Below are positions 1 to 64,000 of a DNA stretch of 64,000 bases, in pieces. Made by a program: the position numbers and the translations under genes. How positions within the stretch are numbered: the stretch's first letter is position 1; each line of letters begins with the position of its first letter. A model generated the notes under the pieces. The model was not told the origin of the DNA and ran no database searches. It saw only the letters and a program-made list of their open reading frames with translations. The stretch lies in assembly GCF_054482595.1 (NCBI RefSeq), contig NZ_CM137008.1; one strand, 5' to 3'.

Positions 1-354
1 GTAAGAGATGGTGTTGATTAACCCAAGTGTTGGCATATAAGCAAACGAGTTAATCAATATCACAAGGAACATCGCTTCCGGCGTCGTGACCTGTGCCGCC
101 ATGAACAGCGTGATAGCGCCAATGGTGTGGCAAATGGCATATACCCATTTCGCACTTAACCATTTGTCGGCCACAATCCCCAGCAGCGCAGGCATAAAGA
201 CCGCGGCGATACCCAGTGAACTATAAACTGCGCCAATAGAAGCACCGTCAAACTTCAGGGTAACAAACATATAGGAGCCGAGGGTCGTCAGCCAACTTCC
301 CCACAGACAGAACTGCAGAAAAGAGAGGATTTTCAGCTGCAGCTTAAGATTCAT
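1..354 (-). CDS. nupG: Nucleoside:H+ symporter NupG, N-terminal part (truncated by window start)
   Basis: Reverse strand from the ATG at 354-352 translates MNLKLQLKILSFLQFCLWGSWLTTLGSYMFVTLKFDGASIGAVYSS..., matching NupG; no stop before the window edge; absent from the ORF track because it is incomplete. Confidence 0.85.
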   Translation of the reverse strand, partial: MNLKLQLKILSFLQFCLWGSWLTTLGSYMFVTLKFDGASIGAVYSSLGIAAVFMPALLGIVADKWLSAKWVYAICHTIGAITLFMAAQVTTPEAMFLVILINSFAYMPTLGLINTISY

Positions 355-555
355 GTTAATTTCCTCACATCGTGATGCGGATGAGTGTTTGAAAAAGCAC
401 ATTTGACCGTGCGAGATGATGGGATTCTATCAACTTCGCGGACTGGTTTTTTGTTACCTGTGGCAAATAATTGCAAACATTCCCAATTTGCAAAACGAAA
501 TTGTGATGTGGATAACATTTTTGCCCCTGAGCATCGTCAGGGGCGGTTAATGGAA
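355..555 (-). promoter_or_regulatory. nupG promoter region with CRP-like and CytR-like motifs
   Basis: CRP-like TGTGA-N6-TAACA at 502-517; repeated TTGCAA motifs at about 461-490; nupG is known to be CRP/CytR regulated; exact sites not verified. Confidence 0.4.
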
Positions 556-1662
<1,107 letters not shown>

Positions 1663-1699
1663 TTAAGCAAGCTGCCGGAGGCGTGCTCCGGCACTGTTT

Positions 1700-1978
<279 letters not shown>

Positions 1979-2002
1979 TCATCCTCTTTATCGACTCACG
2001 CG

Positions 2003-3055
2003 CTAAACCGGCGCGCCAGTGCGTAACTGCTGTAACAAACGCTCCACGGGAGCCGCCAGGCCAACTGACGGCGGTTGCGCTAAGTTATACCAGAGCGCAT
2101 TGCCTTCATCCATGCAGCCGGTGAATGACGACACGGGAAGCCACATAGGCACAATATCTAAGTGGAAATGGCTGAAGGTATGCCGAAACGCGGTCAGCTG
2201 CGTCAGGTTATCGGCAGCAATCTGCCGTTGCGCCAGCCACTGCCGCAAACTTTCTTCGTCGGCAAACTGCGGGAAACAGTATAAACCGCCCCACAATCCG
2301 CTCGGCGGACGCTGCGCCAGCAATACTTCATCTTCGTGCTGTAACAGGAGAAAGTAGCCGGTGCGCTCCGGCAGCGTCTGTTTCGGTTTTTTGCCCGGAT
2401 AAAGCGACCAGCTATTGTTGGTGGCGGCAATACATCCGTTTTGTAGCGGACAGAGCGAACATTTCGGCTTCGAACGCGTGCAAATCATCGCGCCCAAATC
2501 CATCATCGCCTGATTAAACCGTTCCACGCCGACCGCGGGCGTCACCTGCTCGCTCAAACTCCATAATTTATTCTCGACCTCTTTTTTCCCAGACCAGCCG
2601 CTTACAGCATAGCAGCGCGCCAGCACCCGTTTGACGTTACCGTCGAGAATCGGAAAGTGCTTACCCAGAGAAAGCGAGAGAATCGCGCCTGCGGTGGAAC
2701 GCCCGACGCCCGGCAGTGCTGCAACTTCCTCAAAGGTTTCCGGGAATTTACCGCCGTGTAAGGTCGCCACTTGTTGTGCCGCTTTATGCAGATTGCGCGC
2801 GCGGGCGTAATAGCCAAGCCCGGTCCACAAGTGGAGAACTTCGTCGAGCGGCGCATTGGCGAGATCGGTCACCGTCGGGAAGCGCGCCATAAAGCGTTCA
2901 AAATAGGGGATAACGGTCGCAACCTGAGTTTGTTGCAACATCACTTCTGAGAGCCATACTTTGTAGGGCGTCTTGTCAATTTGCCAGGGCAGAGTTTTTC
3001 GCCCGTATTTATCGTACCAGTCCAGAACCTGGGCTGAAAATTGCGACGCTTGCAT
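2003..3055 (-). CDS. mutY: Adenine DNA glycosylase MutY
   Basis: ORF 2003..3070; HhH-GPD and 4Fe-4S Cys motifs ([10 protein letters not shown]); start assigned to the internal Met [20 protein letters not shown]. Confidence 0.95.
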
Positions 3056-3215
3056 GGTCACCGAATTCACTGTTGTTGGGGGCCAGATTGCAGCACAGCG
3101 ACGGCAGGGTGTAAACCGGAACTTTCCGCAGCCACGGCCTTATCATGCTTGCATCCGGCAACTAACTTTGGATAATGCCCGTTTTCAGAACACTTTCACA
3201 AGCGACTAAATCTTT

Positions 3216-3935
3216 ATGAAAAACGACGTCATTTCACCGGAATTTGATGAAAACGGCCGCCCACTGCGCCGTATCCGTAGTTTTGTGCGCCGCCAGGGGC
3301 GACTGACCAAAGGCCAGGAACATGCGCTGGAAAACTACTGGCCGGTGATGGGCGTTGAGTTCAGCGAAGATATGCTGGATTTCCCCGCGCTTTTTGGCCG
3401 TGAAGCGCCGGTGACGCTTGAGATTGGTTTTGGCATGGGGGCGTCGCTGGTGGCAATGGCTAAAGATCGCCCCGAGCAGGACTTCCTCGGCATTGAAGTG
3501 CATTCACCGGGCGTTGGTGCGTGCCTGGCTTCTGCGCATGAAGAGGGCTTAAGCAACCTGCGCGTGATGTGTCACGATGCGGTTGAAGTGCTGCATAAAA
3601 TGATTCCTGACAATTCATTGCGCATGGTGCAGCTCTTTTTCCCTGACCCGTGGCACAAAGCGCGCCATAATAAACGCCGTATCGTTCAGGTGCCGTTTGC
3701 CGAACTGGTAAAAAGCAAACTGCAGCTGGGGGGCGTATTCCATATGGCGACCGACTGGGAACCTTATGCGGAACATATGCTTGAAGTGATGTCTTCTATT
3801 GACGGTTATAAAAACCTGTCAGAGAGCAATGATTACGTACCGCGTCCGGCATCACGTCCGGTGACGAAATTTGAACAACGTGGTCATCGTCTTGGTCACG
3901 GAGTATGGGACTTAATGTTCGAGAGGGTGAAATAA
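3216..3935 (+). CDS. trmB: tRNA (guanine46-N7)-methyltransferase
   Basis: 239-aa ORF matching TrmB ([34 protein letters not shown]...). Confidence 0.95.
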
Positions 3936-4261
3936 TGGCAAAGAACCGTAGCCGTCGTCTGCGTAAAAAAATGCACATCGACGAATTCCAGGAATTAGGA
4001 TTTTCGGTGGCATGGCGATTCCCGGAAGGTACATCGGAAGAACAGATTGATAAAACCGTTGATGATTTTATTAACGAGGTTATCGAACCGAACAAACTGG
4101 CCTTTGACGGCAGCGGTTATCTGGCCTGGGAAGGTCTGATCTGCATGCAGGAAATCGGCAAATGCACCGAAGAACATCAGGCGATTGTGCGTAAGTGGCT
4201 GGAAGAGCGCAAACTGGATGAGGTACGCACCAGCGAACTTTTCGACGTTTGGTGGGACTAA
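3935..4261 (+). CDS. yggL: DUF469 protein YggL
   Basis: ORF 3905..4261 with start at the internal ATG ([18 protein letters not shown]...); TAATG overlap with the trmB stop implies translational coupling. Confidence 0.9.
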   Translation: MAKNRSRRLRKKMHIDEFQELGFSVAWRFPEGTSEEQIDKTVDDFINEVIEPNKLAFDGSGYLAWEGLICMQEIGKCTEEHQAIVRKWLEERKLDEVRTSELFDVWWD

Positions 4262-4292
4262 GAAAGCATACGGGCGATGACAAATGCAAAAC

Positions 4293-4375
4293 TGCCTGAT
4301 GCGCTACGCTTATCATGCCTACAAAGATGCACGATCGAGTAGGCGGGATAAGGCGTTTACGCCGCATCCGGCATG
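4293..4375. repeat. REP (repetitive extragenic palindrome) element
   Basis: gcctgatgcgctacgcttatca ... ggataaggcgtttacgccgcatccggca; canonical REP sequence. Confidence 0.8.
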
Positions 4376-4444
4376 GAAAACGCGTACTTTGTTATCAATC
4401 TGGGGCCAGCAAATGCTGGCCTGATTTGTTCTTGAGGGAAGACT

Positions 4445-5164
4445 ATGATGCGCAAAATGCTGCTGGCGGCAGCACTTTCAGTGACGGCAATGACCGCTCA
4501 CGCCGACTACCAGTGCAGCGTCACGCCGCGTGACGATGTGATTGTCAGCCCGCAAACCGTGCAGGTGAAGGGCGAAAACGGCAATCTGGTGATCACGCCA
4601 GACGGCAACGTGATGTATAACGGTAAGCAATATTCCCTGAATGCCGCCCAGCGCGAGCAGGCGAAGGATTATCAGGCTGAACTACGTAGCACGCTGCCGT
4701 GGATTGATGAAGGCGCGAAAAGCCGCGTCGAGAAAGCCCGTATTGCTCTGGATAAAATTATCGTTCAGGAGATGGGCGAAAGCAGCAAAATGCGCAGCCG
4801 TCTGACCAAACTTGATGCGCAGCTGAAAGAGCAGATGAACCGTATTATCGAAACGCGCAGCGATGGCCTGACGTTCCACTATAAAGCCATTGATCAGGTT
4901 CGCGCTGAAGGCCAGCAATTAGTGAATCAGGCAATGGGCGGAATTTTACAGGACAGCATTAATGAAATGGGCGCGAAAGCGGTGCTGAAAAGCGGCGGCA
5001 ACCCATTACAGAATGTGCTGGGAAGTCTGGGCGGTCTGCAATCCTCAATCCAAACCGAGTGGAAAAAGCAGGAAAAAGATTTCCAGCAGTTTGGCAAAGA
5101 TGTTTGTAGCCGCGTTGTGACTCTGGAAGATAGCCGCAAAGCCCTGGTCGGGAATTTAAAATAA
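4445..5164 (+). CDS. yggN: DUF2884 periplasmic protein YggN
   Basis: 239-aa ORF with signal peptide (MMRKMLLAAALSVTAMTAHA) matching YggN. Confidence 0.9.
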   Translation: MMRKMLLAAALSVTAMTAHADYQCSVTPRDDVIVSPQTVQVKGENGNLVITPDGNVMYNGKQYSLNAAQREQAKDYQAELRSTLPWIDEGAKSRVEKARIALDKIIVQEMGESSKMRSRLTKLDAQLKEQMNRIIETRSDGLTFHYKAIDQVRAEGQQLVNQAMGGILQDSINEMGAKAVLKSGGNPLQNVLGSLGGLQSSIQTEWKKQEKDFQQFGKDVCSRVVTLEDSRKALVGNLK

Positions 5165-5254
5165 TCCTCTATTTTAAGACGGTATAATACTTTTTTATGC
5201 CGTTTAATTCTTCGTTTTGTTACCTGCCTCTAACTTTGTAGATCTCCAAAATAT

Positions 5255-5339
5255 ATTCACGTTGTAAATTGTTTAACGTCAAATTTCCCATGCAAAGCTA
5301 AGGGATAATGCGTAGCGTTCACGTAACTGGAGGAATGAA
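5255..5339 (+). promoter_or_regulatory. ansB promoter region (FNR/CRP-dependent)
   Basis: TTGTAAATTGTTTAACGTCAA at about 5262-5282, GATAAT -10-like at about 5301-5306; ansB is known to be co-activated by FNR and CRP; site assignment approximate. Confidence 0.4.
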
Positions 5340-6386
5340 ATGGAGTTTTTCAAAAAGACGGCACTTGCCGCACTGGTTATGGGTTTTAGTGGTGCAGCAT
5401 TGGCATTACCCAATATCACCATTTTAGCAACCGGCGGGACCATTGCCGGTGGTGGTGACTCCGCAACCAAATCTAACTACACAGCGGGTAAAGTTGGCGT
5501 AGAAAATCTGGTTAATGCGGTGCCGCAACTGAAGGACATTGCGAACGTTAAAGGCGAGCAGGTAGTGAATATCGGCTCCCAGGACATGAACGATGATGTC
5601 TGGCTGACACTGGCGAAAAAAATTAACACCGACTGCGATAAAACCGACGGTTTCGTCATTACTCACGGTACCGACACGATGGAAGAAACCGCTTACTTCC
5701 TCGACCTGACGGTGAAATGCGACAAACCGGTGGTGATGGTCGGCGCAATGCGCCCGTCCACGTCCATGAGCGCAGACGGTCCATTCAACCTGTATAACGC
5801 GGTAGTGACTGCAGCTGATAAAGCCTCCGCTAATCGTGGCGTGCTGGTGGTGATGAACGACACCGTACTGGATGGGCGGGATGTCACCAAAACCAACACC
5901 ACCGACGTAGCGACCTTCAAGTCTGTTAACTACGGTCCTCTGGGTTACATTCACAACGGTAAGATTGACTACCAACGTACCCCGGCACGTAAGCACACCA
6001 GCGACACGCCGTTCGATGTCTCTAAGCTGAATGAACTGCCGAAAGTCGGCATTGTTTATAACTACGCTAACGCATCCGATCTTCCGGCTAAAGCACTGGT
6101 AGATGCGGGCTATGATGGCATCGTTAGCGCTGGTGTGGGTAACGGCAACCTGTATAAAACCGTATTTGACACTCTGGCGACCGCCGCGAAAAACGGCACT
6201 GCAGTCGTGCGTTCTTCCCGCGTACCGACGGGCGCTACCACTCAGGATGCCGAAGTGGATGATGCGAAATACGGCTTCGTCGCCTCTGGCACGTTGAACC
6301 CGCAAAAAGCGCGCGTTCTGCTGCAACTGGCTCTGACGCAAACCAAAGATCCGCAGCAGATCCAGCAGATCTTCAATCAGTACTAA
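5340..6386 (+). CDS. ansB: Periplasmic L-asparaginase II
   Basis: 348-aa ORF with signal peptide and asparaginase motifs (ILATGGTIAG, HGTDTMEETA). Confidence 0.97.
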   Translation: MEFFKKTALAALVMGFSGAALALPNITILATGGTIAGGGDSATKSNYTAGKVGVENLVNAVPQLKDIANVKGEQVVNIGSQDMNDDVWLTLAKKINTDCDKTDGFVITHGTDTMEETAYFLDLTVKCDKPVVMVGAMRPSTSMSADGPFNLYNAVVTAADKASANRGVLVVMNDTVLDGRDVTKTNTTDVATFKSVNYGPLGYIHNGKIDYQRTPARKHTSDTPFDVSKLNELPKVGIVYNYANASDLPAKALVDAGYDGIVSAGVGNGNLYKTVFDTLATAAKNGTAVVRSSRVPTGATTQDAEVDDAKYGFVASGTLNPQKARVLLQLALTQTKDPQQIQQIFNQY

Positions 6387-6393
6387 CCACCTC

Positions 6394-6420
6394 GCCCCGG
6401 TATCGTGCCGGGGCTTTTTC
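6394..6420 (+). terminator. Intrinsic terminator after ansB
   Basis: Hairpin gccccgg-tatcgtg-ccggggc followed by TTTTT. Confidence 0.7.
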
Positions 6421-6502
6421 ACTTCAGACTTACGTCCATTGCCAATTTTTATTACCCTGATGATAATCACCGGAATAAATTATTCCGCGCGAGGGTTTTC
6501 GG

Positions 6503-7510
6503 GTGAAAAAGCAATGGATTGTTGGCACGGCGCTGCTTGTGTTGATGACTGGTAATGTCTGGGCAGATGGCGAACCGCCAACTGAAAATATCTTAAAAGC
6601 TCAATTCAAAAAGCAGTATCACGGCATTCTCAAGCTTGATGCCATCACCTTAAAAAATCTTGATGCTAAGGGTAATCAGGCCACCTGGTCAGCGGAAGGC
6701 GATGTCTCTTCCAGTGACGATCTCTATACCTGGGTCGGTCAGTTGGCAGATTACGAACTGCTCGAACAGACCTGGACGAAAGATAAACCGGTAAAATTCT
6801 CGGCGATGTTAACCAGTAAAGGAACGCCCGCGTCTGGCTGGTCGGTGAACTTTTACTCTTTTCAGGCGGCAGCCAGCGATCGTGGGCGGGTGGTCGACGA
6901 TATCAAAACGAATAATAAATATCTGATCGTGAATAGCGAAGATTTCAATTATCGCTTTAGTCAGCTTGAGTCTGCGTTGAATACCCAGAAGAACTCGATT
7001 CCTGCGCTGGAAAAGGAAGTGAAAGCGCTTGATAAGCAAATGGTGGCGGCGCAGAAAGCAGCGGATGCATATTGGGGAAAAGATGCAAACGGTAAGCAAA
7101 TGACCCGCGAAGACGCCTTTAAAAAAATTCACCAACAGCGTGATGAGTTTAATAAACAGAATGATAGCGAGGCGTTCGCGGTTAAATATGACAAAGAGGT
7201 TTATCAACCGGCGATTGCGGCATGTCATAAACAGAGTGAAGAGTGTTATGAAGTGCCGATTCAGCAGAAGCGAGATTTCGATATCAACGAACAACGGCGA
7301 CAGACTTTTCTGCAATCACAAAAACTTAGCCGTAAATTGCAGGATGACTGGATAACGCTCGAAAAAGGGCAATATCCTTTAACGATGAAAGTTTCAGAAA
7401 TAAACAGTAAAAAAGTCGCGATTTTGATGAAAATTGACGATATCAACCAGGCTAATGAACGCTGGAAAAAAGATACCGAACAACTGCGGCGCAATGGGGT
7501 GATTAAGTAA
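6503..7510 (+). CDS. yggM: DUF1202 protein YggM (GTG start)
   Basis: 335-aa ORF with signal peptide matching YggM. Confidence 0.9.
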   Translation: MKKQWIVGTALLVLMTGNVWADGEPPTENILKAQFKKQYHGILKLDAITLKNLDAKGNQATWSAEGDVSSSDDLYTWVGQLADYELLEQTWTKDKPVKFSAMLTSKGTPASGWSVNFYSFQAAASDRGRVVDDIKTNNKYLIVNSEDFNYRFSQLESALNTQKNSIPALEKEVKALDKQMVAAQKAADAYWGKDANGKQMTREDAFKKIHQQRDEFNKQNDSEAFAVKYDKEVYQPAIAACHKQSEECYEVPIQQKRDFDINEQRRQTFLQSQKLSRKLQDDWITLEKGQYPLTMKVSEINSKKVAILMKIDDINQANERWKKDTEQLRRNGVIK

Positions 7511-7533
7511 TTTTTGCGATAACGCATGAGTTG

Positions 7534-7571
7534 TGGCCGGATGCTGCGTACACGCACGCCGCATCCGGCAA
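7534..7571. repeat. REP element
   Basis: gccggatgctgcgtacacgcacgccgcatccggc palindromic REP-like unit. Confidence 0.6.
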
Positions 7572-7578
7572 TACAAAT

Positions 7579-8715
7579 TTACTCCGCCAGAAAAAGCTCC
7601 AGCAGCGAATTTAAAAACAGCTTCCCATGTTCCGTTATTTGCCAGTAATCCGCACATTCTGTGAGATAACCCTGAGCGATAGCCTCTTCTAACTGTGGGC
7701 GAATAACTTCTTCAGAAAGGCCAGTATACTGGCTAAACTCCATGCGCGGCGCGGCCTCCAGCAGACGGAAGCGATTCATAAAGAACTCAAACGGCTTATC
7801 TGCGGCTTCGACATCACGCTGGCTTTCCAGATACCTTCCTTGCATAAAACCACGCGGGTGACGCGTTTTGGTGGTACGCAGAATGCGACCATCCGGGAAG
7901 GTGACTTTGCCGTGCGCGCCGCAGCCAATACCGATGTAGTCACCAAATCGCCAGTAGTTGAGATTGTGCTGGCACTGATAACCGGGTTTGGCGTAAGCGG
8001 AAGTTTCATATTGCTGATAACCCGCTGCGGTTAATAACTGATGCCCCTGTTCGAAAATATCCCACAGCGCGTCATCGTCCGGCAGCACCGGTGGTCGCGA
8101 ACCAAACAGCGTATTGGGTTCGATGGTCAGTTGATACCAGGAAAGATGCGGCGGATTCAGTTCAATGGCCTGGCGTAGATCGCCAAGCGCCTCTTCCAGT
8201 GATTGATCCGGCAGCCCATGCATCAAATCAAGGTTAAAGCTACGCAGCCCCAGCCCGCTCGCCAGCTTTGCCGCTCGATTCGCTTCTTGCGGGCCATGAA
8301 TACGCCCAAGTCGTTTCAGCTTTTCTTCGCTAAAACTCTGCACACCAATAGAGATGCGGTTCACACCAGCACGCTGATAATCGACAAAGCGATCCGCTTC
8401 TACCGTGCCTGGGTTCGCTTCCATAGTAATTTCTGCATCCGCTGCCAGCGGCAAACGCGCACGCACGCCGTCCAGCAGCGTTTGCATCGCCGGGCCGGAA
8501 AGCAGGCTCGGCGTACCACCGCCAATAAAGATTGTCTTTACTTCACGGCCCTGAGCGTAAGCCACATCATTGTCCAGATCGCAAAGCAGATGCTGAACAT
8601 AATCGTCGTGCGGCACTTCTCCTTTCAACGCGTGAGAGTTGAAATCGCAGTACGGGCATTTCTGCACGCACCACGGGATGTGAATGTAGAGACTCAGCGG
8701 CGGTAATTTAACCAT
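7579..8715 (-). CDS. hemW: Radical-SAM heme chaperone HemW (YggW)
   Basis: 378-aa ORF with CxxxCxxC radical-SAM motif ([10 protein letters not shown]). Confidence 0.95.
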
Positions 8716-9301
8716 TACGTAAAGCGTCCAGCAGCAGTTTCAATGCCTGACCACGGTGGGAAATGGCGCTCTTTTCTTCGCGGGTCAGTTCGGCAGCGGT
8801 TTTCCCTTCGGAAGGTACGAAGAAGATTGGATCATAACCAAAGCCGCCAGTACCCGCTGGTTCACGAGTAATCATGCCCGGCCAACTACCGTGGCACACC
8901 AGCGGAGTCGGATCTTCCGCGTGACGCAGATATACCAGCACGCAGTGGAAACGCGCCTGACGTTGGTCGTCCGGTACGTCTTTCAGTGTTTCCAGCAGTT
9001 TTTGCAGATTCTTTTGATCGGTCGCGTCTTCACCGGAATAACGCGCGGAGTAAATCCCCGGCGCACCGCCAAGTACATCTACCGCCAGACCGGAGTCGTC
9101 GGCAATTGCCGGTAAACCGGTCACTTTTGCCGCATGGCGCGCTTTCAGAATCGCGTTTTCGATAAAGGTCAGGCCGGTTTCTTCAGCGGAATCTACGCCG
9201 AGGTCTGTTTGGGCCACGATATCAAGACCGAAGTCGCTAAGCAGCGACGCCAGCTCACGCACTTTACCGGCATTGCCGGTTGCGAGGACAACTTTTTGCA
9301 T
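8708..9301 (-). CDS. rdgB: dITP/XTP pyrophosphatase
   Basis: 197-aa ORF matching RdgB/Ham1 ([21 protein letters not shown]...); 8-bp overlap with hemW. Confidence 0.95.
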
Positions 9302-9308
9302 AGGATAC

Positions 9309-9599
9309 CTAATTAATTAACGCCGCGATTTCTGGCGGGATTTGTTGCGGATTAATGATTTTAATTTGTTTGTGGCGGCCAAGTTCGCCTTTTTCAATCA
9401 CCACCTGGCTTTTGGCAACCCGGAATTGCTTACCGAGGAACTTCACCAGATGGCTGTTGGCCTGACCGTCAACCGGTGGCGCGGTAATGGCGACTTTTAC
9501 CTCGTCGCCATGTAAACCGACAATAGAATCACGGCTGGCTTTCGGCTGAATATAGAGCCGTAAAACCAGACCGTCATCATTAACTGTTACGGCACTCAT
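9309..9599 (-). CDS. yggU: DUF167 protein YggU
   Basis: ORF 9309..9611; probable start at the internal Met ([24 protein letters not shown]...); overlaps the yggT stop. Confidence 0.85.
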
Positions 9600-10162
9600 A
9601 ACGCCATCCACAGCCCCGGCAGCAGCATGTTTCCGGTTGCCTGTAATACTTCTGCGACACCCATATTGATGACATACAGCAGCAGAACGAGGATCATCGG
9701 CGAGAAATCAATCCCACCCATTGCTGGTAGCAGGCGGCGAATCGGGCGCAGCAGCGGATCGGCCAGCTGAATCAGCACGTATTCAATCGGGCTACGACCC
9801 TGGCTTACCCAGCTCATAATCGCCATCACCAGCAGGACCCAGAAAATCAGCAGGCCGATGGTTTTCAGCAGAATCAGTAAACCGGCAATCCAGATGATTG
9901 GCAGGAAGGTCACCACTTTAAACAGCACAATGGCTTTGATAAAACTGAGAATATAGGCAACCAGCAGCGAGGCGCTGTCAATGGGTCCCATTGCCGGAAT
10001 AACGCGGCGCAGTGGCCCGATAATTGGCTGCGTTACCTTCACTACAAACTGTGAGAAGGGGTTGTAAAAATCACAATGAGCCCACTGCATCCAGATGCGT
10101 AATAACAGCACCATGGTATACAGCTCAATGACCGTTGAAAGCAGGAAAGTCAACGTATTCAT
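9596..10162 (-). CDS. yggT: YggT family inner-membrane protein
   Basis: 188-aa hydrophobic ORF matching YggT. Confidence 0.9.
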
Positions 10163-10179
10163 GGCGTTCCTTTAATTCC

Positions 10180-10884
10180 TTATTTTTTAGAGTAATCACG
10201 CGCACCAAAAATTGCAGTGCCGATACGAACCATCGTGCTACCTGCCGCAATGGCGGCTTCCATATCGTCCGACATTCCCAGAGAGAGCGTGTCGATATGC
10301 GGGTAGCGCGTTTTCAGTCCGGCAAATGCTACAGCCATTTGGCGTGCAACTTCAAACTGCCTTACATATTCTGACTCAGGCGCAGGGATTGCCATCAGCC
10401 CGCGCAGACGTAAACGCGGTAGTTCAGCGACCGCAGCTGCCAGCTCGTCCAGTTCTGCCAGTTGAATCCCGGACTTACTGTTTTCATCACTAATATTAAT
10501 TTGAATCAGTACGTTAAGAGGGGGAAGTTCTGCCGGGCGCTGATCGTTGAGGCGGGTAGCAATGCGCAAACGGTCGATGGTATGACACCAGTCGAAATGC
10601 TCTGCCACCAGGCGGCTTTTATTAGACTGCAACGGGCCAATAAAATGCCATTCTAATCCTGTTACGCCCAGTTCCTGAAAGTGGCGAATTTTATCTACCC
10701 CTTCCTGAACGTAGTTTTCACCAAATTGACGCTGCCCGGCATCAATGGCTTCTGCGATGGCGCTCGCAGGTTTTGTTTTACTGACTGCAAGCAGCGTAAT
10801 TTCTTCTGGAGAACGGCCGCAACGCGTTGCAGCCGCTGAGATTTTGTCCCGGACCTGTGCCAGGTTATGCGCAATATCGTTCAT
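10180..10884 (-). CDS. yggS: PLP-homeostasis protein YggS
   Basis: 234-aa ORF matching YggS (MNDIAHNLAQVRDKISAAATRCGRSPEEITLLAVSKTKP...). Confidence 0.95.
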   Translation of the reverse strand: MNDIAHNLAQVRDKISAAATRCGRSPEEITLLAVSKTKPASAIAEAIDAGQRQFGENYVQEGVDKIRHFQELGVTGLEWHFIGPLQSNKSRLVAEHFDWCHTIDRLRIATRLNDQRPAELPPLNVLIQINISDENSKSGIQLAELDELAAAVAELPRLRLRGLMAIPAPESEYVRQFEVARQMAVAFAGLKTRYPHIDTLSLGMSDDMEAAIAAGSTMVRIGTAIFGARDYSKK

Positions 10885-10901
10885 TTTCCGAGGATCTTAG
10901 T

Positions 10902-11882
10902 ATGAATATGGAAGAAATTGTGGCCCTTAGTGTAAAGCATAACGTCTCGGATCTACACCTGTGCAGCGCCTGGCCCGCACGATGGCGCATTCGCGGGCTA
11001 ATGGAAGCTGCGCCGTTTGATGCGCCGGACGTCGAAGAGCTACTGCGGGAGTGGCTGGATGACGATCAGCGGGCAATATTGCTGGAAAATGGTCAGCTGG
11101 ATTTTGCCGTGTCGCTGGCGGAAAACCAGCGATTGCGCGGCAGTGCGTTCGCACAACGGCAAGGTATTTCTCTGGCGTTACGGTTGTTACCTTCGTGCTG
11201 CCCGCAGCTCGAACAGCTTGGCGCACCACCGGTATTGCCGGAATTACTCAAGAGCGAGAATGGCCTGATTCTGGTGACGGGGGCGACGGGGAGTGGTAAA
11301 TCCACCACGCTGGCGGCAATGGTTGGCTATCTCAATCAACATGCCGATGCGCATATTCTGACGCTGGAAGATCCTGTTGAATATCTCTATGCCAGCCAGC
11401 GATGTTTGATCCAGCAGCGGGAAATCGGTTTGAATTGTATGACGTTCGCATCGGGATTGCGGGCCGCATTGCGGGAAGATCCTGATGTGATTTTGCTCGG
11501 AGAGCTGCGTGACAGCGAGACAATCCGTCTGGCGCTGACGGCGGCAGAAACCGGGCATTTGGTGCTGGCAACATTACATACGCGTGGTGCGGCGCAGGCA
11601 GTTGAGCGGCTGGTGGATTCATTTCCGGCGCAGGAAAAAGACCCCGTACGTAATCAACTGGCAGGTAGTTTACGGGCAGTGTTGTCACAAAAGCTGGAAG
11701 TGGATAAACAGGAAGGACGCGTGGCGCTGTTTGAATTGCTGATTAACACACCCGCGGTGGGGAATTTGATTCGCGAAGGGAAAACCCACCAGTTACCGCA
11801 TGTTATTCAAACCGGGCAGCAGGTGGGGATGATAACGTTTCAGCAGAGTTATCAGCAGCGAGTGGGGGAAGGGCGTTTGTGA
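10902..11882 (+). CDS. yggR: PilT-family type IV pilus retraction ATPase homolog
   Basis: ORF 10827..11882; start at the internal ATG (MNMEEIVALSVKHNVSDLHL...); Walker A GATGSGKST. Confidence 0.9.
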   Translation: MNMEEIVALSVKHNVSDLHLCSAWPARWRIRGLMEAAPFDAPDVEELLREWLDDDQRAILLENGQLDFAVSLAENQRLRGSAFAQRQGISLALRLLPSCCPQLEQLGAPPVLPELLKSENGLILVTGATGSGKSTTLAAMVGYLNQHADAHILTLEDPVEYLYASQRCLIQQREIGLNCMTFASGLRAALREDPDVILLGELRDSETIRLALTAAETGHLVLATLHTRGAAQAVERLVDSFPAQEKDPVRNQLAGSLRAVLSQKLEVDKQEGRVALFELLINTPAVGNLIREGKTHQLPHVIQTGQQVGMITFQQSYQQRVGEGRL

Positions 11883-11889
11883 CGTTGCC

Positions 11890-12030
11890 ATGCCCGATGT
11901 GCAAGCTTATCGGGCCTACAAAGGCAATAAACGTCTGATGCGACGCTTGCGCGTCTTATCAGACCTACAACCGCTGCCACATGTAGGCCGGATAAGGCGT
12001 TCACGCCGCATCCGGCAATAAGGCGTAAGG
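11890..12030. repeat. BIME / cluster of REP elements
   Basis: Several REP units (gcccgatgtgcaagcttatcgggcctaca; gtaggccggataaggcgttcacgccgcatccggca). Confidence 0.75.
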
Positions 12031-12072
12031 CGCGATGATATTATTTACACTCCGCCAGGCTTTTAAATCGCC

Positions 12073-12489
12073 TTAATATCCCTGCTCGAAATAGCTTTCG
12101 AGAATAATAACCGCAGAGGCAGAGTCAACTTTGCCTTTGTTGAGCGCCCGATAGCCGCCCTGTTCAAACAGACCGGAACGTGCCTCCACGGTGCTAAGAC
12201 GCTCGTCATGGAGCTTTACTTCAACACCGAAACGACCATGAATACGGTTGGCAAATTTACGCGCTCTGGCAGTCAATGGTTGCTCGGTACCGTCCATATT
12301 CAGCGGCAAACCGACGATGATTTCGTCCGGCTGCCACTCTTTCAGTAAACGCTCGATAATGTTCCAGTCCGGCGTACCGTCCTGTGCTTTAATTGCAGGC
12401 AAAGGGCGAGCGGTGCCGGTAATGCGTTGGCCGACCGCTACGCCAATGCTTTTGGTGCCGAAGTCGAAGGCGAGTAAGGTTCCACTCAT
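12073..12489 (-). CDS. ruvX: Putative pre-16S rRNA nuclease / Holliday junction resolvase-like RuvX (YqgF)
   Basis: ORF 12073..12615; start at the internal Met ([21 protein letters not shown]...) giving 138 aa. Confidence 0.9.
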
Positions 12490-24205: not shown

Positions 24206-24964
24206 TTACTTAATCCCATCCGCGCTCATGCGATCGCGAATATGCTGGGCGCGTTCGGCGGATGCAGGATGGTCGTCAAACATTGAGCTTTGGCGACCTT
24301 CTTCCAGTTTTGCCAGTTTTTCAAAGCTGGTGGCAAGACCTGCCGGGCTGATGCCGCGTTGGCGCAGAAGATCGTAAGAATAATCATCGGCTTCTGCTTC
24401 CTGGCGCTGGGAGAATTGCGAATTAACTAATTTCTCGCCCAGATCACCGAGTTGTGATTGAGATAAACTGCCGACAATCCCGCCCGCAGAGGCCGCAGCT
24501 ACTCGCACGGCATTTGTACCAAGTGCCACCTGCATCCCTTTCTTCACATGGCCTAACGCCACGTGCCCCATTTCGTGACCGATCACCGCTTCGACTTCGT
24601 TATCCGTCATCATATCCATCAGCCCGCTATAGACACGGATACAGCCGTTAGCCATTGCAAAGGCGTTCACATCCTTCGCCATATACACTTTGTAATTTAC
24701 CGGCTGACCGTTGATATTGTTGCCTAGCGCATTGGCAATAGTTGTCAGACGTTTAGCGTATTCGCTATTGGCTGGCGCAATCGTCGCCTTGCTGTCCATC
24801 TCCTGACATGCCTGATCGCTCAGGGTTTTCACCTGCGCATCACTCAAACTGTAAGCCTGAAAAGCTTCCGCTCCTGATGAGAGCAGTCCGTTGGAGTCCA
24901 TATTCTGGCAACCAGTCAGTACCGTTGCCACGCTCATTGCTACCAATAAGGCGCGAATTTTCAT
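24206..24964 (-). CDS. loiP: M48 metalloprotease lipoprotein LoiP (YggG)
   Basis: ORF 24206..25183; start at the internal Met (MKIRALLVAMSVATVLTGCQ...) giving 252 aa; HEMGH zinc motif. Confidence 0.92.
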   Translation of the reverse strand: MKIRALLVAMSVATVLTGCQNMDSNGLLSSGAEAFQAYSLSDAQVKTLSDQACQEMDSKATIAPANSEYAKRLTTIANALGNNINGQPVNYKVYMAKDVNAFAMANGCIRVYSGLMDMMTDNEVEAVIGHEMGHVALGHVKKGMQVALGTNAVRVAAASAGGIVGSLSQSQLGDLGEKLVNSQFSQRQEAEADDYSYDLLRQRGISPAGLATSFEKLAKLEEGRQSSMFDDHPASAERAQHIRDRMSADGIK

Positions 24965-25241
24965 GTTTTTTCTTCCGCACAAGGTCAGGATTATTCTATA
25001 AATGCGCCGTTTGCAGGTGAACCGACGCTCAGTCTCAGTATAAGGAAAAGCGCAGCGGACGGGCGAGTAGATTGCGCAACATGCGAGCATGATCCAGAGA
25101 TTTCTGAAGCGGCAAAAGGATGTTCCATGTACATGACGCGCGGCTTGCGGTAAATTGTTGGCAAATTTTCCGGCGTAGCCCAAAACGCGCTGTCGTCAAG
25201 TCGTTAAGGGCGTGCCCTTCATCATCCGATCTGGAGTCAAA

Positions 25242-27233
25242 ATGTCCTCACGTAAAGAGCTTGCCAATGCTATTCGTGCGCTGAGCATGGACGCAGTACA
25301 GAAAGCCAAATCCGGTCACCCGGGTGCCCCTATGGGTATGGCTGACATTGCCGAAGTCCTGTGGCGTGATTTCCTGAAACACAACCCGCAGAATCCGTCC
25401 TGGGCTGACCGTGACCGCTTCGTGCTGTCCAACGGCCACGGCTCCATGCTGATCTACAGCCTGCTGCACCTCACCGGTTACGATCTGCCGATGGAAGAAC
25501 TGAAAAACTTCCGTCAGCTGCACTCTAAAACTCCGGGCCACCCGGAAGTGGGTTACACCGCTGGTGTGGAAACCACCACCGGTCCGCTGGGGCAGGGTAT
25601 TGCCAACGCAGTAGGTATGGCGATTGCAGAAAAAACGCTGGCGGCGCAGTTTAACCGTCCGGGCCACGACATTGTCGACCACTACACCTACGCCTTCATG
25701 GGCGACGGCTGCATGATGGAAGGCATCTCCCACGAAGTTTGCTCTCTGGCGGGTACGCTGAAGCTGGGTAAACTGATTGCGTTCTACGATGACAACGGTA
25801 TTTCTATCGATGGTCACGTTGAAGGCTGGTTCACCGACGACACCGCAATGCGTTTCGAAGCTTACGGCTGGCACGTTATTCGCGACATCGACGGTCATGA
25901 CGCAGCATCCATCAAACGCGCAGTAGAAGAAGCGCGCGCAGTGACTGACAAACCGTCCCTGCTGATGTGCAAAACCATCATCGGTTTCGGTTCCCCGAAC
26001 AAAGCCGGTACTCACGACTCCCACGGTGCGCCGCTGGGTGATGCAGAAATCGCTCTGACCCGCGAACAGCTGGGCTGGAAATACGCGCCGTTCGAAATCC
26101 CGTCTGAAATCTATGCGCAGTGGGATGCGAAAGAAGCAGGCCAGGCGAAAGAATCTGCATGGAACGAGAAATTCGCTGCTTACGCGAAAGCTTATCCGCA
26201 AGAAGCCGCTGAATTTACCCGCCGTATGAAAGGCGAAATGCCGTCTGACTTCGACGCAAAAGCGAAAGAGTTCATTGCTAAACTGCAGGCTAATCCGGCG
26301 AAAATCGCCAGCCGTAAAGCGTCTCAGAATGCTATTGAAGCGTTCGGCCCGCTGTTGCCGGAATTCCTCGGCGGCTCCGCTGACCTGGCACCGTCTAACC
26401 TGACCCTGTGGTCTGGTTCTAAAGCAATCAACGAAGATGCTGCGGGTAACTACATCCACTACGGTGTTCGCGAGTTCGGTATGACCGCGATTGCTAACGG
26501 TATCTCCCTGCACGGTGGCTTCCTGCCGTACACATCCACCTTCCTGATGTTTGTCGAATACGCACGTAACGCCGTACGTATGGCTGCGCTGATGAAACAG
26601 CGTCAGGTGATGGTTTACACCCACGACTCCATCGGTCTGGGCGAAGACGGCCCGACTCACCAGCCGGTTGAGCAGGTCGCTTCTCTGCGCGTGACCCCGA
26701 ACATGTCTACATGGCGTCCGTGTGACCAGGTTGAATCTGCAGTAGCGTGGAAATACGGCGTTGAGCGTCAGGACGGCCCGACCGCGCTGATCCTCTCCCG
26801 TCAGAACCTGGCGCAGCAGGAACGTACTGAAGAGCAGCTGGCAAACATCGCGCGCGGTGGTTATGTGCTGAAAGACTGTGCCGGCCAGCCGGAACTGATC
26901 TTCATCGCTACTGGTTCTGAAGTTGAACTGGCTGTCGCTGCATACGAAAAACTGACTGCCGAAGGCGTGAAAGCGCGCGTGGTTTCCATGCCGTCTACCG
27001 ACGCATTCGACAAGCAGGACGCGGCTTACCGTGAGTCTGTACTGCCTAAAGCGGTTACTGCACGCGTTGCGGTGGAAGCGGGTATTGCTGACTACTGGTA
27101 CAAGTATGTTGGCCTGAATGGCGCTATCATCGGTATGACCACCTTCGGTGAGTCAGCTCCGGCAGAGTTGCTGTTCGAAGAGTTCGGCTTCACCGTCGAC
27201 AACGTCGTTGCGAAAGCAAAAGAACTGCTGTAA
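25242..27233 (+). CDS. tktA: Transketolase 1
   Basis: ORF 25212..27233; start at [41 protein letters not shown]... giving 663 aa. Confidence 0.97.
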
Positions 27234-27248
27234 TTAGCATTTCGGGTA

Positions 27249-27277
27249 AAAAGGTCGCTTCGGCGACCTTTTTTATT
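27249..27277 (+). terminator. Intrinsic terminator of tktA
   Basis: aaaaggtcgc-ttcg-gcgacctttt followed by a T run. Confidence 0.8.
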
Positions 27278-27546
27278 ACCTTGATATGTCCGTTTGCGGA
27301 CAAGCAATAGATAAAGCGTGTTGTAGATCACAAATATTTATATGCAATAAATATCAATTATGTAATATGCATCACGATATGCGTGTTGACATTTGTTGTT
27401 ATATCTATAACTCAATGTTATATAAGAAATTAATAATTCACTGTTTTCAAAACACCGGTTTCCCTGCTCAATTGCTTTCATTAAACCGCACGAGTATTTT
27501 ATTTTTACCGCCGGACGGTACCCTAAAAATAAAATAAGGATAATTT

Positions 27547-27990
27547 ATGCGGCTTAGTGATTATTTTCCAGAATCATCAATCTCAGTTATACATTCAGCA
27601 AAAGATTGGCAGGAAGCTATCGATTTCTCGATGGTATCATTGTTGGATAAAAACTATATCAGCGAGATTTACATTCAGGCAATTAAAGATTCCACCATTA
27701 ACAATGGCCCTTATTATATTCTCGCACCAGGCGTGGCAATGCCTCATGCGCGACCGGAATGTGGGGCGCTTAAAACCGGGATGTCTTTGACATTACTTGA
27801 ACAAGGTGTTTATTTTCCGGGGAATGACGAACCAATTAAATTACTCATCGGACTCTCTGCTGCCGATGCCGATTCGCACATTGGCGCTATTCAGGCGTTA
27901 AGTGAATTACTGTGCGAAGAAGAAATACTCGAACAACTCTTAACAGCATCATCAGAAAAACAATTAGCGGACATTATCAGCCGCGGATAA
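27547..27990 (+). CDS. cmtB: PTS mannitol-family EIIA component (cryptic)
   Basis: 147-aa ORF matching CmtB; preceded by a 270-bp strongly AT-rich region. Confidence 0.9.
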   Translation: MRLSDYFPESSISVIHSAKDWQEAIDFSMVSLLDKNYISEIYIQAIKDSTINNGPYYILAPGVAMPHARPECGALKTGMSLTLLEQGVYFPGNDEPIKLLIGLSAADADSHIGAIQALSELLCEEEILEQLLTASSEKQLADIISRG

Positions 27991-28017
27991 TTACTCTCTC
28001 CTCTACAGGATAATATT

Positions 28018-29406
28018 ATGGAAAACAAGTCTGCTCGTGCAAAGGTCCAGGCTTTTGGGGGCTTTTTGACTGCAATGGTCATCCCCAATATTGGTGCTTT
28101 TATTGCCTGGGGTTTTATTACTGCGTTATTTATTCCCACCGGTTGGCTGCCTAACGAACATTTCGCCAAAATTGTCGGCCCGATGATTACCTATTTATTG
28201 CCCGTGATGATTGGTTCTACCGGTGGTCATCTGGTCGGCGGTAAACGCGGCGCGGTCATGGGCGGAATAGGTACTATTGGTGTGATCGTCGGCGCAGAGA
28301 TCCCGATGTTCCTTGGCTCAATGATTATGGGGCCGCTCGGTGGTCTGGTCATAAAATATGTTGATAAGGCACTGGAAAAACGCATACCTGCCGGTTTTGA
28401 GATGGTTATCAATAACTTCTCATTAGGTATCGCGGGGATGCTCCTTTGTCTGCTGGGTTTTGAAGTGATCGGCCCGGCGGTGTTAATTGCCAATACTTTC
28501 GTCAAAGAGTGTATCGAGGCGCTGGTACATGCGGGTTATCTGCCTCTGCTGTCAGTCATCAATGAACCGGCGAAAGTGCTTTTCCTTAATAATGCGATCG
28601 ATCAGGGCGTCTATTATCCGCTGGGAATGCAACAGGCTTCGGTTAACGGTAAATCCATCTTCTTTATGGTGGCCTCTAACCCAGGTCCGGGCCTGGGGCT
28701 GCTGCTGGCGTTTACCTTGTTTGGTAAAGGGATGAGTAAACGTTCTGCGCCCGGGGCGATGATTATTCACTTCCTCGGTGGGATCCACGAACTGTATTTC
28801 CCATATGTGCTGATGAAGCCGCTGACTATTATTGCCATGATTGCGGGCGGTATGTCTGGCACCTGGATGTTTAACTTACTGGACGGTGGTCTGGTGGCTG
28901 GCCCAAGTCCGGGGTCTATCTTTGCTTACCTGGCGCTGACGCCGAAAGGTTCGTTCCTGGCGACAATTGCCGGTGTTACGGTAGGTACCCTGGTGTCCTT
29001 TGCTATCACTTCGCTGATACTGAAGATGGAAAAAACGGTGGAAACGGAGAGCGAAGATGAGTTTGCTAAGTCAGCCAATGCGGTTAAGGCGATGAAACAA
29101 GAGGGTGCATTCTCGTTAAGCAGGGTTAAGCGTATCGCCTTTGTTTGCGATGCGGGGATGGGCTCCAGTGCGATGGGCGCGACCACCTTCCGTAAACGCC
29201 TGGAAAAAGCGGGGCTGGCAATTGAAGTAAAACATTACGCCATAGAAAACGTGCCTGCGGATGCGGATATCGTCGTTACTCATGCCAGTCTGGAAGGGCG
29301 CGTGAAACGTGTGACGGATAAACCACTGATATTGATTAATAACTATATTGGCGATCCAAAACTCGACACTTTATTTAATCAATTAACCGCCGAACATAAA
29401 CACTGA
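28018..29406 (+). CDS. cmtA: PTS mannitol-family EIICB component (cryptic)
   Basis: 462-aa ORF: hydrophobic EIIC domain plus C-terminal EIIB (FVCDAGMGSSAMG). Confidence 0.92.
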   Translation: MENKSARAKVQAFGGFLTAMVIPNIGAFIAWGFITALFIPTGWLPNEHFAKIVGPMITYLLPVMIGSTGGHLVGGKRGAVMGGIGTIGVIVGAEIPMFLGSMIMGPLGGLVIKYVDKALEKRIPAGFEMVINNFSLGIAGMLLCLLGFEVIGPAVLIANTFVKECIEALVHAGYLPLLSVINEPAKVLFLNNAIDQGVYYPLGMQQASVNGKSIFFMVASNPGPGLGLLLAFTLFGKGMSKRSAPGAMIIHFLGGIHELYFPYVLMKPLTIIAMIAGGMSGTWMFNLLDGGLVAGPSPGSIFAYLALTPKGSFLATIAGVTVGTLVSFAITSLILKMEKTVETESEDEFAKSANAVKAMKQEGAFSLSRVKRIAFVCDAGMGSSAMGATTFRKRLEKAGLAIEVKHYAIENVPADADIVVTHASLEGRVKRVTDKPLILINNYIGDPKLDTLFNQLTAEHKH

Positions 29407-29420
29407 TTACAGAGATAAAA

Positions 29421-30698
29421 ATGAAAACCAAAGTTGCTGCTATTTATGGCAAGCGGGATGTCCGTCTGCGCGAATTTGAACTGCCAGAAATTACCGATAA
29501 TGAATTACTGGTGAGTGTGATTTCTGACAGCGTCTGTTTATCCACCTGGAAAGCGGCGTTACTCGGTAGTGAACATAAACGCGTACCCGACGATTTAGAA
29601 AATCATCCGGTCATTACCGGGCATGAATGTGCCGGGGTTATTGTCGAAGTGGGTAAAAATCTCACTGGCAAATATAAAAAAGGCCAGCGTTTTGTATTGC
29701 AACCGGCGATGGGGTTACCAAGCGGATATTCAGCGGGCTACAGCTACGAATATTTTGGCGGCAATGCCACTTATATGATTATTCCCGAAATCGCCATTAA
29801 TTTGGGCTGCGTATTACCGTATCACGGCTCTTATTTTGCTGCGGCGTCGCTGGCAGAGCCTATGTGCTGCATTATTGGTGCTTATCATGCCAATTATCAC
29901 ACCACGCAATATGTTTATGAGCATCGCATGGGCGTCAAACCTGGCGGCAATATTGCACTGCTGGCGTGTGCAGGTCCGATGGGCATTGGCGCTATCGATT
30001 ACGCCATTAACGGCGGCATACAACCGTCGCGGGTGGTGGTGGTCGATATCGACGACAAACGTCTGGCGCAGGTACAGAAGCTGCTGCCGGTGGAACTGGC
30101 GGCCAGTAAAGGCATTGAGCTGGTGTATGTGAATACCAAAGGGATGAGCGATCCTGTCCAGATGCTGCGGGCGCTGACAGGAGATGCCGGGTTCGATGAC
30201 ATTTTTGTTTATGCGGCGGTGCCTGCTGTCGTTGAGATGGCTGATGAATTACTGGCGGAAGATGGCTGTCTGAACTTCTTTGCCGGGCCGACGGATAAAA
30301 ACTTCAAAGTGCCGTTTAATTTCTACAACGTTCATTACAACAGCACGCACGTCGTCGGTACATCCGGCGGTTCAACGGACGACATGAAAGAGGCGATTGC
30401 CCTTAGCGCCACTAGGCAGTTACAGCCGTCGTTTATGGTGACCCATATCGGTGGCCTGGATGCGGTGCCAGAAACCGTGCTCAATCTGCCGGATATCCCT
30501 GGCGGTAAAAAACTCATTTATAACGGCGTGACCATGCCGCTCACTGCCATTGCCGATTTTGCCGAAAAAGGCAAAACCGATCCGCTGTTTAAAGAGTTGG
30601 CGCGGCTGGTTGAGGAAACGCACGGCATCTGGAATGAACAGGCCGAGAAATATCTGCTGGCACAATTTGGCGTTGATATCGGGGAGGCCGCGCAATGA
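29421..30698 (+). CDS. yggP: Zinc-type alcohol/polyol dehydrogenase family protein YggP
   Basis: 425-aa ORF of medium-chain dehydrogenase type (GHECAGVIVEVG; GAGPMGIGAIDYA Rossmann motif). Confidence 0.9.
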   Translation: MKTKVAAIYGKRDVRLREFELPEITDNELLVSVISDSVCLSTWKAALLGSEHKRVPDDLENHPVITGHECAGVIVEVGKNLTGKYKKGQRFVLQPAMGLPSGYSAGYSYEYFGGNATYMIIPEIAINLGCVLPYHGSYFAAASLAEPMCCIIGAYHANYHTTQYVYEHRMGVKPGGNIALLACAGPMGIGAIDYAINGGIQPSRVVVVDIDDKRLAQVQKLLPVELAASKGIELVYVNTKGMSDPVQMLRALTGDAGFDDIFVYAAVPAVVEMADELLAEDGCLNFFAGPTDKNFKVPFNFYNVHYNSTHVVGTSGGSTDDMKEAIALSATRQLQPSFMVTHIGGLDAVPETVLNLPDIPGGKKLIYNGVTMPLTAIADFAEKGKTDPLFKELARLVEETHGIWNEQAEKYLLAQFGVDIGEAAQ

Positions 30699-31660
30699 TG
30701 TCCCTGGCGTGGCCATTATTTCGCGTTACGGAACAGGCAGCGTTGGCTGCCTGGCCGCAAACCGGATGTGGCGACAAAAATAAAATTGATGGCCTGGCGG
30801 TCACCGCGATGCGCCAGGCATTAAACGACGTCGCTTTTCGTGGACGAGTGGTTATCGGCGAAGGAGAAATTGACCATGCGCCGATGCTGTGGATTGGCGA
30901 AAAGGTGGGCAAAGGCGATGGGCCAGAAGTCGATATCGCGGTTGACCCGATCGAAGGCACGCGGATGGTAGCGATGGGGCAGAGCAATGCGTTGGCGGTC
31001 ATGGCTTTCGCCCCTCGAGATAGCCTGTTACATGCGCCCGATATGTATATGAAAAAGCTGGTTGTTAATCGACTGGCTGCCGGGGCGATTGATCTGTCTT
31101 TGCCTCTGGCGGACAACTTGCGTAACGTGGCGCGGGCGTTAGGTAAACCGCTGGACAAGCTGCGCATGGTTACGCTGGATAAACCGCGTCTGAGTGCCGC
31201 GATTGAAGAAGCAACACAGCTGGGCGTGAAGGTTTTTGCCCTGCCGGATGGCGATGTTGCCGCCAGCGTGCTGACCTGCTGGCAGGATAATCCTTACGAT
31301 GTGATGTACACCATCGGCGGTGCGCCGGAAGGCGTGATTTCTGCCTGTGCCGTTAAAGCATTAGGCGGGGATATGCAGGCCGAGCTGATTGACTTTTGTC
31401 AGGCTAAAGGGGATTACACGGAAAATCGGCAGATTGCAGAGCAGGAGCGCAAGCGTTGCAAGGCAATGGGCGTTGACGTTAACCGTGTGTACTCGCTCGA
31501 TGAACTGGTGAGGGGGAACGATATCCTCTTTAGCGCTACGGGCGTGACGGGCGGTGAGCTGGTGAACGGTATCCAACAGACGGCGAATGGGGTGCGGACG
31601 CAGACATTACTGATCGGCGGCGCGGACCAAACGTGTAATATAATAGACTCCCTGCATTGA
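30695..31660 (+). CDS. yggF: Class II (GlpX-like) fructose-1,6-bisphosphatase YggF
   Basis: 321-aa ORF matching the GlpX paralog YggF; 4-bp overlap with yggP. Confidence 0.9.
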   Translation: MMSLAWPLFRVTEQAALAAWPQTGCGDKNKIDGLAVTAMRQALNDVAFRGRVVIGEGEIDHAPMLWIGEKVGKGDGPEVDIAVDPIEGTRMVAMGQSNALAVMAFAPRDSLLHAPDMYMKKLVVNRLAAGAIDLSLPLADNLRNVARALGKPLDKLRMVTLDKPRLSAAIEEATQLGVKVFALPDGDVAASVLTCWQDNPYDVMYTIGGAPEGVISACAVKALGGDMQAELIDFCQAKGDYTENRQIAEQERKRCKAMGVDVNRVYSLDELVRGNDILFSATGVTGGELVNGIQQTANGVRTQTLLIGGADQTCNIIDSLH

Positions 31661-31681
31661 TGGTGATCTATCGGAAGACCA

Positions 31682-32191
31682 ATGGCGACGCTGACAGAAG
31701 ATGATGTGCTTGAGCAACTGGATGCACAGGACAATTTATTTTCATTTATGAAAACTGCGCATTCTATTTTGCTCCAGGGGATACGCCAGTTTCTGCCGTC
31801 GCTGTTTGTCGATAACGATGAAGAGATCGTGGAATATGCAGTGAAGCCGTTACTCGCCCAAAGCGGCCCGCTTGACGATATTGATGTTGCGCTGCGTTTG
31901 ATTTATGCGCTGGGGAAAATGGATAAATGGCTGTACGCCGATATCACGCATTTTTCCCAGTTCTGGCATTACCTGAACGAACAGGATGAAGCGCCCGGAT
32001 TTGCCGATGACATGACCTGGGATTTTATCAGCAACGTCAATAGCATAACCCGCAATGCGATGCTCTATGACGCGTTAAAAGCGATGAAGTTCGCTGATTT
32101 CGCCGTCTGGTCAGAGGCGCGTTTTAGCGGGATGGTCAAAACGGCGCTGACGCTGGCAGTAACGACCACCTTAAAGGAATTAACGCCGTGA
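31682..32191 (+). CDS. fumE: MtlR-family protein YggD (annotated as fumarase E in K-12)
   Basis: 169-aa ORF matching YggD (MATLTEDDVLEQLDAQDNLFSFMKTAHSILLQG...). Confidence 0.85.
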   Translation: MATLTEDDVLEQLDAQDNLFSFMKTAHSILLQGIRQFLPSLFVDNDEEIVEYAVKPLLAQSGPLDDIDVALRLIYALGKMDKWLYADITHFSQFWHYLNEQDEAPGFADDMTWDFISNVNSITRNAMLYDALKAMKFADFAVWSEARFSGMVKTALTLAVTTTLKELTP

Positions 32192-32901
32192 AAATTGAAT
32201 TAACGGTGAATGGGCTGAACGTGCAAGCGCAGTACCATGATGAAGAGATAGAACGCGTGCATAAACCGTTGCTGCGTATGCTGGCGGCCTTACAGACGGT
32301 AAATCCGCAGCGCCGAACCGTGGTTTTTCTTTGCGCTCCGCCGGGGACGGGTAAATCTACCCTAACCACCTTCTGGGCATATCTCGCGCAACAAGACCCG
32401 GAGCTGCCCGCTATTCAGACGCTCCCGATGGATGGTTTTCACCATTACAATAGCTGGCTGGATGCGCATCAATTGCGCCCCTTCAAAGGCGCACCAGAGA
32501 CATTTGACGTAGCGAAACTGGCGGAAAATCTGCGCCAGGTCGTGGAAGGGGATTGTACGTGGCCGCAGTATGATCGACAAAAGCATGATCCTGTTGAAGA
32601 TGCGTTGCACGTTACCGCACCACTCGTCATCGTCGAAGGAAACTGGCTATTACTGGATGATGAAAAGTGGCTGGAGTTGGCATCTTTCTGCGATTTTTCT
32701 ATTTTTATTCATGCACCTGCTCAAATTCTGCGGGAGCGCTTGATTAGTCGTAAAATTGCGGGAGGATTATCGCGGCAAGAAGCCGAAGCATTTTATGCCC
32801 GAACCGATGGCCCCAATGTCGAGCGTGTGCTGATGAATAGTCGTCAGGCCAATCTGATAGTAGAGATGACTGAAGAAGGCCGGTATCACTTCACAAGCTG
32901 A
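32188..32901 (+). CDS. yggC: P-loop nucleoside/sugar kinase-like protein YggC (GTG start)
   Basis: 237-aa ORF with Walker A (CAPPGTGKST); 4-bp overlap with the upstream gene. Confidence 0.88.
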   Translation: MKIELTVNGLNVQAQYHDEEIERVHKPLLRMLAALQTVNPQRRTVVFLCAPPGTGKSTLTTFWAYLAQQDPELPAIQTLPMDGFHHYNSWLDAHQLRPFKGAPETFDVAKLAENLRQVVEGDCTWPQYDRQKHDPVEDALHVTAPLVIVEGNWLLLDDEKWLELASFCDFSIFIHAPAQILRERLISRKIAGGLSRQEAEAFYARTDGPNVERVLMNSRQANLIVEMTEEGRYHFTS

Positions 32902-33185
32902 CAATTTATTCCAGTTATTGCAGGGTTATTATTACGCCAGCCTGGAATAAAGCTTCCCACAAAAGGGGATAAAAGTGTGATGTGAGTCAGATAAATGTCT
33001 TCTTTGACTGGACAATCATTCCTTTTATTCCACGTTTCGCTTATCCTAGCTGAAGCGTTTCAGTCGATTAAATGTTCGACAATTAACCAATCAGTCGCAG
33101 TTTGCGACAGGTAAGGTTTCCCCGGACGATTTGCTGGATTACTCTGTCTGGCAAATTTGCTCAGGGAAAACCTTGCAGGAGATCT

Positions 33186-34205
33186 ATGACCGTACGCGTA
33201 GCGATAAATGGCTTCGGTCGCATCGGGCGTAATGTGGTTCGTGCTTTGTATGAATCCGGACGCCGGGCGGAAATTACCGTGGTGGCAATCAACGAACTGG
33301 CGGATGCTGCGGGCATGGCGCATTTGTTGAAATACGACACCAGCCATGGCCGTTTTGCATGGGAAGTACGACAGGAACGCGATCAACTTTTTGTTGGTGA
33401 TGACGCCATCCGCGTATTGCATGAACGTTCACTGCAATCGCTCCCCTGGCGTGAACTTGGCGTTGATGTAGTCCTCGACTGCACCGGCGTATATGGCTCC
33501 CGCGAGCATGGCGAAGCGCACATTGCCGCCGGGGCTAAAAAAGTGCTCTTTTCACATCCTGGCAGTAACGATCTCGACGCGACCGTTGTTTACGGCGTCA
33601 ATCAGGATCAACTTCGTTCGGAACACCGCATCGTTTCTAACGCTTCCTGTACCACGAATTGCATAATTCCCGTCATCAAATTGTTAGATGATGCGTACGG
33701 TATTGAGTCCGGCACTGTGACCACAATTCACTCCGCCATGCACGATCAACAGGTTATTGATGCATACCATCCTGACCTGCGTCGCACCCGGGCAGCCAGC
33801 CAGTCGATCATTCCGGTCGATACTAAACTGGCCGCCGGTATCACACGATTTTTTCCGCAATTTAACGATCGCTTTGAAGCGATTGCGGTACGTGTGCCAA
33901 CCATAAATGTGACGGCAATCGATTTAAGCGTGACGGTGAAGAAACCTGTAAAAGCCAATGAAGTCAACCTGTTGCTGCAAAAAGCAGCACAAGGTGCATT
34001 TCATGGTATAGTTGACTATACGGAATTGCCGTTGGTCTCTGTAGATTTTAACCACGATCCGCACAGTGCCATTGTCGATGGCACCCAAACCCGGGTCAGT
34101 GGCGCACACCTGATCAAAACGTTGGTCTGGTGCGATAACGAATGGGGCTTTGCTAACCGAATGCTCGACACGACGTTAGCTATGGCTACTGTTGCTTTCA
34201 GGTAA
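33186..34205 (+). CDS. epd: D-erythrose-4-phosphate dehydrogenase
   Basis: ORF 33102..34205; start at [27 protein letters not shown]... giving 339 aa, GAPDH family. Confidence 0.95.
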
Positions 34206-34254
34206 GACGCAAGCAGCGTCTGCAAAACTTTTAGAATCAACGAGAGGATTCACC

Positions 34255-35418
34255 ATGTCTGTAATTAAGATGACCGATCTGGATCTTGCTGGGAAACGTG
34301 TATTTATCCGTGCGGATCTGAACGTACCAGTAAAAGACGGGAAAGTAACCAGCGACGCGCGTATCCGTGCTTCTCTGCCGACCATCGAACTGGCCCTGAA
34401 ACAAGGCGCAAAAGTGATGGTAACTTCCCACCTGGGTCGTCCTACCGAAGGCGAGTACAACGAAGAATTCTCTCTTCTGCCGGTTGTTAACTACCTGAAA
34501 GACAAACTGTCTAACCCGGTTCGTCTGGTTAAAGATTACCTCGACGGCGTTGACGTTGCTGAAGGTGAACTGGTTGTTCTGGAAAACGTTCGCTTCAACA
34601 AAGGCGAGAAGAAAGACGACGAAACCCTGTCCAAAAAATACGCTGCACTGTGTGACGTGTTCGTAATGGACGCATTCGGTACTGCTCACCGCGCGCAGGC
34701 TTCTACTCACGGTATCGGTAAATTCGCTGACGTTGCGTGCGCAGGCCCGCTGCTGGCAGCTGAACTGGACGCGCTGGGTAAAGCACTGAAAGAACCTGCT
34801 CGCCCGATGGTGGCTATCGTTGGTGGTTCTAAAGTATCTACCAAACTGACCGTTCTGGACTCCCTGTCTAAAATCGCTGACCAGCTGATTGTTGGTGGTG
34901 GTATCGCTAACACCTTTATCGCGGCACAAGGCCACGATGTGGGTAAATCCCTGTACGAAGCTGACCTGGTTGACGAAGCAAAACGTCTGCTGACCACCTG
35001 CAACATCCCGGTTCCGTCTGATGTTCGCGTAGCAACCGAGTTCTCTGAAACCGCTCCGGCTACCCTGAAATCTGTTAACGACGTGAAAGCTGACGAGCAG
35101 ATCCTGGATATCGGTGATGCTTCCGCTCAGGAACTGGCTGAAATCCTGAAGAATGCGAAAACCATTCTGTGGAACGGTCCGGTTGGCGTGTTCGAATTCC
35201 CGAACTTCCGCAAAGGTACTGAAATCGTGGCTAACGCTATCGCAGACAGCGAAGCGTTCTCCATCGCTGGCGGCGGCGACACTCTGGCAGCAATCGACCT
35301 GTTCGGCATTGCTGACAAAATCTCCTACATCTCCACTGGCGGCGGCGCATTCCTCGAATTCGTGGAAGGTAAAGTACTGCCTGCAGTAGCGATGCTCGAA
35401 GAGCGCGCTAAGAAGTAA
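34255..35418 (+). CDS. pgk: Phosphoglycerate kinase
   Basis: ORF 34192..35418; start at [25 protein letters not shown]... giving 387 aa. Confidence 0.97.
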
Positions 35419-35632
35419 AAAATCACAGGGCAGGGAAACCTGCCCTTGTTTCAGCGCGCTTTTAGAGCACGCATTTTTTCATACTCTAAATAATTCGAGT
35501 TGCAGGAAGGCGACAAGAGAGTGAATCCCCAGGAGCTTACATAAGTAAGTGACTGGGGTGAGCGAACGCAGACGCAGCACATGCAACTTGAAGTATGACG
35601 AGTATAAGGCCCGACGATACAGGACAAGAGAC

Positions 35633-36712
35633 ATGTCTAAGATTTTTGATTTCGTAAAACCTGGCGTAATCACTGGTGATGACGTACAGAAAGTTTTCCA
35701 GGTAGCAAAAGAAAACAACTTCGCACTGCCAGCAGTAAACTGCGTCGGTACTGACTCCATCAACGCCGTACTGGAAACCGCTGCTAAAGTTAAAGCGCCG
35801 GTTATCGTTCAGTTCTCCAACGGTGGTGCTTCCTTTATCGCTGGTAAAGGCGTGAAATCTGACGTTCCGCAGGGTGCTGCTATCCTGGGCGCGATCTCTG
35901 GTGCGCATCACGTTCACCAGATGGCTGAACATTATGGTGTTCCGGTTATCCTGCACACTGACCACTGCGCGAAGAAACTGCTGCCGTGGATCGACGGTCT
36001 GCTGGACGCGGGTGAAAAACACTTCGCTGCTACCGGCAAGCCGCTGTTCTCTTCTCACATGATCGACCTGTCTGAAGAATCTCTGCAAGAGAACATCGAA
36101 ATCTGCTCTAAATACCTGGAGCGCATGTCCAAAATCGGCATGACTCTGGAAATCGAACTGGGTTGCACCGGTGGTGAAGAAGACGGCGTGGACAACAGTC
36201 ACATGGACGCTTCTGCACTGTACACCCAGCCGGAAGACGTTGATTACGCATACACCGAGCTGAGCAAAATCAGCCCGCGTTTCACCATCGCAGCGTCCTT
36301 CGGTAACGTACACGGTGTTTACAAGCCGGGTAACGTAGTTCTGACTCCGACCATCCTGCGTGATTCTCAGGAATATGTTTCTAAGAAACACAACCTGCCG
36401 CACAACAGCCTGAACTTCGTATTCCACGGTGGTTCCGGTTCTACTGCTCAGGAAATCAAAGACTCCGTAAGCTACGGCGTAGTGAAAATGAACATCGATA
36501 CCGATACCCAATGGGCAACCTGGGAAGGCGTTCTGAACTACTACAAAGCGAACGAAGCTTATCTGCAGGGTCAGCTGGGTAACCCGAAAGGCGAAGATCA
36601 GCCGAACAAGAAATACTACGATCCGCGCGTATGGCTGCGTGCCGGTCAGACTTCGATGATCGCTCGTCTGGAAAAAGCATTCCAGGAACTGAACGCGATC
36701 GACGTTCTGTAA
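35633..36712 (+). CDS. fbaA: Class II fructose-bisphosphate aldolase
   Basis: ORF 35549..36712; start at MSKIFDFVKPGVITGDDVQKVFQVAKENNFALPAVNC... giving 359 aa. Confidence 0.97.
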   Translation: MSKIFDFVKPGVITGDDVQKVFQVAKENNFALPAVNCVGTDSINAVLETAAKVKAPVIVQFSNGGASFIAGKGVKSDVPQGAAILGAISGAHHVHQMAEHYGVPVILHTDHCAKKLLPWIDGLLDAGEKHFAATGKPLFSSHMIDLSEESLQENIEICSKYLERMSKIGMTLEIELGCTGGEEDGVDNSHMDASALYTQPEDVDYAYTELSKISPRFTIAASFGNVHGVYKPGNVVLTPTILRDSQEYVSKKHNLPHNSLNFVFHGGSGSTAQEIKDSVSYGVVKMNIDTDTQWATWEGVLNYYKANEAYLQGQLGNPKGEDQPNKKYYDPRVWLRAGQTSMIARLEKAFQELNAIDVL

Positions 36713-36737
36713 GTCATTCCTTTCTGCTTATCTCAAG

Positions 36738-36760
36738 GCCCGCTCTGCGGGTCTTTTTTT
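36738..36760 (+). terminator. Intrinsic terminator of fbaA
   Basis: gcccgc-tct-gcgggt followed by CTTTTTTT. Confidence 0.65.
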
Positions 36761-36774
36761 CGCCAAAAGAAAAA

Positions 36775-36895
36775 TTGCCTGATGCGCTACGCTTATCAGG
36801 CCTACACGTATCCTGCAATATATTGAATTCGCAGGTTTTTGTAGGCCGGATAAGGCGTTCACGCCGCATCCGGCATGACAAAGCGCACATTGATA
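36775..36895. repeat. BIME (two inverted REP units)
   Basis: gcctgatgcgctacgcttatcaggcctac ... gtaggccggataaggcgttcacgccgcatccggca. Confidence 0.8.
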
Positions 36896-36905
36896 TCTGT
36901 CTGAG

Positions 36906-36936
36906 CCCCGCTCTGCGGGGATTTTTTCGCCAAAAG
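36906..36936 (+). terminator. Second copy of the fbaA terminator-like element (direct repeat)
   Basis: ccccgctctgcggggattttttcgccaaaag, near-identical to 36738-36769. Confidence 0.5.
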
Positions 36937-37069
36937 CAAGGTGATACAGATGAGAAATCTGTGATCTATTTGGCAAAATTATGCTTTATTGTTTACCCTT
37001 GTCAGACTGCCCGTCATAAGGCGGCGGAGTGTATTTCTCCATTTTGAGTCAGTTGAAAAGGAATATTGA

Positions 37070-37930
<861 letters not shown>

Positions 37931-37938
37931 TCAACGCT

Positions 37939-37975
37939 GAGGCCAGATAATACTCTCTGGCCTCTCTCTTATTAG
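37939..37975 (+). terminator. Putative terminator after mscS
   Basis: gaggccag-N10-ctggcctc hairpin followed by a T-rich stretch. Confidence 0.4.
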
Positions 37976-38068
37976 TTTTTCTGATTGCCAATTAATATTA
38001 TCAATTTCCGCTAATAACAATCCCGCGATATAGTCTCTGCATCAGATACTTAATTCGGAATACCAAAC

Positions 38069-38704
38069 GTGTTTTCTTATTACTTTCAAGGTCTTGCGCT
38101 TGGCGCAGCTATGATCCTACCGCTCGGTCCACAAAATGCTTTTGTGATGAATCAGGGCATTCGTCGTCAGTACCACATTATGATTGCCTTACTTTGCGCT
38201 ATCAGCGATTTGGTCCTGATTTGCGCCGGGATTTTTGGTGGCAGCGCGTTATTGATGCAGTCGCCGTGGTTGCTGGCGCTGGTCACCTGGGGCGGCGTAG
38301 CCTTCTTGCTCTGGTATGGTTTTGGCGCTTTTAAAACAGCGATGAGCAGTAATATTGAGTTAGCCAGTGCCGAAGTCCTGAAGCAAGGAAGATGGAAAAT
38401 TATCGCCACCATGTTGGCAGTGACCTGGCTGAATCCGCATGTTTACCTGGATACTTTTGTTGTACTGGGCAGCCTTGGCGGTCAGCTTGACGTCGAACCA
38501 AAACGTTGGTTTGCGCTCGGGACAATTAGCGCCTCTTTCCTGTGGTTCTTTGGTCTGGCTATTCTCGCAGCCTGGCTGGCACCGCGCCTGCGCACGGCAA
38601 AATCACAGCGCATTATCAATCTGGTAGTGGGATGTGTCATGTGGTTTATAGCCTTGCAGCTGGCGAGAGACGGTATTGCTCATGCACAAGCCTTGTTCAG
38701 TTAG
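38069..38704 (+). CDS. argO: Arginine exporter ArgO (LysE family, GTG start)
   Basis: 211-aa hydrophobic ORF matching ArgO/YggA. Confidence 0.93.
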
Positions 38705-38796
38705 GCGCTATCTGATGGAAAAATAAAACAGAGGCGCTAAGCTTGCCTCCAGAGGTCCTGAATTTTAGGCAAGTCAAATAACACGGAGAGACTAAC

Positions 38797-39537
38797 GTGA
38801 AGTTCAAAGTTATCGCCCTGGCGGCATTAATGGGTATTAGCGGGATGGCAGCGCAGGCTAACGAATTGCCGGATGGACCGCATATTGTCACCTCCGGTAC
38901 GGCAAGCGTGGATGCGGTGCCAGACATTGCCACTCTTGCGATTGAAGTCAATGTGGCCGCAAAGGATGCCGCTACTGCCAAGAAACAGGCGGATGAGCGC
39001 GTCGCACAATACATTTCCTTCCTTGAACTCAATCAGATCGCGAAAAAAGATATCAGCTCAGCGAACTTACGCACCCAGCCAGATTATGATTATCAGGATG
39101 GTAAAAGTATCCTTAAAGGCTACCGCGCTGTGAGAACGGTGGAAGTCACGCTCCGTCAGTTAGACAAACTGAATTCCTTGCTGGATGGCGCGCTGAAGGC
39201 GGGTCTTAACGAAATTCGTTCTGTGTCGCTGGGCGTGGCGCAGCCGGATGCCTATAAAGACAAAGCACGTAAGGCAGCGATTGATAACGCGATTCATCAG
39301 GCGCAGGAACTGGCGAACGGCTTTCATCGTAAACTGGGGCCGGTATATAGCGTGCGCTACCATGTTTCCAACTATCAGCCCAGCCCAATGGTGCGGATGA
39401 TGAAAGCCGATGCCGCGCCGGTCTCAGCCCAGGAAACTTACGAGCAGGCCGCTATTCAGTTTGATGATCAGGTCGATGTGGTCTTCCAGTTAGAACCTGT
39501 GGATCAACAACCCGCTAAAACACCTGCAGCACAATAA
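38797..39537 (+). CDS. yggE: DUF541/SIMPL periplasmic protein YggE (GTG start)
   Basis: 246-aa ORF with signal peptide matching YggE. Confidence 0.9.
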   Translation: MKFKVIALAALMGISGMAAQANELPDGPHIVTSGTASVDAVPDIATLAIEVNVAAKDAATAKKQADERVAQYISFLELNQIAKKDISSANLRTQPDYDYQDGKSILKGYRAVRTVEVTLRQLDKLNSLLDGALKAGLNEIRSVSLGVAQPDAYKDKARKAAIDNAIHQAQELANGFHRKLGPVYSVRYHVSNYQPSPMVRMMKADAAPVSAQETYEQAAIQFDDQVDVVFQLEPVDQQPAKTPAAQ

Positions 39538-39704
39538 TACTTGTAGCCCGACGTATTCGTCGGGCTAATGCCTTTACCCGATATTGCCTCCTTTTTCTGT
39601 AATTTTCTGTAAAACCATGACGTAATCACCTATCTTTGCTCGCGGTTTCATCAAGGATAGGCTGACTGAAACGGTTAAGCGGACAAGGATGCGGGGGAGG
39701 GGGG

Positions 39705-40601
39705 ATGGACATTTTTATTTCGAAAAAGATGCGCAATTTCATTTTATTAGCGCAAACCAATAATATTGCCCGGGCGGCAGAAAAAATCCATATGACGGCT
39801 TCGCCATTTGGTAAAAGCATTGCCGCGCTGGAAGAACAAATTGGCTATACGCTATTTACCCGCAAAGATAATAATATCAGCCTCAATAAAGCCGGACAGG
39901 AACTGTATCAAAAACTGTTCCCGGTTTATCAACGGCTTTCTGCGATTGATAATGAAATCCATAACTCAGGGCGTCGTTCACGAGAAATTGTGATTGGCAT
40001 AGATAATACTTATCCGACAATTATTTTCGATCAGTTGATTAGTCTCGGAGATAAGTATGAAGGCGTGACCGCCCAGCCAGTTGAGTTCAGCGAAAACGGC
40101 GTTATCGATAATCTTTTTGACCGCCAGTTAGATTTTATTATCTCCCCACAGCATGTATCTGCACGAGTTCAGGAACTGGAAAACCTGACTATCAGTGAAC
40201 TACCACCGCTGCGATTGGGCTTTCTCGTTTCTCGCCGTTATGAAGAGCGTCAAGAGCAAGAGCTGCTTCAGGAGCTGCCCTGGCTACAAATGCGCTTTCA
40301 AAACCGGGCTAACTTCGAAGCAATGATTGATGCTAATATGCGACCTTGTGGGATCAATCCAACCATTATTTATCGTCCCTACAGTTTTATGGCCAAAATC
40401 AGCGCCGTGGAGCGCGGACATTTTCTGACGGTGATCCCGCATTTTGCCTGGCGACTGGTGAATCCGGCAACGCTGAAATATTTTGATGCGCCGCACAGGC
40501 CGATGTATATGCAGGAATATCTTTATTCAATCAGAAATCATCGTTATACCGCCACGATGCTTCAGCATATTGCTGAAGATCGTGACGGGACAAACCATTA
40601 A
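39705..40601 (+). CDS. ygfI: LysR-family transcriptional regulator YgfI
   Basis: 298-aa ORF with N-terminal HTH; position next to scpC. Confidence 0.85.
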   Translation: MDIFISKKMRNFILLAQTNNIARAAEKIHMTASPFGKSIAALEEQIGYTLFTRKDNNISLNKAGQELYQKLFPVYQRLSAIDNEIHNSGRRSREIVIGIDNTYPTIIFDQLISLGDKYEGVTAQPVEFSENGVIDNLFDRQLDFIISPQHVSARVQELENLTISELPPLRLGFLVSRRYEERQEQELLQELPWLQMRFQNRANFEAMIDANMRPCGINPTIIYRPYSFMAKISAVERGHFLTVIPHFAWRLVNPATLKYFDAPHRPMYMQEYLYSIRNHRYTATMLQHIAEDRDGTNH

Positions 40602-42076
40602 CCCAGCATCGAGCCGGTTGCAATTAAATTACGGTGTAAGTCGAAGACGTGGCTAAGATCGTGGTGAATATGTCCGCCAGGCGCATTTTCCAGATAGCGA
40701 TGCAGATAATCCCGATACATAGGATGTGCACAATTATCAATGATCGTGCGGGCGCGTTGAAGCGGGGAAAGACCGCGCAGATCGGCGATCCCTTGTTCGG
40801 TGATGATCACTTTGACGCTGTGTTCGCTGTGATCAACATGGCTGCACATTGGCACGACGGTTGAGATCTTGCCTTCTTTAGCAATCGATGGGGCCATAAA
40901 GATCGACAGATACGCGTTGCGTTCAAAATCACCGCTGCCGCCGATGCCGTTCATCAGATCGACCCCGGCTACGTGCGTTGAGTTGGCATGCCCGTAAATA
41001 TCAAACTCCAGGCCGACGTTCAGAGCGATGACGCCCAGACGACGGATGATTTCCGGGTTATTGGAAATCTCCTGCGGACGCAACACAATGCGGCTGGCAA
41101 AGTAATCCATATTGTCGTAAATCTTGCGCAGGGAATCGGCCGAGATTGTCAGGCTGGAGGCGCTGGCCCCGCTGATTTTGCCGGTTTCCAGTAAATGCAC
41201 CACCGATTCCTGTAGCACTTCCGAATACATCATAAACGGAGGAATTTCCGGGTTTTCCCCCAGACGCGCCATTACCGCATTATTGATATTGCCCACGCCA
41301 CTTTGCAGCGGCAGAAATTCCGGCGGAATACGCCCATGCGCCATTTCCTGCAATAAGAACGTGACCACGTTATCGGCAATCTGCTGGCACATGGGATTTT
41401 GCTTATCCAGCATATTACCGGCGTCGGGCAAGTTGGTTTCCACGACGGCGACAATCTTTTTCGGATCGATTTGCACATAGCGGGTACCGACGCGATCCAT
41501 TGCATGGAAGATCGACACGCTATTACGCCGCGGTGGCGCGCCAGGAATCACAATATCTGCCAGTTCTGCAACGCGCGGATCGTGATAGTGATTAAGTTCA
41601 ATGATCACTTTCTTCGCCCGCAGCAGCCATGTCGGCGCATTACCGATCCCGCTGGTTAACCAGACTCGACCATCCGGTGCCAGTGCCGATGCTTCAATGA
41701 CGGCAACATCAATGTCGCCGAAGAAACCGTAATTGACCATTTGCGCCACTTCGCTCAAATGCAGGTCAACGAAACTCACCGCGCCCTGATTGATCTTTTT
41801 ACGTAAACCGGACGATGTTTGATATGGCGCACGCCAGGAAACAGCATCAGCGTCAGAAAGTACATCGTCAGCGGCGGCGCTGATTGACGCACCCGTCAGC
41901 AGGCGAATTTGATACGGCTTTTTGGCCTCATGCTGTTCGTTAGCTCTGCGGGCAATCGCGGTGGGTAGGGCTTTCGGTGAACCCGCTGGGGTAAAGCCGC
42001 TAAATGCCACCATGTCGTTATGCTGGATAATTTCTGCCGCTTCATCGGCGGTCATCCTTGTCCACTGAGTTTCCAT
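40598..42076 (-). CDS. scpC: Propionyl-CoA:succinate CoA transferase
   Basis: 492-aa ORF matching ScpC/YgfH. Confidence 0.95.
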   Translation of the reverse strand: METQWTRMTADEAAEIIQHNDMVAFSGFTPAGSPKALPTAIARRANEQHEAKKPYQIRLLTGASISAAADDVLSDADAVSWRAPYQTSSGLRKKINQGAVSFVDLHLSEVAQMVNYGFFGDIDVAVIEASALAPDGRVWLTSGIGNAPTWLLRAKKVIIELNHYHDPRVAELADIVIPGAPPRRNSVSIFHAMDRVGTRYVQIDPKKIVAVVETNLPDAGNMLDKQNPMCQQIADNVVTFLLQEMAHGRIPPEFLPLQSGVGNINNAVMARLGENPEIPPFMMYSEVLQESVVHLLETGKISGASASSLTISADSLRKIYDNMDYFASRIVLRPQEISNNPEIIRRLGVIALNVGLEFDIYGHANSTHVAGVDLMNGIGGSGDFERNAYLSIFMAPSIAKEGKISTVVPMCSHVDHSEHSVKVIITEQGIADLRGLSPLQRARTIIDNCAHPMYRDYLHRYLENAPGGHIHHDLSHVFDLHRNLIATGSMLG

Positions 42077-42099
42077 TTTTACTCCTTCGTTCGCAGGGA

Positions 42100-42885
42100 T
42101 TAATGACCAACGAAATTAGGTTTACGTTTTTCGAGGAAAGCGTTCATCCCTTCCTGGTAATCTTCGCTGTCATAAACGGCGCGGCGCATCCCCTGAATAC
42201 GTTCAAATTCATCGGAGTTCATGGTGTGTGCTTCGCCCAGTACACGCAGCTCTTCTTTGATAACGGCAATGGCTAACGGCGCTTTCTCAGAGATGTGGTG
42301 CGCCATTTGTAAGGTGAAATCTTCCAGTTCTTCCACTTCCACAACATGGTTGAGGATGCCGACAGCCAGCGCGCGCTGGGCGGTGATTGGCGAAGCGGTA
42401 AAAATCAGCTCTTTGACAATGTGGAAGCCCGCGTCGCGGGTCAGGTTGTGAATGCCGACCAGGTTATACGGGACGCCGAGGTTTACAGGTGTCATTGAGA
42501 AGGTTGAGGTACTGGCGGCGATGATCAGATCGGAACTCATGATCATTTCAAATGCGCCACCCCAAACACTACCTTCCACCATCGAAATGATCGGTTTCGG
42601 GAATTTTTGGATCATGCGGGTGATTTGACGCAACGGATCATCATAGGAGAGCGGATCGCGACCGCCAGACGGCAGTTCGTGAATATCGTGACCTGCGGAG
42701 AAGACTTTGGATCCACTCGGCGCGCGCAAAATGATACAGCGAATTTCCGGTCGGTTGAGATCGCTTAATGCCTGCATAAGATCATCAATAAAGACTTTAC
42801 TTAAGGCATTAAGTTTGCGGCCATAGTTAAACTCAATGACCGCCACTTTGTTGATAGTGACAACGTTCACATACTGATAAGACAT
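42100..42885 (-). CDS. scpB: Methylmalonyl-CoA decarboxylase (crotonase family)
   Basis: ORF 42100..42927; start at MSYQYVNVVTINKVAVIEFNYGRK... giving 261 aa. Confidence 0.93.
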   Translation of the reverse strand: MSYQYVNVVTINKVAVIEFNYGRKLNALSKVFIDDLMQALSDLNRPEIRCIILRAPSGSKVFSAGHDIHELPSGGRDPLSYDDPLRQITRMIQKFPKPIISMVEGSVWGGAFEMIMSSDLIIAASTSTFSMTPVNLGVPYNLVGIHNLTRDAGFHIVKELIFTASPITAQRALAVGILNHVVEVEELEDFTLQMAHHISEKAPLAIAVIKEELRVLGEAHTMNSDEFERIQGMRRAVYDSEDYQEGMNAFLEKRKPNFVGH

Positions 42886-42895
42886 AAAAATTCCT

Positions 42896-43891
42896 TTAAT
42901 CAAAATATTGCGTCTGGATAAATTCACTGAGCTGCCGCAGGCCGGTGCGCGGTGAGAGCGTATTGTTTTTGACCGCTAAAAGCGTCTGGCGGTAATAGCG
43001 ATCGAAATCTTCATTCGCGAACAGGTGATTCAGTACTTCTTCTTCGGTTTGTTTACGCAGCCATTCCACCGATTGTTGTTGCCGCACTTGCTGTAAACGA
43101 CCACTGGCAGTTAGCGCGGTTTTGAAGTCGATGATGGCGTGCCAGATCTCATCGATTCCACGTTTTTCCAGTGCGCTACAAGTCAGAACCCGTGGCTGCC
43201 ATTCGTCGTATTTACGTCGCAGAATATGCAGGGCACTCTCGTACATATGCCGGGCAATGGCGACATTGGTATGGTTATCGCCATCGTCTTTGTTGATAAC
43301 GATCAGATCAGCCACTTCCATCAGCCCTTTTTTAATGCCCTGCAGATCATCGCCGCCACCGGCAATTTGCAACGAGATAAAACAGTCCACCATGCGGGCG
43401 ACTTCCGTTTCCGACTGCCCGACGCCAACCGTTTCGACAATCACTACGTCATAACCCGCCGCTTCGCATAACAGCATTAATTCCCGCGCTCGCTGACTGG
43501 CACCGCCCAGATGACCGGAGGATGGTACCGGGCGAATAAACGCCGTCTCGGCACGCGCCAGGTCATTCATGCGGGTTTTATCCCCGAGAATGCTACCGCC
43601 AGTGACCGGACTGCTGGGATCGACCGCAATAACCGCAACTTTTAATCCATCACGAATCAACAACATGCCAAAGGCTTCAAGAAAGGTACTTTTCCCCGCG
43701 CCGGGTGTGCCGGTAACGCCCAGTCGCAGGGCGTTACCGCAGTACGGCATAATGGCATCAAGCAGTTGCGTACTTAGCGCCTGATGACGCGGGTGACGGC
43801 TTTCCACCAGCGTCATGGCCTGGGCGAGTGTGGCACGCTCACCCTGACGTAAGCGGCGAATACTTTCTGCCAGCGTGGCTTCATTAATCAT
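42896..43891 (-). CDS. argK: MeaB-like G-protein chaperone of methylmalonyl-CoA mutase
   Basis: 331-aa ORF with P-loop [12 protein letters not shown]. Confidence 0.93.
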
Positions 43892-46028
43892 GATGCTGGC
43901 TTATCAGATTCAGTACGTCGCGCACACTGTCGAGCATAGGTGTACCTGGACCATAAATCGCCGCCACGCCGCGCTCTTGCAGGAAGGCGTAATCCTGCGG
44001 TGGAATGACGCCACCGGCGACTACGCAGATATCTTCGCGTCCCCATTTTTTCAGCGCTTCGACCAGTTCCGGGATCAGCGTTTTATGACCGGCAGCCAGT
44101 GAGGATGCGCCCACTACGTGAACGTCATTTTCTACTGCCAGGCGGGCGATCTCTTCAGGTGTAGAGAACATCGGGCTTAAATCTACGTCGAAACCGAGAT
44201 CGGAATAGGCGCTGGCGATCACTTTCGCGCCGCGATCGTGCCCATCCTGGCCCATTTTGGCGATCAGAATGCGCGGGCGACGACCATTGTCGACAAGGAA
44301 CTGCTCCGTTTGCGCAACAATGGCATCGAACTCGGAGGCCGATTTCTCAGATTGATGATAGCTTTGCGCAATCACGCCGGTAACACACTGGCTTGGCACC
44401 AGATAACGGTCGAAAGCGGCTTCCAGCGCATCGGAAATTTCACCCAGGGTGGCGCGAACGCGAGCGGCATTAACAGCGGCAGCCAGCAGGTTTTCGTTAT
44501 GCTGGGCGGCGTGAGTCAGGGCGTTCAACGCGGCGGTTACGGCGGCATTATCACGGGTGGCGCGAATGCGTTCCAGCGAAGCAATTTGCTCGTTACGCAC
44601 CATCACGTTGTCGATCTCAAGTACATCGGTTTCGTCTTCGTGATCCAGTTTGTACTTGTTGACACCAACGATGACACGTTTGCCCTGGTCGATAAGCGAC
44701 TGTTCGCGCGCTGAGGCCTCTTCGATCATTCGTTTTGGCAGACCTGCTTCGATCGCTTTCGCCATGCCACCGGCTTCGTCGATCTGTTGGATAATAGCTC
44801 TGGCTTGTTTGACGATTTGATCGGTCAGCGACTCAACGTAATAGGATCCGGCCAGCGGATCGACGGTGCGGCAGAGTTCTGATTCTTCCTGGATGATGAT
44901 CTGGGTGTTGCGGGCAATGCGTGCTGAGAAATCGGTAGGCAAACCAAGCGCTTCGTCAAAGGCGTTGGTATGCAGTGACTGAGTACCACCCAGCGTCGCA
45001 GCCAGTGCTTCAATGGTGGTGCGGATAACGTTGTTATACGGATCCTGTTCAGTCAGGCTCCAGCCTGAGGTCTGGCAGTGGGTACGCAGCGCCAGTGATT
45101 TCGGGTCCTGTGCGCCAAATCCACTGACCGCTTCGCTCCATAAATAACGTGCCGCACGCAACATGGCGACGTTCATAAACAGATCCATGCCGATGCCGAA
45201 GAAGAACGACAGGCGAGGAGCGAAGTCATCAATTTTCAGTCCGGCAGAGATTGCTGCTTTGATGTACTCAATCCCATCAGCGAGCGTAAATGCTACCTGC
45301 TGCACGCAGTTGGCACCCGCTTCACCCATGTGGTAACCGCTGATACTGATGGTATTAAATCGCGGCATGTTGCCGGAACACCAGGCGATGATGTCGGCGA
45401 TAATGCGCATTGACGGTTTTGGCGGGTAAATATAGGTGTTGCGGCAGAGGTACTCTTTGAGGATATCGTTCTGAATGGTGCCGGTCAGTTTATCAGGTGT
45501 AACACCTTGCTCTTCCGCGGCGACGATATAAAACGCCAGTACTGGTAGCACTGCGCCATTCATGGTCATCGAAACCGACATTTTATCCAGCGGGATCTGG
45601 TCGAACAGGACTTTCATATCTTCCACGGTGTCGATAGCGACGCCCGCTTTGCCGACGTCGCCCGCCACGCGCGGGTTATCGGAGTCGTAGCCTCGGTGGG
45701 TGGCAAGGTCAAACGCAACGGAAAGACCTTTTTGCCCGGCGGCCAGGTTACGGCGATAAAAAGCGTTGGACTCTTTTGCTGTTGAAAAACCAGCATACTG
45801 ACGGATGGTCCACGGTTGGGCGGTATACATAGTGGCACGCGGGCCACGAACGTAGGGCGGCAAACCAGGAAGGGTACCTGTCACCTCCAGATTATCGAGA
45901 TCGGCTTCGGTATACAGCGGCTTGATGGCGATCTCTTCCGCGGTTTGCTGAACCAGCGAGTCGACAGTTTTCTCCCGACGGCTCAATTCCTTGTTGGCAA
46001 GCTGTTGCCACTCCTGCACGTTAGACAT
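43884..46028 (-). CDS. scpA: Methylmalonyl-CoA mutase (sleeping beauty mutase)
   Basis: ORF 43884..46049; start at [23 protein letters not shown]... giving 714 aa; B12-binding C-terminal domain. Confidence 0.95.
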
Positions 46029-46179
46029 TATTTGCTCCGTAAAACGCAATCAAAATGAGGGTATTTGCGCCTACGGTGAGCTTTTTACGTGGGTTTGTCG
46101 CCAGCAAAAAAAATGCATTCAGACGTCGTTTTTTGCCGCCTGAGATTTGTCTATTTTGTGATGTGATTCAAGGAATACA

Positions 46180-46218
46180 AAAAGAAGTGAGGACAACGCC
46201 TGATATGTGCTATCAGGC
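46180..46218 (-). terminator. Putative argP terminator
   Basis: Palindrome gcctgata-tgtgc-tatcaggc 14 nt past the argP stop, followed on the minus strand by a T-rich stretch. Confidence 0.45.
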
Positions 46219-46231
46219 ATTATTTGATGGA

Positions 46232-47125
46232 TTAATCCTGACGAAGGACTTTGTGACCATAATCGAGTAACGCATCAGTGACTTTACGCATCATGCGGCT
46301 TTCAGGTGCAAAGCGGTGCCAGTAAAGCATTCGGCGTTGAAATAGCCCAGGCGTTAAGTCAATCAGTTCACCGCTGGCCAGCTCTTTCTCGATTTGCAGG
46401 TGCGGGATCATACAGCAGGTGGTGCCCTGGCGAGCAAGTTGTACGAACGCTTCTGAAGAATTAACGATATGGCAGGGCACGCTGCCTGGAGGCAGATCGA
46501 AGTTTTGCTGCAAAAAGGCCTGGTGCATATCGTCAAGATGGTCAAACGCGACCACTGGCGCTTTCAGTAATGCCGAACGCGTTACGCCGTTAGGGAAATA
46601 TTTTTCGGCAAAGGGTTTTGAGCTGACGAACAGATAGTCGAGCGCACCAAGTTTATCGACAAGACAACTCGGCAGCGCCTGATGTTGAATACTCACCGCG
46701 CCGACCACTTCGCCGCGGCGCAGACGTTCCTGAGTGCGGGTTTCATCTTCTACCTGCAAGTTGAGGCGGATAGGCGAATCAGCCAACACAGGAGCCAGTG
46801 CAGGAAGCAACCACGTCGCCAGACTGTCGGCGTTGACCGCCAGTGAAAGCAGCAGCGGAGTCGAACCGGTTTGTTCATCGCCCAGCCACTCTTCTTCCAG
46901 CAACTCCACCTGGCGCAGCAGTGCCAGCAGTTTTTGACCTTGTTCCGTTGGGCGCGGCGGTACGGTACGCACCAACAGCGGCTGCCCGAACATATTTTCC
47001 AGTTGCTTAATGCGCTGTGAGACGGCTGATTGTGTAATGCACAGCTTTTGTGCCGCGCGCTCAAATCCTCGTTCACGTATTACCGCATCCAGTGCCTGTA
47101 ATGTTCTGTAGTCCGGGCGTTTCAT
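46232..47125 (-). CDS. argP: LysR-family regulator ArgP (IciA)
   Basis: ORF 46232..47314; start at the internal Met ([43 protein letters not shown]...) giving 297 aa. Confidence 0.95.
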
Positions 47126-47195
47126 TGCTGTTGTCTGCTCCTGGTAAATGCTTTTTCCTGCACTATGACATAATTTTGCGTTGGGTACAGAGCAT

Positions 47196-48521
47196 TTAAC
47201 GCATACAAAAGCGGTCGTAATGGAAGTTTTGGCTGGCAATCCCATTTTCATATAACCCTTTGCTGAGCGCTTTGGCAAAACTCTGTGGGCCGCAAAACCA
47301 GAAATGGGTGTCACCTTTATTTGCTATTTTATCAGTAAGATAGTGCGACTGTAGGCGCTCACCTTTATGCGCATCAAGCAGATGCAGTGTGACACTGGCC
47401 TGGGCACAAAGTGAGGTAAGTTTATCAACATACCATGCATCCTCGCTTCGGCTGACGCAATACCAGAGATCCACAGGAACACGGGACGCGCCATGCTGGT
47501 TCAGATACTCAAGCTGGGCGATAAAGGGGGTAATGCCGATGCCTCCAGCTATCCATACCTGGCGGGAGCAAGGGAGAGTAAAATCAAACTTTCCCCATGG
47601 CCCTTCAACGAGAGCGGACTGGCCGATTTTTATCGAGGATGCCAGAGTCGAGGTATAATCCCCTAAATTTTTGATGGCAAAGCGCAACGTGTTCTTCTCT
47701 ATTGCATATGAAGCGATAGTAAAAGGGTGAGACTCTTTACTGTGTGCGAACGTTAAGAATGCAAACTGACCCGGAGAATAGTCGATGGCATGTTCCAGCT
47801 CCAGTATGACTTCGGTAATTTGTCCCGGATGGTTAACAATACTTTTAATGGTGGCCTGATGCTTGTTTTTATTACCGTTTAATTTCAGCAGCGAAATGAA
47901 AGCCACAAAGACGCCTGGGATAGTAATTAAAATTAATAAATACGCAGCAGGAGTTTCCCACCAATATGATTTAAACAGTGCAGTAAATACATGAAAAGCA
48001 ATTGCCAGATAAAAAACGGGGAACAAACGGTGAACAAGATGAAATAAATGATAGGGAACTTTTTTGCTTAGAGACACGAAAACCATCGCTATCATAATAA
48101 ACATTGCACATTCACCCGCTAACAATCCCGCATGAAGCCAATTTTCTTGTACTGGCGTCAGGTTAATATCAACGATTTTACCAGGGTGAGTAAGCCAGCC
48201 AAAGGCGACGAATAACTGGGGTAATTTTTCATCCAGCCAGTGGGCGAAAGCAAAAGCGATGGCGCATATTCCTGCCCACTTATGTAATCGCCATGCTTTA
48301 TCCAGACCGCCCAGCATCTTGTTAAGCCATGATGAACGCAACGATAAGCACATCGTCAGCGTCATCAGACACCACGCAAGGGTTCCCGTAAAAAAGAGTG
48401 TGTTTTGTCGAATGAACCATATTAGCGCGATTGGCTTTTCACGAAAAATATCGCCGGATGACAAAAAAATAATACATGCGACAAAGCAAACCAACGTACC
48501 TGTAAGATTAGCTTTTTTCAT
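47196..48521 (-). CDS. NOX/ferric-reductase-like membrane flavocytochrome (six TM helices plus FAD/NAD(P)H-binding domain)
   Basis: N-terminal hydrophobic half with His pairs H-x13-H ([15 protein letters not shown]) and H-x12-H ([14 protein letters not shown]); C-terminal half with HPFT flavin motif, GGIGITPF nucleotide motif and C-terminal CGP; AT-rich codon usage. Confidence 0.8.
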
Positions 48522-48583
48522 TTTTTTATTTCATTTTGGCAGCGGAGCATAGAACAGTTCCATGCTCCCATTAAATAGAGTGA

Positions 48584-48844
48584 TTATTTATAGAAAATCA
48601 CAGTGGCGTGGATATAATTTTTACCGGAGAAAGAACTGATGTAGTAATTGCTGGCTTGTAACTCTTCCGCTTTCTCTTTGATTTGGCTTTCAACGCCCGC
48701 TGGGTTGCTATTGTGTGTAGACATGCTCACTTTTGATAACTGTTCAAGATTATTGTCCGGTTTGTGTATCTCGGTTGCTGCAAATGCATGTCCTGTGAGA
48801 GTGCAAAGAAATAACGCGGTAAATAAATTTTGCTTAATAGACAT
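48584..48844 (-). CDS. Secreted DUF1471 (YhcN/BhsA-like) small protein
   Basis: 86-aa ORF with signal peptide (MSIKQNLFTALFLCTLTGHAFA) and DUF1471-like C-terminus (SFSGKNYIHATVIFYK); AAGGAG SD 7 nt upstream; 16 nt after the upstream stop. Confidence 0.75.
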   Translation of the reverse strand: MSIKQNLFTALFLCTLTGHAFAATEIHKPDNNLEQLSKVSMSTHNSNPAGVESQIKEKAEELQASNYYISSFSGKNYIHATVIFYK

Positions 48845-48860
48845 AATAACTCCTTTTATA

Positions 48861-49490
48861 TTAAACGTAATGATTAAATACTTGTGTAATAAGATCAGGG
48901 ATTTGCGCTAATGCATTTTGCTCGGCGAGTTCGCGTCCCGGTTGGGTTTTGTCGACACCTTCTGCACGTAAAATATGTGTATTGGTAATGCCCATTAATT
49001 TCAGCGTGGCTTGCAGATAACTTTCCTGATGATCCAGCGCCAGATGTGCTTCATCGCAATAGATACCGCCGCGCGTCGAGACAATAAACGTCGGTTTATC
49101 CTTCAGTAACCCAACGGCGCCTGCAGAGCTAAAACGAAACGTTAAACCAGCCTGACACACCTGATCTATCCAGGTTTTGAGGCCAGATGAAACGCTGTGA
49201 TTAATCATCGGCGCGCCAATAATGAGCACATCGCACGATGCCAGTTCATCAATAGCGGCGTGGATATCATTCACCTCCTGCTGAATTTGTGCGTTCTTGC
49301 ACTCTGCTTTATCGCAAAGCGCCAGAAAGGTTTCTTCACGCAAATGGGGCGGCGGCGTCAGGCCAACGTCGCGATGAATAATTGTGGCTTGAGGAAAGTG
49401 TTGGCAAAGCGCTTCTACCAGCGTCTGGCTTAATTTCCGCGAACTTGAATGCTTAAGCATTGGGCTACTGTCGATATGAAGAATTTTCAT
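48861..49490 (-). CDS. AzoR-family FMN-dependent NADH azoreductase / quinone reductase homolog
   Basis: 209-aa ORF (MKILHIDSSPMLKHSSSRKLSQTLVEAL...) with the AzoR/AcpD flavodoxin-like pattern; first gene of a three-gene minus-strand operon. Confidence 0.8.
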   Translation of the reverse strand: MKILHIDSSPMLKHSSSRKLSQTLVEALCQHFPQATIIHRDVGLTPPPHLREETFLALCDKAECKNAQIQQEVNDIHAAIDELASCDVLIIGAPMINHSVSSGLKTWIDQVCQAGLTFRFSSAGAVGLLKDKPTFIVSTRGGIYCDEAHLALDHQESYLQATLKLMGITNTHILRAEGVDKTQPGRELAEQNALAQIPDLITQVFNHYV

Positions 49491-49497
49491 GGGCTTG

Positions 49498-49518
49498 CTC
49501 TCATTTCTGCGATGAGAG
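49498..49518. promoter_or_regulatory. Perfect 7-bp inverted repeat in the divergent LysR/operon intergenic region
   Basis: CTCTCAT-N7-ATGAGAG, 8 nt upstream of the AzoR-like start codon; candidate LTTR operator or RBS-sequestering hairpin. Confidence 0.4.
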
Positions 49519-49590
49519 AAGTTTAACTGTTGTTTATATGGTGATTAAATAGACATAATTGAACTTCATTGTTGTGAAAATAGAACAATC

Positions 49591-50487
49591 ATGATCGACT
49601 GGAATGATTATTACTACTTTGCCCTGATTGCCGATGAAGGCAGCTACAGCCAGGCGGCGCTGCGTGCGGGCGTGTCGAAATCGGTATTAAGCCGACGAAT
49701 GGCTGCACTGGAGGAGCGCCTTGGCGTACGGCTTATTCAGCGAACTACGCGGCGTCTGGCCCTGACGGCGGCAGGCGAACAGTTTGCTGTCGAATGTCGG
49801 GCGCTGATGGCGCAGGAGGAACGGGCTAGAGCGGTGGTGATGGCCGCCCAGGAAAGCCCACAGGGAATGCTGCGCGTCAGCGCGCCGGTATTTATGGCTG
49901 AAACATGGTTTGGTGAGTTTGTCAGTGAGTTTATCGCCCGTTGGCCCCTGGCGAAGGTGCAACTGCTGGCAATTAATCGCCCGGTGGATATGGTCGCTGA
50001 AGGCATTGATATTGCGCTGGTTACGGCTTCCGGCGCGCTTGCTGACTCGACGCTGCATTATAAAAAATTACATACCCAGGCTGATATTTTAGTTGCCAGT
50101 TCTCAGTGGCTGGCCCGCCATCCGCAGGTGAAAGCTATTGAAGATCTTAACCACGTCGACGGGATCCTTCGGCTGGCGAACAATGGCGGGAGCCAGTGGC
50201 AATTAATTAATGGCGAACAGGAGATTACGCTGCAGCCTGAGGCGCGTTTGCAGTCAAATAACCTTCGCGTCATGCTGCAAGCAGTACTTGGTGGGAATGG
50301 CGTGGCGTTATTGCCTCAATTTGCCTGTAAACAGGGGCTTGCGAACGGTGAACTGGTGCGCCTGTTTGCACCGTGGAGCGGCATACCCAGACCGTTGTAT
50401 GCTTTATTTGCGGGGCGAAAGGGGATGCCTGCCATTGCGCGATATTTTATGGATGAGTTAACCACGCGGCTTGCCAACGGGGTCTGA
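49591..50487 (+). CDS. LysR-family transcriptional regulator, divergent from the redox operon
   Basis: 298-aa ORF with N-terminal HTH ([36 protein letters not shown]) and LTTR effector domain. Confidence 0.85.
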
Positions 50488-50542
50488 ATCGCTTTTTTTG
50501 TATATAATGCGTGTGAAATTTCATACCACAGGCGAAACGATC

Positions 50543-51202
50543 ATGACGCAGGATGAATTGAAAAAAGCAGTAGGATGGGCGGCACTTCAGTATGTTCAGC
50601 CCGGCACCATTGTTGGTGTAGGTACAGGTTCCACCGCCGCACACTTTATTGACGCGCTCGGTACAATGAAAGGCCAGATTGAAGGGGCCGTTTCCAGTTC
50701 AGATGCTTCCACTGAAAAACTGAAAAGCCTCGGCATTCACGTTTTTGATCTCAACGAAGTCGACAGCCTTGGCATCTACGTTGATGGCGCAGATGAAATC
50801 AACGGCCACATGCAAATGATCAAAGGCGGCGGCGCGGCGCTGACCCGTGAAAAAATCATTGCTTCGGTTGCAGAAAAATTTATCTGTATTGCAGACGCTT
50901 CCAAGCAGGTTGATATTCTGGGTAAATTCCCGCTGCCAGTAGAAGTTATCCCGATGGCACGTAGTGCAGTGGCGCGCCAGCTGGTGAAACTGGGCGGTCG
51001 TCCGGAATACCGTCAGGGCGTGGTGACCGATAATGGCAACGTGATCCTCGACGTCCACGGCATGGAAATCCTTGACCCGATAGCGATGGAAAACGCCATA
51101 AATGCGATTCCTGGCGTGGTGACTGTTGGCTTGTTTGCTAACCGTGGCGCGGACGTTGCGCTGATTGGCACACCTGACGGTGTCAAAACCATTGTGAAAT
51201 GA
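50543..51202 (+). CDS. rpiA: Ribose-5-phosphate isomerase A
   Basis: ORF 50471..51202; start at [39 protein letters not shown]... giving 219 aa. Confidence 0.97.
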
Positions 51203-51204
51203 TC

Positions 51205-51272
51205 TGACGGGGGAACCTCCCCCGTTAAAAAAATTCTCTTCATTAAATTTGGTGACATGTGTCACGTTTTTA
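51205..51272 (+). terminator. rpiA terminator region (two hairpins)
   Basis: acggggga-acc-tcccccgt, then gtgaca-tg-tgtcac followed by GTTTTT. Confidence 0.45.
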
Positions 51273-51457
51273 TCTGGCTATTGTCGATTGCTCTAAATAA
51301 ATCCTCTAAACCAGCATATTCATCCAAGAATTACCTTTGCGTGATATTTCCTCAACATCGCGACGCAAACGTTCATATTGCCGCAATATTATTTTTTGAT
51401 ATGTTGAAAGGCGGACGCAAATCCGCACACAACATTTCAAAAGACAGGATTGGGTAA

Positions 51458-52690
51458 ATGGCAAAGGTATCGCTGGAGAAAGACAAGATTAAGTTTCTGC
51501 TGGTAGAAGGAGTGCACCAAAAGGCGCTGGAAAGCCTTCGTGCAGCTGGTTACACCAACATCGAATTTCACAAAGGCGCGCTGGATGATGAACAATTAAA
51601 AGAATCCATCCGCGATGCCCACTTCATCGGCCTGCGATCCCGTACCCATCTGACTGAAGACGTGATCAACGCCGCAGAAAAGCTGGTCGCTATTGGCTGT
51701 TTCTGTATAGGAACAAACCAGGTTGATCTGGATGCGGCGGCAAAGCGCGGGATCCCGGTATTTAACGCACCGTTCTCAAATACGCGCTCTGTTGCGGAGC
51801 TGGTGATTGGCGAACTGCTGCTGCTATTGCGCGGCGTGCCGGAAGCCAATGCTAAAGCGCACCGTGGCGTGTGGAACAAACTGGCGGCGGGTTCTTTTGA
51901 AGCGCGCGGCAAAAAGCTGGGTATCATCGGCTACGGTCATATTGGTACGCAATTGGGCATTCTGGCTGAATCGCTGGGAATGTATGTTTACTTTTATGAT
52001 ATTGAAAATAAACTGCCGCTGGGCAACGCCACTCAGGTACAGCATCTTTCTGACCTGCTGAATATGAGCGATGTGGTGAGTCTGCATGTACCAGAGAATC
52101 CGTCCACCAAAAATATGATGGGCGCGAAAGAAATTTCACTAATGAAGCCCGGCTCGCTGCTGATTAATGCTTCGCGCGGTACTGTGGTGGATATTCCGGC
52201 GCTGTGTGATGCGCTGGCGAGCAAACATCTGGCGGGGGCGGCAATCGACGTATTCCCGACGGAACCGGCGACCAATAGCGATCCATTTACCTCTCCGCTG
52301 TGTGAATTCGACAACGTCCTTCTGACGCCACACATTGGCGGTTCGACTCAGGAAGCGCAGGAGAATATTGGCCTGGAAGTTGCGGGTAAATTGATCAAGT
52401 ATTCTGACAATGGCTCAACGCTCTCTGCGGTGAACTTCCCAGAAGTCTCGCTGCCACTGCACGGTGGGCGTCGTCTGATGCACATCCACGAAAACCGTCC
52501 GGGCGTGCTAACTGCGCTGAACAAAATCTTCGCCGAGCAGGGCGTCAACATCGCCGCGCAATATCTACAAACTTCCGCCCAGATGGGTTATGTGGTTATT
52601 GATATTGAAGCCGACGAAGACGTTGCCGAAAAAGCGCTGCAGGCAATGAAAGCTATTCCGGGTACCATTCGCGCCCGTCTGCTGTACTAA
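51458..52690 (+). CDS. serA: D-3-phosphoglycerate dehydrogenase
   Basis: 410-aa ORF matching SerA. Confidence 0.97.
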   Translation: MAKVSLEKDKIKFLLVEGVHQKALESLRAAGYTNIEFHKGALDDEQLKESIRDAHFIGLRSRTHLTEDVINAAEKLVAIGCFCIGTNQVDLDAAAKRGIPVFNAPFSNTRSVAELVIGELLLLLRGVPEANAKAHRGVWNKLAAGSFEARGKKLGIIGYGHIGTQLGILAESLGMYVYFYDIENKLPLGNATQVQHLSDLLNMSDVVSLHVPENPSTKNMMGAKEISLMKPGSLLINASRGTVVDIPALCDALASKHLAGAAIDVFPTEPATNSDPFTSPLCEFDNVLLTPHIGGSTQEAQENIGLEVAGKLIKYSDNGSTLSAVNFPEVSLPLHGGRRLMHIHENRPGVLTALNKIFAEQGVNIAAQYLQTSAQMGYVVIDIEADEDVAEKALQAMKAIPGTIRARLLY

Positions 52691-52711
52691 TTCCCCTTCT
52701 CTGACAATCAA

Positions 52712-52741
52712 CGGGCAGGTCACTGACTTGCCCGTTTTTTT
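52712..52741 (+). terminator. Intrinsic terminator of serA
   Basis: cgggcaggt-cactg-acttgcccg followed by TTTTTTT. Confidence 0.8.
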
Positions 52742-52879
52742 ATCCCTTCTCCACACCGTTGCCGCGTTGCGCATTCTACTTTGCGAGTCTGCTCCAGAAA
52801 ATAAATCAAAGTCAGATCAATGCGTTGTGTTTATTTAATGGGGATTTACGATGGCGGGACAGCACAGGGCTGTAACGGT

Positions 52880-53018
52880 AAAGCCCTCACCGAAGCGAGG
52901 GCTTGAAGGAGAAGGGTTATGATGCGACTTGTCATCATACTGATTGTACTGTTACTCATAAGTTTCCCAGCTTATTAACAGTCAGTCTCAGGGGAGGAGT
53001 AATCCTCCCTTACCCTTA
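52880..53018 (-). ncRNA. Sib-type antisense sRNA (antitoxin), copy 1; boundaries approximate
   Basis: Minus-strand -35 TTGACA (53053-53048), 17-bp spacer, -10 TAATTT (53030-53025); transcript would run antisense across the ibs ORF; 3' end estimated from the usual Sib length. Confidence 0.45.
52919..52978 (+). CDS. Ibs-family type I toxin, 19 aa (variant copy, Pro17)
   Basis: Read by hand: ATGATGCGACTTGTCATCATACTGATTGTACTGTTACTCATAAGTTTCCCAGCTTATTAA = MMRLVIILIVLLLISFPAY*; SD GAAGGAG upstream; below the ORF-track size cutoff. Confidence 0.75.
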   Translation: MMRLVIILIVLLLISFPAY

Positions 53019-53271
53019 CTCACTAAATTAGGTTAAAGAATCAACGATGTCAATCAGGGCGATGCGGGATGTATCGCCCTGAACCGATCATTTGATAGAC
53101 ACTTCATCGCCCACGTTTACTGCCGTAATTAATCCCTTATCCCTGCAATGTGTGTCTGTCTTACATGACGTTTTACGAGTGCGCTCGAAGAAAAAATTTA
53201 AAGGTAGATCAATGCGTTGTGCTTATTTAAAGAGAGTTTACGATGGCAGGGCAGCATGGGGCTGTAACGGT

Positions 53272-53410
53272 AAAGCCCTCACCGAAGCGAGGGCTTGAAG
53301 GAGAAGGGTTATGATGCGACTTGTCATCATACTGATTGTACTGTTACTCATAAGTTTCAGCGCTTATTAACAGTCAGTCACAGGGGAGGAGCAATCCTCC
53401 CTTACCCTTA
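53272..53410 (-). ncRNA. sibC: SibC-type antisense sRNA (antitoxin), copy 2; boundaries approximate
   Basis: Same promoter-like elements as copy 1, shifted by 392 bp (-35 at 53445-53440, -10 at 53422-53417); serA-ygfA intergenic position corresponds to K-12 sibC/rygC. Confidence 0.45.
53311..53370 (+). CDS. ibsC: Ibs-family type I toxin, 19 aa (IbsC-like, Ser17)
   Basis: Read by hand: MMRLVIILIVLLLISFSAY*; same SD and context as copy 1; matches my recollection of K-12 IbsC. Confidence 0.75.
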   Translation: MMRLVIILIVLLLISFSAY

Positions 53411-53470
53411 CTCACTAAATTAGGTTAAAGAATCAACGATGTCAATCAGGGCGATGCAGGTGTGTCGCCC

Positions 53471-54019
53471 TCACCACTCCCAGACTTTCGACGGTGTAAC
53501 CACCGCAGGAAGAGGGATATCCCACTCTTCAACGGGGAGTTTTTCCACCAACTGACAATCATGCGCATAACCCACCGGTTGCATTTTATAGTGCTGCCAG
53601 TTTTGTAAGGTCCGATCGTAAAAACCTCCGCCCATTCCCAGGCGCTGACCGTACTCATCAAAGGCGACCAGCGGTGTGATCAACACGTCTAATCGGGAAA
53701 GGGGTAGCACGTCACGCACATCCAGTTTTGGCTCATGGATCTTCAACCTGTTCATCACCAGTTCACTTTGCGGATGGTAATTCAGGAACAGCAAATTACC
53801 GGCACTAAAGGGATGCAAAACTGGAAGATATACGCGCTTACCGGCGCGCCAGAGTTGTTCTATAAGCGGCTGGGTGTCGAGTTCTCCATCAAAAGAGAGG
53901 AATACAGCGACCGTATGTGCCATCACCACCGGGGGATAAGTCATCATCCGGGTAGCGGCTTGTTGACCCATTTCCTGCTGTTGTTCCGGCGTTAACGTAC
54001 GACGACGTTGCCGAATCAT
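53471..54019 (-). CDS. ygfA: 5-formyltetrahydrofolate cyclo-ligase family protein
   Basis: ORF 53471..54217; start assumed at the internal Met (MIRQRRRTLTPEQQQEMGQQAATRMM...) giving 182 aa; an alternative in-frame ATG at 54073 gives 200 aa; the ORF N-terminal extension overlaps ssrS. Confidence 0.85.
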   Translation of the reverse strand: MIRQRRRTLTPEQQQEMGQQAATRMMTYPPVVMAHTVAVFLSFDGELDTQPLIEQLWRAGKRVYLPVLHPFSAGNLLFLNYHPQSELVMNRLKIHEPKLDVRDVLPLSRLDVLITPLVAFDEYGQRLGMGGGFYDRTLQNWQHYKMQPVGYAHDCQLVEKLPVEEWDIPLPAVVTPSKVWEW

Positions 54020-54082
54020 TTTGCGGATTTCTTGTCGGGATAATGTCAGTGGGAGTTCTGGTAGTTGCGTCATGGCTGGTGC

Positions 54083-54266
54083 CAGATAAGAAGGGAATCT
54101 CCGAGATGCCGCCGCAGGCTGTAACCCTTGAACCCTTGGTTCAAGGTGAATGTGTCGTCGCAGTTTTAAGGCTTCTCGGACGGACCGAGCATGCTCACCA
54201 ACCGCGGAGCGCCACATTCTTGTGGTATGAAATATCGGCTCAGGGGACTGGCCCGCTTGCGAACAT
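54083..54266 (-). ncRNA. ssrS: 6S RNA
   Basis: Minus strand reads AUUUCUCUGAGAUGUUCGCAAGCGGGCCAGUCCCCUGAGCCGAUAUUUCAUACCACAAGAAUGUGGCGCUCCGCGGUUGGUGAGCAUGCUCGGUCCGUCCGAGAAGCC...GGCAUCUCGGAGAUUCCCU, matching E. coli 6S RNA; lies between zapA and ygfA. Confidence 0.92.
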
Positions 54267-54318
54267 CTCAGAGAAATTTTGTCTTCACGGTTACTCTACC
54301 ACAGTAAACCGAAAAGTG

Positions 54319-54714
<396 letters not shown>

Positions 54715-54815
54715 CTATAGCTACCCTGATGAGAAGAGACAAGCCCTTTTCTGGTCCACCAGGGCCCAAAGTGGTAGCATATCATGAATATTCCTCCCTT
54801 TGACGACGAATGCTT

Positions 54816-55394
54816 ATGTCTATACAGAACGAAATGCCTGGTTACAACGAAATGAACCAGTATCTGAACCAACAAGGGACGGGTCTGACCCCTGCTGAGA
54901 TGCATGGTTTAATCAGTGGGATGATATGTGGCGGTAACGATGACAGCTCATGGCTGCCGCTACTTCACGACCTGACGAACGAAGGCATGGCTTTCGGTCA
55001 TGAGCTGGCACAGGCACTGCGTAAAATGCACTCTGCCACCAGCGATGCCCTGCAGGATGACGGCTTCCTTTTTCAGCTTTATCTGCCTGATGGCGATGAT
55101 GTCAGCGTTTTCGATCGGGCTGATGCACTGGCAGGTTGGGTCAATCACTTCCTGCTTGGTCTTGGCGTTACGCAACCGAAGCTGGACAAAGTGACCGGCG
55201 AAACCGGTGAAGCCATCGACGATCTGCGTAACATCGCGCAGTTGGGCTACGACGAAGACGAAGATCAGGAAGAGCTTGAAATGTCGCTTGAAGAGATCAT
55301 CGAGTACGTCCGTGTTGCCGCGCTGTTATGCCACGACACCTTTACTCATCCGCAACCGACCGCGCCAGAAGTACAAAAACCGACTCTACACTAA
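54816..55394 (+). CDS. ygfB: UPF0149 protein YgfB
   Basis: ORF 54810..55394; start at [24 protein letters not shown]... giving 192 aa. Confidence 0.9.
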
Positions 55395-55419
55395 AAACAA
55401 AAAACGTAAGGAGAGTGTT

Positions 55420-56745
55420 ATGAGTGAGATATCCCGGCAAGAGTTTCAGCGTCGCCGTCAGGCCCTGGTGGAGCAAATGCAACCCGGCAGCGCCGCGCTG
55501 ATTTTTGCTGCACCAGAAGTAACACGTAGCGCCGACAGCGAATACCCCTATCGTCAGAACAGTGACTTCTGGTACTTCACCGGCTTTAACGAACCGGAAG
55601 CGGTGCTGGTGCTGATTAAAAGCGATGACACTCATAACCACAGCGTTCTGTTTAACCGCGTTCGCGACCTGACGGCGGAGATCTGGTTTGGCCGTCGTTT
55701 AGGTCAGGATGCCGCGCCAGAGAAACTGGGCGTTGACCGCGCACTGGCATTCAGCGAAATTAATCAGCAACTTTATCAACTACTTAATGGTCTGGATGTG
55801 GTTTACCACGCCCAGGGCGAATATGCATATGCTGATGAAATCGTGAACAGCGCGCTTGAGAAACTGCGTAAAGGTTCGCGGCAAAATCTCACCGCGCCGG
55901 CAACGATGATCGACTGGCGTCCCATTGTTCATGAAATGCGCCTGTTCAAATCGCCGGAAGAGATTGCCGTACTTCGCCGCGCGGGTGAAATCACCGCCCT
56001 GGCGCATACCCGGGCGATGGAAAAATGCCGTCCGGGAATGTTCGAGTACCACCTGGAAGGCGAAATTCACCACGAATTTAACCGCCACGGCGCGCGCTAT
56101 CCTTCCTATAACACCATTGTCGGCAGCGGTGAAAACGGCTGCATTCTGCATTACACCGAAAACGAGTGTGAACTGCACGACGGCGATCTGGTGTTGATTG
56201 ACGCGGGTTGCGAATACAAAGGTTACGCTGGCGATATTACCCGCACCTTCCCGGTCAACGGCAAATTCACCCAGGCTCAGCGTGAAATCTACGACATTGT
56301 GCTTGAGTCTCTCGAAACCAGCCTGCGCCTGTATCGTCCGGGAACTTCCATTCAGGAAGTCACCGGTGAAGTGGTGCGCATCATGGTTAGCGGCCTGGTA
56401 AAACTCGGCATCCTGAAAGGTGATGTTGATGAACTGATCGCTCAGAACGCCCATCGTCCTTTCTTTATGCATGGCCTTAGCCACTGGTTAGGACTGGATG
56501 TCCATGACGTTGGCGTTTATGGCCAGGATCGCTCGCGCATTCTGGAACCGGGCATGGTACTGACCGTAGAGCCAGGGCTGTATATTGCGCCGGATGCAGA
56601 AGTGCCAGAACAATATCGCGGTATCGGCATTCGTATTGAAGACGACATTGTGATTACCGAAACCGGTAACGAAAACCTCACCGCCAGCGTGGTGAAAAAG
56701 CCGGAAGAAATCGAAGCGTTGATGGCAGCTGCGAGAAAGCAATGA
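55420..56745 (+). CDS. pepP: Xaa-Pro aminopeptidase (aminopeptidase P)
   Basis: ORF 55207..56745; start at the internal Met (MSEISRQEFQRRRQALVEQM...) with GGAGAG SD, giving 441 aa. Confidence 0.95.
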   Translation: MSEISRQEFQRRRQALVEQMQPGSAALIFAAPEVTRSADSEYPYRQNSDFWYFTGFNEPEAVLVLIKSDDTHNHSVLFNRVRDLTAEIWFGRRLGQDAAPEKLGVDRALAFSEINQQLYQLLNGLDVVYHAQGEYAYADEIVNSALEKLRKGSRQNLTAPATMIDWRPIVHEMRLFKSPEEIAVLRRAGEITALAHTRAMEKCRPGMFEYHLEGEIHHEFNRHGARYPSYNTIVGSGENGCILHYTENECELHDGDLVLIDAGCEYKGYAGDITRTFPVNGKFTQAQREIYDIVLESLETSLRLYRPGTSIQEVTGEVVRIMVSGLVKLGILKGDVDELIAQNAHRPFFMHGLSHWLGLDVHDVGVYGQDRSRILEPGMVLTVEPGLYIAPDAEVPEQYRGIGIRIEDDIVITETGNENLTASVVKKPEEIEALMAAARKQ

Positions 56746-57920
56746 GCGTAATCATCGTCGGTGGCGGCATGGCGGGCGCGACGCTGGCGCTGGCTATTTC
56801 CCGGTTAAGTCACGGGGCGCTGCCGGTACATTTGATTGAAGCGACCGCGCCAGAGTCACATGCTCATCCGGGCTTTGATGGGCGAGCGATTGCGCTGGCG
56901 GCGGGTACCTGTCAGCAACTGGCGCGCATTGGCGTCTGGCAATCTCTGGCGGATTGCGCAACCGCCATCACTACCGTGCATGTCAGCGATCGTGGTCATG
57001 CCGGATTCGTCACCCTCGCCGCAGAAGATTACCAACTGGCGGCGCTGGGGCAGGTTGTCGAATTGCACAATGTCGGGCAACGGCTGTTTGCATTGCTGCG
57101 CAAAGCACCTGGCGTAACGCTGCATTGCCCGGATCGCGTGGCTAACGTTGCCCGTACTCAGAGTCATGTTGAAGTGACGCTGGAGTGTGGCGAGACGCTG
57201 ACGGGCCGCGTGCTGGTAGCCGCTGATGGCACCCATTCAGCGTTAGCCACTGTGTGCGGCGTTGACTGGCAGCAGGAGCCTTACGAACAACTGGCTGTGA
57301 TTGCCAACGTTGCGACTTCCGTTGCGCATGAAGGGCGCGCTTTTGAACGCTTTACGCAACATGGCCCGCTGGCGATGTTGCCGATGTCTGACGGACGCTG
57401 TTCGCTGGTCTGGTGTCATCCACTGGAACGGCGCGAAGAGGTGCTGTCGTGGAGCGACGAGAAGTTTTGCCGTGAACTCCAGTCGGCCTTTGGCTGGCGA
57501 CTTGGGAAAATTACCCACGCTGGTAAACGCAGTGCTTATCCGCTGGCGTTAACCCACGCCGCCAGATCTATTACCCATCGTACCGTGCTGGTGGGCAATG
57601 CGGCGCAAACCCTGCACCCGATTGCCGGGCAAGGGTTCAACCTCGGTATGCGAGATGTCATGAGTCTTGCGGAAACCCTGACTCAGGCGCAGGAGCGCCG
57701 AGAAGACATGGGTGATTACGGCGTCTTGTGCCGTTATCAGCAGCGTCGACAGAGCGATCGCGAAGCAACCATTGGCGTCACGGACAGCCTTGTACATCTT
57801 TTTGCCAACCGTTGGACGCCGCTGGTTGTCGGGCGCAACATCGGGCTGATGACGATGGAATTATTCACCCCGGCACGCGATGTGCTGGCGCAGCGCACCC
57901 TCGGTTGGGTGGCGCGTTGA
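56742..57920 (+). CDS. ubiH: 2-octaprenyl-6-methoxyphenol hydroxylase
   Basis: 392-aa ORF with FAD motif (VIIVGGGMAGATLA); 4-bp overlap with pepP. Confidence 0.95.
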   Translation: MSVIIVGGGMAGATLALAISRLSHGALPVHLIEATAPESHAHPGFDGRAIALAAGTCQQLARIGVWQSLADCATAITTVHVSDRGHAGFVTLAAEDYQLAALGQVVELHNVGQRLFALLRKAPGVTLHCPDRVANVARTQSHVEVTLECGETLTGRVLVAADGTHSALATVCGVDWQQEPYEQLAVIANVATSVAHEGRAFERFTQHGPLAMLPMSDGRCSLVWCHPLERREEVLSWSDEKFCRELQSAFGWRLGKITHAGKRSAYPLALTHAARSITHRTVLVGNAAQTLHPIAGQGFNLGMRDVMSLAETLTQAQERREDMGDYGVLCRYQQRRQSDREATIGVTDSLVHLFANRWTPLVVGRNIGLMTMELFTPARDVLAQRTLGWVAR

Positions 57921-57942
57921 AGGCGGTTTTAAGGAATAAACA

Positions 57943-59145
57943 ATGCAAAGTGTTGATGTAGCCATTGTTGGCGGCGGCATGGTGGGGCTGGCGGTTGCCT
58001 GCGGCTTACAGGGTAGCGGCTTACGCGTTGCCGTACTGGAGCAGCGCGTACCGGAACCTCTGGCGGCGGATGCTCCACCACAACTGCGCGTTTCGGCTAT
58101 CAATGCCGCCAGCGAAAAATTACTCACCCGTCTTGGTGTCTGGCAGGACATTATCTCCCGTAGAGCCAGTTGCTATCACGGTATGGAAGTGTGGGACAAA
58201 GACAGTTTTGGTCACATTTCGTTTGACGATCAAAGCATGGGCTATAGCCATCTTGGGCATATCGTTGAAAACTCAGTGATTCACTACGCGCTGTGGAACA
58301 AAGCGCATCAGTCGTCAGATATCACTCTGTTGGCCCCCGCAGAATTACAGCAGGTCGCCTGGGGAGAAAACGAAACCTTCCTGACGCTGAAAGATGGCAG
58401 TATGTTAACGGCGCGTCTGGTGATTGGCGCGGACGGCGCTAATTCCTGGTTGCGCAACAAAGCCGATATTCCGCTGACTTTCTGGGATTATCAGCATCAC
58501 GCGCTGGTAGCGACCATACGCACGGAAGAACCGCATGAAGCTGTGGCGCGGCAGGTTTTCCACGGCGAAGGCATTCTGGCCTTTTTGCCGCTTAGCGATC
58601 CGCATCTTTGCTCGATTGTCTGGTCCCTATCGCCAGAGGAAGCGCAGCGGATGCAGCAGGCAGGGGAAGACGAATTTAATCGCGCGTTAAATATCGCTTT
58701 TGATAATCGCCTTGGCTTATGCAAGGTTGAGAGCGAGCGTCAGGTGTTCCCGCTGACGGGGCGTTATGCGCGCCAGTTTGCCGCACACCGTCTGGCGCTG
58801 GTGGGCGACGCCGCGCATACCATTCACCCGCTGGCGGGGCAGGGCGTTAATCTCGGCTTTATGGACGCCGCAGAGCTGATTGCTGAACTGAAACGGTTGC
58901 ATCGTCAGGGTAAAGACATCGGGCAGTACATTTACCTGCGCCGCTATGAACGTAGCCGCAAGCACAGCGCGGCGCTGATGCTGGCTGGTATGCAGGGATT
59001 CCGCGATCTGTTTTCCGGTACCAATCCGGCGAAAAAACTGCTGCGTGATATTGGTTTGAAACTGGCCGACACGCTTCCTGGCGTTAAGCCACAACTTATC
59101 CGTCAGGCAATGGGATTAAACGATTTGCCTGAATGGCTGCGTTAA
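57943..59145 (+). CDS. ubiI: 2-octaprenylphenol hydroxylase UbiI (VisC)
   Basis: 400-aa ORF with FAD motif (VAIVGGGMVGLAVA). Confidence 0.95.
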   Translation: MQSVDVAIVGGGMVGLAVACGLQGSGLRVAVLEQRVPEPLAADAPPQLRVSAINAASEKLLTRLGVWQDIISRRASCYHGMEVWDKDSFGHISFDDQSMGYSHLGHIVENSVIHYALWNKAHQSSDITLLAPAELQQVAWGENETFLTLKDGSMLTARLVIGADGANSWLRNKADIPLTFWDYQHHALVATIRTEEPHEAVARQVFHGEGILAFLPLSDPHLCSIVWSLSPEEAQRMQQAGEDEFNRALNIAFDNRLGLCKVESERQVFPLTGRYARQFAAHRLALVGDAAHTIHPLAGQGVNLGFMDAAELIAELKRLHRQGKDIGQYIYLRRYERSRKHSAALMLAGMQGFRDLFSGTNPAKKLLRDIGLKLADTLPGVKPQLIRQAMGLNDLPEWLR

Positions 59146-59187
59146 AAATTTCTCTTCTGCTGTTTATTTGATACGCATCACACTTTC

Positions 59188-59216
59188 ATCTCCCGGTTTT
59201 TTCGCCGGGAGATTTT
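59188..59216 (+). terminator. Putative terminator after ubiI
   Basis: atctcccgg-N8-ccgggagat followed by TTT. Confidence 0.45.
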
Positions 59217-59229
59217 CCTCATTTGAAAT

Positions 59230-59592
59230 AAACTAATTTCACCTCCGTTTTCGCATTATATTTTCTAATGCCATGATTTTTTGATTTAGTGTTTTTTGAC
59301 ATTTTTTTAGCTCTTAATATTGTCTTATTCAAATTGACTTTCTCATCACATCATCTTTGTATAGAAACTGGTGTGTTTTTTGGTTTTTTATTCTGTCGCG
59401 ATTTTTGCATTTTTTAACCATAAGCTAATGTGATGATCAATTTTACCTTATGGTTAACAGTCTGTTTCGGTGGTAAGTTCAGGCAAAAGAGAACGATTGC
59501 GTTGGGGACCGGGAGTGGCTCCGATGCTGGGTTTTGTGGTGATAATTTCACCATGAAAAAGTTGTCAGCCCCGCTTATTCAATGAGGACAAG
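59230..59592 (+). promoter_or_regulatory. gcvTHP promoter / upstream regulatory region
   Basis: About 360-bp AT-rich region with long T tracts upstream of gcvT; known target region for GcvA, Lrp, CRP and PurR; individual sites not resolved. Confidence 0.5.
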
Positions 59593-60687
59593 ATGGCACA
59601 ACAGACTCCTTTGTACGAACAACACACGCTTTGCGGCGCTCGCATGGTGGATTTCCACGGCTGGATGATGCCGCTGCATTACGGTTCGCAAATCGACGAA
59701 CATCATGCGGTACGTACCGATGCCGGAATGTTTGATGTGTCGCATATGACCATCGTCGATCTCCGCGGCAGCCGCACCCGGGAGTTTCTGCGTTATCTGC
59801 TGGCGAACGATGTGGCGAAGCTCACCAAAAGCGGCAAAGCCCTTTACTCGGGGATGTTGAATGCCTCTGGCGGTGTGATAGATGACCTCATCGTCTACTA
59901 CTTTACTGAAGATTTCTTCCGCCTCGTTGTTAACTCCGCCACCCGCGAAAAAGACCTCTCCTGGATTACCCAACACGCTGAACCTTTCGGCATCGAAATT
60001 ACCGTTCGTGATGACCTTTCCATGATCGCCGTACAAGGGCCGAATGCGCAGGCTAAAGCTGCCACACTGTTTAATGACGCCCAGCGTCAGGCGGTGGAAG
60101 GGATGAAACCGTTCTTTGGCGTGCAGGCGGGCGATCTGTTTATTGCCACCACTGGTTATACCGGTGAAGCGGGCTACGAAATTGCGCTGCCCAATGAAAA
60201 AGCGGCGGATTTCTGGCGCGCGCTGGTGGAAGCGGGCGTTAAGCCATGCGGCCTGGGCGCGCGTGACACGCTGCGTCTGGAAGCGGGTATGAATCTTTAT
60301 AGTCAGGAGATGGACGAAACCATCTCTCCTTTAGCCGCCAATATGGGCTGGACTATCGCCTGGGAACCGGCAGATCGTGACTTCATCGGTCGTGAAGCCC
60401 TGGAAGTGCAGCGTGAGCATGGTACAGAAAAACTGGTTGGTCTGGTGATGACCGAAAAAGGCGTGCTGCGTAATGAACTGCCGGTACGTTTTACCGATGC
60501 GCAGGGCAACCAGCATGAAGGCATTATCACCAGCGGGACTTTCTCCCCGACGCTGGGTTACAGCATTGCGCTGGCGCGCGTGCCGGAAGGTATTGGTGAA
60601 ACAGCGATTGTGCAAATTCGCAACCGTGAAATGCCGGTTAAAGTGACGAAACCTGTTTTTGTGCGTAACGGCAAAGCCGTCGCGTGA
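59593..60687 (+). CDS. gcvT: Glycine cleavage system T protein (aminomethyltransferase)
   Basis: 364-aa ORF matching GcvT. Confidence 0.97.
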
Positions 60688-60710
60688 TTTACTTTTTTGG
60701 AGATTGATTG

Positions 60711-61100
60711 ATGAGCAACGTACCAGCAGAACTGAAATACAGCAAAGAACACGAATGGCTGCGTAAAGAAGCCGACGGCACTTACACCGTTGGCATCACT
60801 GAACACGCTCAGGAGCTGTTAGGCGATATGGTGTTTGTTGACCTGCCGGAAGTGGGCGCGACGGTTAGCGCGGGCGATGACTGCGCGGTTGCCGAATCGG
60901 TAAAAGCGGCGTCAGACATTTATGCGCCAGTAAGCGGTGAAATCGTGGCGGTAAACGACGTACTGAGCGATTCCCCGGAACTGGTGAACAGCGAACCGTA
61001 TGCAGGCGGCTGGATTTTCAAAATCAAAGCCAGCGATGAAAGCGAACTGGAATCACTGCTGGATGCGACCGCATACGAAGCATTGTTAGAAGACGAGTAA
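60711..61100 (+). CDS. gcvH: Glycine cleavage system H protein
   Basis: ORF 60708..61100; start at ATG 60711 ([23 protein letters not shown]...); lipoyl-lysine motif ESVKAAS. Confidence 0.97.
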
Positions 61101-61217
61101 CGGCTTTATTCCTCTTCTGCGGGAGAGGATCAGGGTGAGGAAATTTACGCCTCACCCTCACTCTCTTCGTAAGGAGAGAGGTTCACAATTCACTGCACGT
61201 TTCAGGAACCATCGCTC

Positions 61218-64000
61218 ATGACACAGACGTTAAGCCAGCTTGAAAATAGCGGCGCTTTTATTGAACGCCATATCGGACCGGACGCCGCGCAACAGCAAGA
61301 AATGCTGAATGCCGTTGGCGCACAATCGTTAAACGCGCTGACCGGCCAGATTGTACCGAAAGATATTCAGCTTGCGACCCCGCCGCAGGTTGGCGCACCG
61401 GCGACCGAATACGCCGCGCTGGCGGAACTCAAGGCTATTGCCAGTCGCAATAAACGCTTCACGTCTTACATCGGCATGGGTTACACCGCCGTGCAGTTAC
61501 CGCCGGTTATCCTGCGTAACATGCTGGAAAATCCGGGCTGGTATACCGCGTATACTCCGTATCAACCTGAAGTCTCGCAGGGCCGCCTTGAGGCACTGCT
61601 CAATTTCCAGCAGGTAACGCTGGATTTAACCGGGCTGGATATGGCCTCTGCTTCTCTTCTTGACGAAGCCACCGCTGCCGCCGAAGCAATGGCGATGGCG
61701 AAACGCGTCAGCAAACTGAAAAATGCCAACCGCTTCTTCGTGGCTTCCGATGTGCATCCGCAAACGCTGGATGTGGTCCGTACTCGTGCCGAAACCTTTG
61801 GTTTTGAAGTGATTGTCGATGATGCGCAAAAAGTGCTCGACCATCAGGACGTCTTCGGCGTGCTGTTACAGCAGGTTGGCACTACCGGTGAAATTCACGA
61901 CTACACTGCGCTTATCAGCGAACTGAAATCACGCAAAATTGTGGTCAGCGTTGCCGCTGATATTATGGCGCTGGTGCTGTTAACTGCGCCGGGTAAACAG
62001 GGCGCGGATATTGTTTTTGGTTCGGCGCAACGCTTTGGCGTACCGATGGGTTACGGTGGCCCACACGCGGCATTCTTTGCGGCGAAAGACGAATACAAAC
62101 GCTCAATGCCAGGCCGTATTATCGGTGTATCGAAAGATGCAGCTGGCAATACCGCGCTGCGCATGGCGATGCAGACTCGCGAGCAACATATTCGTCGTGA
62201 GAAAGCGAACTCCAACATTTGTACTTCCCAGGTGCTGCTGGCAAACATCGCCAGCCTGTATGCCGTTTATCACGGCCCGATTGGCCTGAAACGTATCGCT
62301 AACCGCATTCACCGTCTGACCGATATCCTGGCGGCAGGCCTGCAACAAAAAGGTCTGAAGCTGCGCCATGCGCACTATTTCGACACTCTGTGTGTGGAAG
62401 TGGCCGACAAGGCGGGCGTACTGGCGCGTGCCGAAGCGGCTGAAATCAACCTGCGTAGCGATATCCTGAACGCGGTGGGGATCACCCTTGATGAAACCAC
62501 CACGCGCGAAAACGTGATGCAGCTTTTCAGCGTACTATTGGGGGATAATCACGGGCTGGACATCGACACGCTGGACAAAGACGTGGCTCACGACAGCCGC
62601 TCTATCCAGCCTGCGATGCTGCGCGACGACGAAATCCTCACCCATCCGGTGTTTAATCGCTACCACAGCGAAACCGAAATGATGCGCTATATGCACTCGC
62701 TGGAGCGTAAAGATCTGGCGCTGAATCAGGCGATGATCCCGCTGGGTTCCTGCACCATGAAACTGAACGCCGCCGCCGAGATGATCCCAATCACCTGGCC
62801 GGAATTTGCCGAACTGCATCCGTTCTGCCCGCCGGAGCAGGCCGAAGGTTATCAGCAGATGATTGCGCAGCTGGCTGACTGGCTGGTGAAACTGACCGGT
62901 TACGACGCCGTTTGTATGCAGCCGAACTCTGGCGCACAGGGCGAATACGCGGGCCTGTTGGCGATTCGTCATTATCATGAAAGCCGCAACGAAGGGCATC
63001 GCGATATCTGCCTGATCCCGGCTTCTGCGCACGGCACTAACCCTGCTTCTGCACATATGGCAGGAATGCAGGTGGTGGTTGTGGCATGTGATAAAAACGG
63101 CAACATCGATCTGGCTGATCTGCGCGCGAAAGCGGAACAGGCGGGCGATAACCTCTCCTGTATCATGGTGACCTATCCTTCCACCCACGGCGTGTATGAA
63201 GAAACGATCCGTGAAGTGTGTGAAGTCGTGCATCAGTTCGGCGGTCAGGTTTACCTTGATGGCGCGAACATGAACGCCCAGGTTGGCATCACCTCGCCGG
63301 GCTTTATTGGCGCAGACGTTTCACACCTTAACCTGCATAAAACTTTCTGCATTCCGCACGGCGGTGGTGGTCCGGGTATGGGACCGATCGGCGTGAAAGC
63401 GCATCTGGCTCCGTTTGTACCGGGTCATAGCGTGGTGCAAATCGAAGGCATGTTAACCCGTCAGGGCGCGGTTTCTGCGGCACCGTTCGGTAGCGCCTCT
63501 ATCCTGCCAATCAGCTGGATGTACATCCGCATGATGGGCGCAGAAGGGCTGAAAAAAGCAAGCCAGGTGGCAATCCTCAACGCCAACTATATTGCCAGCC
63601 GCCTGCAGGATGCCTTCCCAGTGCTGTATACCGGTCGCGACGGTCGCGTGGCGCACGAATGTATTCTCGATATTCGCCCGCTGAAAGAAGAAACCGGCAT
63701 CAGCGAGCTGGATATTGCCAAGCGCCTGATCGACTACGGTTTCCACGCGCCGACGATGTCGTTCCCGGTGGCGGGTACGCTGATGGTTGAACCGACTGAA
63801 TCTGAAAGCAAAGTGGAACTGGATCGCTTTATCGACGCGATGCTGGCTATCCGCGCAGAAATTGACCAGGTGAAAGCCGGTGTCTGGCCGCTGGAAGATA
63901 ACCCGCTGGTGAACGCGCCGCACATTCAGAGCGAACTGGTCGCCGAGTGGGCGCATCCGTACAGCCGTGAAGTTGCGGTATTCCCGGCAGGCGTGGCAGA
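61218..64000 (+). CDS. gcvP: Glycine dehydrogenase (decarboxylating) P protein, truncated by window end
   Basis: Open frame from ATG 61218 ([34 protein letters not shown]...) to the window edge; absent from the ORF track because there is no stop in the window. Confidence 0.95.

Follow-up and report, generated by a model that had tools for sequence, protein, structure and literature searches.

The 64,000-nucleotide stretch of contig NZ_CM137008.1 (assembly GCF_054482595.1) that we analyzed, here called the window, contains a four-gene accessory island (positions 47196–50487) flanked by argP and rpiA. Three of these genes are read from the minus strand: an FMN-dependent azoreductase-like gene (48861–49490; Pfam Flavodoxin_2, 4e-41), which heads the operon, a DUF1471 gene downstream of it (48584–48844), and a NOX-like ferric-reductase/FAD/NAD gene, which is the last of the three (47196–48521). 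The fourth gene codes for a LysR-family regulator on the plus strand (49591–50487) and diverges from the azoreductase-like gene across an intergenic spacer of 100 bp with 33% G+C (49491–49590). The locus is 100% identical to that of E. coli strain XH990. Among 5426 complete E. coli genomes, 240–246 (∼4.5%) carry the intact island. Nearly all remaining genomes contain only a short LysR remnant beside rpiA, annotated as "LysR substrate-binding domain-containing protein" or as hypothetical. We take this remnant to be the K-12 pseudogene yqfE; a literature search for yqfE together with LysR returned no report.

The regulator of the window belongs to an uncharacterized subfamily related to CrgA and AphB, and CrgA (3HHG, E 1e-28) is among its closest solved relatives. 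The NOX-like protein (441 residues, encoded on the minus strand) is composed of the domains Ferric_reduct, FAD_binding_8, and NAD_binding_1. Among solved structures, its best relatives are 8qq7 and 8qt6 (E ∼6e-26), both deposited as "FAD-binding FR-type domain-containing protein" and presumably the NOX of Streptococcus pneumoniae. The protein also matches NADPH oxidase 5, and its gene shares an operon with the azoreductase-like gene also in the orthologous loci L092, L165, and L166. Possibly, this protein is the "EcNOX" that was chosen by Hajjar et al. in 2017 (PMC5676040). Further along the chromosome, two ibsC type I toxin genes and ssrS (6S RNA) lie just past serA (8420–8871 and 9595–9778 in the XH990 locus L001; ∼53000–54300 in the window). 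These are ordinary E. coli features with no relation to the repeat described below.

The spacer between the azoreductase-like gene and lysR contains a perfect inverted repeat, CTCTCAT-N7-ATGAGAG (49498–49518). A preliminary description of this DNA had pointed out the element in the 100-bp divergent intergenic region, and both direct reading and a repeat search confirmed it, with arms that are 100% complementary. In the sense of the azoreductase mRNA (minus strand), the repeat consists of a 5′ arm CTCTCAT (49512–49518), a 7-nt loop CGCAGAA (49505–49511), and a 3′ arm ATGAGAG (49498–49504). The 3′ arm holds the Shine–Dalgarno-like (SD) sequence GAGAG (49498–49502), and the 5′ arm represents the corresponding anti-SD sequence. 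The gap between the repeat and the ATG (49490–49488) measures 7 nt (49491–49497) instead of the 8 nt given earlier, and the SD-like sequence, correctly placed within an arm by the same description, sits in the arm on the side of the start codon rather than in the distal one. In the folded RNA, the stem is extended by a CTT (49519–49521) that pairs with an AAG (49494–49496) around a bulged C. This CTT shares two bases with the end of the predicted −10 hexamer (see below).

One base of the 3′ arm is polymorphic. Position 49503 is A in 231 and G in 15 of 246 complete E. coli genomes. The A allele corresponds to the perfect repeat, and the G allele, also found in two cryptic-clade Escherichia genomes, gives the mRNA sequence ACGAGAG with an uncompensated A·C mismatch, which lowers the stability of the stem to −6.6 kcal/mol. 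The persistence of an uncompensated mismatch in 15 of the 246 E. coli genomes and in two sister-clade genomes suggests that any constraint on the repeat is weak. On an RNA made from the plus strand, the same change from A to G would create a harmless G·U pair.

Taken by itself, the repeat stands out only slightly. When the 100-bp spacer is shuffled by mononucleotides, 6.5% of the shuffled versions contain at least one perfect 7-bp repeat with a loop of 3–12 nt. Within the 38 nucleotides that extend from the predicted −10 hexamer (see below) to the ATG, a repeat of this length appears in 1.5% of dinucleotide shuffles and in 0.7–1.0% of block-wise shuffles. Since the block-wise shuffles preserve the skew between the pyrimidine-rich 5′ half and the purine-rich 3′ half of this segment and give the same p-values, we can eliminate the possibility that the repeat is an artifact of composition. 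A value of p ≤ 0.02 is reached by 7.5% of 53 real gene-upstream 38-mers of the window. Because the repeat alone is only mildly unusual, the weight of any interpretation rests on comparative data.

These numbers also favor a serious rival to any functional reading, namely that the palindrome does nothing at all. In that case, chance or template-switch "quasi-palindrome correction" would have produced it in AT-rich noncoding DNA, where it would drift in and out of perfection. The mild improbability of the repeat (6.5% for the spacer, ∼1% for the 38-mer), the fact that ordinary gene-upstream windows are as good in 7.5% of cases, and the survival of the mismatch allele in E. coli and its sister clades are all consistent with this explanation. 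We consider it a real possibility, hardly less probable than our leading proposal, although some of the comparative data described further below speak against it.

Several simple assignments of the element could be discarded. An intrinsic terminator is excluded, as there are no terminator-like sites in 49300–49800 and neither arm is followed by a run of T. A search of the region against Rfam 15 returned no family match, only two chance-level snoRNA matches (E 0.58 and 1.5) that are far under the gathering thresholds. This absence excludes a known RNA family. No other copy of the repeat sequence occurs in the 64-kb window, even with up to two mismatches.

We turned to orthologous loci to learn how the intergenic region is organized. 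Pairs of divergent LysR and azoreductase-like genes were collected from species-representative genomes, with adjacency established by tblastn, and were complemented by contigs encoding intermediate homologues and by E. coli alleles. A metagenome scan with the promoter pattern CTATTTAATC-N10-CAAC-NN-TTA gave 68 matches, of which 11 were real loci; these comprised Escherichia-like alleles and one L088-type sequence, and added no new diversity. Read in the sense of the azoreductase-like gene, all orthologous pairs share a dyad beside the lysR start, an ATTT block, a second CAAC half-site, and a T-A-N3-T hexamer. The dyad reads ATTGTT-N10-AACAAT in Escherichia and its relatives, TCGTTG...CAACGA in Rahnella, and GTTCCA...TGGAAC in Idiomarina. 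In an alignment of 14 orthologues, the invariant columns are limited to the dyad, the ATTT block, the AC block, and T-A-N3-T, and not a single column downstream of the hexamer is invariant.

The dyad and the hexamer are separated by a constant 62 nt (61 nt in three lineages) across gamma-, beta-, and alphaproteobacteria (E. coli, Enterobacterales contigs, Rahnella, Ewingella, Hafnia-like bacteria, Idiomarina, Dongia, and Pigmentiphaga). In the window, the hexamer is TAAACT (49520–49525, minus strand); elsewhere it is TAGACT, TACACT, TATCCT, TACCTT (Dongia), or TATTAT (Pigmentiphaga), with the first T, the A, and the final T invariant among the 14 orthologues. From its fixed distance to the dyad, we take this hexamer to be the −10 element of the azoreductase-like operon and predict transcription to start near A49513, 7 nt past the −10. 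Two other hexamers were considered as an upstream −10 element and rejected: the last position of CATATA (49535–49540, minus strand) is not conserved, and AACAGT (49526–49531, minus strand) has lost its final T in orthologues L009 and L010.

The conserved dyad ATTGTT-N10-AACAAT of the window (49568–49589) is centered at −65.5 from the predicted azoreductase start. It has a single exact match in the window, and its TT-N10-AA core corresponds to the T-N11-A motif of LysR-type sites. This dyad is most likely the binding site of the divergent regulator. A degenerate second copy, ATTTAA-N10-AACAAC in the azoreductase sense (49529–49550), is a candidate activation site over the −35 region and the spacer; its ATTT and AAC blocks are invariant among the 14 orthologues. 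Together, the two elements cover ∼60 bp beside a poor −35. By its sequence, the intergenic region is predicted to be a standard divergent LysR-type control region with the recognition and activation sites (RBS and ABS) in the usual arrangement. On the opposite strand, TTGTTT (49530–49535)-N18-CATAAT (49554–49559) forms a putative lysR promoter (plus strand) with a start near 49566. A strict promoter scan did not pick up this promoter, and an A/T-rich xAxxAT hexamer is kept at its −10 position in the orthologues. With a start near 49566, the dyad would fall into the lysR leader, an arrangement that would fit autorepression.

A comparable control region has been described in Neisseria meningitidis, where the LysR-type regulator CrgA is likewise divergent from mdaB, the gene of a flavodoxin-fold NAD(P)H quinone/azo reductase (PMC2724274). 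CrgA uses two adjacent T-N11-A-type sites that cover ∼60 bp by the −35 (PMC2724274), which matches the pair 49568–49589 and 49529–49550. The palindrome at 49498–49518 differs from these sites in that it lies downstream of the −10, lacks a T-N11-A motif, and is not conserved in sequence. The paper on YcaN provided no usable operator motif for comparison.

In light of these data, it is highly improbable that the adjacent LysR regulator uses the palindrome as its operator, as had been proposed initially. The proposal has in its favor that the dyad lies within a divergent LysR intergenic region and that DNA contacts downstream of the −35 are known for some LysR-type proteins. However, it is the other dyad, at 49568–49589 and centered near −65, that is conserved with the regulator. 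The recognition helix GVSKSV[LI]SRR is shared by the regulators of the window, L088, L092, L163, and L165, and so the same helix occurs in orthologues with entirely different arms. The symmetry-related T/A pairs of CTCTCATCGCAGAAATGAGAG are spaced by N7, N13, and N17 but never by N11. Finally, RBS and ABS of LysR-type regulators usually occupy a stretch of 50–60 bp next to the −35 (PMC2724274), and the palindrome, which spans −5 to +16 relative to the predicted start, is outside this stretch.

The position of the repeat could also suggest an operator for a dimeric repressor outside the LysR family that sits over the start site in the manner of lacO. A perfect 21-bp dyad centered near +6 would be in a classic repressor position, and its Watson–Crick symmetry is perfect on both strands. 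We judge this explanation to be very unlikely, though somewhat less so than a LysR operator. The half-sites vary between orthologues (CTCTCAT, AATCCAT, CATTAACG, CCTGT, CCCC), the island contains no second regulator gene, and further copies with two or fewer mismatches are missing from the 64-kb window. An operator for another repressor would also leave unexplained why one of the arms coincides with the SD sequence.

Since the pairing always involves the SD while half-sites, which a protein operator would keep, are exchanged, the comparison points to a structure that acts in RNA. An RNA that includes the hexamer folds with a minimum free energy of −9.1 kcal/mol (z −2.83), a stability attained by 3 of 200 shuffles, and 88% of its SD window is paired. 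The RNA that begins at 49513 reaches only −2.5 kcal/mol (z +1.1), and 27% of its SD window is paired. Long and short RNAs differ in the same way in L088, L163, L092, L165/166, L007, and L010/011, and hence in most repeat-bearing orthologues. A plus-strand RNA of the region (49491–49525) would fold more stably (−13.2 kcal/mol, 14 pairs), owing to G·U pairs that extend the stem (GGGCUU/AAGUUU). Across the orthologues, the antisense RNA is usually slightly more stable than the sense RNA because it is G/U-rich, and this comparison is therefore uninformative as to which strand provides the RNA.

One RNA-based reading would be an ordinary 5′-UTR stem-loop in the main azoreductase mRNA, which could act as a constitutive translation throttle, as a stabilizer of the 5′ end, or as a structure that is opened by a signal. 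The SD sequence in the stem, the stability of the fold (−9.1 kcal/mol, z −2.8), and the retention of pairing in several orthologues are all expected for such an element. With generic SD-occluding stem-loops, such as repressor hairpins and RNA thermometers, the repeat shares a short stem that includes the SD, a greater stability than shuffled sequences, and, in some lineages, covarying pairs. Such structures are entirely part of the mRNA; by contrast, transcripts from the regulated promoter are predicted not to include the 5′ arm of the present repeat, and the region matches no Rfam family. For a leader hairpin, the mRNA would have to begin at 49521 or further upstream, but the start that follows from the conserved TAnnnT hexamer is ∼49513. 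The weak alternative −10 AACAGT (49526–49531, minus strand) would place the start ∼1 nt before the stem, but its final T is missing in L009 and L010. The −10 itself is part of the 5′ arm in L163, Rahnella, L018, and L048, where the arm could not be transcribed from that promoter. We therefore regard a stem-loop in the main mRNA as unlikely. Of the SD-occluding hairpin envisaged in the preliminary description, the SD within an arm, the stability above that of shuffled sequences, and a pairing that is kept or reinvented in several lineages have held up; the predicted start, on the other hand, would leave the LysR-dependent mRNA without the 5′ arm.

The most informative evidence on the role of the repeat comes from the way its arms change between lineages. 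We read the paired arms straight from the sequences, as MAFFT placed the L092 3′ arm one column out of register. In L088, whose protein is 75% identical to that of the window, the arms pair in the E. coli register as ATCTCA/TGAGAT, with the outer pair changed from C–G to A–T. L092 (63% protein identity) also retains the E. coli register with a perfect AATCCAT/ATGGATT, in which four pairs are changed on both sides. Other lineages contain unrelated repeats at the same place: CATTAACG/CGTTAATG in L163, CCTGTATT/AATACAGG in the Enterobacterales MAG L007, TATCCTGT/ACAGGATA in L011 (Rahnella), and AAACTAATG/CATTAGTTT in L018 (an Idiomarina genome). Some of these unrelated repeats reach 8–9 bp. Shorter pairings are CCCC/GGGG in L165/L166, where GGGG is the SD itself, and CCTTC/GAAGG in L048 (Dongia). 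An AATGAGA block is kept in L088, L164, L163, and L005; in L164 the pairing is lost.

The placement of the arms is more constant than their sequence. In the repeat-bearing lineages, the 3′ arm always lies on the SD or directly beside it. The first base of the 5′ arm falls on hexamer position 1–8, which places this arm at the predicted +1 or upstream of it, even in loci with leaders of 45–58 nt, and in L163, Rahnella, L018, and L048 it overlaps the −10 hexamer itself.

Five independent lineages carry a repeat at p 0.003–0.015 in dinucleotide or block shuffles. For comparison, base rates were 7.5% among the 53 gene-upstream windows and 2 of 54 among azoreductase-like genes without a LysR neighbor. 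A binomial estimate places the excess of five lineages over a base rate of 4–8% at ∼1e-3; in a wider sample, only the Enterobacterales orthologues show the enrichment. A significant repeat is missing from about half of the orthologous lineages (L164, L091, the Hafnia-like L093/L094, L014, L026, and L016), and near relatives of repeat-bearing loci often contain only imperfect versions (L164 compared with L088, L014 and L026 with L018, and L008 with L011).

For the functionless palindrome, these data cut both ways. Its absence from about half of the lineages and its imperfection in near relatives of its bearers are what drift would produce. Against drift stand the five lineages at p ≤ 0.015, the four double-sided compensatory changes between E. 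coli and L092 in the same register, and the nonrandom placement of the 5′ arm at the −10/discriminator and of the 3′ arm at the SD.

Two further observations concern loci with altered context. L005 (2880–3002) and L090, which are Pseudocitrobacter-like, have lost lysR and retain the dyad, the ATTT block, and the −10 upstream of the azoreductase-like gene. In both loci, the SD arm survives and the 5′ arm has decayed. The Hafnia-type loci L094 (1365–1500) and L167 (1065–1200) contain a leader insertion of ∼31 nt relative to L093. This insertion holds a palindrome of 9–10 bp made of A and T only, TTTAAAAAAT-GT-ATTTTTTAAA in L094, and the version in L167 (CTTCAAAAAATGCATTTTTTGAAAA) shows compensated differences.

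Masking of the SD by a hairpin, and exclusion of the 5′ arm from the RNA by the choice of start site, are both established for other systems, among them IS10, IS50, and pyrC; the RBS/ABS layout of LysR-type promoters is textbook knowledge. In pyrC and pyrD of E. coli and Salmonella, start-site switching reportedly governs an SD-sequestering hairpin, according to work from the Turnbough and Neuhard laboratories in the early 1990s. In pyrC, alternative starts 2–3 nt apart at one promoter are said to be chosen by the CTP and GTP pools. The present locus resembles these genes in that the 5′ arm is situated at the start site, so that the hairpin depends on whether transcription begins upstream of or inside this arm. 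In contrast to pyrC, the 5′ arm begins 2 nt past the −10 and overlaps it in several orthologues. Because the arm is too close to the −10 or inside it, no start from that promoter would include the whole arm, and a pyrC-like start switch can be excluded.

A closer parallel is provided by IS10, whose read-in transcripts fold back on themselves and thereby sequester the translation signals (Davis, Simons, and Kleckner 1985, cited in PMC13181058). Both IS10/Tn10 and, as predicted, the present locus place the 5′ arm of an SD-masking hairpin upstream of the gene's own start, so that RNAs begun outside are the only ones to include this arm and to be silenced, and the ribosome-binding site of the native RNA is open. 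Provided that the predicted start is correct, the azoreductase locus shows the same layout in silico, with the 5′ arm upstream of the start, the 3′ arm on the ribosome-binding site, and an open native RNA. The setting differs: here, the repeat belongs to a chromosomal, activator-dependent operon beside a divergent regulator, and not to a mobile element that faces outside promoters. Unlike that of IS10/Tn10, the stem is also short (7–10 bp), and both the read-in RNA and an effect on translation are predicted. A literature search with the phrase "fold-back inhibition" together with IS10 returned no paper.

Based on these comparisons, our leading proposal, which we advance tentatively, is that the repeat may provide an IS10-like fold-back protection against read-in transcripts. 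In this mechanism, LysR would bind to 49568–49589 and to the degenerate site 49529–49550, would activate the promoter with the weak −35 and the −10 TAAACT (49520–49525, minus strand) from a start near 49513, and would also repress its own promoter. The palindrome, from ∼−5 to +16, would lie at the downstream edge of this control region as an add-on rather than as an operator. Since transcription is predicted to begin within or past the 5′ arm (−5 to +2 of the promoter), the LysR-dependent mRNA should lack the hairpin and would present an open ribosome-binding site. RNAs begun further upstream would carry both arms; their sources could be spurious promoters within the AT-rich spacer or antisense transcription that reads in through lysR. 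Such RNAs would fold into a 10-bp hairpin with a buried SD and would not be translated.

The proposal of fold-back protection draws on the promoter geometry, from which we infer the start site, on the kept pairing, on the placement of the arms, on the in silico switch between long and short RNA, on the decay of the 5′ arm in L005 and L090 after loss of lysR, and on the IS10 precedent. The whole argument depends on the predicted −10. Counted against fold-back protection are the half of the lineages that lack the repeat, the mismatch allele, and an enrichment that is limited to Enterobacterales. The upstream neighbor of the repeat, which is the divergent lysR, also speaks against it. A conserved upstream promoter in the sense direction that could feed read-in RNA was sought in the orthologues and was not found.

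The only promoter-like match upstream of the repeat in the window is a sigma-70-like TCGGCA-16-AATAAT (49607–49634, minus strand) in the first codons of lysR, which is directed toward the azoreductase-like gene and is absent even in sister Escherichia. In the strain of the window, this site could supply the putative read-in RNA.

In a more general form, the same arrangement may represent a device of "start-site-gated translation". LysR-activated redox operons would embed an anti-SD sequence in the −10/discriminator region, so that only the start chosen by the activator yields a translatable mRNA. Such a device would have been kept or reinvented in Escherichia, other Enterobacterales, Rahnella, and Idiomarina. 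We offer this generalization as a conjecture that is rather less probable than not.

The present analysis corrects the map of this control region, in which the predicted LysR sites are 49568–49589 and 49529–49550 and not the palindrome. It also provides a ready-made operator prediction for an uncharacterized LysR subfamily that extends from E. coli to alpha- and betaproteobacteria. If the proposal of fold-back protection is wrong, the repeat would be another short intergenic palindrome. If it is correct, a trick that insertion sequences use against outside promoters would also operate at an activator-dependent chromosomal operon, where it would tighten the off state at the translational level. 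In that case, 5′-UTR hairpins that are predicted from DNA may occur only in noncanonical transcripts.

What the first reader, a model, noticed from the sequence alone, without database searches (positions are those of the whole stretch)
52750..53474. Tandem duplication of the sib/ibs type I toxin-antitoxin locus between serA and ygfA, with diverged toxin copies
Two roughly 392-bp direct repeats each carry a 19-codon ORF with a strong SD, MMRLVIILIVLLLISFPAY and MMRLVIILIVLLLISFSAY, matching the Ibs membrane toxins, plus minus-strand promoter-like elements for an antisense Sib RNA. I recall K-12 having a single copy (sibC/ibsC) at this position. The two copies differ at toxin residue 17 (Pro vs Ser) and in the region the antisense RNA would pair with, which may make each antitoxin specific to its own toxin. 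Neither ORF appears in the six-frame track.
Basis: partly seen in the sequence, partly recalled or inferred. Interest (0 to 1): 0.62.

Follow-up and report, generated by a model that had tools for sequence, protein, structure and literature searches.

The report
Two tandem ibsC/sibC toxin–antitoxin modules
The region holds two intact, adjacent copies of the well-known E. coli Ibs/Sib small-toxin/antisense-RNA module between serA and fau, an arrangement found in about a third of complete E. coli genomes and already annotated in RefSeq, so it is real but ordinary.

Summary
The window is E. coli, 100% identical to strain XH990. Two 392-bp-spaced repeats lie between serA and fau (ygfA). Each carries a 19-codon ibs ORF (52919-52978, …SFPAY; 53311-53370, …SFSAY, identical to K-12 IbsC). 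Each also carries a 141-nt antisense Sib RNA on the minus strand (Rfam RF00113, 138 and 135 bits).

It is not new. RefSeq annotates both toxins as ibsC. The two-copy state occurs in about 1857 of 5426 complete E. coli genomes (34%). It also occurs in a divergent Escherichia lineage. K-12's single copy looks like a deletion derivative (unit-1 flank joined to a unit-2 body).

The two Sib RNAs differ at 5 of 141 positions. Three are consecutive (+49-51). They equal ibs codon 17 and sit in the apical loop of recognition domain TRD1. These are the same three nucleotides that Han et al. 2010 swapped to retarget SibC.

TRD2 (+99-115) is identical in both copies. Han et al. showed that either domain alone suffices for repression. 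I therefore predict the two antitoxins cross-repress and are not insulated.

Novelty: already known. Interest: low.

The parts
52780..53068 (.). Repeat unit 1 (serA-proximal), the conserved part of the 392-bp period
   Evidence: the repeat finder family D1, reference copy; alignment of the two units.
53172..53460 (.). Repeat unit 2 (fau-proximal), 91% identical to unit 1 without gaps
52847..52859 (+). ibs-1 promoter -10 (TACGAT, 52847-52852) and inferred transcription start (52859)
   Evidence: Read from the sequence. The start is placed by homology. Han 2010 report that ibsC mRNA has an 18-nt 5' overhang beyond the SibC 3' end and is 159 nt long. This is inferred, not mapped in this strain. 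The generic promoter scan found nothing at its thresholds.
52859..53017 (+). ibs-1 mRNA (inferred, 159 nt)
   Evidence: Homology to the K-12 ibsC transcript defined in PMC2943612; coordinates.
52919..52978 (+). ibs-1 ORF, 19 codons plus stop, MMRLVIILIVLLLISFPAY
   Evidence: RefSeq CDS WP_071525914.1, named 'type I toxin-antitoxin system toxin IbsC', in the identical XH990 locus.
52967..52969 (.). Variable triplet of unit 1: ibs codon 17 (CCA, Pro), which is Sib-1 nucleotides +49-51 (UGG) in the TRD1 apical loop
   Evidence: It is the same position as G49CU51 of SibC, mutated in PMC2943612.
52877..53017 (-). Sib-1 antisense antitoxin RNA, 141 nt (+1 = 53017)
   Evidence: Ends placed by identity to the annotated K-12 sibC ends. 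Rfam RF00113 scores 138.3 bits. The fold has z = -5.2.
53025..53053 (-). Sib-1 promoter: -35 TTGACA (53053-53048), 17-nt spacer, -10 TAATTT (53030-53025)
   Evidence: Read from the sequence. It matches the K-12 sibC upstream sequence in oligo SibCKO1 of PMC2943612. It is covered by the 5' part of the Rfam model.
53069..53171 (.). Inter-unit spacer, a strongly diverged copy of the region upstream of unit 1, and the diagnostic of the two-copy state
   Evidence: About 65% identical to the unit-1 upstream region. Present in 1857 of 5426 E. coli genomes. Absent from K-12.
53239..53251 (+). ibs-2 promoter -10 (TACGAT, 53239-53244) and inferred transcription start (53251)
   Evidence: As for unit 1.
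53251..53409 (+). ibs-2 mRNA (inferred, 159 nt)
   Evidence: Homology to K-12 ibsC mRNA.
53311..53370 (+). ibs-2 ORF, MMRLVIILIVLLLISFSAY, identical to K-12 IbsC
   Evidence: RefSeq WP_010723220.1 appears both in XH990 and in a K-12-like strain.
53359..53361 (.). Variable triplet of unit 2: ibs codon 17 (AGC, Ser), which is Sib-2 +49-51 (GCU)
53269..53409 (-). Sib-2 antisense antitoxin RNA, 141 nt, one mismatch (+30) from K-12 SibC
53417..53445 (-). Sib-2 promoter (TTGACA, 17-nt spacer, TAATTT)
   Evidence: at the 392-nt offset from unit 1.

Best explanation
The region holds two complete, adjacent ibsC/sibC-type type I toxin-antitoxin modules in the serA-fau intergenic region of an E. coli chromosome.

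In each module a weak plus-strand promoter makes a roughly 159-nt ibs mRNA. This mRNA encodes a 19-residue hydrophobic inner-membrane toxin. A strong minus-strand promoter (TTGACA, 17-nt spacer, TAATTT) makes a 141-nt Sib RNA that is fully complementary to that mRNA.

Sib contacts the mRNA through either of two recognition domains. TRD1 is the apical loop of a hairpin and pairs with the end of the ORF. TRD2 is a single-stranded stretch and pairs with the ribosome-binding region. Pairing spreads from these contacts, the mRNA is degraded, and the toxin is kept off. These steps are established for K-12 SibC/ibsC and are inferred here from near-identity.

The two modules differ in the overlapped 141 nt at only 5 positions. 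Three of them are ibs codon 17, which is Sib +49-51 in the TRD1 loop. TRD2 is identical. I therefore infer that each Sib RNA can still silence both ibs mRNAs through TRD2. The pair would then be at most half-insulated and largely redundant.

The arrangement is an old, common polymorphism, not a new duplication. Single-copy strains such as K-12 most likely arose by a 392-bp deletion through recombination between the repeats.
For: Identity of the modules:
- Rfam RF00113 matches twice at 138 and 135 bits.
- Sib-2 differs from K-12 SibC at 1 of 141 positions and Sib-1 at 4 of 141.
- Ibs-2 is identical to K-12 IbsC and Ibs-1 differs at one residue.
- RefSeq names both CDSs ibsC in the 100%-identical XH990 locus.
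- The synteny rpiA-serA-[ibs]-fau-ssrS-zapA is the same as in K-12.

Structure:
- Both Sib RNAs fold into the same multi-hairpin shape (z = -5.2 and -5.8).
- Positions +48-55 form an apical loop.

Mechanism and specificity (Han et al. 2010, PMC2943612):
- TRD1 is +46-68 and TRD2 is +99-115.
- Changing G49CU51 retargets TRD1.
- Changing one TRD leaves repression of ibsC intact. Changing both abolishes it.
- In the window, TRD2 is identical in the two copies.
- Cross pairs keep uninterrupted complementarity from +52 to +141.
- The TRD1 duplex energy is -38 kcal/mol for cognate pairs and -26 kcal/mol for cross pairs.

Population data:
- The spacer is present in 1857 of 5426 genomes.
- The Sib core is present in 5424 of 5426 genomes, at 7294 places.

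Age of the arrangement:
- Two copies with an orthologous spacer occur in strain SCPM-O-B-8794, whose serA is only 92.5% identical.
- The unit-2 upstream region is about 65% identical to the unit-1 upstream region. The same region in E. albertii is 80% identical to unit 1.

Deletion origin of single copies: four sampled single-copy E. coli genomes have the unit-1 5' flank joined to a unit-2-type start region and body.
Against: - No expression or toxicity data exist for this strain. Promoters and transcript ends are placed by homology only, and the generic promoter scan returned no site at its thresholds.
- The cross-repression prediction rests on plasmid overexpression assays in K-12. It involved a different TRD1 replacement (UGC, versus UGG here). 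At chromosomal RNA levels the loss of TRD1 contact could matter.
- E. albertii, Escherichia sp. E1V33, Citrobacter and Pseudocitrobacter have a single copy at this locus. So the age of the duplication, and the direction of change in some lineages, is inferred and not proven.
- The 'chimera' argument for single-copy alleles rests on few diagnostic sites.
Confidence: 0.85

Rival explanations
1. The two modules are functionally insulated. The codon-17/TRD1-loop difference makes each Sib RNA repress only its own ibs mRNA, as reported for most of the five K-12 paralogues.
For: The 3-nt difference lies exactly at SibC G49CU51 in the TRD1 loop, a demonstrated specificity determinant. Four alleles at codons 16-17 account for 98% of all copies in E. 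coli. Almost no two-copy genome carries the same allele twice. Three consecutive changes among 5 differences in 141 nt has p of about 0.003 under random placement.
Against: TRD2 is identical in the two copies. Han et al. found that SibC with only TRD1 changed still repressed ibsC, and that loss of repression required changing both TRDs. Cross pairs retain 90 contiguous complementary nucleotides. The observation that copies almost never share an allele reflects only about three main haplotypes, so it amounts to few independent events.
Confidence: 0.25
2. One of the two units is a decaying, non-functional relic, and only the K-12-like unit 2 works.
For: Chromosomal type I loci such as hok/sok are often degenerate (statement in PMC2887945). 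The unit-1 region around the inferred ibs transcription start carries substitutions relative to unit 2.
Against: In both units the ORF, Shine-Dalgarno sequence, ibs -10 element, Sib promoter, Sib terminator hairpin and Sib fold are all intact. Both units are kept in about 1857 genomes and in a divergent Escherichia lineage. Pro17 also occurs in K-12 IbsB and IbsE.
Confidence: 0.05
3. The repeat is a recent strain-specific duplication or an assembly artefact of a single sibC locus.
For: K-12 has one copy. The cores of the two units are 96% identical.
Against: The same arrangement occurs in 1857 complete genomes. The spacer is about 35% diverged from its presumed source and varies between 84% and 97% identity among strains. 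A second Escherichia lineage has it too.
Confidence: 0.02

Closest known systems
ibsC/sibC of E. coli K-12 (type I toxin-antitoxin; Fozo et al. 2008; Han et al. 2010, PMC2943612; Rfam RF00113)
   Same: It has the same locus (serA-fau) and the same architecture, with a 19-aa toxin ORF fully overlapped by a 141-nt antisense RNA. Unit 2 encodes the identical toxin, and its Sib RNA matches K-12 SibC at 140 of 141 positions. The Sib promoter -35 and -10 hexamers, the terminator, TRD1 and TRD2 are the same.
   Different: There are two units here where K-12 has one. Unit 1 has UGG at Sib +49-51 where K-12 SibC has GCU (Pro17 in place of Ser17), plus G18A. K-12's single copy looks like a unit-1-flank/unit-2-body recombinant.
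Tandem sibA-sibB and sibD-sibE pairs of K-12
   Same: They are two ibs/sib modules head to tail in one intergenic region, with a similar period (335 and 376 nt in K-12; 392 nt here).
   Different: The K-12 tandem partners are much more diverged from each other and differ in both TRD1 and TRD2 (sequences). That fits their reported mutual non-cross-reactivity. The window pair differs in TRD1 only.
The common two-copy serA-fau haplotypes of other E. coli (e.g. KSC1031, strain 138, O157:H7)
   Same: They have the same two-unit layout and the same flanks. RefSeq annotates them as 'ibsC' plus 'Ibs family toxin'.
   Different: Their allele pairs are FG+FP or FG+LP at codons 16-17, with an additional TRD2 difference at +113. 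The window's FP+FS pair is rare, found in about 50-55 genomes.
SibC1d, the engineered TRD1-swap mutant of Han et al. 2010
   Same: It is SibC changed only at +49-51 with TRD2 intact. Apart from G18A, this is the relationship of the window's Sib-1 to SibC.
   Different: The engineered triplet is UGC (SibD type) and the natural one here is UGG. Sib-1 also carries G18A in another hairpin loop.

Membership tests
Sib RNA (Rfam RF00113) antitoxin | Sequence and structure match to the curated covariance model above its gathering score | tested here: met
   138.3 and 134.6 bits against a gathering score of 56, with full-length model matches 1-147.
Sib RNA (Rfam RF00113) antitoxin | Own promoter and terminator giving an RNA of about 140 nt antisense to ibs | tested here: met
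   TTGACA, 17-nt spacer and TAATTT, with +1 and 3' end identical to the annotated K-12 sibC ends. There is a terminal GC hairpin followed by UUU. This was tested by sequence only. Transcripts were not observed.
Ibs type I toxin | An 18-19-residue hydrophobic ORF with a Shine-Dalgarno sequence, on the strand opposite Sib and wholly inside the overlap | tested here: met
   ORFs 52919-52978 and 53311-53370 lie inside Sib 52877-53017 and 53269-53409. AAGGAG sits 7 nt upstream.
Ibs type I toxin | Sequence identity to characterised Ibs peptides | tested here: met
   Ibs-2 is 19/19 identical to K-12 IbsC and Ibs-1 is 18/19. RefSeq names both IbsC. HMM libraries could not be used because the peptides are below the 20-30 residue minimum.
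Ibs type I toxin | Overexpression depolarises the membrane and arrests growth, and the cognate Sib relieves it | not testable with these tools
   Shown for K-12 IbsC/SibC in the literature (PMC2943612; review PMC8309996). Not shown for this strain or for the Pro17 variant of IbsC.
ibsC/sibC locus (orthology) | Position between serA and fau/ygfA | tested here: met
Mutually insulated Sib/ibs paralogue pair (as for K-12 SibC versus SibD) | Both recognition domains, TRD1 and TRD2, differ between the two modules | tested here: not met
   TRD1 differs at +49-51. TRD2 (+99-115) is identical. Han et al. needed both changed to lose repression.

The most novel reading that the evidence does not exclude
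The Sib +49-51 loop triplet, which is ibs codon 17, is a hypervariable specificity switch kept different between tandem copies by selection. The window's rare FP+FS haplotype differs in TRD1 only. The common haplotypes differ in TRD1 and also at TRD2 position +113. The window's haplotype could therefore be a natural intermediate in the stepwise insulation of duplicated antisense toxin-antitoxin modules. It would allow the independence of TRD1 and TRD2 to be tested at native expression levels.
Probability: 0.2. Interest if true: 0.3.

Novelty: already known. Interest (0 to 1): 0.1.

Why it matters
It matters little beyond correct annotation. The Ibs/Sib family, its tandem organisation, its variable copy number among strains and its two-domain recognition mechanism are all published. 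Both toxin genes are already annotated in RefSeq.

Three points are useful:
- K-12 is the minority-derived state at this locus in the sense that it lacks a unit which a third of E. coli strains carry.
- NCBI's PGAP annotation pipeline lists the toxins but not the Sib antitoxin RNAs.
- This particular allele pair is a natural version of a published TRD1-only mutant, so it could serve as a convenient test case for antisense cross-talk.

Tried and rejected
- The generic sigma-70 promoter scan of 52650-53520 returned no promoter and only the serA terminator. The Sib and ibs promoters fall below its hexamer thresholds, so I placed them by homology.
- Fozo et al. 2008 (PMC2597788), Fozo/Hemm/Storz 2008 (PMC2593563) and Mok et al. 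2010 (PMC3009890) are not held. I could therefore not cite a published statement about two copies at serA-ygfA specifically, nor the mutational tolerance of Ser17.
- Peptide HMM searches (Pfam, NCBIfam) are impossible for 19-residue proteins because of the tools' length minima.
- I considered counting zero-copy genomes with a deletion-junction query. I rejected it because the tool would join flanking pieces into one place. I counted genomes that have the Sib core instead.
- I considered that O157:H7 generally lacks the locus, based on TR01. I rejected this because other O157:H7 genomes have two copies.
- The 68-aa ORF at 53092-53298 spans the spacer and the ibs-2 leader. I treated it as a mechanical ORF.

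Full report
**What is in the sequence**

The stretch 52691-53470 is the intergenic region between serA (51458-52690, plus strand) and fau/ygfA (53471-54073, minus strand). ssrS (6S RNA) and zapA lie beyond fau. The 1001-nt stretch spanning this intergenic region (52600-53600) is 100% identical to E. coli strain XH990.

A direct repeat of 289 nt at 91% identity is present, at 52780-53068 and 53172-53460, with a 392-nt period. The alignment shows a nearly identical core of about 230 nt. Upstream of the core the similarity decays progressively.

Each unit carries a 19-codon ORF preceded by AAGGAG. These are 52919-52978 (MMRLVIILIVLLLISFPAY) and 53311-53370 (MMRLVIILIVLLLISFSAY).

**Identity of the two units**

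Rfam's SIB_RNA model (RF00113) matches the minus strand twice, full length. The scores are 138.3 and 134.6 bits against a gathering score of 56. I used the annotated ends of K-12 sibC (NC_000913.3) to place the two RNAs. They run from 53017 to 52877 (Sib-1) and from 53409 to 53269 (Sib-2), each 141 nt.

Sib-2 differs from K-12 SibC at one position (+30). Sib-1 differs at four positions (+18 and +49-51). Ibs-2 is identical to K-12 IbsC, and Ibs-1 differs only at residue 17. RefSeq annotates both ORFs in XH990 as 'type I toxin-antitoxin system toxin IbsC' (WP_071525914.1 and WP_010723220.1). It annotates no Sib ncRNA there.

The Sib promoter reads TTGACA, a 17-nt spacer, then TAATTT, with +1 seven nucleotides further on. 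It is intact in both units. It matches the K-12 sequence quoted in an oligonucleotide of Han et al. 2010.

Han et al. report that ibsC mRNA is 159 nt long and has an 18-nt 5' overhang beyond the SibC 3' end. By homology the ibs transcription starts fall at 52859 and 53251, each behind a TACGAT -10 element. These promoter and transcript assignments are inferences from homology. A generic consensus scan found nothing at its thresholds.

**How it most likely works**

The following is established for K-12 SibC/ibsC (Han et al. 2010, PMC2943612; review PMC8309996):
- IbsC is a 19-residue membrane toxin that depolarises cells when overproduced.
- SibC is fully complementary to the ibsC mRNA.
- SibC contacts the mRNA through TRD1 or TRD2. 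TRD1 (+46-68) is the P5 hairpin loop and targets the end of the ORF. TRD2 (+99-115) is single-stranded and targets the translation-initiation region.
- Pairing spreads from these contacts and the mRNA is degraded. RNase III cleavage of the complex was shown in vitro.
- The two domains act independently, and either one suffices.

Both window Sib RNAs fold into the same shape, with z-scores of -5.2 and -5.8. Positions +48-55 form an apical loop. Given 97-99% identity to SibC, I infer the same mechanism for both units.

**The difference between the copies, and cross-talk**

Within the 141-nt overlap the two units differ at +18, +30 and +49-51. The triplet is exactly ibs codon 17 (CCA Pro versus AGC Ser). 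It lies in the TRD1 loop. Three consecutive changes among five differences has p of about 0.003 if the differences were placed at random.

Han et al. changed these same nucleotides (G49CU51 to UGC) to convert TRD1 from ibsC to ibsD specificity. That mutant still repressed ibsC. Repression was lost only when TRD2 was changed as well.

In the window TRD2 is identical in both units. Cross pairs keep uninterrupted complementarity from +52 to +141. The TRD1 duplex energy drops from about -38 to -26 kcal/mol in cross pairs, while the TRD2 duplex energy is unchanged.

I therefore predict that each Sib RNA can silence both ibs mRNAs via TRD2. The caveat is that the published assays used plasmid overexpression.

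**Population and evolutionary context**

The inter-unit spacer (53066-53175) occurs in 1857 of 5426 complete E. coli genomes. The Sib core occurs in 5424 genomes at 7294 places, so about 1870 genomes have two copies and only two genomes have none. O157:H7 strain TR01 is one of the two. It carries a deletion that removes both units. The window's exact haplotype (at least 99% identity) is found in about 50-55 genomes.

Allele-specific 30-mers over codons 16-17 gave these counts:

| Codons 16-17 | Residues | Places |
|---|---|---|
| TTC AGC | FS (K-12 type) | 2167 |
| TTC CCA | FP | 2789 |
| TTC GGA | FG | 1844 |
| TTG CCA | LP | 346 |

Together these four alleles account for 98% of all copies.

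In the sampled common two-copy haplotypes, unit 1 is FG and unit 2 is FP or LP. They also differ at +113 in TRD2. The window's FP+FS pair is unusual in differing in TRD1 only.

Almost no genome carries the same allele twice. This reflects about three haplotypes, so it is weak evidence for selection.

**Age and direction of change**

A scan of one genome per species found ibs/sib at serA-fau in several taxa. A single copy is present in E. albertii, Escherichia sp. E1V33, a Citrobacter and Pseudocitrobacter.

Two copies are present in 'E. coli' SCPM-O-B-8794. Its serA is only 92.5% identical to the window's, compared with 98-99.5% within E. coli. Its second-unit upstream region is orthologous to the E. 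coli spacer, at 84-89% identity.

The unit-2 upstream region is only about 65% identical to the unit-1 upstream region. That is more diverged than E. albertii is from E. coli unit 1 in the same region (80%). The duplication is therefore old.

All four sampled single-copy E. coli genomes, including a K-12-like strain, carry the unit-1 5' flank. It is joined, within an 11-nt identical block at the ibs -10 element, to a unit-2-type start region and body. This fits a 392-bp deletion by recombination between the repeats. The inference rests on few diagnostic sites, so I hold it with moderate confidence.

**Comparison with what is known, and verdict**

The following are all published (PMC2943612; PMC2887945; Rfam RF00113):
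- the family itself;
- its tandem organisation within one intergenic region;
- its variable copy number among strains (for example, seven Ibs genes in O157:H7 Sakai);
- the TRD1/TRD2 recognition logic;
- the idea that variable TRDs evolved to discriminate between paralogues.

Every testable defining feature of Ibs/Sib membership is met. The defining feature of a mutually insulated pair, that both TRDs differ, is not met.

The finding is real and was correctly identified, but it is already known and already annotated. The only mildly interesting angle is that this rare allele pair resembles a published TRD1-only mutant. Interest is low.

Noticed in passing
L004 (E. coli O157:H7 TR01) 1592-1798, corresponding to window 52691-53470: This strain has a deletion running from just after the ibs-1 -10 region to the Sib-2 promoter. 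It removes both modules. Only 2 of 5426 complete E. coli genomes lack any copy at this locus, and other O157:H7 genomes have two.
   Followed up: partly
window 52967-52969 and 53359-53361; loci L002-L015: ibs codons 16-17 (Sib +49-52) are multi-allelic across E. coli. The alleles are FS, FP, FG and LP, at 2167, 2789, 1844 and 346 copies. The rest of the 141-nt overlap is 94-100% conserved. Outgroups carry yet other codons at these positions (E. albertii TGC CCG, Citrobacter TTC GCA).
   Followed up: partly
window 53069-53171 (inter-unit spacer): The spacer and the unit-2 upstream region are only 84-97% identical among two-copy E. coli strains. The unit-1 upstream region is 97-100% identical among the same strains. 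This is unusually deep allelic divergence for orthologous intergenic DNA within the species.
   Followed up: partly
L001 (XH990) compared with L007 (K-12 MG1655): NCBI PGAP-annotated records list the ibs toxin CDSs but not the Sib antitoxin ncRNAs. The K-12 reference record annotates sibC. Toxin-only annotation could mislead automated toxin-antitoxin surveys.
   Followed up: no
L014 (O25:H4 CU568-3) fau, corresponding to window 53473-53900: The fau 3' part of this ST131-type strain is only 92.3% identical to the window's, compared with about 98% for other E. coli. This suggests a divergent or recombined allele next to the ibs/sib locus.
   Followed up: no
window 36798-36840 (-): An Rfam match to ES036 (CssrF) sRNA, RF02751, at 42.5 bits against a gathering score of 37.6.
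   Followed up: no
window 53057-53079 and 53449-53470: A GC-rich inverted repeat (GGGCGA…TCGCCC) lies immediately after the fau stop codon. It is duplicated with the unit, so the spacer contains a second, orphan copy of what is probably the fau/ibs terminator hairpin.
   Followed up: no
E. coli genome search: One of the 7294 Sib-core matches lies on a record typed as a plasmid. All the others are chromosomal.
   Followed up: no

Follow-up and report, generated by a model that had tools for sequence, protein, structure and literature searches.

A hairpin between fau and a SibC-type antitoxin promoter of Escherichia coli as the probable 3' stem-loop of the convergent ibs toxin mRNA

The SibC/IbsC locus and its counterpart in the window

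The closest described system is the SibC/IbsC pair of E. coli K-12 (RygC, QUAD1c; sibC b4446, ibsC b4665), and a review table places SibC (t27, RygC, QUAD1c) between ygfA and serA. K-12 contains a single Sib gene at this site, which is SibC (b4446, 3056851-3056991) with ibsC antisense to it, and neither SibD nor SibE. Han et al. used AAGGGTAAGG as the 5' end of SibC, and a sigma-S ChIP-seq study reported a peak at the SibC promoter with the same transcription start site (3054873 in older coordinates) and described the regulation of SibC as complex. The promoter is responsive to sigma-S and ppGpp, and SibC is among the NAD-capped RNAs of a 2026 study, a cap which is added at initiation and therefore indicates that SibC is made by initiation of its own. 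For the paralogue sibD, a 35-bp core promoter performs like a 189-bp promoter (2026 study). On the toxin side, Han et al. mapped the 5' end of ibsC (GCAGCATGGGG) and gave a 3' end at +159 that is only a prediction based on a northern size of about 160 nt.

The stretch of DNA analysed here, a window of 64 kb, contains the corresponding region of E. coli (zapA-ssrS-fau(ygfA)-sibC/ibsC-serA) in reverse reading direction. It is 100% identical to E. coli strain XH990 and matched with at least 90% identity in 5425 of 5426 complete E. coli genomes. Along the minus strand, ssrS is followed by fau (ygfA) and two Sib antitoxin genes, with serA convergent on the plus strand (Table 1). The fau gene is annotated in K-12 in a 182-aa form, whose equivalent start lies at 54019, and ends in the window with the TGA at 53473-53471. 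The locus shares its position, its gene order and the IbsC peptide with K-12, as well as the same hairpin behind the fau stop codon; one base of the promoter spacer (A in the window, G in K-12) and one base of the SibC body differ, and the fau stop codon is TAA in K-12 versus TGA here. This codon is also variable elsewhere, being TGA in one further locus of our comparison set (L008), TAA in E. albertii and TAG in Pseudocitrobacter, where its G is the first base of the stem.

Both Sib units score far above the Rfam RF00113 gathering score of 56 (134.6 and 138.3 bits), and both encode fully antisense a short hydrophobic ibs ORF of the 18-19-aa type. The original prediction of a Sib gene next to ygfA is borne out in this respect, although its label, Sib copy 2, is better replaced by SibC-type in K-12 nomenclature. 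The two tandem SibC-like units lie 392 bp apart, versus the single one of K-12, and form a direct repeat (52780-53068 / 53172-53460, 392-bp period) of 91% identity. Since the spacer between the copies (53082-53171) is found in 1857 of the 5426 complete E. coli genomes, or about one third, the two-copy state at fau-serA is a common polymorphism. The sole genome lacking a Sib unit is that of O157:H7 TR01, in which the hairpin and TTGACAT directly join the right-hand edge of the repeat. A general lack of the sib/ibs locus in O157:H7 was considered and discarded, as TR01 is the only such case among 5425 genomes.

Read along the minus strand, the junction between fau and the adjoining Sib gene is ...GGAGTGG TGA GGGCGA CACACCTGCA TCGCCC TGA TTGACA TCGTTGATTCTTTAACC TAATTT AGTGAGT A(+1)AGGGTAAGG. 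The A at 53409, 7 nt past TAATTT, is the start site of the fau-proximal SibC, as derived both from the 5' end used by Han et al. and from the 61 nt that separate the fau stop codon and the sibC +1 in K-12. Because the hexamers, their spacing and the +1 match the K-12 annotation, the primers of Han et al. and the sigma-S ChIP data, the assignment of TTGACA as the real -35 of a known SibC-type antitoxin promoter, as originally predicted, is correct, and no deviating start site emerged from these three sources. The predicted cluster of stop codon, GGGCGA...TCGCCC hairpin and TTGACA is present in the sequence exactly as claimed; the distance of a few nucleotides given for the -35 is accurate with regard to the hairpin (3 nt) and generous with regard to the stop codon (25 nt). 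Chance is no explanation for these elements, since the 64-kb window holds two matches to TTGACA-N17-TAATTT (53445-53417 and 53053-53025), where 0.01 are expected, and two to GGGCGA-N8-12-TCGCCC (53449-53470 and 53057-53079), where 0.00 are expected, each time in the Rfam Sib units. For the serA-proximal copy, the repeat register suggests a +1 at 53017 and an RNA of 52877-53017. The Rfam SIB_RNA model itself starts at the -35 (model positions 1-6 being UUGACA), and the cmscan matches include 36 nt of promoter (53445-53410 and 53053-53018) in front of the real 5' ends at 53409 and 53017; they are therefore unfit as RNA boundaries.

Table 1. Features of the fau-Sib/Ibs region, in coordinates of the window
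Feature	Position	Strand	Basis or remark
ssrS (6S RNA)	54094..54277	-	Rfam RF00013, 139.8 bits; 5' of fau on the same strand
fau (ygfA) CDS, 200-aa form	53471..54073	-	ORF list; RefSeq annotation of E. coli genomes that are identical or nearly so
Equivalent of K-12 RNA 3' end 3056785(-)	53475	+	coordinate mapping; putative in the window strain, transferred by homology
Hairpin GGGCGAUGC-AGGU-GUGUCGCCC, 9-bp stem (53449-57 with 53462-70)	53449..53470	+ (ibs strand)	sequence, folds, pair counts
-35 TTGACA of the fau-proximal SibC-like gene	53440..53445	-	3 nt past the hairpin, 25 nt past the fau stop codon
-10 TAATTT, C at -13, spacer of 17 nt	53417..53422	-	position relative to the mapped +1
SibC-like RNA, fau-proximal, 141 nt	53269..53409	-	homology with K-12 sibC; Rfam RF00113, 134.6 bits
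ibs toxin ORF MMRLVIILIVLLLISFSAY, antisense to the fau-proximal Sib	53311..53370	+	translation
Second hairpin copy GGGCGAUGC-GGGAU-GUAUCGCCC	53057..53079	+	upstream of the serA-proximal Sib promoter; no adjoining fau
Promoter TTGACA-N17-TAATTT of the serA-proximal SibC-like copy	53025..53053	-	sequence pattern; 392-bp repeat register
ibs toxin ORF MMRLVIILIVLLLISFPAY, serA-proximal copy	52919..52978	+	translation

Anatomy, copies and species range of the hairpin

The inverted repeat consists of GGGCGA (53470-53465) and TCGCCC (53454-53449) and begins directly after the fau stop codon. The minus (fau) strand forms no more than 6 bp before a C.A mismatch interrupts the stem, leaving a GC-rich helix of -9.1 kcal/mol right behind the stop codon. 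Folded in a context of 41 nt, the hairpin reaches -14.7 kcal/mol (z -1.7) on the minus strand and -16.5 kcal/mol (z -2.5) on the plus strand, so that its predicted stability on its own is only modest. On the fau strand the stem is followed by UGAUUGAC, which has 3 U in 8 positions and is not a U-tract, and a terminator scan did not call the hairpin, with neither a U-tract nor an A-tract on either side. Another terminator-like site was noted on the minus strand within the fau ORF (53629-53644, CGCCTGGGAATGGGCG followed by GAGGTTTTTA), about 160 nt before the stop codon; it belongs to the 2 terminator-like sites observed in the region versus 1.8 expected from shuffled sequences.

The second copy of the hairpin reads on the minus strand (53079-53057) as GGGCGAT-ACATCCCGC-ATCGCCC, followed by TGATTGACA, and the similarity between the two Sib units extends through the hairpin within the 392-bp repeat register. 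Because this copy precedes the serA-proximal Sib gene, where no fau is present, the hairpin is seen to travel with the Sib/Ibs unit. It is absent from the promoters of sibA, sibB, sibD and sibE of K-12, of which sibB has a 5-bp hairpin and sibD a different hairpin with a U-tract further upstream. The latter lies on the ibsD strand about 20 nt beyond the sibD -35 (L005 1215-1245; CCCUGGCC...GCCGGGGAUUUUUU) and resembles an intrinsic terminator for ibsD at a place equivalent to that of the ibsC stem-loop.

A comparison of 68 fau loci from different enterobacterial species revealed a Sib gene directly behind fau and on the same strand in 27 of them (regular-expression search), and the tested subset of these genes scored 92-140 bits with RF00113. 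The distance between the stop codon and the -35 amounts to 25-26 nt in the hairpin-bearing form, found in Escherichia, Pseudocitrobacter and one Citrobacter, and to 12-15 nt in Citrobacter, Kluyvera and Klebsiella, which have a T-rich interval and no hairpin. Exceptional values are 43 nt in a single locus of Kluyvera (L061), with an earlier TGA met by the in-frame walk, and -4 nt in Citrobacter sp. R56 (L020 2095-2120). In this Citrobacter the usual fau stop codon is lost and the ORF ends at the TGA within the -35 TTGACA. The -35 is conserved as TTGAC in 33 Sib copies of 30 loci, with TCGAC in one (L040). As judged from these sequence comparisons, the close placement of the Sib promoter behind the fau stop codon is ancient and common to Escherichia, Citrobacter, Pseudocitrobacter, Kluyvera and some Klebsiella, and it does not require the hairpin, since Citrobacter, Kluyvera and Klebsiella keep it without one. 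A Citrobacter metagenome-assembled genome (L030 2098-2200) retains a Sib-type promoter (TTGACA-N17-TACATT) behind fau, followed by unrelated sequence in which Rfam detects no Sib RNA.

Species without sib carry canonical terminators or REP-like hairpins immediately past fau, and an origin of the Escherichia hairpin from an ancestral fau terminator is therefore possible. It may then be asked whether the hairpin is a functionless relic of such a terminator (of fau or of fau/serA), or a border of a QUAD-type repeat, that was merely spread by duplication. Its absence from most Sib-bearing genera, its degeneration in Citrobacter sp. MGH106 and its retention in the sib/ibs-less strain TR01 would fit this idea. 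However, the TR01 deletion is a single and evidently recent event among 5425 genomes, the pairing persists between Escherichia and Pseudocitrobacter with bases altered on both sides, and the hairpin positions an RNA 3' end in vivo (see below), and we regard a loss of function as improbable.

The pairing itself differs between the two strands, as seen from folding nine natural hairpin variants on each of them. In every variant of Escherichia and Pseudocitrobacter, the ibs strand folds into a continuous stem of 9 bp and a loop of 4-5 nt (-14.3 to -16.8 kcal/mol), whereas A.C mismatches break up the stem of the fau strand, which has 6-7 bp (-8.7 to -12.8 kcal/mol). A count of the nine pairs across 12 distinct sequences gives 96.3% of the cells paired and a covariation score of 0.322 for the ibs strand, versus 82.4% and 0.158 for the fau strand. 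Escherichia and Pseudocitrobacter show no variation at the six outer base pairs, and three pairs are altered on both sides, for example from U-A to A-U and from C-G to U-A between these genera. The one-sided changes give G.U pairs on the ibs strand and hence A.C oppositions on the fau strand; the seventh pair of the ibs strand is U.G in the window and U-A in K-12. A metagenome scan for SibC-type promoters outside E. coli yielded only one locus, a Pseudocitrobacter-like sequence, which adds a further A-U/G.U alternation of the same type as the other one-sided changes. The asymmetry rests on about three independent events of the G.U type in the lineages that keep the hairpin, and Citrobacter L017, in which the hairpin is almost lost (-2.9 and -0.5 kcal/mol), presents the opposite strand pattern. 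Taken alone, the better conservation of pairing on the ibs strand is suggestive only; it agrees with the strand of the RNA 3' end mapped by Term-seq. The hairpin is also kept in the predicted minimum-energy fold of a 225-nt ibs RNA (-88.9 kcal/mol, z -5.8), and it is absent from the predicted fold of a 91-nt context of the fau strand.

These patterns also bear on the notion that the inverted repeat (-61 to -40 relative to +1) serves at the DNA level as a site through which a dimeric regulator acts on the SibC promoter. Such a role would be favoured by its place just before the -35, at which activators or the alpha-CTD bind, by the invariance of the six outer base pairs in each arm and by the complex regulation described for SibC. 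On the other hand, the inner arm positions vary with complementarity kept, including G.U pairs that are meaningful only in RNA, and an RNA 3' end maps just past the repeat. Moreover, the sequences upstream of the -35 are dispensable at sibD, and the other K-12 sib promoters as well as those of the Citrobacter type do without the repeat, which makes a regulator site very improbable.

RNA 3' ends and the transcript to which the hairpin belongs

Mapped RNA ends are available from the Term-seq data for MG1655 grown in LB to OD 0.4, in LB to OD 2.0 and in M63 (Adams et al., eLife 2021, supplementary file 1). On the K-12 plus strand, which is the fau strand, these include 3' ends at 3056168(+), corresponding to the end of the 6S RNA, and at 3056959(+) inside SibC, and none is listed between these two positions in the three conditions. 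This gap is weak evidence because the list is thresholded and fau is poorly expressed. On the ibsC strand, an end at 3056785(-) labelled "antisense to fau" is listed in all three conditions with an average count of about 140,000-146,000 (two sheets), compared to a minus-strand floor of about 23,000 (Adams et al., 2021). Mapping of the published 61-mer on K-12 identifies 3056785(-) as a C in the last sense codon of fau, five nt past the stem, which is followed on the ibs strand by UUACC. The bicyclomycin experiment of the same authors defines a region of Rho termination on the ibsC strand at 3056905(-) with a Rho score of 4.41, and Rho-terminated ends are usually trimmed by 3' exonucleases (Adams et al., 2021).

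Several other ends were noted in these tables. The Term-seq 3' end of SibC corresponds to +109 (3056959(+); window 53300-53301) versus the annotated +141, a further end on the ibs strand, 3056960(-), is located 4-5 nt past the antisense of the SibC terminator hairpin and 11 nt before the start codon of ibsC, and the region of Rho termination (window 53355) falls within the ibsC ORF. Taken together, they point to a toxin mRNA that is prematurely terminated or cleaved. Searches of the Adams tables for 3' ends of the ibs strand upstream of sibA, sibB, sibD and sibE returned none, which includes the U-tract hairpin upstream of sibD, and the TERMITe and SMRT-Cappable-seq supplements hold no entry for the genes of the fau/sibC/ibsC locus.

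We consider it likely that the 22-nt hairpin is part of the Sib/Ibs module and mainly represents the 3' stem-loop of the convergent ibs (toxin) transcript; on this reading, it most plausibly marks where the ibsC toxin mRNA ends, a position so far left undefined. According to the ibsC 5' end of Han et al., the fau-proximal ibs transcript would start on the plus strand at about 53251 and run antisense through the entire Sib gene and the Sib promoter. Termination, probably by Rho, would occur in the antisense of fau, followed by trimming to a 3' end at about 53475, some 5 nt past a stem-loop that would shield it from 3' exonucleases. The resulting RNA would comprise about 225 nt (53251 to 53475). 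We infer that the mapped end belongs to the ibsC mRNA and arises by Rho termination and trimming, and that the same holds for the window strain. SibC would be made from its own promoter, and the hairpin would constitute a weak obstacle at most on the fau strand. The Term-seq data stem from K-12 and do not give the 5' end of the RNA that ends at the hairpin, which could also stem from processing or represent an antisense RNA of its own. An ibs RNA of 225 nt is moreover longer than the size of about 160 nt that Han et al. cite for ibsC from a northern blot, and the lack of listed counterparts at the other four K-12 sib/ibs loci likewise speaks against this reading. An end of the ibs mRNA at the hairpin inside the 5' region of Sib was considered and rejected; the end at +159 is a prediction only.

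The original prediction had regarded the hairpin as the terminator of the ssrS-ygfA transcript, sharing its site with antitoxin initiation. In this case, or if it acted as a bidirectional terminator of fau and ibs, leakage might modulate SibC by promoter occlusion or via 5'-extended RNAs. The hairpin does begin at the first base past the fau stop codon, exactly where the species without sib have their terminators or REP-like hairpins, it is symmetric at the DNA level, and no other terminator-like site occurs on the fau strand from the fau stop codon to the Sib terminator. Moreover, convergent operons of E. coli often terminate inefficiently and overlap, as stated by Conway et al. Against this stand the missing U-tract and the silence of the terminator scan, the absence of a listed Term-seq 3' end on the fau strand, the A.C mismatches that weaken the fau-strand stem, the recurrence of the hairpin in front of the second Sib copy without any fau, and the adjacency without hairpin in Citrobacter, Kluyvera and Klebsiella. 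Likewise, most ssrS transcription is reported to be ended by Rho inside ygfA, which partly agrees with a transcript terminating far from the hairpin, and SibC originates from its own promoter, as indicated by its NAD cap and its dependence on ppGpp and sigma-S. Termination of the 6S operon at the hairpin is therefore unlikely in our view, and the proposed coupling of SibC to read-through from this operon is speculation. Given that no terminator lies between the fau stop codon and the Sib terminator, those fau transcripts that pass the hairpin would cross the sibC promoter and carry the SibC sequence, which probably applies to the minority of transcripts reaching the end of fau.

The assignment of the stem-loop to the toxin mRNA may be combined with such read-through in a joint reading, which we offer with considerable reserve. 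The fau/6S operon and SibC/IbsC would then be interlocked at the RNA level, with an ibsC mRNA of about 225 nt and fau read-through as a supply of anti-ibsC RNA. The conserved 3' stem-loop of the ibsC mRNA and the fau stop codon would overlap, and the SibC promoter would be covered in antisense by the 3' UTR of that mRNA, while terminator-less fau transcripts would read through SibC and carry the complete anti-ibsC sequence. Growth-phase control of ssrS-fau would either add antitoxin independently of the promoter or interfere with SibC initiation, and the conserved spacing of 12-26 nt from the fau stop codon to the Sib -35 would have been selected for this interlock.

Relation to described systems

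Promoter, start site and gene order of SibC belong to the standard annotation of K-12 and are already known, and the proximity of stop codon and promoter turns out to be largely ordinary, because the hairpin looks like the tail of a toxin mRNA from the opposite strand and not like a terminator of the 6S operon. What is new is confined to interpreting the published 3' end "antisense to fau" as that of the ibsC mRNA, whose stem-loop is conserved on the ibs strand.

Intrinsic or bidirectional terminators of convergent genes resemble this hairpin in being GC-rich and placed between two units, here fau and ibs, directly past a stop codon; they differ from it in that neither side of the hairpin has a U-tract or A-tract and that the 3' end is found on one strand only. 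A closer likeness is seen to Rho-terminated transcripts whose 3' ends are defined by a stem-loop (Dar and Sorek, 2018, in the summary of Adams et al., 2021). Shared features are a stable stem-loop without U-tract, an RNA end that lies a few nt beyond it, a region of Rho termination on that strand and the antisense nature of the transcript. The end in the window is assigned to this class by likeness, its dependence on Rho and exonucleases being presumed by analogy, and it is set apart from the described members by a stem-loop that overlaps the stop codon of another gene and abuts the promoter of its own antisense regulator.
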